A stretch of DNA of 43,101 nt from an uncultured archaeon (GTDB taxonomy: Archaea > Asgardarchaeota > Lokiarchaeia > Sigyniarchaeales > SOKP01), in assembly GCA_964447495.1 (NCBI GenBank), contig CAYUTF010000013.1, positions 1 to 43,101 on the forward strand, written 5' to 3'. The notes beneath the pieces were generated by a model. The model searched no databases. It was not told the DNA's origin and worked only from the letters and a program-made list of their open reading frames with translations. The first letter of the stretch is position 1. Each line of letters begins with the position of its first letter. Of this stretch, positions 1-43,101 are shown piece by piece. The translations under genes were made by a program, and so were the position numbers.

Positions 1-2430
1 AAATATTCCATTGATGATTTTCCTCGTTTAAAATATTTAAAAAATAGAAGATTTGCATTAAAACCTGCAATTTGTGTCGAACGGGCACAATTGGTAACTG
101 AATATCATAAAGAAAATGGTTTTGAAGTTGATAAACAAGGTGTTTTATTTGATCCTGAACTGCGCCAAGCAGGAGCGGTAAATTACATTATATCTAACAA
201 AAAGCCAATTATACATGACAAACATCTATTAGCTGGTTCAACAACTTCAAAAGAAGTGGGTATCCCAATGTATCCTGAACTTATTGCAACTGCTATTTGG
301 CCGGAGCTAAAAACTATATGTGATCGTGAGCTTAACCCAAATGATATTTCTGATAAAGATGCAGATATTTTAAGTTTAGAAGTCTTTCCTTATTGGATGG
401 AGCGAAATGTTAGAGAATATTGCAGAAAAAAATATAAAAATCCTAAATCGCAACATCTAGAGGAAGGGTGGGTTTTCTATTTTATGATGAAAACCAATGC
501 TATAAGTCATACTGTTCCTGGCTTTCCGATGGTAATCAATGAAGGATTGATAAGTGTTAAAGAAAGAGCTGCTGAAATGGAACGTAAAGCCACCACTTCT
601 GAGAAACGGAATTTTTATAAGGCTATTCAGATTACTATTGATGGTGTTTTAAATTATTCTAACCATTTGAGTGAAGAAGCATTAAAACTCGCAGAATCTT
701 TAGATTCTAATGATCCGGAGCAAGCTATACGCATAGATGAATTAAAAGAACTTTCTAGAATATGTAAAAAGGTACCTGCTACCCCTGCTGAGACTCTACA
801 TGAGGCAATTCAATCTATTTGGACTAGTTTTGTATGTTTACATTGTGAAAATGCTAATTCTGCACTCTCAATCGGACGATTAGATCAAATGTTACAACCG
901 TTCTTCCTTAAAGAAATTAAAAGTGCTTCAAATGAAGAAGAAAGAGAAAAAGTTATAAAAAAGGCTATTGAACTTGTAGGATCTTTATTTGTAAGGATTA
1001 ATGATCATGATCCTTTAATGCCAAATGTAGGATGGAAATTGTTTGGAGGGAGTTCATCAGATGATACTGTAACGGTAGGTGGTGTAGATAAAAATGGTGA
1101 TAATGCTGTAAATGATATGACCTTTATCATTTTAAAAACAAACGAGATGCTGGGATTCCAAGATCCTAATATGAATGCGCGATATTATTCAGGGGTTAAT
1201 TCTAAAGAATATTTAAGACGCTTATGTGAAGTAAATGTAAATATGGGCGCTTCTCCTAGTATTCATAATGATAAAACGATGATTGACGCTTTAGTACACG
1301 AAGATTTTTCACTTGAAGATGCTAGGAATTGGGCGGCTACTGGCTGCGTGGAGCCTACAATTGTTGGAAAGCATTATGGTCATACGAATTGTATGTTATT
1401 AAATCTGGTTGCCCCATTGGAAATGGCATTAAACAATGGAGTCATTCCTTTGACAGGAGAATTAGTAGGTCCTGAAACTGGTGATGTGAGAACATCGTTC
1501 CCCAGGTTTGAGGATTTTTACAATGCGTATAAAACTCAACTTAAATATTTAGCAGAACAATCGATTGAGATTAATAATTACCTTGGAGAAGCGCATAAAT
1601 ATGTGCATCCTACACCTCTATTGTCGGGATTTTATGAAGGTCCCTTAGAAAAAGGTAAAGATCTCATTCATGGCGGCGCTGTTTACAACACTTCTGGAGT
1701 CGCCCTTGTGGCCTTAACAGATGTAGTAGATAGTCTATTAGTTATTAAGGATATTGTCTATGAGAAGAAAGAATTAGATTTTGCTTCGTTTATGGATGCT
1801 ATCGAACAAAACTTCGAAAATGGCTACGAATCTGTTCTAAAAAAGATAGAAAGAGTGCCAAAATTTGGTTCTGGCGAAGATGGAACCATCGAACTCGCTC
1901 AAGATTTAATTGACTATTGCTATGAAATATATAATTCGACAGAAAATTATAGAGGCGGAAAGTATTTAGTTGGTTATTGGTCTATTAGCTATCATACAGG
2001 GTTCGGAATGCTTACAAATGCATTACCTTCAGGGAGAAAAAAGGGTAAGGCACTAACTCCTGGATTAACACCAGCCCCTGGTACTACTGATATATTACTT
2101 CCAAGTATTCATAGTGTGGCTAGTTTAGATCACTTGAAGATGGCTAATAATGCCTCATATAACGTCAAATTAGTTCCTCATCCAGGAGATTCCCATGCAG
2201 AAACACTAGATATATTTAATAGCTATGTACAGAGCTTTTTTGATTTAGGAGGAATGCAATGGCAATTTAATGTAGTAACTTCAGATACTTTAAGAGATGC
2301 GATGGAAAATCCAATTGATTATCGTTGGCTATTAGTTAGAGTTTCGGGTTACAATGCCTACTTTACAAAATTAAATAGAAATATGCAATTGGAACTAATT
2401 GAGAGACATGAATATCAATCTCGTCAGTAA
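1..2430 (+). CDS. Glycyl radical enzyme (PFL2/eliminase-like superfamily), 5'-truncated by the window
   Basis: Frame is open from base 1 (KYSIDDFPRLKYLK...ICVERAQL), so the TTG at 91 is not the true start. Cys-loop GCVEP at about 1342-1356; glycyl-radical motif RVSGY at about 2338-2352; SIGRLDQ; QFNV. Confidence 0.93.
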   Translation, partial: KYSIDDFPRLKYLKNRRFALKPAICVERAQLVTEYHKENGFEVDKQGVLFDPELRQAGAVNYIISNKKPIIHDKHLLAGSTTSKEVGIPMYPELIATAIWPELKTICDRELNPNDISDKDADILSLEVFPYWMERNVREYCRKKYKNPKSQHLEEGWVFYFMMKTNAISHTVPGFPMVINEGLISVKERAAEMERKATTSEKRNFYKAIQITIDGVLNYSNHLSEEALKLAESLDSNDPEQAIRIDELKELSRICKKVPATPAETLHEAIQSIWTSFVCLHCENANSALSIGRLDQMLQPFFLKEIKSASNEEEREKVIKKAIELVGSLFVRINDHDPLMPNVGWKLFGGSSSDDTVTVGGVDKNGDNAVNDMTFIILKTNEMLGFQDPNMNARYYSGVNSKEYLRRLCEVNVNMGASPSIHNDKTMIDALVHEDFSLEDARNWAATGCVEPTIVGKHYGHTNCMLLNLVAPLEMALNNGVIPLTGELVGPETGDVRTSFPRFEDFYNAYKTQLKYLAEQSIEINNYLGEAHKYVHPTPLLSGFYEGPLEKGKDLIHGGAVYNTSGVALVALTDVVDSLLVIKDIVYEKKELDFASFMDAIEQNFENGYESVLKKIERVPKFGSGEDGTIELAQDLIDYCYEIYNSTENYRGGKYLVGYWSISYHTGFGMLTNALPSGRKKGKALTPGLTPAPGTTDILLPSIHSVASLDHLKMANNASYNVKLVPHPGDSHAETLDIFNSYVQSFFDLGGMQWQFNVVTSDTLRDAMENPIDYRWLLVRVSGYNAYFTKLNRNMQLELIERHEYQSRQ

Positions 2431-2481
2431 AATTAAAACTCTTTTTTCTTTTTATATTAAAAATGAATTTTAATATATTCA

Positions 2482-3393
2482 ATGCAATCCATAATGAAAA
2501 ATAAGCCTCTAATAGTAGATGTAAAGAGAAATTCATTAGATGATGGTCCAGGTATAAGAACTGTTATTTTCTTTAAAGGATGTCCCTTATCATGCATTTG
2601 GTGTCAAAATCCAGAAGCTAAACATCCATTTCAAGAAATATCTTTTTATAAAAAAGATTGCTCTGAATGTGGAAAATGCATCGAAGTATGTGAAAGAAAT
2701 GCTATCCAATTTAAATTCAAATATCGGATAGACAGATATGTGTGTAATTTGTGCGGCAAATGTATTGAGTCATGTCCGAACAATGCCATAAAGTTTGTGG
2801 GCAAGATCTATGACATAAAAGAATTAATTTCCATCATTTTAAAGGATAAAATATTTTATGATAACTCTAACGGAGGGGTAACCCTTTCTGGAGGAGAACC
2901 ACTCATCCATATACCTTATGTACATAAATTAGTAAAAGAACTAAAGAAAGAGAATATACATACCTGTGTTGAAACTTGTGGTTATTATAATCAAGAACAA
3001 TTTAATGAATTAATTTTACCATATATCGACCTTATGTATTTTGATTTGAAAATTTACGATCCAAAATTACATACTAGATATTGTAAAGTTTCAAACAAGA
3101 GGATATTAGAAAATTTTAAAGATATCATTAAAAACAAATCAATAGAATTATTACCAAGGATTCCTCTTATACCTAATATAACTGATACTGATGTTAATTT
3201 GAGCAAATTAGCTAATTATTTGAAAACCCTAAATATAAAAAAAATAAGATTATTACCTTATAATCCACTCTGGCTCTCTAAACCAGAAATGATAGGATTA
3301 AAATTGTCCTATGATTATTCTGAATGGTTAAGTAATACAGATAAAGAAAGAATTAAATCAATTTTTTCTGATTTTGAATTTAACGTTTTTTAA
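2482..3393 (+). CDS. Glycyl-radical enzyme activating protein (radical SAM with ferredoxin insert)
   Basis: DGPGIRT, GCPLSCIWCQNPE (CxxxCxxC), two CxxCxxCxxxC ferredoxin motifs, GGVTLSGGEP; directly downstream of the GRE. Confidence 0.95.
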   Translation: MQSIMKNKPLIVDVKRNSLDDGPGIRTVIFFKGCPLSCIWCQNPEAKHPFQEISFYKKDCSECGKCIEVCERNAIQFKFKYRIDRYVCNLCGKCIESCPNNAIKFVGKIYDIKELISIILKDKIFYDNSNGGVTLSGGEPLIHIPYVHKLVKELKKENIHTCVETCGYYNQEQFNELILPYIDLMYFDLKIYDPKLHTRYCKVSNKRILENFKDIIKNKSIELLPRIPLIPNITDTDVNLSKLANYLKTLNIKKIRLLPYNPLWLSKPEMIGLKLSYDYSEWLSNTDKERIKSIFSDFEFNVF

Positions 3394-3540
3394 TTAAGCC
3401 TTATAATTTATTATTTCTAATTTTTAGATTATTAAAATAACGTTTCCATAACATTTAAATAAATAAACTTTATATATATAACATAAACATATCTTTTAAT
3501 ATTATAAAAGTTTTTTGTATAACAATTACTTTTTAAAAAA

Positions 3541-3545
3541 GGTGA
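3541..3545 (+). promoter_or_regulatory. Archaeal-type Shine-Dalgarno GGTGA
   Basis: GGTGA 6 nt upstream of ATG 3552. The same motif precedes the minus-strand starts at 7319, 16602 and 16987. Confidence 0.6.
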
Positions 3546-3551
3546 AATTGA

Positions 3552-4115
3552 ATGACAACTATTGCAGAAAAATTAATAAAAGAATTAAAAACTAAAGCTT
3601 TAACAATTCTTCAATTAAGTGAAATCACAGGGATTGAAGAACCTAAAATAAGGACTACAATTTATAGATTAAAAGAAAAAACTGTAGTACAAGAGACAGG
3701 AATGTTTTTAGACAGATATAAAATATACAAACTTTCAGACAATTTGTTTAATGCATCTTTCATAATGCGAATGATAAAAAAGCTTGATGGTGTAAAAGCC
3801 GTCATTCTTATAAGCGATGTTGATGGCGCACCAATAAGCAGTATACTTCCGGAAGGAATTAATGAATCACGTTATGCATTAATGACTGTAGCTATCTTTA
3901 GTTTGATGGAAAGAGCATGTAAAGAAATTAATAAAGGAAAATTTAAATTTTGTAACATTGAAGGAGAAGATGGAAAACTTCTTATCATTTCCTTTAATAA
4001 AGGGTTAATTTTATCGATTTCATTCGATTCAACAGTTGATAATGACCTGATGTTTACATCATATATCAAAATTATTGATTTGATAAGTACTTCTTTATCT
4101 GATTTAATTCAATAG
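3552..4115 (+). CDS. N-terminal winged-HTH fused to a Roadblock/LC7 (MglB-like) domain
   Basis: LTILQLSEITGIEEPKIRTTIYRLKEK is HTH-like. GVKAVILISDVDGAPISS...AIFSLMERACKEINKGKFKFCNIEGEDGKLLII matches the Roadblock pattern. Confidence 0.8.
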   Translation: MTTIAEKLIKELKTKALTILQLSEITGIEEPKIRTTIYRLKEKTVVQETGMFLDRYKIYKLSDNLFNASFIMRMIKKLDGVKAVILISDVDGAPISSILPEGINESRYALMTVAIFSLMERACKEINKGKFKFCNIEGEDGKLLIISFNKGLILSISFDSTVDNDLMFTSYIKIIDLISTSLSDLIQ

Positions 4116-4253
4116 AGTTTTATTTAAAAATTAGGCTGGTTTTCAAGTCTTTTTCATAAAAAATCTTTTCAATAAAGAGTGTTATGGAAAGTTTAATAAA
4201 ATAAGGAACTGAAATTATTACTAGAATTCTATAATTTTTAAAAGAGTAAAATA

Positions 4254-6059
4254 ATGGGAAAAATTTTAAGAGTTGATTTAGATACAAAAAAGATCTCTAC
4301 GGAAGATCTTAACCCTTCTGATGAAGAAAATTATATTGGTGGTACTGGTGTCGCCACTGCGATATTTACACGTGAAGTTCCGGCAAAAACTGATCCATAT
4401 GATGGTAAAAATCTCCTGATCTTTTCATTAGGACCAATTTGCGGTACTCCTGTTCCATTTTGCGGACGTCATTTTGTAATGGCAAAATCACCTTTAACCA
4501 ATATCATAGGTGAGTCCTCAGCAGGTGGTTTTTTTGGGAATGAAATGAAGAAAGCAGGATATGATCATATTATTATTAAGGGAAAAAGCGAAAATCCTGT
4601 ATTCTTATGGATCAATAATGAAAAAATAGAGATTAAAGATGCTAGTGATATTTGGGGGAAGGGTGTTTTATATACAGATTCTCATATAAAAGACATATTA
4701 AAAGACGACAAAATCAAAATTGCTATTATTGGACAAGCGGGTGAAAACCTTGTGAATTTTGCTTCGATTATGAGTGAAAAAGACCATGCAGCAGGAAGAT
4801 GCGGAATGGGTGCTGTAATGGGGAGTAAAAATTTAAAAGCAATCGCAGTTAAAGGAACTAATAAAATAAATGTACACGATAGGGAGAAACTTCTACAAAA
4901 TGTTAAAGAAATAAATGAAATGGTAAAGAATTCTGGATTAGCAACTGTTATGCATGAATTAGGTACCCCACCTCATATGGATAATTATGTAAGTTCAGGA
5001 GATGTACCAATTAAGAATTTTTCTTTAAGCCGTTGGAAAGGAACCAAAGAAATTGGAGTTTTTAGGATAAAGGAGCGCGGAGAAGTTAAATTACATGGAT
5101 GCTTTAATTGTGCTGTAGCTTGTAGAGGTAAAATTAAATATGAAGAAAATTGGATTGCTTGGCCGGAATATGAAACACTCGCTATGATGGGGTCAAACTT
5201 AATGATTAATGATTTAGAATCTCTCATTAAATGGAATTTAGCTATAAATGACATGGGAATGGATACGATATCGCTTGGTGGAACTTTGGCAGTATTTTTA
5301 GAAGCAGTAGACAGAAAATTGATCAATATTGAACACGAAAAGTTTGGATTTCAAAAAAATCCTGATAACCCTGATAAATATATGATATGGGGTGCTACGA
5401 CACCTATTGATATATTAATTAAAAAAGTTGCTATGAGAGAGGGAATCGGAAATGATCTGGCTGATGGCGTGAAGATTTTTTGTAATAAATATCAGTTACC
5501 TGATGATCTTAACATTCATGGAAAAGGATTGGAAATTCCAGCTCATGAGCCTCGATCCAACAATATGACAGCTTTAGATTATGCTACATCTTCACGAGGT
5601 GCATATCATGGCTTTGAGCCTTTTCATCTATCGTTTGCTGCACATTTTAAGGAGGAGCTAGGGTTAATAGAACGTATCGATCCCTTTAGTAAAGAAGATG
5701 CCGTAGAAGTTGTCAAAAAAATACAAGATGCTTGTGAAGCATATACTGCTACTGGAGGGTGTATATATGGTTTTTTTTATACTCATCGTATTACTCCTTG
5801 GGTTGAAGCATTAAATGCAATTACTAATCGAAGTTACTCAGTAGCCGAATGGGTTGGCATAGGGGAAAAATTATTTAATTTGAAGAGAAAATATAATATT
5901 GAATGTGGAATAACTAAAGAAGATGATAGAATCGGTACTAGGTTTTCTATACCAATAGAAAAAGGAGGAACGAAGAAAAATGTACCCCCGCTCAAAGAAA
6001 TGCTTCAAAAATATTACAAATTTAGAGGATGGGACACAGAGGGAAAACCTAAAAGTTAA
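4254..6059 (+). CDS. aor: Aldehyde:ferredoxin oxidoreductase family (tungstopterin)
   Basis: ILRVDL N-terminus, KSPLT, ESSAGG, AAGRCGMGAVMGSKNLKAIAV, CFNCAVAC, PEYET, GMDTIS, C-terminal YYKFRGWD. Confidence 0.93.
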   Translation: MGKILRVDLDTKKISTEDLNPSDEENYIGGTGVATAIFTREVPAKTDPYDGKNLLIFSLGPICGTPVPFCGRHFVMAKSPLTNIIGESSAGGFFGNEMKKAGYDHIIIKGKSENPVFLWINNEKIEIKDASDIWGKGVLYTDSHIKDILKDDKIKIAIIGQAGENLVNFASIMSEKDHAAGRCGMGAVMGSKNLKAIAVKGTNKINVHDREKLLQNVKEINEMVKNSGLATVMHELGTPPHMDNYVSSGDVPIKNFSLSRWKGTKEIGVFRIKERGEVKLHGCFNCAVACRGKIKYEENWIAWPEYETLAMMGSNLMINDLESLIKWNLAINDMGMDTISLGGTLAVFLEAVDRKLINIEHEKFGFQKNPDNPDKYMIWGATTPIDILIKKVAMREGIGNDLADGVKIFCNKYQLPDDLNIHGKGLEIPAHEPRSNNMTALDYATSSRGAYHGFEPFHLSFAAHFKEELGLIERIDPFSKEDAVEVVKKIQDACEAYTATGGCIYGFFYTHRITPWVEALNAITNRSYSVAEWVGIGEKLFNLKRKYNIECGITKEDDRIGTRFSIPIEKGGTKKNVPPLKEMLQKYYKFRGWDTEGKPKS

Positions 6060-6086
6060 TAAAAAAAATTAAAATAATTAATTTTC

Positions 6087-7319
6087 TCATACACTTCTAG
6101 GGACTTCAATTTCGAGATTACTCATAGGATATGATGAACAAGGATGAAAGTAATTCATTATCTTATCTGCAGCTCTTCTTCCATCACTATTTGGGTTAAT
6201 AAATATATCACCTGAAATTAATACTGAACGACAAAAACCACACTTTCCTGAGCGACATATAGACGGAGGTGCTAATTTAGCTCTTTCCATCGCTACTAAA
6301 ATACTTTCAAAAGCGTTTGCAGGTATTTCTTTTAATACATTTCCAATGGATACCTTAATTTTGAATGTTTTTTCAGCAATTTTTTTAGGAAAATTAGGAA
6401 TATTTACAACATCCTTTATTTCTCCAAAAACCTCCTTTCGGATACGTTTCATGGGTAAACTAAATTTTTCTAGTTCCTTATCTATGAAATCATACATAAT
6501 CTGTGGTCCACAAATGAAGAATGAGCTATTATCTAATTTACAATATTTTTCTATGAGTTGAGCAGTCATAAATCCTTGCTCACAATCGGGTAAATTAACC
6601 TCTTCGCAACTTAGGATATTTATAATCTTAATTTTTTCAGGATACCTTTTTTCATAATCCTTAAATTCATCATAAAATAGGATATCATCCTCTTCACTAC
6701 TGCCATAAAGTACAGTTAAAGTTATGTTTAGTTTACCTTCCATAATTTCTTTCGCAAATGATCGGAATGGCGTAATTCCTGAACCCCCAGCAATACACAT
6801 GATTTCTCTTGAATCTCGCAAAGGATCATAATAAAAATATCCGTTAGGTCCAGAACTCTCAATCTTAGTGCCAACTTTCCAATTTTCCCATATGAAGCTA
6901 GTTAAAAAGCCATTTTCCTCCTTTCTAATGGTAATTTCATAAAAACCTTTTAAGGCATCCGATGGTGATGAGGATATTGAATAGGGGCGTGTAATCGGAA
7001 TATCATCTACTTCAACTTTCAAGCTTAAAAACTGTCCTGCTCTAAAATATGCTAACTTTTTGGTGTTTGAATCGGGATCGGCTATAAATTTAAATGTTTT
7101 AGCCGATTTTGTCTCATCTTTTATTTCACTTATTACTAAATTTTGTTTAGAAGGATGTAACTGGTTAGCTAAATTATTTACAGGATCAAATTTTATGAAA
7201 TCTTCGGGTGCTTTGTCAATATGTTTTTTTCTAACAGAAGCTAAATTCTTAAATGCTAATAAATCTCGAATATTTCCTTTGACGGATATCTTAAAATCTA
7301 TTTCTTTCTCTTTGTTCAT
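6087..7319 (-). CDS. FAD/NAD(P)H-binding FNR-type reductase with C-terminal 2Fe-2S ferredoxin (PaaE/Hcr-like)
   Basis: FRAGQF, RPYSISS, GPNG, IAGGSGITPF, FICGP, CRSGKCGFC...C; overlaps the upstream stop (ATGA, 7316-7319). Confidence 0.9.
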   Translation of the reverse strand: MNKEKEIDFKISVKGNIRDLLAFKNLASVRKKHIDKAPEDFIKFDPVNNLANQLHPSKQNLVISEIKDETKSAKTFKFIADPDSNTKKLAYFRAGQFLSLKVEVDDIPITRPYSISSSPSDALKGFYEITIRKEENGFLTSFIWENWKVGTKIESSGPNGYFYYDPLRDSREIMCIAGGSGITPFRSFAKEIMEGKLNITLTVLYGSSEEDDILFYDEFKDYEKRYPEKIKIINILSCEEVNLPDCEQGFMTAQLIEKYCKLDNSSFFICGPQIMYDFIDKELEKFSLPMKRIRKEVFGEIKDVVNIPNFPKKIAEKTFKIKVSIGNVLKEIPANAFESILVAMERAKLAPPSICRSGKCGFCRSVLISGDIFINPNSDGRRAADKIMNYFHPCSSYPMSNLEIEVPRSV

Positions 7320-8887
7320 TGGGGATCACCTTTTTCTTTTAATTGTTGTAAGGTAAGAAAAGCAGCTATTTGCCCTGAAAGTAATGCATTAGTATAGCTT
7401 TGACAATTTGCTGAGAACCCCCCGCAGAATTCTAATCCCTTTACATACTTTTCATCATTCATTGCCATTAATCGTGGCATAAAAGAATCCCATGGATCTG
7501 TTTCATATCCATAAGCAGACCCTCCAAAAGTACCTGTATATCGTGCCAATGTTTGAGGCGTTGCAATTTCAATCTCTTCAATATGCTCTCTTATCGAAGT
7601 CTTTGTAGCAAATTCAAAGGTGTTAATTAGATGTCGAGCAATTCGATTTTTTAAATTGAAATAATCCTCAGGGTTTACACTTTTCCAAGCTTCGGGAAGG
7701 AAAAAAGCTGTGATTGAAAGTATACAAGTACCTTGAGGTGAACAATCGGGTATTGCGTTGTTCAAACAAATAGTAGCTTGTGCCTTCGGAGGATTCAAAG
7801 TCTTAAAAGATTCATAAATTTCTTCAGTATCAGAGCTATCATAAATATGATAGCTATAGTTGGTAATTCCCAATTCCTCAACACTAGCATTTAAACCTAA
7901 ATAGACAACAAAACAACTAATAGCATGTCGACGGGCGTTCATATTTTTTAGAGCCCTTGATGGGATTTCATTTTTAGGATATATCAGGTTATTATAGACT
8001 AAGGTCGGAGAGGCATTAGAAATTATGTGTTTTGTTTGAATTTTATCTCCTTTAGTGGTTTCAATGCCCATAACTTGTCCATTTTCTACTATTATCTTAT
8101 TTACTTTTGAGTTGTATAATATTTTACCTCCTTTCTCCCTAATTTTTGATTCTAATGCCGCAGTATACCCATGAGATCGATATTTTGGAATATATGCTTT
8201 TCTTATTAAAAAATAATAATGCATTGCAGCATAGAAAGTAAAATTTATTCTGCTAGTAGGAATGCCAATATAACACCAATATGCATTTAAAATATCTTGA
8301 GCTCTTTTAGGAATTTTAAGTGCATCATTTACTTGATCTAAGGTATAAGGCGCTGTTTTAAGAAAATTCTTATAATTTTTTATTAATATGTCTTTATCTG
8401 GATTTCCTTCAGATTCTGTAATATAATTAATAGCTTCAGTTATTTCTTGAGATAATCTAATGTAATCTATGATAGAATCTTTACTTCCTGGAACCTCTCT
8501 TTCCATCATATTGATAAATTTTTCTCTCCCAAAGGGTACTACAACGTCTAGCTTCTCATTTGGATCATTAATAATTAACCTAAAAGCCTCAGAGATCTCC
8601 ACAAAATCTACGTTTATTTCAATATCATCCTCAAATAGTCTTCTTATGGAACCTTTATTTGTTTCCGGTCCAAAATCACATAATTCATGGAGTGCTCCTT
8701 CGAATTCAAACCTTCCCCTGACAAAGCTGGTAGCAAAACCTCCAGGTAGATTATGTTGTTCACAGAGTATAACTTTAGCTCCTTCAATTGCCAGTTGTGC
8801 AGCGGCTATTAACCCACCATTTCCCGCACCAATAACAACAGCATCAAAGTCATCCTCTATTAATTGTTCATTGATTTCTTCAACCAT
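7316..8887 (-). CDS. Phytoene dehydrogenase/RetSat-like FAD-dependent oxidoreductase
   Basis: VIGAGNGGL Rossmann motif, EQHNLPGGFATSFVRGRFEFE, FVVYLG, ATPQTLARYT..GGSAYG. Confidence 0.85.
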   Translation of the reverse strand: MVEEINEQLIEDDFDAVVIGAGNGGLIAAAQLAIEGAKVILCEQHNLPGGFATSFVRGRFEFEGALHELCDFGPETNKGSIRRLFEDDIEINVDFVEISEAFRLIINDPNEKLDVVVPFGREKFINMMEREVPGSKDSIIDYIRLSQEITEAINYITESEGNPDKDILIKNYKNFLKTAPYTLDQVNDALKIPKRAQDILNAYWCYIGIPTSRINFTFYAAMHYYFLIRKAYIPKYRSHGYTAALESKIREKGGKILYNSKVNKIIVENGQVMGIETTKGDKIQTKHIISNASPTLVYNNLIYPKNEIPSRALKNMNARRHAISCFVVYLGLNASVEELGITNYSYHIYDSSDTEEIYESFKTLNPPKAQATICLNNAIPDCSPQGTCILSITAFFLPEAWKSVNPEDYFNLKNRIARHLINTFEFATKTSIREHIEEIEIATPQTLARYTGTFGGSAYGYETDPWDSFMPRLMAMNDEKYVKGLEFCGGFSANCQSYTNALLSGQIAAFLTLQQLKEKGDPQ

Positions 8888-9084
8888 TTCATGAAACCCC
8901 TAATATAATTAGTATTTTGTGATACAATTTCATTAAATTTTCGAACTATTTTATATCTTATTTTCTTCAAAATTGAAATTAATACTAATAAAGATTTATT
9001 GTTTTAGAGAATTAATTAATGATTTATCTGAACATTTTAATTGAAAGATTTCTATTATTATCAAAACTATATAAATTGATATAA

Positions 9085-9483
9085 ATGGATGAAGCCGAAT
9101 TAGAAGAAATTGATAATTTTTTATATGAATTTGCTATAAAACGATTTGAGGTACTTTTTAAATTCATGCTGATGGGGCAAAAAAGGTTAAAGTCCTATAT
9201 AATGCTTGTTGTTAGGGCATTGGTACGTTGTATACATCATATCGACAGAGACATATATCTAAAGGATGTTCTTGAGGTAGTAATGGCGGAAGCAGATTAT
9301 ATGCTAAAGGAAGATATGTTTAAAATAGATTTTAAGAACATTGCACGAATAAGATACTCTGAAGAGTTCCAAAATATGATAAAGAGTGAAATTCATCTTT
9401 GGATAATATATCTCACAGAAAATAATAAAATTCCACCGAACTTTACCTATGATCGATTTTTAGGAAGATTATCTGTTCTATAG
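9085..9483 (+). CDS. Hypothetical helical protein
   Basis: 132-aa ATG ORF filling the gap, followed by a T-run; no motif recognised. Confidence 0.6.
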   Translation: MDEAELEEIDNFLYEFAIKRFEVLFKFMLMGQKRLKSYIMLVVRALVRCIHHIDRDIYLKDVLEVVMAEADYMLKEDMFKIDFKNIARIRYSEEFQNMIKSEIHLWIIYLTENNKIPPNFTYDRFLGRLSVL

Positions 9484-9541
9484 CTACTTTGTTTTATTTT
9501 TTTTTTTAATATATTTGCTAAATTTTGTTAAGGGAGTTAAT

Positions 9542-10000
9542 ATGAAAGAGAATGTTATTATTGATTTAAGTTATCGATGGTTCGAAAAGATGTGGAGTAA
9601 GCCAGATTTCAAATTAGCTGATAAATTAGTCGATTCCGAATACCATCCAGACTGGATTCATATGGATAAGAAAGGTCCTGAGCTTATTAAACATGAAATC
9701 AAATACTTTCGTTCTATTTTCCCTGATTTGGAATATAAAATAGTCAATATTATAGACCAAGCAGATAAAGTATGGTTAAGATATAAAGCTAAAGGAACCC
9801 AGAAAGGAAATTTCTGGGGATTCGAACCGACTAATAAACATGTAGAATTTGAAGGAGCAGCAATTTTATATTATAACGAAAAAAATAAAGTAGTTAATCT
9901 CTGGGAATCATATTGTTTTTACGATATACTTGAAGAATTAAAATTAGTGCCCCCATTTTGGGAGTTACATAAATATTTTAAAGAATATGGTAAAAAATAA
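9542..10000 (+). CDS. SnoaL-like ester cyclase (NTF2 fold)
   Basis: FRSIFPDL, DKVWLRY..GTQKGNFWGFEPTNKHVEFEG; ATG 9542 preceded by AGGGAG. Confidence 0.85.
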   Translation: MKENVIIDLSYRWFEKMWSKPDFKLADKLVDSEYHPDWIHMDKKGPELIKHEIKYFRSIFPDLEYKIVNIIDQADKVWLRYKAKGTQKGNFWGFEPTNKHVEFEGAAILYYNEKNKVVNLWESYCFYDILEELKLVPPFWELHKYFKEYGKK

Positions 10001-10005
10001 GTTAT

Positions 10006-10929
10006 TTATCTCTTTGCTGGAGATGCATAACAATATGAGCAATTATGTTTACAGCGAAATATACCTGTATAACCCCCGATATCTTTTGATTTATAACAAC
10101 CACAATTTTTTCGCTGTCCAGTATCTCTGACTTTTATTATAGACTCTCCAACAATTTTCTCAATCTTATAAGCATCAATGCAATGAGCTTGTTCAACACC
10201 TTCCATTGCCAATAAATCCGGTTGACAACAAGCTCTCATTTGAATTCCATGAATATTACAAATGTTCACTAATTTATCCAGGATTTGGAATTTTTCATTT
10301 AAGGTTAATTCTATTGGTATATATCCTCTAAAATTCATTCGATTTACTACTTTTTGATAAAGAGTAGCAAAAGAAAATATCAGTTCTTTAACACCAAACC
10401 TAGAAAGGTTTTCCACAATATATTCAAATTGATCTAGATTGTCTATTGTCTCACTATAGCCTCTCTTTTTAAAATGTACAATTGGATCAAATCTAAAGTT
10501 AACTGCAGAGACTCCAAAGGTGTTTATTAGCCATTCTGATTGCTTAAACCGTTCCTCTAGTGATATTTGAACATTTTGCTCCAATTCGGAAGGAGAATTA
10601 ATAGTAAACTGAAATGTATGTCCTTTATATGCATTGAACAGCAGCTTATTAGCATTATAGCTGTTAATCCACTCATTAAAATTTTTACTCCACCATACCC
10701 AACACTTAACATCTTTAGGTGAAAGTGAAACTCTTGATATTTGTATTCTGTTGAAAGGGTTAACTACATCCACATATCCGATTTTAATTCTCTTGACAAC
10801 CCAATCCATCAAAAATGCAGGAATATCGGTCCTTCTTGAACAAGATATTATTTCTGACTTAATTTCTCGTGGCATTGGTTCTAAATGCTTGACCATAGGA
10901 TAGTTTTTTAATTTAAAATAAATTTCCAA
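10006..10929 (-). CDS. DUF1848 family protein (radical SAM/SPL-like)
   Basis: IISCSRRTDIPAF, VNPFN, WSKN, RFDPI, HCID, GQRKNCGC..SKDIG, C-terminal CKHNCSYCYA. Start may be a downstream ATG. Confidence 0.88.
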   Translation of the reverse strand: MEIYFKLKNYPMVKHLEPMPREIKSEIISCSRRTDIPAFLMDWVVKRIKIGYVDVVNPFNRIQISRVSLSPKDVKCWVWWSKNFNEWINSYNANKLLFNAYKGHTFQFTINSPSELEQNVQISLEERFKQSEWLINTFGVSAVNFRFDPIVHFKKRGYSETIDNLDQFEYIVENLSRFGVKELIFSFATLYQKVVNRMNFRGYIPIELTLNEKFQILDKLVNICNIHGIQMRACCQPDLLAMEGVEQAHCIDAYKIEKIVGESIIKVRDTGQRKNCGCYKSKDIGGYTGIFRCKHNCSYCYASPAKR

Positions 10930-11013
10930 TTAGTTACACAATTAAATACACTGCTTTATAACGAAAATAATCTTTCCTAACTTTAAGGTGTTTTCTTTTG
11001 AAACTAAATCAAT

Positions 11014-12585
11014 TTAATCCAGATATAACCTCATCGAAGAGATAAACAAATCTTTTTCAAGATTATTGGAATAATTTTCTTCTAAATCAGCTTTAAGTTT
11101 ATTATAAATCAGTAGATGAGGATTATTAAAAGCATAACCTAAGCGAATATCTCTTTCAAGATTCTTACGAAATTCAGAGCTTAGCCAAATTTCAAATGGG
11201 CCTGCACTATGCTCTGCTTTATATTGGATTTGATATTTATTTTTTAGTACAACTATAACCTCGTATACAGTTTCGCAAATCTGAATCAATAAGTCAGAAT
11301 TTTCTCTATAAAAATAATGAATCGGCACAGGTAAGCGAATATGAAGTAATAATCCTTTACCCTTTCGAAAATTGATATGCCCATATCCAAAAATTACTTG
11401 ATGAAACCCCTTTTTAATAAATATAGAATTAATAGTCTTAATTATATCTGGTAAATATTTTGGGAGACTTAATATATCTTCAAAACCTGGGAAAGCGATA
11501 TAATCTGCATCCTCTTCTGAAGTTTGAACCAATAATGCGAAAGTTGATCTTTCTTGCATGTATTTTTGAAACTCTTCTTCAGTAAGGTTCATATAATAAG
11601 TTCCACTTTCATTTTTCATTATTGATATGAACTTATTAATAATTTCAGTCTTTCCTTTTATTAATGTTGCCCAATTTACTTTCAAAGTTGTATTATCAGA
11701 TGAAGTTAATTTGCTAAATTCGCCTGGCAACTTAATTGGAGAGGTAACAAATTCACTTATGAGGGGAAAAATCTTTGAATCTAAAACTTTCTGCAATCCG
11801 ATAAACGCTGAATTCAGATTATCCCCGAACAGAATTGCTCTTTCTAAATCTATTTCCGGTTGATATAATTTAAAGTTAGCACTTAGTACAATTCCATAAA
11901 AACCATTACCGCCCACTATTCTATGGAACAACTTCTCTTTCCCATTTATCATTATAACATCCCCCTTTGGAATTATAACCCTCATATCAATTATCCAATC
12001 CTCTGCAGCTCCGAGTTTCCCAGAAGTTATCCCACTGGCATTTGATGATATTAATCCCCCTACTCGAACGGGTAAATTGTAAGAGCTAGCTGGTCGTACA
12101 GGAAACATTAATTTACCGTTAGATTTAAAATGTACAAGCTTAATTAAGTCAGATACTAAAACACATTGTTCAGCATAGAGTTTTTTGTTACCAATATCAA
12201 GAAAGATAGGTTCTGTTTGGGAATGCAGATCCTCAAGATCTACTAAAATTCCAAAATTAGCAAAACCTCCAGATAATCCCGTTTTTCCAGAAGCGAAAGT
12301 TATTGGTATACTATATTTATATGAAGTAATAACAATTTTCCTCAATTGTTCTTCATTTATTGGTCGAAAAATCACATAAGGACTTAAGTGTAAGAGGGAA
12401 GGATCTCTAATTATAGAAGACGTAATATAATTATTAACTAAAATAATCTTCCCAGAACTCAAAAGAGTCCTATTAAGACTACTTAAAGAATTTGAAATCT
12501 GAAAACCTTGTTCTATCATAGAATCCAAAAATTCTTTCCAAGGTAACTCCTTTTTCATAACTTCAAGAATCTTCAAATTCATCAT
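11014..12585 (-). CDS. FAD-linked oxidoreductase (VAO/GlcD/D-lactate dehydrogenase-like), divergent
   Basis: SGKTGLSGG, PASS, VGGLISSNASG, GGNGFYGIV, FEDI, C-terminal AEH. Confidence 0.8.
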   Translation of the reverse strand: MMNLKILEVMKKELPWKEFLDSMIEQGFQISNSLSSLNRTLLSSGKIILVNNYITSSIIRDPSLLHLSPYVIFRPINEEQLRKIVITSYKYSIPITFASGKTGLSGGFANFGILVDLEDLHSQTEPIFLDIGNKKLYAEQCVLVSDLIKLVHFKSNGKLMFPVRPASSYNLPVRVGGLISSNASGITSGKLGAAEDWIIDMRVIIPKGDVIMINGKEKLFHRIVGGNGFYGIVLSANFKLYQPEIDLERAILFGDNLNSAFIGLQKVLDSKIFPLISEFVTSPIKLPGEFSKLTSSDNTTLKVNWATLIKGKTEIINKFISIMKNESGTYYMNLTEEEFQKYMQERSTFALLVQTSEEDADYIAFPGFEDILSLPKYLPDIIKTINSIFIKKGFHQVIFGYGHINFRKGKGLLLHIRLPVPIHYFYRENSDLLIQICETVYEVIVVLKNKYQIQYKAEHSAGPFEIWLSSEFRKNLERDIRLGYAFNNPHLLIYNKLKADLEENYSNNLEKDLFISSMRLYLD

Positions 12586-12598
12586 GATATTAGTATAT

Positions 12599-13456
12599 TT
12601 AAAGATTTGTGAGTATTTTTCTTATATTGTGAAGACTTCTCCTTGATATATCTTCTTTATTTCTTATTGCATGAGTCTCGAGACAAAAGTAACCATTATA
12701 ATTAAAATCAATTGCTTGTTTAAGTAATGAAGAATAATCGATCTTTCCCTCACCGACAACAGTAAATATGGCATCTATTCCTGAAATCATAAATTTTGGA
12801 TCTTTTATATGAATATGTTTTACTAAATTCTTTTCATAAAAATAATTGTAAGCTTCTGTTGTTGTCGGTTCTCCTTCCATATAATAATTTCCTGGATCTA
12901 AGATCAATTTAATTGCTTCAGAATTTAATTCTTCGAAAAAAAGTTTTGTATTTTTTATACTTGCAACCATCTGTAAATAATCATTTTCCAATAAAAGATT
13001 TTTGCCTAATGTCTCCGCTTCCTTTACATAGGGCTTTATTATATTAATCATTTCTTCCCAATTATTTTCTACTCTTGACTTTCTCTTTTGAATAAATGAA
13101 AATATTCTGATATTAGCGGTATTAAACAAATCTGAAATTTCTATAATTCGTTGAAATAACCCCAGATTAAATTCTGGATTTCTTAACAAACTTTTCTTTT
13201 TGGTTGTAGAGTACTTAGAGCTTGGGAGAACACACTTTCCAAAAGGGCTAGTAATAACATTTACTCGCATATTTCTACGCTCTAAAGCTTCTTTCATCTT
13301 GTATAACTCATCATCACTCAATAATGCGATATTTTTATTCCATACATTTCTTACATCTACAGTTTTTATCTCAAATTCAGAAGCAACATCTAAAGCATGT
13401 TCAAAATCTTGACTTATCTCATCTGTAATAACAGATAATTGATTTGAATAATTCAT
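12599..13456 (-). CDS. Sugar phosphate isomerase/epimerase (xylose isomerase-like TIM barrel)
   Basis: VITDEISQD, IRIFSF, LLLEN, DPGN, HIHIKD, GEGKIDY, LETH metal ligands. Confidence 0.88.
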   Translation of the reverse strand: MNYSNQLSVITDEISQDFEHALDVASEFEIKTVDVRNVWNKNIALLSDDELYKMKEALERRNMRVNVITSPFGKCVLPSSKYSTTKKKSLLRNPEFNLGLFQRIIEISDLFNTANIRIFSFIQKRKSRVENNWEEMINIIKPYVKEAETLGKNLLLENDYLQMVASIKNTKLFFEELNSEAIKLILDPGNYYMEGEPTTTEAYNYFYEKNLVKHIHIKDPKFMISGIDAIFTVVGEGKIDYSSLLKQAIDFNYNGYFCLETHAIRNKEDISRRSLHNIRKILTNL

Positions 13457-13620
13457 AGCATATTCCTACTTTTTGTAAAGAAAGTATTTAATTAAAATAT
13501 TCATATTTAATTATTTAATTTCATCAATCTGAGCTTATCTTATTCACACATATATAAGAGTCTGCATTAACAACAATATTGAATAATAATTGCGTTTCTC
13601 TATTAAAAAGTAATATCTAT

Positions 13621-16110
13621 CTAAATCTGTATATGATAGCCAGTTTCTAAAAACTCTTTTTCAATAGTTCCTATAGATTTTTCATTTATAATAATTTCTA
13701 CGGGAATCTTGGGAGCATTTCTTGCTTTAAGAATTATAAATCTCTCTCTTTGAAGTACATCGATTGAAATATGTATAGTATTTTCTTTAAATTCAAACTG
13801 TTTCATCAAGACGCCATCAATTCCAAATACAAATTGGTTTTTAAAATCAATAAAGAGATCTCCAAAATGGTTTTTTGTATATGCGGTTGCCATTGCTGCT
13901 GTTCCAATTCCCCAATCAAATGTAATTTGTCCATACATTCGATAATCACTTCCTGTATGACCATAATTTTCATACATGGAGCCTTTATCGACATTATCTA
14001 TCGTTTCTATATTTTTTGTATTTCCAGGACATATTCCTTCATATTCTTTTAGTAACTGAAGAGACCAACTAGCTCTTAATGCTGCGATACCTCTTTCCAT
14101 ATATTCTTCATTATTTGTGAGAAGATAATATTCCATATAGGTTCTTACAAATAAACCTTGTCGTGCATCACCTAATTCTGCGTCGGCATTTTGGACTCCA
14201 AAACCCCCAAATGTATTATAACTAATATATGGCATATTCCAAACTTGTTGAAATAAAGATAATATTGCTAATGCCTGCTCACCATCTTTTAGATAATCTG
14301 AATTCTTTGTTAATTTAAATAATTCCTTGAGACCTTCAGCACACCAATAGATACATAATGTATTCATAACATGGCTATTTGTATAATCATCAAAAAAGTT
14401 AAGAGGCAACATAGTACAACTGAAAAAAGGTTCAAAATCATGCCACTTATTCTTTGGTAGTATTTCATCTTGGAGATACTTACTAATAATTTCTGCTAAT
14501 GTCAATACCTCTGAATTTGGATAAATTTTATGCAATTCAGTTAGAAACATCAATACTGCCCCAGAACTAGCGGAGCCTAGTAATGCTTTATCAATATCAA
14601 TCTTTTCATTTTTTAACCCAATAAAAGTGGGAATAGCTCCATTTTTCTGCTGAATCAATTTAATAAGTTCTAAGAGTTCTTTGCTTCTTTCAACTATCAA
14701 ATCAATTTTTTCGAAATCTTGATATGATTTTAGCGCCCAATACATTGCTAGGCATGCATCAACTATATTATATTGATCACTATATAATCCCGCTTTGACT
14801 CCATTGATATATGAGATTATATTTGAATGTAGACCTGCTGGGAAAATAACACTAGGGAATATGCCATTTTTTCTTGGCAAATTTAATATCGTATTTAATA
14901 TACGATCTGCTTTTTCTTTTAACTCAATATTATCAAATTCTTTAGCAAAATATCTGAAACTATATGCTGTTCGCATATTAAGAAACCAGGCATTATTCCA
15001 AACCTCAGCAATTCTTGGAGCAAAAGCATGTCTTCGAGTGTATTTATCAAACCATTTTACCTTCTCTGGATCGTAGATAATATCATTTATCCCTTTATGG
15101 ACACCTACATTCGAACTAACATTCTCTGTCGAATTTCTTTCTCTATGAAGTGCAAGCTTTTCTGGTACTATGAATTGAATTGCTTTTTTTTTGGTTCCCG
15201 CCCATGATCTTTGCCAAATTCCTCCACATTCTTTCTTATTAATGACAAAATCCCCCCAGAATCTATGCCTGTCGAAGATAGCTTTGAAACCTTCCTGAAC
15301 ATTTATGCAATAAGGTAAAACTTGTGGCTCAAAGCTATCATAAAGGTTTTTTCTTACATATTTTTCCCAAAAAAATTGATTAATTGATTGGAGGATCTCT
15401 AAAATATTTTTATTGTTAAAAACAATGATATAGTATCGAAAAGTTAAATCTGTGCCTTTGGGGATTTCCCAAATTTTGGAAGGTTCATGTTTAAAAAAAG
15501 TATGCTTAAAGGGTTCATAATTGCCAAAACCATAAGATATCTGGGGATATTTATTCTTATCTGGCTGCAAATTAAAATCCATAAATGATTTTAAAGGATG
15601 GTTAGCAGCGAGCGTTTTCAAGTCTGGTATCAAAGCAAATGCAATTTCTGCTTTTTTATATATAATCACTGGAGAACGATATATATGATCTCCCATAACT
15701 AATCCTTCTTCTGGTCTAAGATGGGGTACCCAAATAAAGTCTGGATTCCCTCCAAGAATAATAGAATAATTAACCAGTAATTTCGATAATTGTAAATTCT
15801 TTTTATTAGATAACTTATATCTGATATGGAAAATATTAGTATCTTCAAGACAATAATCTAATTGAAGAAGAAAGTCATCATCGTCTAAATTGTAGTAAAT
15901 TTTCTTTTTCTTGCTTTTGAGATAGTTCAATTTTTTAGTAATCTGTTTCTCATTTATCCAATAGTTTAAAGTGCTAAAGCTTTTATTACTGCTAAGAATT
16001 GGTATCCAGAGATTATTGTGTTTAACCTCGACTATTTCTGATGTATGGTTTTTATTCTCGTCAATTTTTACTCGAATTAATTCCTTTTCTAGAATTCTCT
16101 GAGTGTTCAT
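13621..16110 (-). CDS. Large hypothetical protein, probable beta-sandwich plus (alpha/alpha)6 glycosidase-like domain
   Basis: 829 aa; aromatic/acidic conserved-looking segments WHDFEPFFSC, GGFGVQNADAELGDARQ, ENYGH, FDWG; helical 'EEYMERGIAALR'-type repeats. Confidence 0.6.
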   Translation of the reverse strand: MNTQRILEKELIRVKIDENKNHTSEIVEVKHNNLWIPILSSNKSFSTLNYWINEKQITKKLNYLKSKKKKIYYNLDDDDFLLQLDYCLEDTNIFHIRYKLSNKKNLQLSKLLVNYSIILGGNPDFIWVPHLRPEEGLVMGDHIYRSPVIIYKKAEIAFALIPDLKTLAANHPLKSFMDFNLQPDKNKYPQISYGFGNYEPFKHTFFKHEPSKIWEIPKGTDLTFRYYIIVFNNKNILEILQSINQFFWEKYVRKNLYDSFEPQVLPYCINVQEGFKAIFDRHRFWGDFVINKKECGGIWQRSWAGTKKKAIQFIVPEKLALHRERNSTENVSSNVGVHKGINDIIYDPEKVKWFDKYTRRHAFAPRIAEVWNNAWFLNMRTAYSFRYFAKEFDNIELKEKADRILNTILNLPRKNGIFPSVIFPAGLHSNIISYINGVKAGLYSDQYNIVDACLAMYWALKSYQDFEKIDLIVERSKELLELIKLIQQKNGAIPTFIGLKNEKIDIDKALLGSASSGAVLMFLTELHKIYPNSEVLTLAEIISKYLQDEILPKNKWHDFEPFFSCTMLPLNFFDDYTNSHVMNTLCIYWCAEGLKELFKLTKNSDYLKDGEQALAILSLFQQVWNMPYISYNTFGGFGVQNADAELGDARQGLFVRTYMEYYLLTNNEEYMERGIAALRASWSLQLLKEYEGICPGNTKNIETIDNVDKGSMYENYGHTGSDYRMYGQITFDWGIGTAAMATAYTKNHFGDLFIDFKNQFVFGIDGVLMKQFEFKENTIHISIDVLQRERFIILKARNAPKIPVEIIINEKSIGTIEKEFLETGYHIQI

Positions 16111-16209
16111 AAGTATAGCATTATATCCTTATCATTTAAGATTAGACCAAAAAAAAGTTTAAAGTTTATTATTCACTAATAAAAAAGATTTAGAAAAATA
16201 GATTTAGAA

Positions 16210-16602
16210 TTAAAACCTGTCCCAGGCGGCATGAACAGCTTTGCCCGTCATTTCAATAACAGGTTTCATTTTATCTAAAGGAGCTAATCCTGCTTCAGGT
16301 GCGATTTTCATTATTGAAGCGTGACTGACATACACTTTTCCATTTTCCTCATAAACCACAAAGCTACAAGGAAATAATAATCCTACATTTTTTGAAACAT
16401 CAAGAGCTGCTTTCGCAAAATTCGGTCCGCATGCAAGTATTATTGTATATTTATCATAATCAATTCCCAATTTTTTCTTGAAAATTTGATCAATAGATTT
16501 AGTAAGCATATGACTAAAACCTTCTTCAACAATTATCTTTTCTACATGCGCAACTGCCGCATCAAATTCCATTTTTAATTCCTTTTTGAGTATATCGACC
16601 AT
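16210..16602 (-). CDS. DUF302 domain protein
   Basis: KKLGIDYDKYTIILACGPNFA..ALD...GLLFPCSFVVYE; ATG 16602 follows AGGTGA. Confidence 0.88.
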   Translation of the reverse strand: MVDILKKELKMEFDAAVAHVEKIIVEEGFSHMLTKSIDQIFKKKLGIDYDKYTIILACGPNFAKAALDVSKNVGLLFPCSFVVYEENGKVYVSHASIMKIAPEAGLAPLDKMKPVIEMTGKAVHAAWDRF

Positions 16603-16642
16603 ATAATTCACCTATATATTTGTTCTTATAAATTAAAAAAAA

Positions 16643-16987
16643 TTATTTTTTAAAATCATCCAAAGCTTTTAATACATAATTGGTGAACATTAGTGCTGGA
16701 CCTCCTCCTAATGTTCCGGCAACCATGCATGCTTCAATTATTTCTTCTCGAGTGGCTCCCGCTTCCAAAGCACGTTTTACATGCCACGCTACACAAAATT
16801 TACATTGCTTGGCAATTGAAAGGGCTATCCCGATTAATTCTTTAAACTTAGTTGATAAGGCGCCATCCTTCTTTACACTACCCATAAATTCTTGAAAACC
16901 TTTAATAGCATCGGGATGTGCTTTTCCTAATGTTTGAAGTGCATTCATTGCATGGTTAAAATATTCGTTTGCATCGTATTCATCCAA
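16643..16987 (-). CDS. Carboxymuconolactone decarboxylase/AhpD-like protein
   Basis: GALSTKFKELI, QCKFCVAWH (CxxC..H), AGATREEI, GGGP. Confidence 0.9.
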   Translation of the reverse strand: MDEYDANEYFNHAMNALQTLGKAHPDAIKGFQEFMGSVKKDGALSTKFKELIGIALSIAKQCKFCVAWHVKRALEAGATREEIIEACMVAGTLGGGPALMFTNYVLKALDDFKK

Positions 16988-17196
16988 TTGTTTTTCACCA
17001 TTTATTTTCGATTATTATCTTATTAATGATCTTTAGAATAATAAAAATTTTCTTTATGAATTAAAAATTCAAAATTAATACAGTGTTCTTATATAGATAT
17101 ATTAAACACCATGCAAGGTCACATTATAAGCTTAACATTTAAATTATAAAATAAAAATAAAAAATCAGAAGATTAATAATTTAAAAATAAAATTTT

Positions 17197-18591
17197 TTAT
17201 TTAACTGTTGGATAACCTGCTGCATTCCAAGCTTTCATGCTTCCCAATACATTAAAAACATCATTGAACCCATGTTTCTTCAATATACTTGTTGCCATAC
17301 TAGCTCTAGCCCCATTTCCACACATTGTTACAATCGGTTTATCTTTCGGTATTTCATTAAGCTTTTTCTCAATTTCACCAACATATATATTCTTAGCTTC
17401 TTTTATATAACCATCTTTTAGTTCTGGAGCTCCTCTTACATCAATCAAGAAGATATCTTGATTATGATCTAATTTATCTTTTAAATTGTCCGCTGTTATC
17501 ATCCCCACAGTTTCAGTTGGAAAGTTGTTGCTGTACCAAGCAATAATACCACCCACTAAGTACCCTTTAATGTTATCATACCCCACTCTTAACAAATATT
17601 TATAAGCTTTCTTTAATTCAGCAAAATTTTCCACAATAAGAAGAATAGGTTTATCATAGGGTAAAACCCATCCCACATAAGAGGGAAGACCCTTCAACCA
17701 GATATTATATGAACCCTTGATATGAGCTGAACCAAAAGAAGTGGGATTTCGCGTATCTACGATAATACCCCCTTTCTGTAATTCTCTCTTAAATTCTCCT
17801 GGAAGTAAAGGTTTGAATCTAGGTAAATTTTTTAGTAATGGCGGTCCTTTTAAGTTATATTCTTCCATTTTCTTAAAATAGGGCGAAAAATAATGATGTT
17901 CATTTAATTTGAATTTTATAAAAGTATCTTTATCTTTTAATTGCAAAGCATAACTTTGCATTCTTTCCAATCCGATTGTGCTTAACTCTCTTTCATTAAT
18001 GGCTGCTCCGCAAACGGAACCTGCACCATGACCAGGTAATATGACTGCTTGATCACCCAGTGGTAACAATTTGTTAAATAAGCTATTATAGAGGTTAGAT
18101 GCATTTTGTTCAGCTAAAGCTAGACCATACATATCTATTCTTCCTGTATCACCAACAAAGAGCGCATCTCCCGTAAAAACCATAATTGTTTCCTTTCCCG
18201 TCGAGGTATCATATACGGCATAACTTGTACTTTCGTCTGTATGTCCTGGTGTATGAATTGCTTTGATTTTTAAAACCCCTAGATTAAATTCTTGTCCGTC
18301 TTTAAGTGTATTTCCATATTTCCAATCTAAATCTGGACCATGATAGATCTTAACATCAATCAGGTCAGCGATTTCTTTGGATCCAATTACATAATCCTCA
18401 TTACGGTGGGTTTCAAATACATACTTAATATTAGCTTCAGCATCCCAAGCTAATTTCAAAAAGATTTTTGCGTCTCTTCGTGGATCTACAACGCATGCCT
18501 CATTGCCAGATGCTAAGAAATATGAGATAGAAGAAATGCCTTCACTTTTAACTTTATGTAAAATCAAAATTTCTCTTCCTTTTTTACCCAT
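17197..18591 (-). CDS. MBL-fold hydrolase with two rhodanese domains (persulfide dioxygenase/sulfurtransferase-like)
   Basis: VDPRRD, ETHRNEDY, HTPGHT, FTGDALF, PGHGAGSVCG; C-terminal rhodanese active loop CGNGARA. Confidence 0.9.
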   Translation of the reverse strand: MGKKGREILILHKVKSEGISSISYFLASGNEACVVDPRRDAKIFLKLAWDAEANIKYVFETHRNEDYVIGSKEIADLIDVKIYHGPDLDWKYGNTLKDGQEFNLGVLKIKAIHTPGHTDESTSYAVYDTSTGKETIMVFTGDALFVGDTGRIDMYGLALAEQNASNLYNSLFNKLLPLGDQAVILPGHGAGSVCGAAINERELSTIGLERMQSYALQLKDKDTFIKFKLNEHHYFSPYFKKMEEYNLKGPPLLKNLPRFKPLLPGEFKRELQKGGIIVDTRNPTSFGSAHIKGSYNIWLKGLPSYVGWVLPYDKPILLIVENFAELKKAYKYLLRVGYDNIKGYLVGGIIAWYSNNFPTETVGMITADNLKDKLDHNQDIFLIDVRGAPELKDGYIKEAKNIYVGEIEKKLNEIPKDKPIVTMCGNGARASMATSILKKHGFNDVFNVLGSMKAWNAAGYPTVK

Positions 18592-18830
18592 TAAGGTTTA
18601 AGTATACTTTGTCCTAATTTTATAATAAGTTATTGCCTATATACTAAAAATCTAAGTATTAATAACAAGTCTATTTTGATATATACTGTTATATCCCAAA
18701 TACCCTATTATTAAAAATGTTAGGCGAGCTATACGTTTTTATTTATTAACTATGCTTGATTTAAAGCTTTTTTCAAATTTAAAGGGAAAATTAACATAAA
18801 TTTTAATAGATATTTCATTCTCTATTTATT

Positions 18831-19850
18831 ATGATTCCCTCAATTGAATGGAAAAATTCCAAAGTATATATGATTGACCAAACTTTGCTTCCTTTCGAGT
18901 TAAAATTTTTAGAGTTTGAAGATTTTAGAGAAGTAGCTACTTCAATTAAGGTTATGAACATTAGAGGCGCTCCAGCTATTGGTGTTGCCGCCGCAATGGG
19001 TATTGCCTTAGCTACTATTGAGTATAAAGATCTTCCCAAACAGAAATTCTTAGAAAAAATGGGAGAGGCCGCAAATATCATAAAAAGTACAAGACCTACA
19101 GCATCTAATTTGTTTTGGGCTGTAGAGAGGGTTTGGAAAATAATTAGTACTTATCCTGATGATCCTTCTAATTTATCGGATTTAGTAATTGAAGAGGTAA
19201 AATTGATGGCTCAAGAAGATATTAATGTTAATAAAAGTATCGGAAAAAATGGTGCGGCATTACTAAGTGATGGAGATACAGTATTAACTCACTGTAACGC
19301 AGGTTCTTTAGCTACTGTTCAATATGGGACGGCACTAGCCCCCATAAGGGCTGCAATCGAAGAGGGAAAAAAAGTTAATGTAATTGCAGATGAAACCAGA
19401 CCTCGTTTGCAAGGGGCAAGGTTAACGGCTTATGAACTCCAATATGATAAAATCCCTGTGAAAGTAATTTCAGATACATCCTCAGGACTTTTAATGTATT
19501 TAGGAAAGATAGATAAAGTCATTGTTGGAACGGATAGGGTTACATCAGATGCTGTTTTTAATAAAATAGGTACATATTTAGTAGCTCTTGCTGCAAAAGA
19601 AAACAATATCCCCCTTTATGTTGCTGCACCGACATCCACACTATCTTTAAGTGAAGTTGCACATGATGTTACCATTGAACAAAGAGATCCTAGTGAGGTA
19701 AGTAAGATATTAGGAAAATTACAAATCGTTCCAGACGGCGTAGAATGCCTAAATTATGCTTTCGATATTACTCCATTTAAGCTTATTACTGCAATCATAA
19801 CTGAAGATGGAGTTTATGAGCCTAAAAAATTACTTGAGAAATATAAATAA
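18831..19850 (+). CDS. mtnA: S-methyl-5-thioribose-1-phosphate isomerase (eIF2B-like family)
   Basis: IDQTLLP, IRGAPAIG, TRPTASNL, LTHCNAGSLAT, ETRPRLQGARLT, NKIGTY, AFDITP. Confidence 0.92.
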   Translation: MIPSIEWKNSKVYMIDQTLLPFELKFLEFEDFREVATSIKVMNIRGAPAIGVAAAMGIALATIEYKDLPKQKFLEKMGEAANIIKSTRPTASNLFWAVERVWKIISTYPDDPSNLSDLVIEEVKLMAQEDINVNKSIGKNGAALLSDGDTVLTHCNAGSLATVQYGTALAPIRAAIEEGKKVNVIADETRPRLQGARLTAYELQYDKIPVKVISDTSSGLLMYLGKIDKVIVGTDRVTSDAVFNKIGTYLVALAAKENNIPLYVAAPTSTLSLSEVAHDVTIEQRDPSEVSKILGKLQIVPDGVECLNYAFDITPFKLITAIITEDGVYEPKKLLEKYK

Positions 19851-19884
19851 GCTTTCTAATATTTGATTCTTAAGAGGAATAATT

Positions 19885-20154
19885 ATGGCTGATAAATATA
19901 GAGAAAATAAAAAAAAAACGCTTTTTAGGACTTTTTTACTAATTATTATAGATTTTACGTGTCTAAATATATATTTAGTAATCTCTGGAATAACTCATAA
20001 TTTTAATTGGACTTTAGAAAGATTAACAACTACTACTGAAGGCTTAATTATTCAATTCATTCAATTAATCGCTATATTAGGATCAATACTTCTTTTTTTA
20101 CATATGGTGATTCTAATTGGTTTATATCTTAAAGGATCTCGTGATTCTATTTAG
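19885..20154 (+). CDS. Small two-TM membrane protein
   Basis: 89 aa with two hydrophobic segments; AGAGGA RBS; stop overlaps the convergent Dus stop. Confidence 0.6.
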   Translation: MADKYRENKKKTLFRTFLLIIIDFTCLNIYLVISGITHNFNWTLERLTTTTEGLIIQFIQLIAILGSILLFLHMVILIGLYLKGSRDSI

Positions 20155-21143
20155 TTAGAAGATAGTCTTTCTAAAGTAAATCTCAGATCCTTTAATGATT
20201 TTGATTTTGATAACTCAATTCTCATACTTTTTGATCTTTCTATGAATTTGGTTAGCCAAATTGCATTTCTCTTTAGTTCAACAAATTTGATTTCATCAAT
20301 TGAATTTGCAGATTGGCATGCACTGTAATCAATCTCGTCAATAATATTTTCATAAATATTAATATATTCTCGCATGTTTTCAATTTGATTCGCTCTAAAG
20401 GTAATCTCTCCTTTTTCAAGGAAGTCATTTATTTGAGTAAAAATTTTGGGGTTTCCGATTGATGCCCTACCTATCATTAAACCGTCTACTTGAGTATAAT
20501 TCTGAATTTCTTTTGCTTTGTTCGGTGAATTAATATCGCCATTTCCAATAACCGGAATTTGAGTAATCTCTTTTAATAATTTTAGAGATTCTAAATCAAA
20601 TTTGGAATCATCAAAACCATCTTTAACGGTTCTACCATGAATAGTTACTAAATCGACATTAGAAGCGTTAATAATGCTTGCTATTTGCAGTATTTCTTTC
20701 ATAGTTCTATATCCGGATCTAATCTTAACTGAGATTGGCCTTGAAGAGAATTTAGTAGCAGTATTGAGTATAATCTTTAGCTTTTCTAAATCTTTCAATA
20801 AATATCCTCCCTCTTTTGCTTTAATCGCCCTCTTAGAGGGGCAACCTGCGTTAATATCTAAAATGTCAAAATTATAACTTGATAAAAAATCAATTGATTT
20901 CTTGAACGCATTCACTTCGCCACCTATCAATTGAATACTTATTGGACGTTCTTCCTCGATTTTATATAGCTCCTTAAGAATTGAATTAGAATTTCTTTCC
21001 AATCTTTTTGTATAAATCATAGGGACACAGACAAGTCCGATCCTATTAAATTTACGACAAAATCGTCTATAGGGTGCTGTAGTTACCCTCTGCATGGGCG
21101 CCAACATTAATTTATTCTCTAATTCTATTGCCCCTATTCTCAT
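20151..21143 (-). CDS. dusB: tRNA-dihydrouridine synthase (DusB-like)
   Basis: LAPM, DINAGCP (catalytic Cys), SVKIRSG, TIHGRT, PVIGNGDI, GLMIGRASIGNP. Confidence 0.92.
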   Translation of the reverse strand: MRIGAIELENKLMLAPMQRVTTAPYRRFCRKFNRIGLVCVPMIYTKRLERNSNSILKELYKIEEERPISIQLIGGEVNAFKKSIDFLSSYNFDILDINAGCPSKRAIKAKEGGYLLKDLEKLKIILNTATKFSSRPISVKIRSGYRTMKEILQIASIINASNVDLVTIHGRTVKDGFDDSKFDLESLKLLKEITQIPVIGNGDINSPNKAKEIQNYTQVDGLMIGRASIGNPKIFTQINDFLEKGEITFRANQIENMREYINIYENIIDEIDYSACQSANSIDEIKFVELKRNAIWLTKFIERSKSMRIELSKSKSLKDLRFTLERLSSN

Positions 21144-21253
21144 TTTGTTAATGATGTCATATTTTACATTCTATAAACATGAAATTTTTATTATAACCAC
21201 ATTTTATTACAAATAAAAATATTCATGCTTTTTATTAGATAAATTATACCAAA

Positions 21254-21775
21254 GTGAAAAAATTTACCATGTCTAAATATCTAGATAAATTTTCTTTTAA
21301 AAGAAAGCCGAAAGATATAGCCTACAATGAGGGAGAGCCGTTAAAATTAAATGAAAAATTTAACTTTTTTCATAATAAAAATAAATTTAGAAAAGAATTA
21401 AATCGTCTTCAATATATCTTTAAAGATTTCACTGGAAACTCACTCGTTGCTTCAGGAATTAGAGATACTTATATTAAAGAAGAATATACTGAAAATAATT
21501 TAATTGTATTATTTACAGATAACCAAATTATAAAAAATACAAATCAAATTCTCAAAGCTAATTTACATAGAAAAATAGAATCAGGGTGTTATTATATTAC
21601 CTCAACATCAGACTATTTGCTTTTAATCGCAAAGGATATGGATGGATTAGTTTTAGGAATAGATTTAATGGAAGAATTATTTATTCAAATATTCGAGCAT
21701 TATAAAGAACAAAAAAATTTTGATGAATTTATCGAAATTCGCCAATTTAATGCCATAGGGTGTATAAACTCTTAA
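21254..21775 (+). CDS. Hypothetical protein resembling the stand-alone N-terminal (zincin-like) domain of GH20 hexosaminidases
   Basis: KPKDI near the N-terminus; ESGCYYITSTSDYLLLIAKDMDGLVLGIDLMEEL resembles the GH20 domain-2 'EGY.L.......I.A.D..G..YG..TL.QL' pattern. Confidence 0.5.
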   Translation: MKKFTMSKYLDKFSFKRKPKDIAYNEGEPLKLNEKFNFFHNKNKFRKELNRLQYIFKDFTGNSLVASGIRDTYIKEEYTENNLIVLFTDNQIIKNTNQILKANLHRKIESGCYYITSTSDYLLLIAKDMDGLVLGIDLMEELFIQIFEHYKEQKNFDEFIEIRQFNAIGCINS

Positions 21776-21801
21776 GCAAAAATAATTTCCTACTTTTTTT
21801 T

Positions 21802-23523
21802 TTATCCTGAGAATTTCCATGGTCTTTGTTTTACTAATTTATACGCTTTGGTTGAATATTCTTCAACCATACGATGCGTATTAAAATAAGCCACCAAAGA
21901 TATGGCATTTTTACATTTAAATAACCACTCATCATGATTCATATATGTAGGAATTATTTCATTTTCTAAAGTGCTGTACAATGCCTTTGAATCTATATCC
22001 CAGTCATTTGAAACCCCAGGATCCTTTGGATCTTTATCATTGGGACCAATCGACCATCCAGCTATTGGATTTCTGCGAAACCCTTCCAACCACCATCCAT
22101 CTTGGATGCTGAAATTTAACACGCCATTTAACGCAGCTTTCATCCCACTTGTCCCACTCGCCTCACGATATCTTTCTGGGGTGTTTAGCCAAATATCTAC
22201 TCCAGACACAAGCATATGGGCTAAATCCATGTTATAATTTTCCATTAGGACTACTTTGACTCCATAATTATCATAGAGATATTCCCCAGATTCATAGATT
22301 TTTTTAATGTAATCTTTTCCCATCAAATCTTTTGGATGCGCCTTACCGGCAAAAATAAATTGAACTTTTCCCTGGCATATTTTACCAAGACGATCTATAT
22401 CATTAAAGATTAAAACAGCTCTTTTATATGCAGCAAATCTTCGAGCAAATCCTATTGTAATTAGTTCTTCATCTAATAAATTCCAGCTATGCCCTTTTTG
22501 ATAGTTAATAAGATTAAATTTGTTCTCTATATGAGCATCAAACAGATCTAAATCATCAATTTCAATTGCATTTTGCAATACTGAAGGCTTCGATTTCCAA
22601 TTAGGCCATCTTCTATCGAAAATCTGTTTAATTGGTTTTGAGATCCAAAATGGTAAATGTATACCATTAGTAATATAATCAATTTCATATTGAGGAAACA
22701 TTTTCCTAGTAATTTCGCCATGCTTTTTAGCGACAGCGTTCCTATACCGTGAAAGTCCCATACCTAGAAAAGTCATATTGAAAGTACCATTATCCTCCGC
22801 AATTTTCCGAATAGCATCTGGCATTCTCTTCTCAAAAACCTTATTCACCAACTCTTGATCAAATCTGTCATGACCCGCGGGTACGGGTGTATGTGTGGTG
22901 AATACTACTTTCTCTTTAACTTTATCAAGGTTCTTTTCTAACATATTATATAATTCAACGGTCGAGAAAGACCCATGACCCTCATTGAGATGATAAGTTT
23001 GAATATTATTATATCCTAATGAATGTAAAAGTCTTACTCCTCCAATACCTAAAATAATTTCCTGTACTATACGATTCCATCGAGATGTTGAGTCATATAA
23101 TGAACCTGTCATTTTCTTCATCCATTCTTCATTACCTTCAACATCTGTAGTTAATAAATAAATAGGTAAGATATGACCTGATTGTCCTATAACGCGATAA
23201 AGCCATGCTGAAACCCACACATCCTTACTCTCAATCTTAACTTTGATGGGCTTTTCTACTCTATCAAATTCATAGAAAAAATTCCACTCTACCTCTTTTT
23301 CTTTCTGGGCTCCCGTTTCATTGAACAATTGATAAAAGTATCCTGAACTATAACATAGACATATTCCAACCATGGGTATTTCTAAATCCGCTGCTGATCT
23401 TACAGTATCTCCAGATAAAACCCCTAAACCACCACTATACGTAGGGATATTTGAATCGATGCCGATTTCCATAGAAATATACGCAACAGAGGTGTTCTTT
23501 TTAAAATCTTCACTAATTTCCAT
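21802..23523 (-). CDS. glgP: Alpha-glucan (glycogen/maltodextrin) phosphorylase, short form
   Basis: YISMEIG, YSGGLGVLSGD, HLNEGH, FTTHTPVPAGHD, ITNGIH, FARRFAAYKR, AGKAHP, PLP motif EASGTSGMK. Confidence 0.95.
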   Translation of the reverse strand: MEISEDFKKNTSVAYISMEIGIDSNIPTYSGGLGVLSGDTVRSAADLEIPMVGICLCYSSGYFYQLFNETGAQKEKEVEWNFFYEFDRVEKPIKVKIESKDVWVSAWLYRVIGQSGHILPIYLLTTDVEGNEEWMKKMTGSLYDSTSRWNRIVQEIILGIGGVRLLHSLGYNNIQTYHLNEGHGSFSTVELYNMLEKNLDKVKEKVVFTTHTPVPAGHDRFDQELVNKVFEKRMPDAIRKIAEDNGTFNMTFLGMGLSRYRNAVAKKHGEITRKMFPQYEIDYITNGIHLPFWISKPIKQIFDRRWPNWKSKPSVLQNAIEIDDLDLFDAHIENKFNLINYQKGHSWNLLDEELITIGFARRFAAYKRAVLIFNDIDRLGKICQGKVQFIFAGKAHPKDLMGKDYIKKIYESGEYLYDNYGVKVVLMENYNMDLAHMLVSGVDIWLNTPERYREASGTSGMKAALNGVLNFSIQDGWWLEGFRRNPIAGWSIGPNDKDPKDPGVSNDWDIDSKALYSTLENEIIPTYMNHDEWLFKCKNAISLVAYFNTHRMVEEYSTKAYKLVKQRPWKFSG

Positions 23524-23611
23524 AATAATTTCCTCAGATGAGTATTAAGGAAAAACTAATTTTTAGTTTTATATAAATATTTTAAATTCATGTTTTAAAA
23601 TCTTATGCGAA

Positions 23612-24268
23612 TTATATGAAAAGTTCTTTATTGAGTAATATCTCAACTTTTATATTAGAATTCTTCAAATGAAGGATTTTTTTGTATTCTTCTAATTCCA
23701 CATCCCAATTATGCATTGGTATCACAATTTTTGGATTAATATCAACAGCAGCATCAGTGGATTCCTCAATATCCATAGTATAAGTCCCACCACAAGGTAA
23801 CATTGCTACATCAATCCCTTTAGAAGCTAATTCCTTCATTTCAGGGATTCTTTCACTATCTCCCGCGTGGTATATCTTTTTTCCTTCAATTTCTAAGACG
23901 CTCCCAGCCCAATTACGGCTTTTAGGATGAAACGTCTCATTAGTTTTGGGTCTCATTCTTTTAATATTATAAGCAGGAACTAATTCAATCTTTATCTTCC
24001 CTATTTGAATTGTATTATAAAATTCTAATCCTTTCCCATTAAATATCTGTAATTTTGGTGAAATGCTTTTTGGACCCAATAATACTGTTGATTCTTTCCA
24101 TAAATTTCGAATTGACTTTTCATCAAAGTGATCTCCGTGTTCATGGCTACAAATTATAATATCCGCTTTTTCTTCACTTTTAGAAATTTGATATGGGTCT
24201 AAATAGATAATCATTTTATCTTCAGTCTCAATTTTAAAAGCAGCATGTTTTAACCAACTAATTTTCAT
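23612..24268 (-). CDS. MBL-fold metal-dependent hydrolase (UlaG/UPF0173-like)
   Basis: WLKHAAF, LDPY, SHEHGDH, YHAGDS, PCGGTYTM, IPMH. Confidence 0.88.
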   Translation of the reverse strand: MKISWLKHAAFKIETEDKMIIYLDPYQISKSEEKADIIICSHEHGDHFDEKSIRNLWKESTVLLGPKSISPKLQIFNGKGLEFYNTIQIGKIKIELVPAYNIKRMRPKTNETFHPKSRNWAGSVLEIEGKKIYHAGDSERIPEMKELASKGIDVAMLPCGGTYTMDIEESTDAAVDINPKIVIPMHNWDVELEEYKKILHLKNSNIKVEILLNKELFI

Positions 24269-24374
24269 AATTTTACCCTCTTAATTATTACTTTAGATTT
24301 AATAGCTATTAATGAGAGTTCTAATAATATATAGAATTTAAAAATATTCTATGCAAATAATGAGTAAAAAAGAG

Positions 24375-24749
24375 TTAGTCTTTCGATTGTATATCTAACT
24401 CTGGTTTTTTTAATTCGACTTTCTTTAAAATATTGAATGTGTCTAATTGATTAAGACTATGTTTCTCTAATTCTTTTGTAAACAGACTTTCTTTAAAACT
24501 AGGCGTTAAATTCAGCGTATTTAGTTTGGGAAGTAATTTTGAAAAAATAGGTTGCTTAAACTTATGTGAATTCATTAGATCATTTACAAATTCATCCTTT
24601 AAAGATAAGTGTTTTTTAAAATAAGGATTCTCTGCTTTCAAATCGTTCTTATTATCTTTAATTAATTTAGCCGAAATTGGTGGAAGGCTCAATTTATCTA
24701 TACGACAAGTTGGGCATTCATTTTCCTCAAAACCATGAACGCATCGCAT
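24375..24749 (-). CDS. Hypothetical protein with an N-terminal CxH-x6-CxxC putative zinc site
   Basis: MRCVHGFEENECPTC followed by a Lys/Leu-rich tail. Confidence 0.6.
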   Translation of the reverse strand: MRCVHGFEENECPTCRIDKLSLPPISAKLIKDNKNDLKAENPYFKKHLSLKDEFVNDLMNSHKFKQPIFSKLLPKLNTLNLTPSFKESLFTKELEKHSLNQLDTFNILKKVELKKPELDIQSKD

Positions 24750-24825
24750 AAAAATTCACATCTTTTTCTATCTTATCTGTGTACTTTAAATTAATTTTAT
24801 TTTATATTTCTTTTTATTATTATTT

Positions 24826-25944
24826 ATGAGTGATTTTTTAGGGGAAATAAAATCGCAACCACAAGCGCTAAGAGCTACATTTGATTATATTATTAATGAA
24901 GGGAAAAATCAATTCCTAATAATCAAGGACTTTATCAAAAAAGGAGGAATAACCAAATTAATTTTTACTGGAATGGGTTCTAGTTATATTAGCTGTTATT
25001 TACCCTATTATATTCTAAATCAATATGGAATTGCAGTTGAGATGCGCGAAGCAGGGGAATTCTTATTTAATACCTTTCCAAAAGCAAAGCAAAATTGCTT
25101 TACTGACACTGGTATTATAATTATTTCACAATCAGGTGAATCAGGAGAGATCAGAGAATTATTACGCCAAATCAATTCGATCCCTATGGATTATAAACCA
25201 TTAACTATTGGGATCACAAACAATCCTGATAGTTATTTAGCCTATATGACAGAATTACAGATTCTCATGAATTTTGATGAAGAGATTTCGGTTACCTCAA
25301 AGAGCTATGTGTGTACCTTACTTATATTATACGTTATGGCTAAAACTATTATTGGCGAATTCTTCACCGATGATAAGGAATTTCAAAAAGTTGAAGCCTT
25401 AATGCAAGAATTAGAAAGTCTTCTTACAGACAAAAATAAAGTGAATAAAATATGGGAAGTACTTCTAAATAACTTTGGTTTTAAGTTTGATTTTCTCGAA
25501 ATCTTGGCTAGAGGCGCGTCTCTTACCACAGCATATCAAGCAGCATTAAACTTTAAAGAGATAGTCAAAGCCTATTCCGAGGCGAATTCTATATCTTCTT
25601 TTCGACATGGGGGTATTGAATGTCTCAATGATCGTACTCAATTACTTCTCTTAACTTCTGATCCTAATAATCTAAAACTTAATACAAAATTTATTAATAA
25701 TTTACTAAACAATTGGAAGTGTGGGAAAATTCTACACCTTACGAATCAAGATTTTGATGAAGATCTCGAAAAATTACATAATAATCCAAAAATAATCGTG
25801 TATAAACATACCATTGTTGACCCATTTTTAGCCCCCATTATGGAGATTGTTATTCTTCAACTCTTATTTTATAAAATCGCTGAAAAAAAAGGAATTCCCC
25901 CAGGAATCTTTCTTTTCTCAAAAAAAATAACAAGTGATCTATAA
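24826..25944 (+). CDS. Double-SIS domain sugar-phosphate isomerase/deaminase (GlmS isomerase-like, no glutaminase domain)
   Basis: EIKSQP, TGMGSS, ISQSGES, ITNNPDS, SKSY, ALNFKE, FRHG, C-terminal KKIT. Confidence 0.88.
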   Translation: MSDFLGEIKSQPQALRATFDYIINEGKNQFLIIKDFIKKGGITKLIFTGMGSSYISCYLPYYILNQYGIAVEMREAGEFLFNTFPKAKQNCFTDTGIIIISQSGESGEIRELLRQINSIPMDYKPLTIGITNNPDSYLAYMTELQILMNFDEEISVTSKSYVCTLLILYVMAKTIIGEFFTDDKEFQKVEALMQELESLLTDKNKVNKIWEVLLNNFGFKFDFLEILARGASLTTAYQAALNFKEIVKAYSEANSISSFRHGGIECLNDRTQLLLLTSDPNNLKLNTKFINNLLNNWKCGKILHLTNQDFDEDLEKLHNNPKIIVYKHTIVDPFLAPIMEIVILQLLFYKIAEKKGIPPGIFLFSKKITSDL

Positions 25945-26103
25945 AAATTCTAAGTATCCATTGAATTTTCAATTTTATTTATTTAGCAACTAAACTAAAC
26001 AATATTATATACTTTAATATAAAATTTATAAAGTAGAACTAACTTTCTTTATTGTTTGAATGTAAAATTCATTTAACTTCAAATAAAAGATAACTAAAAG
26101 TGT

Positions 26104-27882
26104 ATGTTTATGACAAAATGGCATGTTGATGAAAAGAAAGCATGGTTCAAGAAGTGGTGGCCAGAAGGCGTTCCATTTAATATCTCGTTTCCAGAGATAT
26201 CAATTGGTGACTTCTTCGAGGAGCAAAGAAAGAAATATGCTAACGATAACATAATGTGGTTTCTGGAATCATGGATGACCTATGAAGAGGCTGGAAAGGC
26301 AATAGATTCATTTGCAACGGCTTTGCATGATCTTGGAATAAAAAAAGGCGATATTGTTGCTTTACTTTTACCAAACAGTTTTCAGTATGTAATTGCATTT
26401 TATGCAGCTGCAAAGATTGGAGCTATTCCGACTGGGATTAACACTACATATAAACCATTAGAAGTTCTCCATCATCTTGAAATAACGAGTGCTAAATCAT
26501 TGATTGTATTGGATGCATTGTATGATGAAGTAGTAAAACCAATTATTGACAAAACAAAGGTTGAACTTGTAATATATTCCAATATTGCTGATCTTGCATC
26601 TGGACTTTCAGGATTCATTAAATTCTTAGGAAAATTAATTGGCAAAATTCCAAAGGGAAAGGTCGATTTTAAACCTTCATATAAATTTTTGGATCTTTTG
26701 AAAACAGAACCAAATCTTCCGAAAGTAAGTTTCGATCCTATCACACATCCAGCGACCTATATTATGACGGGTGGAACAACAGGGGTTCCAAAAGCTACCG
26801 TATTGACGCATTTTAATTTAGTCTCCAATGTGAAACAATGTGTTGCCATCTTAGGTGGAGAGCAACCTGGAATGGGTGATATTGGAGCTTTACCCCTATT
26901 TCATTCATTTGCAATGACAGCAGTAATGAATGTTGCTATTGGTTTAGGTGGTTGGATGATGCTTTTTCCACGTCCGCCCCCAACTGAAGAATTTCTCAAA
27001 GAAGTAGATAAAATCCCTGCTCCTAATGGTTTGGCTTATACAGGTGCTGAAATATTATTTAAAAGAATAGCAGATTTTCCTCAATTAGATAAATTTCCCG
27101 GAATTATGGGTAAGATGAAGCTTAATATCTCTGGAGCAGGTCCCTTGCACGCACCTGTAAGGGATGCATTTGAGAAAAACACTGGTGGTAGAATCGTTGA
27201 GGGTTATGGATTATCCGAAGCAACTCCAGTAGTAAGTGCAGGTAATTTATTCGGTGAAAGTCCCATTGGTACAATTGGGATGCCTCTCCCTGGAACAGAT
27301 TGGGGAATCTGGGATGCTGCGGTTCCTACATTAGAAGCTGGACCCATCGCTACAGGGCTACCTGGCTCTAAATATGGAGAAGAAAATGGTGGCGAATTAT
27401 GTGTATGTGGTCCACAAGTTATGAAAGAATACTTGAATCAACCAGAGGAAAGTGCTGATACCTTGCAAAAATGGGATGGCCGAATTTGGCTAAGAACTGG
27501 GGACATTGGTTTTATGAACGAAGATGGTACTGTGACTTTAAGAGATAGAAAGAAGCAGCTCATAAAAGTAGCAGGTCATTCGGTATTTCCAACAGAAGTA
27601 GAGACAATGTTAATGAAGAATGAGGCAGTAAGTGAAGCGGCTGTCGCAGGATTACCAGATCCTGAGGGCAAGGTCGGAGAAATTACTAAAGCTTGGGTCG
27701 CTCTAAAACCAGAATATGTAGGAAAAATAACAGAAGATGAGCTCAAAGCATGGACCGAAGAGAATTTGACAAAATGGAAATGTCCTGCACTCATAGAGTT
27801 CATTGATGAAGTCCCAAAAAGTATACTAGGGAAAGTTGAGAGAAGAACCTTGCAGGAATCAGATCCTCTTTACAAAAAGTAA
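26104..27882 (+). CDS. Long-chain acyl-CoA synthetase (AMP-binding)
   Basis: MTGGTTGVPK P-loop, LPLFHSFA, EGYGLSE, GELCVCGPQVM, RTGD, RKKQLIK, PKSILGKV. Confidence 0.93.
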   Translation: MFMTKWHVDEKKAWFKKWWPEGVPFNISFPEISIGDFFEEQRKKYANDNIMWFLESWMTYEEAGKAIDSFATALHDLGIKKGDIVALLLPNSFQYVIAFYAAAKIGAIPTGINTTYKPLEVLHHLEITSAKSLIVLDALYDEVVKPIIDKTKVELVIYSNIADLASGLSGFIKFLGKLIGKIPKGKVDFKPSYKFLDLLKTEPNLPKVSFDPITHPATYIMTGGTTGVPKATVLTHFNLVSNVKQCVAILGGEQPGMGDIGALPLFHSFAMTAVMNVAIGLGGWMMLFPRPPPTEEFLKEVDKIPAPNGLAYTGAEILFKRIADFPQLDKFPGIMGKMKLNISGAGPLHAPVRDAFEKNTGGRIVEGYGLSEATPVVSAGNLFGESPIGTIGMPLPGTDWGIWDAAVPTLEAGPIATGLPGSKYGEENGGELCVCGPQVMKEYLNQPEESADTLQKWDGRIWLRTGDIGFMNEDGTVTLRDRKKQLIKVAGHSVFPTEVETMLMKNEAVSEAAVAGLPDPEGKVGEITKAWVALKPEYVGKITEDELKAWTEENLTKWKCPALIEFIDEVPKSILGKVERRTLQESDPLYKK

Positions 27883-28024
27883 TTACTTTTTTATTTATTT
27901 CTATTTTTTAATTCTAATTTTATTTTCACGCTATATTAAAAAATTAAATATATCACATTTAATTTTAGTAGTTAATATTTAATGATGAATTCACGACAAT
28001 GGAGATTGATTTCTAAAGTTACTT

Positions 28025-29290
28025 ATGATGTCAAATCCTACAAACAGAACCTTCCTATATTATCTTATTTTTTGGATTGGGCAGTTAATTTCGCTACTTG
28101 GAAGTTCTGTAATCCACTTCGTTGTTATTTGGTGGATCGTAACGGTAACAGGCGACCCTAATCTATTAGGTATAACCAATTTCTTAGGGATGCTTCCATT
28201 AATTATTATAAGTCCTATTGCGGGGGTTTTTATCGATAGATGGAATAGAAAGGCTATAATAGCAATTTCTGATTCTATGCAAGCACTCATAACATTTTGG
28301 TTACTTCTTGTTTTCTTTTTTGGGACAGAGCAGGTAGTTATTGTTATCCTAATTAATAGTTTACGTGGCGTCTGCCAAGCTTTTCATTTTCCAACGGTAA
28401 AAGCAATAATTCCAATCATGATCCCTAAAGATAAATTGAGTAGAATGAATGCTATTGATTTCTTATTTAATGGAATTGTTCAAATGGCAGGTCCTGCAAT
28501 TGGAGCAGTCCTCAATACACTATTTCCAATACATATAATTCTTTGGGTTGATATTATAACCTTCTTTATTGCAATTATTCCCCTAATCTTGATTAAAATA
28601 CCACATGTATCGGAGAGGAATGACAAAAAGGAATCCTTTTCTTTTATGAAGGATCTCAAAATGGGATTCAAAATTCTCAGAAAAGTACCTGGTCTTTTAA
28701 TTCTAGTAATCTTCATTTCCGTAATCAACTTTCTTGGGCAACCTTTTGGGGTTCTTCTTCCCCTCTACGTTAAATCTATCCATTTCGGGGATGCACTTGA
28801 TTTAGCGTTTATTATGGTCTTAATGCAAATTGGAATGATAGTTGGAGCTATAATTACCTCTTTAAAAAAGGATTGGAAAAATCGTGTACTTCTAATTACT
28901 GGTTGTGTTCTAATTGGTGTGATAGGTTATTTTTTAACAGCTCTCTCTCCAACAGGCAATTTCTTACTCATTGGAATAGGTGGTATGATGCGAGCGGGGA
29001 TGACCCCTCTTATAAATACTAACTTTTTAACCATTATCCAATTACATGTACCGCCAGAAAAGCAAGGAAAAGTGATGTCGATAGTTGTTTCACTCGCTTG
29101 GGCTGTAATCCCCCCTGGTAGTCTAGTAGCAGGATATTTAGGCACATTAATGGGGATAGTACCCCTTTATTTAATATTTGCAGGATTAGAATTACTTACA
29201 GTGATACTCACATTATCACTTACTAATATACGTAGAGTTAAATTCGATACAATTTATGATATGAAGCAGACATCAGTTGAATCTAATTAA
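28025..29290 (+). CDS. MFS transporter (DHA3/macrolide-efflux-like)
   Basis: About 12 TM segments; WIGQLISLLGS, GVFIDRWNRK (motif A), VPPEKQGKV. Confidence 0.92.
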   Translation: MMSNPTNRTFLYYLIFWIGQLISLLGSSVIHFVVIWWIVTVTGDPNLLGITNFLGMLPLIIISPIAGVFIDRWNRKAIIAISDSMQALITFWLLLVFFFGTEQVVIVILINSLRGVCQAFHFPTVKAIIPIMIPKDKLSRMNAIDFLFNGIVQMAGPAIGAVLNTLFPIHIILWVDIITFFIAIIPLILIKIPHVSERNDKKESFSFMKDLKMGFKILRKVPGLLILVIFISVINFLGQPFGVLLPLYVKSIHFGDALDLAFIMVLMQIGMIVGAIITSLKKDWKNRVLLITGCVLIGVIGYFLTALSPTGNFLLIGIGGMMRAGMTPLINTNFLTIIQLHVPPEKQGKVMSIVVSLAWAVIPPGSLVAGYLGTLMGIVPLYLIFAGLELLTVILTLSLTNIRRVKFDTIYDMKQTSVESN

Positions 29291-29372
29291 TTCAGATTGC
29301 TTGATATGAAACCTAAATTTTTTATAATAAGTATTAATTTCTTAAAAGTATTAATCATTAAACGCATATAAA

Positions 29373-30509
29373 ATGACAAAAGGAATTATTCTTTCTGGTG
29401 GATGGGGGACACGTTTACGTCCTTTAACCTGTACAATACCTAAATCATTAATACCTATTGTAAATAAACCCGTAATCGAACGCCAAATACTATCATTAAA
29501 GTCTGCGGGAGTAAGAGAAATAGTTCTTGCCGTTAGTGTCATGTCTGATGTTGTAAAGAATTACTTTGGTGACGGGAAACGTCTTGGTGTAAAAATACAT
29601 TACACAAATGAAAAATATCCCATGGGAACTGCTGGTGCCATTAGATTAGCTGAGGATTACTTAAAAGACGACAACTTTTTTATGTTAAATGGTGATATAA
29701 TCATGAATTTCGATTTCAGTGATATGCTAAAATCGCATAACAAGTATAAAGGAGTTGGGACCATCGCTAGCAAGATATTAGAGGATCCATCAAGATATGG
29801 AGTATTAATTGTAAATAATGAAACGAATCAATTATGCAAGTTTCTTGAAAAGGAGGAATATATGCCCCCAGAGGGAAAAATAGTACCGATGCCAATAAAT
29901 GCGGGTGTTTATATATTAGAACCAGCAATTTTTTCTTACATTAAACCTAATAAGAAAGTTTCAATAGAAAGAAATGTATTTCCAAGAGTAGCAGAAGAAA
30001 ATAAATTGTATCACTATCCCATTTCTGGAATCTGGAAAGATATTGGTAAACCTTTAGATTTACTTCAAGCAAATATCCTCCTAATGGAAGAAATCCTCCA
30101 AAATCTGAAAGGAGAGGTAAAAAACTTAATTGATGAATCTGTAGAAATTGATCCAAGTACAAAAATCTGCTCTCCTTGTACTATCGGTGAAAATGTAGTT
30201 ATTCGTAAAGATTGCTCAATAGGACCCAATGTTATAATTGGGGACAATGTATTTATTGATGAAAATACAGAGATTAAAAATTCTTTAATATATAATGAGT
30301 CTTATTTTTCAAAGAATGTGAAAATCTCGAATGCTATTATTTCAGATAACTGTATGATTGAAAAAAATGTCGAAATACTAGGAGATACTGAAAATTTAGT
30401 TATCTTGTCTTCATTTGTGAAAGTTTTAAAAAATATTAAGTTAATTTCTAAGAATCATCAACCGATCTCTTATTGTCATCATGAAGAAGTTAAAGAAAAT
30501 ATCGAATAA
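29373..30509 (+). CDS. NDP-sugar synthase (mannose-1-phosphate guanylyltransferase-like) with hexapeptide C-terminus
   Basis: ILSGGWGTRLRPLT..PK, GTAG, LNGD, YGV, INAGVY, WKDIG; left-handed beta-helix repeats. Confidence 0.92.
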   Translation: MTKGIILSGGWGTRLRPLTCTIPKSLIPIVNKPVIERQILSLKSAGVREIVLAVSVMSDVVKNYFGDGKRLGVKIHYTNEKYPMGTAGAIRLAEDYLKDDNFFMLNGDIIMNFDFSDMLKSHNKYKGVGTIASKILEDPSRYGVLIVNNETNQLCKFLEKEEYMPPEGKIVPMPINAGVYILEPAIFSYIKPNKKVSIERNVFPRVAEENKLYHYPISGIWKDIGKPLDLLQANILLMEEILQNLKGEVKNLIDESVEIDPSTKICSPCTIGENVVIRKDCSIGPNVIIGDNVFIDENTEIKNSLIYNESYFSKNVKISNAIISDNCMIEKNVEILGDTENLVILSSFVKVLKNIKLISKNHQPISYCHHEEVKENIE

Positions 30510-30577
30510 ATATGCGTATTTAGCGTATTCTTTTTATGCCAAATATTTAAAAACTTTTGTTTCATTTCTAAATTACA

Positions 30578-32083
30578 ATGCCGGATTATCATATCAATGA
30601 TAAATGGATTTTAAACCGTGTTTCTTCTCAAAGTGAGACTTTTGATAGTTGGTTATCGAACTTATTAAGTTCTGTTGAGAAATCAATCGAAGATATTGAC
30701 TCTAAAGTCTTCGAAGAGTTGGAAAAACAGAAAGTTGGGATACCAAAAGACCAAATCAAAAAAGAAATAACTAAAGCAAAGAAAGAGATTACAAATGCAA
30801 AAAAAGAGCTTCAAAATTTAGGATCATTAGGAAAGCTTATACCCAAAATCAGCTCTGAAGTCTTTGAATGGTTAGGAAAAAATAGAGAAGAAAATTTTTT
30901 ACTTGAATCGAAAAACGTCAAATTCGATGAATTCGAACCTGATTTTGATCTCGATTTTATTACTGGGAAGAAAAAAAATCTTTCTTCAGCCTTACTTGAT
31001 GTATCTAAAGAACGCGGTATTGATATCAAAGGGGTACTTTATTTAATAGAAGCATTACCCGATTTAGAAGCATTTCTATATAGTACTAGCGTAAAAAAAC
31101 ATTATCGGGATCACACCGAGCATGCTCTACGAGTTGCTGTACTGGGAGATTTCTTACTAGAACAAGATTTTGAGAATGGAGATCTTGCAGGTATTATTTC
31201 AGAGATAACTGGGCTAGATAAGCATTTATTTACAGAAAAATTCTGGTGGATTACAGGTATTATCCATGATTTGGGCTACCCTCTTGGGAAAATGTCCACA
31301 GCCGTTAATTATTCATTGCTAAATCAATTATTAAAATGTTATCCCACATTAGATTTAGAGTTTATTCCCTGTGAAATAGGGTTATCTTGGAAAGGAAAAC
31401 AAGAAGGATACTTAAAAATTATTGAAGAAGGACTTTCAGATGAAGCTCGTTTACTTATAAGAAAAGGAGCAGGTTTTGATATCAAGGAATTTCCTGTTCC
31501 AAATCCAGAAATATTTCTTAAAGAACCAAACGGACATCGTGAATTTGAATTTAAAGGAAATTATAATTTAGATCACGGTGTACTTTCAGCTCTCTGTTTA
31601 TTAAATGGACTTGGATCTCCGGACGAAATTCGAAAGAATGTGGAATATCAAGGGTATATATTAGCAGCTAAAGCAATAGCACTACATAACTTCAAATCAG
31701 TACTTCCAGATTTTAATTTTGATGAGAATCCATTAGCCTTTTTCCTAGTATTAATTGATGAATTACAAGAATGGGGAAGACCTATTCCCCTCCAAGTAAG
31801 AGATACTTACTTCACAACAGAACTTGAAAAGGTAACTCTTTTAGATGAATTAGAATTACATATCGATGAATTTGCATGGTTTATGCAATTCAAGAACGAA
31901 AGAGCAAAGAAGTTGATGAATTTCGATTTTAAGTTATTTTCAAAAAATAAAGGGAATTCTCTCATGAGATTAAATACTGGAGAGAAATTCTCAAGCACCT
32001 CTCTTCACTTACAAGATATTGAATTAGTAAAATCAAAAAAAAAGAAGCAAAATATAATAGCATATAATAAAATTATAATATAA
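30578..32083 (+). CDS. HD-superfamily metal-dependent phosphohydrolase with N-terminal helical/coiled-coil region
   Basis: HYRDHTEHALRV, IIHDLGYP, DHGVLSA, AIALHN, LIDELQEWGR; KKEITKAKKEITNAKKE heptad-like repeat. Confidence 0.8.
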   Translation: MPDYHINDKWILNRVSSQSETFDSWLSNLLSSVEKSIEDIDSKVFEELEKQKVGIPKDQIKKEITKAKKEITNAKKELQNLGSLGKLIPKISSEVFEWLGKNREENFLLESKNVKFDEFEPDFDLDFITGKKKNLSSALLDVSKERGIDIKGVLYLIEALPDLEAFLYSTSVKKHYRDHTEHALRVAVLGDFLLEQDFENGDLAGIISEITGLDKHLFTEKFWWITGIIHDLGYPLGKMSTAVNYSLLNQLLKCYPTLDLEFIPCEIGLSWKGKQEGYLKIIEEGLSDEARLLIRKGAGFDIKEFPVPNPEIFLKEPNGHREFEFKGNYNLDHGVLSALCLLNGLGSPDEIRKNVEYQGYILAAKAIALHNFKSVLPDFNFDENPLAFFLVLIDELQEWGRPIPLQVRDTYFTTELEKVTLLDELELHIDEFAWFMQFKNERAKKLMNFDFKLFSKNKGNSLMRLNTGEKFSSTSLHLQDIELVKSKKKKQNIIAYNKIII

Positions 32084-32095
32084 TTTCAAAACCAC

Positions 32096-33355
32096 ATGAG
32101 CAGAATTTTAACTCCTCAAGATATCCTTCAAAATGTATTAGAAAAGAAAATTTCAAAGAAAGAAGCCTTAAAATTATTAGAAACCCTCATAAATGAAAGT
32201 AATAAAGCCGAAATCCGAGTTGAAGTTATTAAAACAATTGAGAAATTAGTAATTTTTAATGATTCTACTTTTGACATATTAGAAAGGTGTTTATTAGCCG
32301 ATGAATCTGATAACGTACGATTTTCAGCAGCAAGAGTATTAATTGAAAATTTTGACTTAAATGAAGATACTCCTATATTTTATGCTATAGAAAATGAACA
32401 ATCAATATATTTTTTAAAAAATTTGTTAAATCTTAATATTTCCGAAGGAAAACCTATAATAAACGATTTAAAAAATGCTATTCTAAACAAAATCTCTAAA
32501 TTTTATAATCTTAATCCTGCTGATGCAAGATTTATCCTTGATATTGATTATATGGATTATATCAAGTTTAAAATAAATTTTGAGGAATTTGTAGATAAAT
32601 TCCATATTGAAGAAGGTCAAAAACATGATTTACTCAAAGAAAATACAAGGATGGGTTATAAAGGATTAGGAAGAATCGTTAAGACTGAAAATGGTTTTAT
32701 TACGGGTTTAAGGCTTAACGATTTTGAAGAAATACCCAATACTATTCAATTTCTTTCAAAATTAGAATATTTAGAAGTAAAAAGATCTAATTTACAAAAT
32801 TTAGATCAAAGTTATGAAAATCTTCTTAATCTAAAATATTTAATTTTAAGTAATAATGAAATGGATTCAATACCAATATGGGTTTTTGAAGTTGCGAATA
32901 GAGGTAATTACGCTTTAAAATATATCAAATTTGGGGTTGAATCATCTGAAGCCAAGATATTAGGATTATTAGAAATACTTTTGGGACAAGCTCTTGTAAA
33001 ATTAGGTGAGGAGGAATCCTTTAATCACTCTTTATTATATTATTATAAAATAAATTATAATGGAAATATCATTGGAATTAGTATTTCTTCAGATTTAAAT
33101 AAAATCGGAATTTTTCCCGAACAATTATGTTCCTTGAAATTCTTAAAAGAATTATGTTTGCCTAATCAAAATTTAAGGAAAATTCCTGATTGTATTATTC
33201 AATTAGAGCTCTTAGAGACTTTTGATTTACGCAATAATAAAATTAAGTATTTACCTGATACAATCCGAACATTAAAGAATCTTAAAAACTTATTATTAAA
33301 GGGAAATCCACTTCCTAAGGAATTTTTAAAAGTTAATTACAATAAAAAAGAATAA
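32096..33355 (+). CDS. HEAT-repeat plus leucine-rich repeat protein
   Basis: HEAT-like CLLADESDNVRFSAARVL; LRRs LKYLILSNNEMDSIP, LKELCLPNQNLRKIPDCI, LETFDLRNNKIKYLPDTI, LKNLLLKGNPL. Confidence 0.88.
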   Translation: MSRILTPQDILQNVLEKKISKKEALKLLETLINESNKAEIRVEVIKTIEKLVIFNDSTFDILERCLLADESDNVRFSAARVLIENFDLNEDTPIFYAIENEQSIYFLKNLLNLNISEGKPIINDLKNAILNKISKFYNLNPADARFILDIDYMDYIKFKINFEEFVDKFHIEEGQKHDLLKENTRMGYKGLGRIVKTENGFITGLRLNDFEEIPNTIQFLSKLEYLEVKRSNLQNLDQSYENLLNLKYLILSNNEMDSIPIWVFEVANRGNYALKYIKFGVESSEAKILGLLEILLGQALVKLGEEESFNHSLLYYYKINYNGNIIGISISSDLNKIGIFPEQLCSLKFLKELCLPNQNLRKIPDCIIQLELLETFDLRNNKIKYLPDTIRTLKNLKNLLLKGNPLPKEFLKVNYNKKE

Positions 33356-33380
33356 ATAATAAATTGTTTAACTGAAAATT

Positions 33381-33665
33381 ATGGAAAACTTAGAAAGTTT
33401 AAGTTTAGAGATTTATAATGCAATGTTTGGAAATAAGAAAAAAGTCGAGCTTGAAAACATCGAGTACTCTTTTCAAAAATTTTCAAGTGGAGTTAAATAT
33501 ATTGATTATTTTGGTTATAGATTTATAGAACAAAACCGTAATAAGAAATCAGAGTGGGGTAAAAAGGCTAGAGAAGGCCATAAGATTATGTGGGTAATCA
33601 AGGGAAGACGATACATATCCCAAATCTTTGATGGTGAGTATAAAGAACTAAAGAAAAAAAATTAA
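33381..33665 (+). CDS. Small hypothetical protein
   Basis: 94-aa ATG ORF 25 bp after the LRR gene; conserved-looking FIEQNRNKKSEWGKKAREGHKIMW segment. Confidence 0.7.
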   Translation: MENLESLSLEIYNAMFGNKKKVELENIEYSFQKFSSGVKYIDYFGYRFIEQNRNKKSEWGKKAREGHKIMWVIKGRRYISQIFDGEYKELKKKN

Positions 33666-33696
33666 TTCCCATCTATGTTAGGGGAAAAAGAGGGAT

Positions 33697-33846
33697 TTAC
33701 TTTTTAGACCGTAACTGCTGTTTTTTTTCTAGTATTTTCTGATAAAGGTCATCGATAGTTAAAGGAGGATTAATTTCTTTTTCTTTGCTTTTCAGTTGGA
33801 TTGCATTTTCAGGACAAACAATAACACAATTTCCACATCCTATGCA
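33697..33846 (-). pseudogene. 3'-end remnant of a 4Fe-4S protein gene homologous to 35335..36444
   Basis: Manual translation CIGCGNCVIVCPENAIQLKSKEKEINPPLTIDDLYQKILEKKQQLRSKK* is 35/49 identical to the C-terminus of the 35335..36444 product. No start codon; an in-frame stop lies two codons upstream. Confidence 0.9.
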
Positions 33847-33908
33847 GAATTAGCAAAATCTCATAGTCCTTTAGGCATATTATAGTATGTATCTTCATGA
33901 ATCAGTGA
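33845..33908 (-). pseudogene. Internal remnant of a CYTH/cyaB gene homologous to 38732..39337
   Basis: Manual translation SLIHEDTYYNMPKGL*DFANS versus intact SLIHEDTYYNMPSGLRDFRFT; in-frame TGA at 33863-33861. Confidence 0.85.
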
Positions 33909-34066
33909 GCACAACCTGATGATGAATGGAAAGTGTTCAAATAAATTAATGAACATAAGTTTTATTTTTTAATGGATAACCCATCCTATTGAAAAAATTT
34001 TTAAATGCAAATCACATAATATTTACTGAATAAAAATTTTTTTCCAATCAATGGGAAGCGAACCCT

Positions 34067-35290
34067 TTGGTCTTATCTCTAATAGGCTGGATAATAGTTC
34101 TATCATATCTCGTTTTACTCAGTTTTACTATCTTTTTCGGAATATGGATGATTTGGAAATCACTAAAACCTAAATCTCGAGTGTTATTATATTATGGTAT
34201 TTCACTTTTAGTAATCGGATGCATGGTTATTTCGGCATCGCTTATTGATTTGTTTACAATTTACATAACAGGCACAAATATGGATAAGGGTCTTTTTGCG
34301 ATATTGTCTTTAATGTGGCTACCCCATCTCTCAGTTTTTATCATTTTATATGCATCTACATTATTAACTCCTACATTAAAATGGAAAATATTTACTGCGT
34401 ACATGATTATGGGGGTAATATTCTGGGTTTTTCTTTTCTCGAATCCTCTTCAATGGGTAGAAGTCTACCATCTTACTGTTCCAGGTCGAGAAACTTTACA
34501 ATTAACATTGAAATTTATTTCACCGTTAACTCTAATTATAGGAGTGTGGGTAGTTGTAATGTTCTTAATCATATTTAGTTTTGCTTATAAAGGGCTTAAT
34601 GCAATAGGTGAAATTAGGAAGAAATACCTTTACTTAGCCATTGGAAACTTAATATTCATTGTCCATCTGGTTTTAAATGGATTTGTAATGTATTACCAAA
34701 CAGTATCTTTCATCGGGATTTTTAGCATTCCTTTTGTTTATATGGGACTCCATCCTAAAAAACCATCAAAACCCAAACGAAAGATTGTTTCTGAGGCTGA
34801 AAAGAAATTTGTCTCCTTTGTTACTGGTAAACATGAAAATGAAAGATTGGTTGAGGACTTTCCTAAAGATTTAAAATTAGAAAAAGATCTTTTAGTGTTT
34901 ATGAGCTACGCTACCAAGGATGCGGATTTATTCAAAATCCAAGAAATTTCAAATAAACTTACTGAAACACCTGAAGTTAAAGATGTTCTATATTGGCAGG
35001 AGGATTTAGATGATAACATCTTCGAATATATGAATGATAATCTAGCAAAATGTCATGTTTTTGTTTTATTTTGTTCCATAAATGCGCTCGACTCTGTGCC
35101 TGTAAAGAAAGAGTGGACAGCAGCGGATGCAATGGGCAAACCTATTATCCCTGTGTTTTATGATACTGAGCATATCCCTCCACTTCTGCGTTCAAGGTTG
35201 GGTTTAGAATATGATTTTTATGATATGAACGGTAATATTCAAGCACTTAAAAATATCATTTTTAAAAAATACAGACGTTTAATTGATTAA
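34067..35290 (+). CDS. 7TM membrane protein with C-terminal TIR domain
   Basis: Seven hydrophobic segments in aa 1-230, Lys/Pro linker, then TIR: VFMSYATKD, WQED, FVLFCS.NALDS.PVKKEW, IIPVFY. Confidence 0.88.
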   Translation: MVLSLIGWIIVLSYLVLLSFTIFFGIWMIWKSLKPKSRVLLYYGISLLVIGCMVISASLIDLFTIYITGTNMDKGLFAILSLMWLPHLSVFIILYASTLLTPTLKWKIFTAYMIMGVIFWVFLFSNPLQWVEVYHLTVPGRETLQLTLKFISPLTLIIGVWVVVMFLIIFSFAYKGLNAIGEIRKKYLYLAIGNLIFIVHLVLNGFVMYYQTVSFIGIFSIPFVYMGLHPKKPSKPKRKIVSEAEKKFVSFVTGKHENERLVEDFPKDLKLEKDLLVFMSYATKDADLFKIQEISNKLTETPEVKDVLYWQEDLDDNIFEYMNDNLAKCHVFVLFCSINALDSVPVKKEWTAADAMGKPIIPVFYDTEHIPPLLRSRLGLEYDFYDMNGNIQALKNIIFKKYRRLID

Positions 35291-35334
35291 ATAAGCAAAA
35301 TAGCTTTTAAACTTTGAAGAGATTGAAAATTATT

Positions 35335-36444
35335 TTACTTTATACCTTTTATTTCTTGTTTTTTCAGTAGAATTTTCTGATATAGATCATCCATAGTTGA
35401 CGGGGGATTTATCTCCTCTTCCTTAGTTTTAAGTAGAATAGCACTTTCAGGACATATTGCAACACAATTTCCACAACCGATGCACCGTTTCCAGTTCACT
35501 TTGGCGATCTCTTTAACTAATTTAATTGCGTCCATTTGGCATCTATCAATACATTTTCCACAACCAGAACATAATTTACTATTTATTTCTGCAAGATAAT
35601 TTGTAGAAACAAAATCTATTGGACGTGGGAATCTTTTTAAACCTGCCAAAACGACACAACAGCATCCACAGCAACTACAGAAAAACTGAGGGTTCAATGA
35701 ATTTGCTGCTTGAAGTACTAAACCCTCTTCTTCGCTTTTTCGTAAGACTTCAAGCGCTTCGTCTCGTGTAATTTGGCGTCCTTTTCCTTGATCTATATAT
35801 ATTTGAGCCAAATGACCAAAACCAAGATGAGTTTCACGTCTTTCTGTCATTTTACATGGCCGATTGGATAGATCAGTAGCCTGACGGCAAAGACAATTAG
35901 CAACCATGATTGGTTCTTCTGCATTTTTGATGACTTCCCTCGCATAATCATACGAAGGTAGTTTATTTTCTATTTCAATACTTTGTTCCACAGGCACAGT
36001 ACGAAATTGTGGAATTTTGGTACCATATGACTCCATACCAAATCCCTCGAGCATATATTTAATTGCTTTTTTCAAAAAATCTTTGGTGAGATTATCCACC
36101 TGTAATTCATACATCCCATACATAAATAAAGAATTAGCATAGTATTTCTTTGATCCCTCAATTTTAGAGTGAATAGTCCCTTTATGCGCCATTGTATCTA
36201 AAATCTTTTCCAACTCTTCTATTGACATACTTGTATCTTTTACACGTTCATATATAGTCTCTAGAGGTTCAAGATTCTGAGACCAAGAAAAATTTAATTT
36301 TGTTGCGATTTTTGCTTCTTTTGGAGTAAAAAGATGTTTTAATACTTCAAATTCAATCCCCGATTTTGTTGTAGGAAAACCTATGGGGAAGCTATCTAAA
36401 TGTTGTTGTAATTCTTTATATACTTTAAGATCATCTTCAATCAT
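35335..36444 (-). CDS. 4Fe-4S dicluster domain protein with N-terminal wHTH-like region
   Basis: PIGFP, LFTPKEA, ANCLCR, CSCCGCCC, CSGCGKCIDRC, CIGCGNCVAICP. Confidence 0.88.
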   Translation of the reverse strand: MIEDDLKVYKELQQHLDSFPIGFPTTKSGIEFEVLKHLFTPKEAKIATKLNFSWSQNLEPLETIYERVKDTSMSIEELEKILDTMAHKGTIHSKIEGSKKYYANSLFMYGMYELQVDNLTKDFLKKAIKYMLEGFGMESYGTKIPQFRTVPVEQSIEIENKLPSYDYAREVIKNAEEPIMVANCLCRQATDLSNRPCKMTERRETHLGFGHLAQIYIDQGKGRQITRDEALEVLRKSEEEGLVLQAANSLNPQFFCSCCGCCCVVLAGLKRFPRPIDFVSTNYLAEINSKLCSGCGKCIDRCQMDAIKLVKEIAKVNWKRCIGCGNCVAICPESAILLKTKEEEINPPSTMDDLYQKILLKKQEIKGIK

Positions 36445-36622
36445 TTTACATTAATCTCTAAGAGTTTAGTTAATTATTTGTGTATTCCATTAATTAAAAA
36501 TTAAATTAATATTTTCTGAGATAATAATCGTAAATTGAAAAACTGGGAATAATTTCTCTCAAATGATGCATGGATAATACAAAGAACTGAAAATAAAGGA
36601 TTAAAATATATATATTTCAAAT

Positions 36623-37264
36623 TCAACCATTTTTTTTTACAATATACTCAAATAGACATGTACAACCCGTATTATTATACCGTCCCTTCAATATATACTT
36701 CTTTTCTTTGTAAATTATCTCAAATTTCTTAAAATATCCATCTGGCTCATCATCTTCAAAATAACTATGTAGATGCTCTTCATCATCAAAGCTTTTAACA
36801 ACCTCTCCAGGTCGGATTTTTTCTCCTTCAGAATATGAACGAGCATTTACCGAAAGGAAATTTAAGTAACAAAGCCCGCCTGGTACCATAACACGGTAGA
36901 TTTCATCAATTGTTTTACGAATATCTTCTTTTGTTAAATGGAATATCGAATTGTACGAATAGACAAATCCAAAAAAATTATCGTCAAAAGGAATCTTTCG
37001 CATATCTGCTTTTTTTATATCAATTGTAATCCTCCGGTTGTTACATGCTTTTTCAAACTCCCCGATTCTTTCTTCTGAAATATCTATCCCATAGGTATCG
37101 AACCCATTTTCATAAAATAAAGCTAATTTTGGATCTTGACCTCCTGCCCCACAATCTAAAACTCGTTTTATTGAAGGATTTTCATTGGCATATCTGAGGA
37201 AAGAATATAAAGGAGTAGGATAAAAGTGGCTTATTTTATTCTGAATCATAAGAATTTGCACCAT
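36623..37264 (-). CDS. Class I SAM-dependent methyltransferase
   Basis: VLDCGAGG, GIDIS, ADMRKIPF, SIFHL, EIYRVMVPGG. Confidence 0.9.
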   Translation of the reverse strand: MVQILMIQNKISHFYPTPLYSFLRYANENPSIKRVLDCGAGGQDPKLALFYENGFDTYGIDISEERIGEFEKACNNRRITIDIKKADMRKIPFDDNFFGFVYSYNSIFHLTKEDIRKTIDEIYRVMVPGGLCYLNFLSVNARSYSEGEKIRPGEVVKSFDDEEHLHSYFEDDEPDGYFKKFEIIYKEKKYILKGRYNNTGCTCLFEYIVKKNG

Positions 37265-37434
37265 AATTGATAAATCTTAATTGTTTATAAAACTTTTCAA
37301 ATCTCTTAAAGATCGAGTTTAATATATCAAACTAAACTTGTAGTTCGATTAAACTTTAGCAAAATATTATCCGTTATAGGAAAAATCAGAATGATTAAAG
37401 TATATACTCTTCTTAGATTATTTAGTTTTCAAAC

Positions 37435-38298
37435 TTAAGAACTGAACCATGAAATAGTATAAGAATATTCTTCTGATCCCTTAATATTAGGATTCAAAAA
37501 ATCCCAGTTTCCTTCTAATCCTAACTCTTTAGCACACAAGTCAAAATGACATACAGCAATTCCAATATCTAGTCGAGTAAATCTTTTATATATCTGTCCT
37601 ATTTTTCCTAACTGGGGTGCTATGTAGAAATGAAATATCTTCTTATCTCCCTCTTTAACTATTCTCCAAGGTTGTTTATTACCTGCTGAAGGGCCAATTC
37701 TTACCATCTCAAGCAAGATGGAAAATTCCCCTAATTCAGTATTCATCAAAGGAGTAGCAAAATCATTTTTAAAGAATATTTGATCCCATGAACGTCTTTT
37801 TTTTGCTTTAATAATCGTTCGAATAATTTTCTCTTTTGTTCTTCTTTTTATGGGATAACCTAAAGGAGAAATTGCAGGGACAGTCTCATGTGAGTTGCAA
37901 TTTATTTTTTCAGAAAATAGACTTTTATTGAAAAACCCACCTAACCAGCACGTTCCTAAACCTAAATCTGTTGCCTTTAATATTAATAATTCCATTAGAT
38001 ATCCATAATTCTCGAGATCATACTCTGACTTTTCAATAGCTCCAACAATAAATTCTTGAGCACCTTGAATGAAACCATATGTTCCCAACTTTTTTTGTTC
38101 ATTAGGGTCAAAATCGGGAATACTAATAGTTGTAAAACGGTAATTTCTTGAATATTTATTGAATGGACTTTGATTATTATTTAATTTCAAAAATAACGTA
38201 AAATCCTTCTTTAAACTCTCTTGGATGGGGTCTGGAGAAAAGGTTCTCCATGAAGTCCGTTCTTTAATTATCTCGATGATCGATCTATTAAAAATCAT
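37435..38298 (-). CDS. Nitroreductase family protein (tandem-domain type)
   Basis: IKERTSWRTF, ATDLGLGTCWLGG, GPSAGNKQPW, LDIGIAVCHF. Confidence 0.9.
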   Translation of the reverse strand: MIFNRSIIEIIKERTSWRTFSPDPIQESLKKDFTLFLKLNNNQSPFNKYSRNYRFTTISIPDFDPNEQKKLGTYGFIQGAQEFIVGAIEKSEYDLENYGYLMELLILKATDLGLGTCWLGGFFNKSLFSEKINCNSHETVPAISPLGYPIKRRTKEKIIRTIIKAKKRRSWDQIFFKNDFATPLMNTELGEFSILLEMVRIGPSAGNKQPWRIVKEGDKKIFHFYIAPQLGKIGQIYKRFTRLDIGIAVCHFDLCAKELGLEGNWDFLNPNIKGSEEYSYTISWFSS

Positions 38299-38482
38299 AG
38301 TATCAATGAAGCATAATTTAAACTTAAGGTTTCTCCATTTATTTTATAGATATTACTTTTGGTTAATTTTTAACTTAATTTTCTACAATTGAAAAATTGG
38401 ACTCCAAATTATTTATTATTACAACTTCCAATTTAAAATATAATAAAGAATAATATAAATCTAATTGAGATGAGAAATTAAG

Positions 38483-38671
38483 ATGGAAGTTAAAATGCAA
38501 TATGATTTGAGTTATTATGACTTCTTAAACTTTATTCATGTTATTGGTATTAATACAAATTTTATTCAAAAACAAAATGTTGCTAAAACTCTCAAGAACT
38601 ATGATTTACAACAAGTTAAAAAAGATTTGAATACAAAAATCGAGAATTTGAATAAAATATTGAAAAAATAA
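38483..38671 (+). CDS. Possible small hypothetical protein
   Basis: 62-aa ATG ORF in an AT-rich gap; no motif. Confidence 0.35.
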   Translation: MEVKMQYDLSYYDFLNFIHVIGINTNFIQKQNVAKTLKNYDLQQVKKDLNTKIENLNKILKK

Positions 38672-38731
38672 AGAGATTAAGATATTAAACACTCCTTAAC
38701 TTAACTACCATATTAATAATTAGGATGAAAT

Positions 38732-39337
38732 TTAACTTTTCTTTTTCATTATCTTTTCAAGTATCAATTCTAAATAAGATTTTTGGATAGAATCTCGCTC
38801 TCGATATCCAAACAATGATAGAAAATTAAATAATACATCTCTAGTGCTCGCAAGATCATTATGAGATTTAGCCATTAATTCTACTTCAATGAAATATTTC
38901 CCGAGAATTGATAAATAGTCTATTAATGCTTCAATTAGAAATCCCTCATACTCAAACTCATATAAGTCTCTTTCTTTCTTTACAGTTAGAACTTGCTGAA
39001 ATCCTAGAACCGAAAATATCTCCTTCATCTCTTCAACATTTTCAACTTCTACCTCAATTTCTTTACGAGATTTGGAAATCTTATCAAGCTTTTTACCTTT
39101 ATAAGTAATATAACTCTTCCTTTTTCTTGGAAGTTCTTCATTTTCCTTATTAAATTCAATCGAATTTCGAATTCTTAATGCTTCATCCGTAAACCTAAAA
39201 TCTCTTAAGCCTGAAGGCATATTATAATAAGTATCTTCATGGATTAATGACAATTTATAAATACCATTCTGTTCTTTAAATTTCTTACGAATTAAATTCG
39301 GATCTGAAATCTGAATTTTAATTTCTACTTCAATCAA
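38732..39337 (-). CDS. cyaB: CYTH-domain protein (class IV adenylate cyclase/triphosphate tunnel metalloenzyme)
   Basis: EVEIK, EDTYY, DEALRIR, ITYKG, SRKEIEV, VKKER, FIEVE, SYLEL; TTG 39337 gives the typical MIEVEIK start. Confidence 0.9.
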   Translation of the reverse strand: MIEVEIKIQISDPNLIRKKFKEQNGIYKLSLIHEDTYYNMPSGLRDFRFTDEALRIRNSIEFNKENEELPRKRKSYITYKGKKLDKISKSRKEIEVEVENVEEMKEIFSVLGFQQVLTVKKERDLYEFEYEGFLIEALIDYLSILGKYFIEVELMAKSHNDLASTRDVLFNFLSLFGYRERDSIQKSYLELILEKIMKKKS

Positions 39338-39480
39338 GATAAGATTCTTTTTAGTTGATAACAATTATAATTTAGTAATTAATATTAAGTATTAATAGTT
39401 TAAATTTGAGCTGATAAAGAATTTCTCAAATTTCAGAAACAGCACATGAACTGGCTAAAAAATATGGTTATTTACCATAC

Positions 39481-40386
39481 ATGATTGATAGATATATTCA
39501 ATTTTTAGGTTTAGAACAAACAAAACAATTTCTAATTGCAAATGAAAAGCCTTTAAAGCCATCTATCAGGGTTAATACTTTAAAAATTACGGTAGATCGA
39601 TTAAAAGACAGGTTAGAAAATAAAGGATTCCAATTAGAGCTATCTAAGTGGTTTTCTTATGCCTTCATCGTAAATAGTGCCCCATATAACCTTGGTGCTA
39701 CGCATGAATTTCTTCAAGGATATTATTATTTACAAAATATAGCATCTATGCTTCCCGCATCAATATTAAATCCAAATTCGAATGATGTTGTTATTGATAT
39801 GTGTGCTGCTCCTGGAAGTAAAGCCACACATCTAGCTCAAATTATGAAAAATGGTGGTATTCTAATTTTGATTGATTTTAATCTCAAGAGAATTCCCGCA
39901 CTTGCAATCAATTTACGAAGATTAGGTATCACAAACTCGATTGTTATGAATTATAACTCCACTGACTTATCTAATTTAAATCTCAAAGCAGATAAGATTT
40001 TACTGGATGTCCCTTGTACAGGCGAAGGTTTAATAAGGCAAGATCCAAAAAGGAAGAGAAGTAAAAAATTAAACGATATAGAAAAAATGGCACAAATACA
40101 AAAATCATTATTAAAGTCTGGTCTTAATGCATTAAAAGTTGGAGGAAAATTATTATATAGCACTTGTTCAATCGCACCCGAAGAGAATGAATTGGTTATA
40201 AATGATATATTGCATAATATGCAGGATTACAGAATAATTGAACTCCCTGATCAATATGGTGTGAATGGTTTAACGGAAATTTATGGTAAAGAATTAAACA
40301 ATGAGCTTAAATTTTCACAACGGTTATATCCTCATCTACATGATACAATCGGATTTTTTTTCTGCTTAATTAAAAGAATAAGTTGA
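39481..40386 (+). CDS. RsmB/NOP2/NSUN family RNA cytosine-C5 methyltransferase (true start probably upstream, about 39421)
   Basis: IRVNTLK, QNIASMLP, DMCAAPGSK, LLDVPCTGEG, YSTCS, PEENE, GFF. Confidence 0.92.
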   Translation: MIDRYIQFLGLEQTKQFLIANEKPLKPSIRVNTLKITVDRLKDRLENKGFQLELSKWFSYAFIVNSAPYNLGATHEFLQGYYYLQNIASMLPASILNPNSNDVVIDMCAAPGSKATHLAQIMKNGGILILIDFNLKRIPALAINLRRLGITNSIVMNYNSTDLSNLNLKADKILLDVPCTGEGLIRQDPKRKRSKKLNDIEKMAQIQKSLLKSGLNALKVGGKLLYSTCSIAPEENELVINDILHNMQDYRIIELPDQYGVNGLTEIYGKELNNELKFSQRLYPHLHDTIGFFFCLIKRIS

Positions 40387-40559
40387 AAATTGTTTTAATA
40401 ATGCTTCATACTCAAAAAATGTTTTTGTAAAGAAGCAAAGTTGTAAAAAATTGGTCGTTATGAATTTTTATACTTAAATTAACTAAGAACCTTGAGAAAT
40501 CATCTATTCCTAAAAAAGTCATTATTGAAATTAAAATATAAAACATTAAACTTAGAGCG

Positions 40560-41006
40560 TTGGACCCTAAATCAATAGATTATGCAAACTCCATAGTAAA
40601 AATTGAATCCCAAAATAACATTTTAAAAAAAATGGAATCAATATTATACAAATTTAAAGTTACAGAGTTAAGAATTTTATCTCATTCAATCGGAAAAAAA
40701 AGTCGCTTTTGGACACTCTTGTTAAAGAAGGCTCAAATAATTGACTACTTAAAGTTGCATTTCCTAAGACTTTATATAAAAAATTCACTTAATAAAATCT
40801 TAATTGACCATAATTTAAGAAAGTTAATAAAATCAGAAATTTTTAAGGTTAAAGGGGATATTTTTTCAGAGTTTTTAGGATTATATTTCGATATAATGCA
40901 AGAATTAGAAGATCAAGCTAAATCTGAAAATCTCCCTTTCGAACTTATCAACGATCAAATAAAGTTTGATTTTCATGAAAAGCGAGATAATTACACGAGC
41001 GATTAG
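40560..41006 (+). CDS. Hypothetical helical protein
   Basis: 148-aa TTG ORF overlapping the next gene; no motif. Confidence 0.5.
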   Translation: MDPKSIDYANSIVKIESQNNILKKMESILYKFKVTELRILSHSIGKKSRFWTLLLKKAQIIDYLKLHFLRLYIKNSLNKILIDHNLRKLIKSEIFKVKGDIFSEFLGLYFDIMQELEDQAKSENLPFELINDQIKFDFHEKRDNYTSD

Positions 41007-41679
41007 TTTGGATCACCCGAAAGTTCAAGAAGTAATTAAAATCGCTGAAGAAATCATGAATAGTAATAAAATTCTAAATATTGATAATTTGTATCATATT
41101 GCAAAAAGATCATTAAAGATTCCGAGAAAAGGATTATTAACAATCATTCAATTTTTAGTTAATAAGCAAGTTTTAATTGAGGGATCAAAATATTCGAAAG
41201 AAACAGTTCTTTCTAATCGAACAAGAAGAAATATCTATGAATTTATCAAGTTTAACCAAGCAGTTCATTTTTCTCATATAAGGAAAAATATAAGTGAAGA
41301 CACTTCGAGTGATGGTGGAAGTTCTGGACAGCTGATATGGCACCTTGAAATGTTGTTAAAATTCAAATACATCAAGAAATTTAAACTTGGAAATTATACT
41401 GTATTTCTTCCGACTAACCTTGATGAAGAGAGTGGCGCTATTAGATTTTTATTGCGAGATAAATTAAATAAAGAAATATTAAGTATAATAAATTCTAAAA
41501 AGTCTATTAAAAGGTCAGAAATCTATAAAATTTTGGGTGAGAAAAGAGAAAAAGTGTATTATCATATCAATAATTTAATTGAGTATGATATTATTGCCCT
41601 AAAGGAAAAACAGGATAAAGAAGTATGCATAAATCCTGAGAAAAAAGACTTACTCGAATCTATATTAAAAGAAATGTGA
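40975..41679 (+). CDS. Multi winged-helix transcriptional regulator (archaeal double-wHTH type)
   Basis: TRRNIYEFIK, VHFSHIRK, SSGQLIWHLEML, KRSEIYKILG...VYYHINNL; likely ATG at 40975. Confidence 0.8.
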   Translation: MKSEIITRAISLDHPKVQEVIKIAEEIMNSNKILNIDNLYHIAKRSLKIPRKGLLTIIQFLVNKQVLIEGSKYSKETVLSNRTRRNIYEFIKFNQAVHFSHIRKNISEDTSSDGGSSGQLIWHLEMLLKFKYIKKFKLGNYTVFLPTNLDEESGAIRFLLRDKLNKEILSIINSKKSIKRSEIYKILGEKREKVYYHINNLIEYDIIALKEKQDKEVCINPEKKDLLESILKEM

Positions 41680-41710
41680 ATAATATAAGTCTATAGGAGG
41701 TATGGTTTAA

Positions 41711-43024
41711 TTGACATTAAATTGGACACCAGAGGTTATAGCAGATCTATGTGTTTTTATCATTGTTATTGCTGGAGCAATTGCAACATATAGCTTTCCT
41801 CAAACAAGAAAGATAAAATCATTACTTTTTATTGGATTGGGTATGGCTGTCCAATCACTTTTATTCTTGTTTGAAGCAATTGGAATGTTATTTTTAAATC
41901 CTCTATTTAAAGTATTAGATGGAATATTTTCTATTCCTGGAGCAATCCTATTTATTATTGCGATAAATTATATCCTTAAAGAAACGTATAATTCAATAAC
42001 TCTAATTATAGCTTGTAGCTTTGGAATTTTGATTGTATATGCTGCTTTTTTACCTGATGCTACAACAGGAGTTATTTTTGAAGCAGGTTACTTAACCATA
42101 AATTGGTCTGGGTTATATGGTTTTTTGGGAGATCTTTACCAAGCATACTATGCAATGATTATTTTTTATTGGGGTATAAAAACTTATCTTCATGCTCCTA
42201 TTCTGATGAAAAGAGATGCTCTAATATTTTTCATAGGTATCTGTTTATTACCTCTGTCAATTGTTGCATATTACTTTACTCTAATCGATCCCAGTTATAT
42301 TTGGCTATCAGATGCATGTGTAGCATCAGGTACTATTATCTATTTAATTGCCGTTATAAATGAGCCAAAACTTGTATATATATTACCATTTACTTTATAT
42401 CGAATTGTTGTGAAAGACCGTGAAGGTAATCCTATATTCGATAATGATTGGTCTTATTCTACTATAAATGAAAAAATTTTTACAGGCTTTATTAATGCTG
42501 TTCAACTTATGAGTGAAGAGGTTATGAATATGGGTGGTCTTTTAGATATTAATTTAGAAGAAGGGATTCTTATTGTACATGAATCCGAATTTATCACCAT
42601 AGGTTTAGCCTCTTCGAAATCATCAAAACTATTAAGGAGAAACCTTGTAAATTTTACATATGACTTTCAAAAACGCTTTGAGAAAGAATTGAAAGAATAT
42701 TGTACTGATATGGAGGCTTATGAACCCGCATATGAACTATTAGAAAAACACTTCTCTAACTTTCCAAAAAGAATTATTCCGAGTAAAAAACATCCTTTAT
42801 TATTATCTGGTAAACATGCAAAAATTCCATTTGAACTGGATAATAAACTAAAACAAATAGAACCTAATATTGAAAGTTATGAGTTTCTTAAAACTGAAAT
42901 ACAAAAAGCACCATTATGTATTACTAAAGATTTCTTCACATTATATAATGAATTAAAAAACGAGACCGATCAATTACCAGAAAAAGAAATAAAAGAGTTG
43001 GAAAATGAATCTGGAAATGAATAA
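41711..43024 (+). CDS. 7TM membrane protein with C-terminal longin-like domain
   Basis: Seven hydrophobic segments aa 1-220; from about aa 229 LYRIVVKDREGNPIF..IFTGFINAVQLMSEEV..GGLLDINLEEGILIV...LVNFTYDFQKRF; AGGAGG RBS. Confidence 0.78.
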   Translation: MTLNWTPEVIADLCVFIIVIAGAIATYSFPQTRKIKSLLFIGLGMAVQSLLFLFEAIGMLFLNPLFKVLDGIFSIPGAILFIIAINYILKETYNSITLIIACSFGILIVYAAFLPDATTGVIFEAGYLTINWSGLYGFLGDLYQAYYAMIIFYWGIKTYLHAPILMKRDALIFFIGICLLPLSIVAYYFTLIDPSYIWLSDACVASGTIIYLIAVINEPKLVYILPFTLYRIVVKDREGNPIFDNDWSYSTINEKIFTGFINAVQLMSEEVMNMGGLLDINLEEGILIVHESEFITIGLASSKSSKLLRRNLVNFTYDFQKRFEKELKEYCTDMEAYEPAYELLEKHFSNFPKRIIPSKKHPLLLSGKHAKIPFELDNKLKQIEPNIESYEFLKTEIQKAPLCITKDFFTLYNELKNETDQLPEKEIKELENESGNE

Positions 43025-43101
43025 CATTATCTCTTTAACCTATTTTTTTTTGTAGAAAATTGGTCCTAATGGATTTATATTTAGTTTTGGATTATCAATA
43101 T

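Follow-up and report, generated by a model that had tools for sequence, protein, structure and literature searches.

TIR domains are a common thread in the immunity of bacteria, plants and animals. Those studied so far in prokaryotes are mostly soluble sensors encoded in defence operons; TIR NADases are common effectors of abortive infection, and NAD+-cleaving TIRs carry a WxxxE motif in which a Trp stands four residues before the catalytic Glu. To our knowledge, the known membrane TIR receptors are all single-pass. We describe here a gene from an Asgard archaeon, a member of the closest prokaryotic relatives of eukaryotes, in which a seven-helix (7TM) membrane part is joined to a TIR domain. 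No description of a 7TM-TIR architecture was found in the literature searched. The gene lies in a stretch of 43,101 nucleotides, hereafter called the window.

The protein resembles Toll-like and IL-1 receptors in its predicted outside-in layout, with a membrane receptor and a cytoplasmic TIR, and its TIR superposes on those of MAL, MyD88 and the IL-1R family with Z scores of 12-14. It differs from these receptors in having seven helices instead of one and no LRR or Ig ectodomain; furthermore, its TIR keeps the Glu and no adaptor TIR was found in its genome. With NAD+-cleaving TIRs (the TIR_2 type and SARM1/TIR-1), it shares a TIR_2 match above the cut-off, the same fold and a Glu at the catalytic position (SARM1: Z 13.7, rmsd 2.8 Å, 20% identity; Cat1: Z 13.6, rmsd 2.0 Å); however, the window's TIR is tethered to a 7TM module and has a Pro where 9m0n has a Trp. 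As in Thoeris, a TIR with a Glu at this position could make an NAD-derived signal (ThsB: Z 12.9 and 12.2). Unlike Thoeris, the protein is membrane-embedded, no effector gene is kept alongside it in 12 loci, the ThsB_TIR model scores 14.4 bits, below its cut-off of 21.2, and PADLOC returns no Thoeris match.

Reading frame and membrane topology

The 7TM-TIR gene encodes a real, conserved Asgard membrane protein. The ORF occupies positions 34067..35290 of the + strand, stop included, and specifies 407 aa from a TTG start. This start is supported because ATG-started homologues align with the N-terminal motif LSxxGW of the 407-aa frame and because a 92% identical orthologue, at locus L005, begins at TTG as well; the orthologue has an Ile at the position of the window's Met28. 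The database version, P0002, is 380 aa long and covers 93% of the 407-aa query; it would begin at Met28, which would remove the first helix. Relative to the L005 orthologue, dN/dS is 0.25 over the whole gene, 0.24 in the 7TM part and 0.14 in the TIR, which indicates purifying selection and excludes a chance frame; the linker gives a value of about 1.2, from 11 changes. All named relatives of the protein come from Asgard MAGs, and the datasets listed for its DNA are salt-marsh and sediment metagenomes, none of them of RNA.

The first-pass annotation had described seven transmembrane segments, a long loop between TM4 and TM5 and a basic linker, and these elements all reappear here. Seven hydrophobic stretches are seen in the Kyte-Doolittle profile and seven helices in an AlphaFold2 (AF2) model of the full 407-aa protein (pLDDT 82.4). 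Together with positive-inside counts and a module profile, these helices delimit a putative sensor module at residues 1-230 (34067..34756, on the + strand as are all features below), with its N-terminus predicted outside. TM1, supported by both the Kyte-Doolittle profile and the AF2 model, spans residues 5-33 (34079..34165), and the AF2 model then places TM2 at 38-68 (34178..34270), TM3 at 74-100 with a kink at 82-85 (34286..34366), TM4 at 102-125 (34370..34441), TM5 at 153-178 (34523..34600), TM6 at 182-206 (34610..34684) and TM7 at 211-228 (34697..34750). At 27 residues, the predicted outside loop between TM4 and TM5 (126-152, 34442..34522) is the longest of all loops, and it is modeled as a beta-hairpin with strands at 131-134 and 145-148. 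TM7 is followed by a polybasic stretch and a linker modeled with low confidence (residues 229-274, 34751..34888). This region contains the basic linker HPKKPSKPKRK, counts 6 K/R within residues 229-245, and includes a short helix at 243-253 that is seen in the model and conserved in the homologue alignment.

An extracellular TIR, which the first-pass annotation had named as incompatible with its proposal, is not what loop charges predict. Across 28 family members, the mean K+R count is 3.8, 2.7, 5.3 and 7.4 in the predicted inside loops versus 0.0, 0.2, 0.8 and 0.5 in the predicted outside loops. Since basic residues are thus concentrated in the inside loops, the TIR is predicted to be cytoplasmic and the N-terminus to lie outside.

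An exchangeable seven-helix module

New in this analysis is the finding that the seven-helix part forms a module that stands on its own and is exchangeable. It has no Pfam model above threshold, and no NCBIfam or PADLOC family. A profile (A2) built from 12 sequences of the 7TM part matches 489 cluster representatives at E<=0.001, including 143 at E<=1e-30. A motif-based sort of the best 135 of these 489 distinguished 71 members whose tail is Cys-rich and RING-like, 35 of less than 265 aa that consist of the 7TM part only, 12 with a TIR, 4 with a histidine kinase and 13 others. The RING-like finger of the 7TM fusions is of the 8-Cys kind. By a second motif search, 15 of the same 135 members have the TIR Glu motif, three of them from the 'other' class. 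Pfam models recognize, in this same set, TIR_2 (15), zf-C3HC4_3 (16), C1_2 (24), HisKA (4) and HATPase_c (4).

The kinase fusions are informative as to the role of the module. In P0130, P0178 and P0192 the architecture is 7TM-HisKA-HATPase_c, and P0131 has a PAS domain in addition. The N-terminal membrane part of sensor kinases is the input; that relatives fuse the module to histidine kinases therefore argues for an input function of the 7TM part, and lends independent support to the receptor role proposed at first pass. Stand-alone copies number 1-8 per genome, and the two found in the window's genome stop directly after TM7. The module is near-universal in one taxonomic family (38/40 sampled genomes). 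TIR-length frames make up 5 of the 150 matches listed and occur, among these, in 2/41 module-carrying genomes.

Conservation was assessed in an alignment of the best 135 of the 489 module members. A family motif, D61...T68-G69-x-N71, occupies the outer end of TM2 and the loop after it, with D61 making up 92% of the non-gap residues at its position and N71 91%; the TM4-TM5 loop has a conserved Pro...Gly motif whose G140 is kept in 90%, and Y225 in TM7 is kept in 93%. The inside loop after TM5 contains a conserved G-x-I-R-K-K. Among the best-kept positions of the module, D61, N71 and G140 all lie on the outer face. Within this set of 135, position 120 in TM4 is Glu in 80 members and position 214 in TM7 is Arg in 109, both residues co-occurring as a buried pair in 68. 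The window's protein has Trp and Ser at these positions and thus lacks the pair, so that sensing by this copy may differ or be lost.

Comparison with HisKA_7TM-type sensors, rhodopsins and GPCRs, as the first-pass annotation had suggested, yielded seven-helix matches of the GPCR/rhodopsin type, but a specific kinship to any of the three groups was not established. All seven helices superpose on those of GPCRs, with Z 14.7 for the GABA-B receptor (215 residues, 3.8 Å), Z 14.1 for an adhesion GPCR and Foldseek E-values of 5.5e-4 to 1e-2 for GPCR entries, and microbial rhodopsins score Z 12.5-13.5; these GPCR and rhodopsin matches have 4-12% identity, and, according to the fold tool, helical bundles without any relationship can reach about 13-14 through their arrangement alone. 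Unlike in rhodopsins, TM7 of the window's protein (211-228, VSFIGIFSIPFVYMGL) has no retinal-binding Lys. The likeness to HisKA_7TM (PF16927) lies in the size of the module (about 230 aa), its seven helices and its position before HisKA-HATPase_c in 4 of the best 135 of 489 members. Weak collinear PF16927 matches at E<=0.01 are observed in 7 of these 135 relatives (best E 3.3e-6); they span profile positions 2-214 of 224, three of them with bit scores of 22.3, 21.6 and 17.6 against a cut-off of 28.6, and one neighboring ESM Atlas cluster has PF16927 in 10% of its members. At E<=1, PF16927 matches neither the window's protein nor any of the 12 A2 members. An hhalign comparison of the 7TM part with HisKA_7TM gives probabilities of 0.7% and 0.5%, the alignment of true members being thin (4 sequences).

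The TIR domain and its catalytic-position glutamate

The TIR domain (residues 275-406, 34889..35284) had been placed from about position 34889, and the first TIR strand of the model starts at residue 275, that is, at nucleotide 34889 exactly. Pfam TIR_2 (PF13676) matches residues 277-378 with E 9.7e-12 and 45.9 bits (cut-off 28), and scores 49.1 bits for this protein in a whole-genome scan. The AF2 model has a flavodoxin-like alpha/beta TIR fold with strands at 275-280, 304-308, 331-336 and 360-364 and helices in between, and it matches many solved TIRs over 115-133 residues with Z 12-14 (MAL 14.2, Caenorhabditis elegans TIR-1 14.0, SARM1 13.7, Cat1 13.6, ThsB 12.9). MAL, a scaffold, scores level with the NADase TIRs (Z 13.6-14.0); therefore the fold does not discriminate between the two functions. 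A phmmer search of the PDB with the window's protein gave 9m0n as its sole match (E 0.57), and the A1 profile matched a SEFIR domain of prokaryotic origin and nothing else (5y8e/5y8f, E 0.0018).

Glu349 (codon GAG, 35111..35113) stands after strand C, where TIR domains have their canonical catalytic Glu. Its assignment to the alphaC position is borne out by the alignment of SVPVKKEW with SEWVKKE of the 9m0n TIR, in which the two Glu residues coincide. Glu349 is invariant in 28/28 aligned full-length homologues, and 14 of the 15 TIR-type module representatives among the best 135 of 489 have the Glu. The Trp seen in 9m0n four residues before the Glu is missing; an invariant Pro345 is found there instead, and an invariant Trp350 directly follows Glu349 in the 28-homologue alignment. 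In a survey of TIR domains, this Glu is described as critical for the NADase activity of bacterial, archaeal, plant and SARM1 TIRs, and as conserved in >70% of all TIR domains (PMC7075850). Since the latter figure takes in known scaffold families, retention of the Glu is no proof of catalysis.

Constraint is tighter on the TIR than on the 7TM sensor, because pairwise identity among Glu-bearing members is higher (62-91% versus 32-72%) and dN/dS lower (0.14 versus 0.24). The same TIR type, with 57-68% domain identity, is found in Asgard proteins behind LRR, Arf/Ras-like GTPase and TPR heads (P0080, P0083, P0099, P0101, P0104), and in the searches made here this subtype was found solely in Asgard-named records. 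The 7TM head is an addition to the heads known on Asgard TIR proteins. Only four genes of the window's genome carry TIR_2, and three of these encode 7TM fusions; the remaining one encodes 257 aa with hydrophobic stretches read by eye. In a subfamily comprising P0141 and the C47 paralogue of the window's genome, Gln replaces the catalytic Glu and the SYATKD, DNI and SRLG motifs are also absent; its TIR shares 46-50% identity with that of the nearest relatives, which is below the 51-53% of the 7TM part. A pattern of Glu-bearing proteins accompanied by a dead Gln paralogue fits an enzyme family.

Receptor enzyme and alternative readings

We put at roughly 0.5 the probability that the protein is a one-component transmembrane receptor enzyme, in which an outside cue acts on a cytoplasmic TIR predicted to consume NAD+. 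The seven-helix module, whose N-terminus and best-conserved loop motifs lie outside, may sense an extracellular or membrane cue, and the signal would pass from TM7 through the polybasic juxtamembrane stretch and the short helix to the TIR. Activation would most likely be a change in self-association of the receptor; a homodimer prediction with two full-length copies and alignment A1 scored 0.00, which is uninformative either way. The activated TIR would then consume NAD+, resulting in depletion or in an ADP-ribose-derived signal. Across 12 loci, we observed no conserved partner or signal-reading neighbor, only subgroup synteny, and LSDAT_prok (SLOG) has no match in the window's genome, which is 98% complete. 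A SIR2_2 gene on C33, located 5 kb from another TIR gene, was considered as a ThsA-type reader and rejected, as it encodes a SIR2-NACHT-TPR protein.

Alternatively, the TIR may be an assembly domain and not an enzyme, acting by TIR-TIR co-assembly with other TIR proteins, in the way that MyD88 and MAL assemble with Toll-like receptors. Tight conservation of the TIR across LRR, GTPase and TPR architectures would fit mutually docking domains, the best single fold match is to the MAL TIR filament (Z 14.2), and the Glu-less paralogue kept in the genome could be a non-catalytic partner. We nevertheless hold co-assembly to be unlikely: no soluble adaptor TIR was found among the four TIR_2 genes of the genome, and the invariance of the Glu, with its joint loss along with other motifs in one subfamily, suits an enzyme better. 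An antiviral or abortive function of the same receptor enzyme, with virus attachment or envelope damage as the cue for the 7TM part and NAD+ depletion by the TIR as the means of stopping the cell, is rather improbable in our estimation. Several traits typical of defence genes do speak for it, namely the patchy distribution of the TIR fusion (2/41 module-carrying genomes among the matches listed), the decayed gene fragments that flank the gene, and the differing context of the orthologue, as L005 has only 33939-35208 in common with the window. However, the surrounding genes are ordinary metabolic genes, and PADLOC gives only a weak TIR-NLR match for the protein (E 0.0026) and nothing relevant for seven neighbors, whose only matches are one of the methyltransferase type and a weak BrxP-like Fe-S one. 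The three paralogues in one genome and the presence of the module in 38/40 genomes of one taxonomic family are also more like a housekeeping sensor family.

The logic might also be reversed, the TIR sensing or regulating while the seven-helix part serves as a membrane effector (a pore or transporter) or as a mere anchor. In CBASS, Pycsar and Thoeris, TIR or nucleotide-sensing domains are coupled to membrane-spanning killing effectors (10.64898/2025.12.03.692087). These systems provide a precedent, and the window's protein is without a ligand-binding ectodomain. Yet the same 7TM module precedes histidine kinases, where only an input role is possible; 1-8 stand-alone copies per genome would be unlikely for a toxic pore; the best-conserved 7TM motifs face outward; and, across 215-224 residues, the fold matches bundles of the receptor and rhodopsin type. 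We thus consider a reversed logic very unlikely.

Beyond the single gene, and more tentatively than for the receptor enzyme, we may hypothesize that one Asgard order owns GPCR-like 7TM receptors with exchangeable tails, of which the 7TM-TIR protein would turn an outside cue into NAD+-derived signaling. If so, the 7TM-TIR protein would apply 'Toll logic' directly to a 7TM scaffold, and the family would be a prokaryotic form of eukaryote-style receptor wiring. The tails concerned would be TIR enzymes, RING-type fingers (possibly ubiquitin ligases), histidine kinases and further small domains. A 7TM-tethered Asgard TIR offers a simple test of whether cues outside the cell can gate a TIR enzyme, and of the role of Asgard TIR proteins. 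Likewise, an undescribed 7TM module with TIR, RING-like and kinase outputs opens a way to study environmental sensing in these archaea, and its fusions to kinases could help to identify its ligands. A preprint of 2026 refers to '7TM proteins' of Asgard archaea and to a structural cluster labeled 'class C GPCR', giving no particulars (10.64898/2026.10.28.762692), and its supplements may list the present family. In the ESM Atlas, the cluster nearest to the module is that of a 236-aa protein and has 587 members.

Gene model and predicted membrane architecture

The 7TM-TIR gene (34067-35290, + strand) comprises 407 codons from a TTG start, in a window of about 30% G+C. The first-pass annotation described seven transmembrane segments with a long TM4-TM5 loop, a basic linker and a TIR domain retaining a catalytic-type glutamate; ORF analysis, hydropathy, AlphaFold2 and Pfam found every one of these elements, each where it had been placed. 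That observation is confirmed, and its interpretation as a membrane receptor acting directly on NAD+ is partly supported. A word-indexed protein search returned 195 matches, of which about 70 are full-length homologues (400-445 aa, 33-89% identity), and all named homologues among the 195 are Promethearchaeota, Lokiarchaeota, Thorarchaeota or Hodarchaeota, all of them names of Asgard archaea.

Homologous N-termini read M-L-S-x-x-G-W and line up without a shift with (M)VLSLIGW, the N-terminus that the TTG start gives the window's protein. The closest locus, L005, is 92% identical at the nucleotide level across 1275 bases; its orthologue also begins with TTG and carries Ile at the position of Met28. 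The TTG start is therefore supported, and the 407-aa seven-helix reading is, as judged by these alignments, the supported form of the protein. The database form, P0002 (380 aa, 93% coverage), is 27 residues shorter, corresponding to the 34067-34147 region; judging from its length, it probably starts at Met28, and TM1 would be lost. Relative to L005, dN/dS is 0.25 for the whole gene, 0.24 for the 7TM part and 0.14 for the TIR; the linker gives about 1.2, a figure with just 11 changes behind it.

Hydropathy reveals seven hydrophobic stretches. An AlphaFold2 model built with 28 homologues as input (mean pLDDT 82.4, pTM 0.57) places helices at residues 5-33, 38-68, 74-100 (kinked), 102-125, 153-178, 182-206 and 211-228, a beta-hairpin in the loop 126-152, a low-confidence linker at 229-274 that includes a single short helix (243-253), and, at 275-406, an alpha/beta domain. 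Averaged over the 28 aligned proteins, the K+R count is 3.8 in the TM1-2 loop, 2.7 in TM3-4, 5.3 in TM5-6 and 7.4 after TM7, versus 0.0 at the N-terminus, 0.2 in TM2-3, 0.8 in TM4-5 and 0.5 in TM6-7 on the opposite side. Loops rich in K and R mark the cytoplasmic side under the positive-inside rule, so that the predicted topology has the N-terminus outside and the TIR in the cytoplasm. The first-pass annotation had named a different helix count or an extracellular TIR as grounds for rejecting its reading; seven helices are predicted, and the charges place the TIR inside.

Fold comparison with GPCRs and rhodopsins, which the same annotation had proposed, gave a divided result. VIA-align superposes the 7TM part on the class C receptor GABA-B (Z 14.7, 215 residues, 3.8 A), on adhesion GPCRs (Z 14.1) and on microbial rhodopsins (Z 12.5-13.5), but, according to the tool's own note, Z values of this size are within reach of helical bundles through arrangement alone. 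These GPCR and rhodopsin alignments span nearly all of residues 1-235, and Foldseek lists GPCR entries for the 7TM part from E 5.5e-4 and weaker. The seven modelled helices are thus arranged as in receptor and rhodopsin bundles. A retinal protein was also considered and is ruled out, since TM7 contains no Lys.

The 7TM part as an exchangeable module

None of the 12 members compared has a Pfam match in its 7TM part. We built a profile, A2, from the 7TM part alone of these 12 sequences, taken from the window and the related loci, and searched 1.84 billion cluster representatives with it. At E<=0.001 it matched 489 representatives, of which 287 reached E<=1e-10 and 143 reached E<=1e-30; the lengths of the matched proteins group around 235, 350, 410 and 500 aa. 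We aligned 135 members from the best 150 of the 489, leaving out the shortest fragments; the counts out of 135 given below refer to this set. Sorting by motif assigned 71 to a Cys-rich tail (consensus C-x2-C...C-x2-C...C-x2-C...C-W-x-C), 35 to forms shorter than 265 aa, 12 to TIR, 4 to histidine kinase and 13 to other types. A scan for the Glu motif recovered 15 TIR-type members rather than 12; three of the 'other' proteins are therefore TIR fusions. Pfam identified C1_2 in 24 members, zf-C3HC4_3 in 16, TIR_2 in 15, Prok-RING_1 in 8, HisKA_7TM in 7, and HisKA and HATPase_c in 4 each.

The kinase fusions have the order 7TM-HisKA-HATPase_c in P0130 (named Lokiarchaeota), P0178 and P0192, and 7TM-PAS-HisKA-HATPase_c in P0131. 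This position, N-terminal to histidine kinases, makes an input domain the best reading of the 7TM module. The seven HisKA_7TM (PF16927) matches are weak and collinear (best E 3.3e-6) and hint at a distant kinship; hhalign comparison with just four true HisKA_7TM sequences, all from related genomes, yielded probabilities of 0.7% and 0.5%, and Pfam does not place the window's protein in HisKA_7TM.

The commonest form (71 members, including P0122, P0164 and P0168) totals about 350 aa and ends in an eight-Cys RING/B-box-like zinc finger; the best zf-C3HC4_3 match, in P0168, is above cut-off (E 3.5e-9, 36.8 bits). Such proteins could be Asgard membrane receptors with a possible ubiquitin-ligase-type tail. 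Three proteins sorted as 'other' (P0195, P0217 and P0188) carry an unassigned C-terminal alpha/beta domain of ~130-150 aa, with a faint longin-like Pfam match in P0195 (Intu_longin_1, E 0.0087).

The best-kept positions of the module's outer face are D61 (92%), T68, G69, N71 (91%) and G140 (90%), those of the inner loops are K34, K105 and K185-K186, and Y225, at the cytoplasmic end of TM7, is kept in 93%. A buried pair, Glu at position 120 (TM4) and Arg at 214 (TM7), occurs in 68 of the 135 members, Arg214 itself in 109, and the pair in 10 of 28 7TM-TIR proteins; the window's protein has instead Trp at 120 (34424-34426) and Ser at 214 (34706-34708).

The window's own genome holds six module copies: three TIR fusions, two stand-alone copies whose frames stop just past TM7, and a distant one. 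The nearest ESM Atlas cluster, represented by a 236-aa hypothetical protein, has 587 members, mostly Promethearchaeota. In an even draw of 201 genomes from the phylum, a sample only, the module (E<=1e-10) was found in 41 genomes with 1-8 copies each: 38 of 40 in the window's family, two of three in a second family of the same order, and the window's own genome. At this threshold it was found in none of the 157 sampled genomes of the other 25 families, a result for the sample and no proof of absence. Among the 150 of 151 matches listed, frames of TIR-fusion length (at least 400 aa) came only from the own genome (3) and a congener, G104 (2). A scan of species representatives located nine full-length 7TM-TIR loci, spread over six MAGs whose titles all name Promethearchaeota or Hodarchaeota. 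Submitter names (Thor-, Hod-) on some protein-search matches suggest a somewhat wider spread than the GTDB sample shows.

In the literature passages covered, we found no account of an Asgard 7TM-TIR protein or of the 7TM module; in those of 10.64898/2026.10.28.762692, '7TM proteins' of Asgard archaea and a cluster called 'class C GPCR' are named in passing only. What is new is a TIR protein whose sensor is a 7TM module not described in these sources, this head being itself shared with other proteins.

The TIR domain and its paralogues

Pfam matches TIR_2 at residues 277-378 (E 9.7e-12, 45.9 bits against a cut-off of 28), and PADLOC and NCBIfam give TIR-type matches, all weak. The placement of Glu349 (GAG, 35111-35113, + strand) at the catalytic position holds: when aligned to the TIR domain in PDB 9m0n, it falls on the Glu that ends 'SEWVKKE'. 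The two differ nearby, the Trp four residues before the Glu in 9m0n being an invariant Pro in the window's family, which has an invariant Trp directly after the Glu. An alignment of 28 sequences shows the TIR to be the conserved half of the protein; invariant positions there include F278, S280, Y281, T283, D285, D316, N317, C329, S337, S343, P345, V346, K348, E349, W350, T351, S376, R377, L378 and G379. Among Glu-bearing members, pairwise identity is 62-91% in the TIR versus 32-72% in the 7TM part. According to Toshchakov and Neuwald (PMC7075850), the Glu is critical for TIR NADase activity, and more than 70% of TIRs overall conserve it; its retention would therefore be necessary but not sufficient for activity. 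Structural matches are MAL (Z 14.2), TIR-1 (14.0), SARM1 (13.7), Cat1 (13.6) and ThsB (12.9); scaffold and enzymatic TIRs score alike, and the fold therefore cannot tell an enzyme from an adaptor.

The own genome (3.8 Mb, 223 contigs, 98% complete) contains four TIR_2 genes: that of the window, a 407-aa 7TM-TIR paralogue on contig C206, a 405-aa one on C47 (L004:1465-2682, - strand), and a 257-aa gene on C33. The C47 paralogue reads SASIKNQW, with Gln replacing the catalytic Glu, and also lacks the SYATKD, DNI and SRLG motifs. P0141, a 50%-cluster representative from another source, shares these changes, so this is a maintained subfamily and not a one-off pseudogene. The closest relatives of the C47 paralogue, L006 and L007, retain the Glu; against these it is 46-50% identical in the TIR and 51-53% in the 7TM part, reversing the family norm. 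The coexistence of a putatively active form and an apparently dead paralogue favours an enzymatic function of the Glu-bearing proteins. A small Ras/Rab-like GTPase gene adjoins the C47 paralogue (L004:2850-3353, - strand), and its relatives lie near the L006 and L007 orthologues.

In the fourth gene (L060 2344-3117, + strand), hydrophobic stretches were read by eye. About 5 kb separates it from a gene (L060 7731-13271, + strand) for an NLR-like SIR2-NACHT-TPR protein of 1846 aa, after which come genes for an LRR protein and a UvrD-type helicase; this may be a defence-type neighbourhood. The own genome has four SIR2_2 matches, the one inspected closely being SIR2-NACHT-TPR; LSDAT_prok was not found in it, and there is no evident candidate for reading a TIR product.

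Genomic setting and competing readings

In a comparison of twelve loci (the window, two own-genome paralogues and nine in other MAGs), no neighbour family was common to them all, synteny being confined to subgroups, and PADLOC gives no relevant match among the neighbours of the window's gene. L005 matches the window over 33939-35208 only and is masked beyond. Directly upstream of the TIR gene lie two decayed fragments on the - strand, one (33697-33849) copying the C-terminus of the 4Fe-4S gene 35335-36444, the other (frame 33861-33968) the N-terminus of the CYTH gene 38732-39364. At the DNA level, the former is a 151-nt direct repeat (33696-33846/35334-35484, 74% identity) bracketing the TIR gene, and the latter a 54-nt repeat (33855-33908, 81% identity). 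The fragments suggest an old partial duplication with deletion, or an insertion, at this spot. Given these decayed flanks and the lack of common neighbours, the gene occupies a rearranged site, where it behaves as a cassette of its own.

The most likely reading, to which we give a probability of about 0.5, is a one-component receptor enzyme with a putative NAD+-consuming TIR: the outer face of the 7TM part would sense a cue, and the cytoplasmic TIR would respond by consuming NAD+, through depletion or signal synthesis. A non-enzymatic TIR acting in TIR-TIR assembly seems unlikely; it is favoured by the closely similar domain (57-68% identical across its length) that stands behind LRR, Arf/Ras-like GTPase and TPR heads in other Asgard proteins, but weakened in that no soluble TIR was found in the own genome. 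Somewhat less probable is that the receptor-enzyme mechanism serves antiviral abortive infection; the patchy distribution and the variable gene context favour this, and the lack of defence neighbours counts against it. Finally, the logic might be reversed, or the 7TM part a mere anchor; we find this improbable in view of the module-kinase fusions, the many copies that stand alone and the conservation of the outer face.

Upstream of the 7TM-TIR gene are genes for an NTP-transferase, a 501-aa protein (30578-32083, + strand) without Pfam match, in which an HD-like His-Asp motif can be seen by eye, a HEAT/LRR protein (32096-33355, + strand, like the TIR gene), and a 94-aa ORF. LRR-TIR fusions occur in other Asgard genomes, and the HEAT/LRR-TIR gene adjacency may or may not matter. 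Downstream, on the other strand, are genes for the 4Fe-4S protein, a methyltransferase, a nitroreductase and the CYTH protein.
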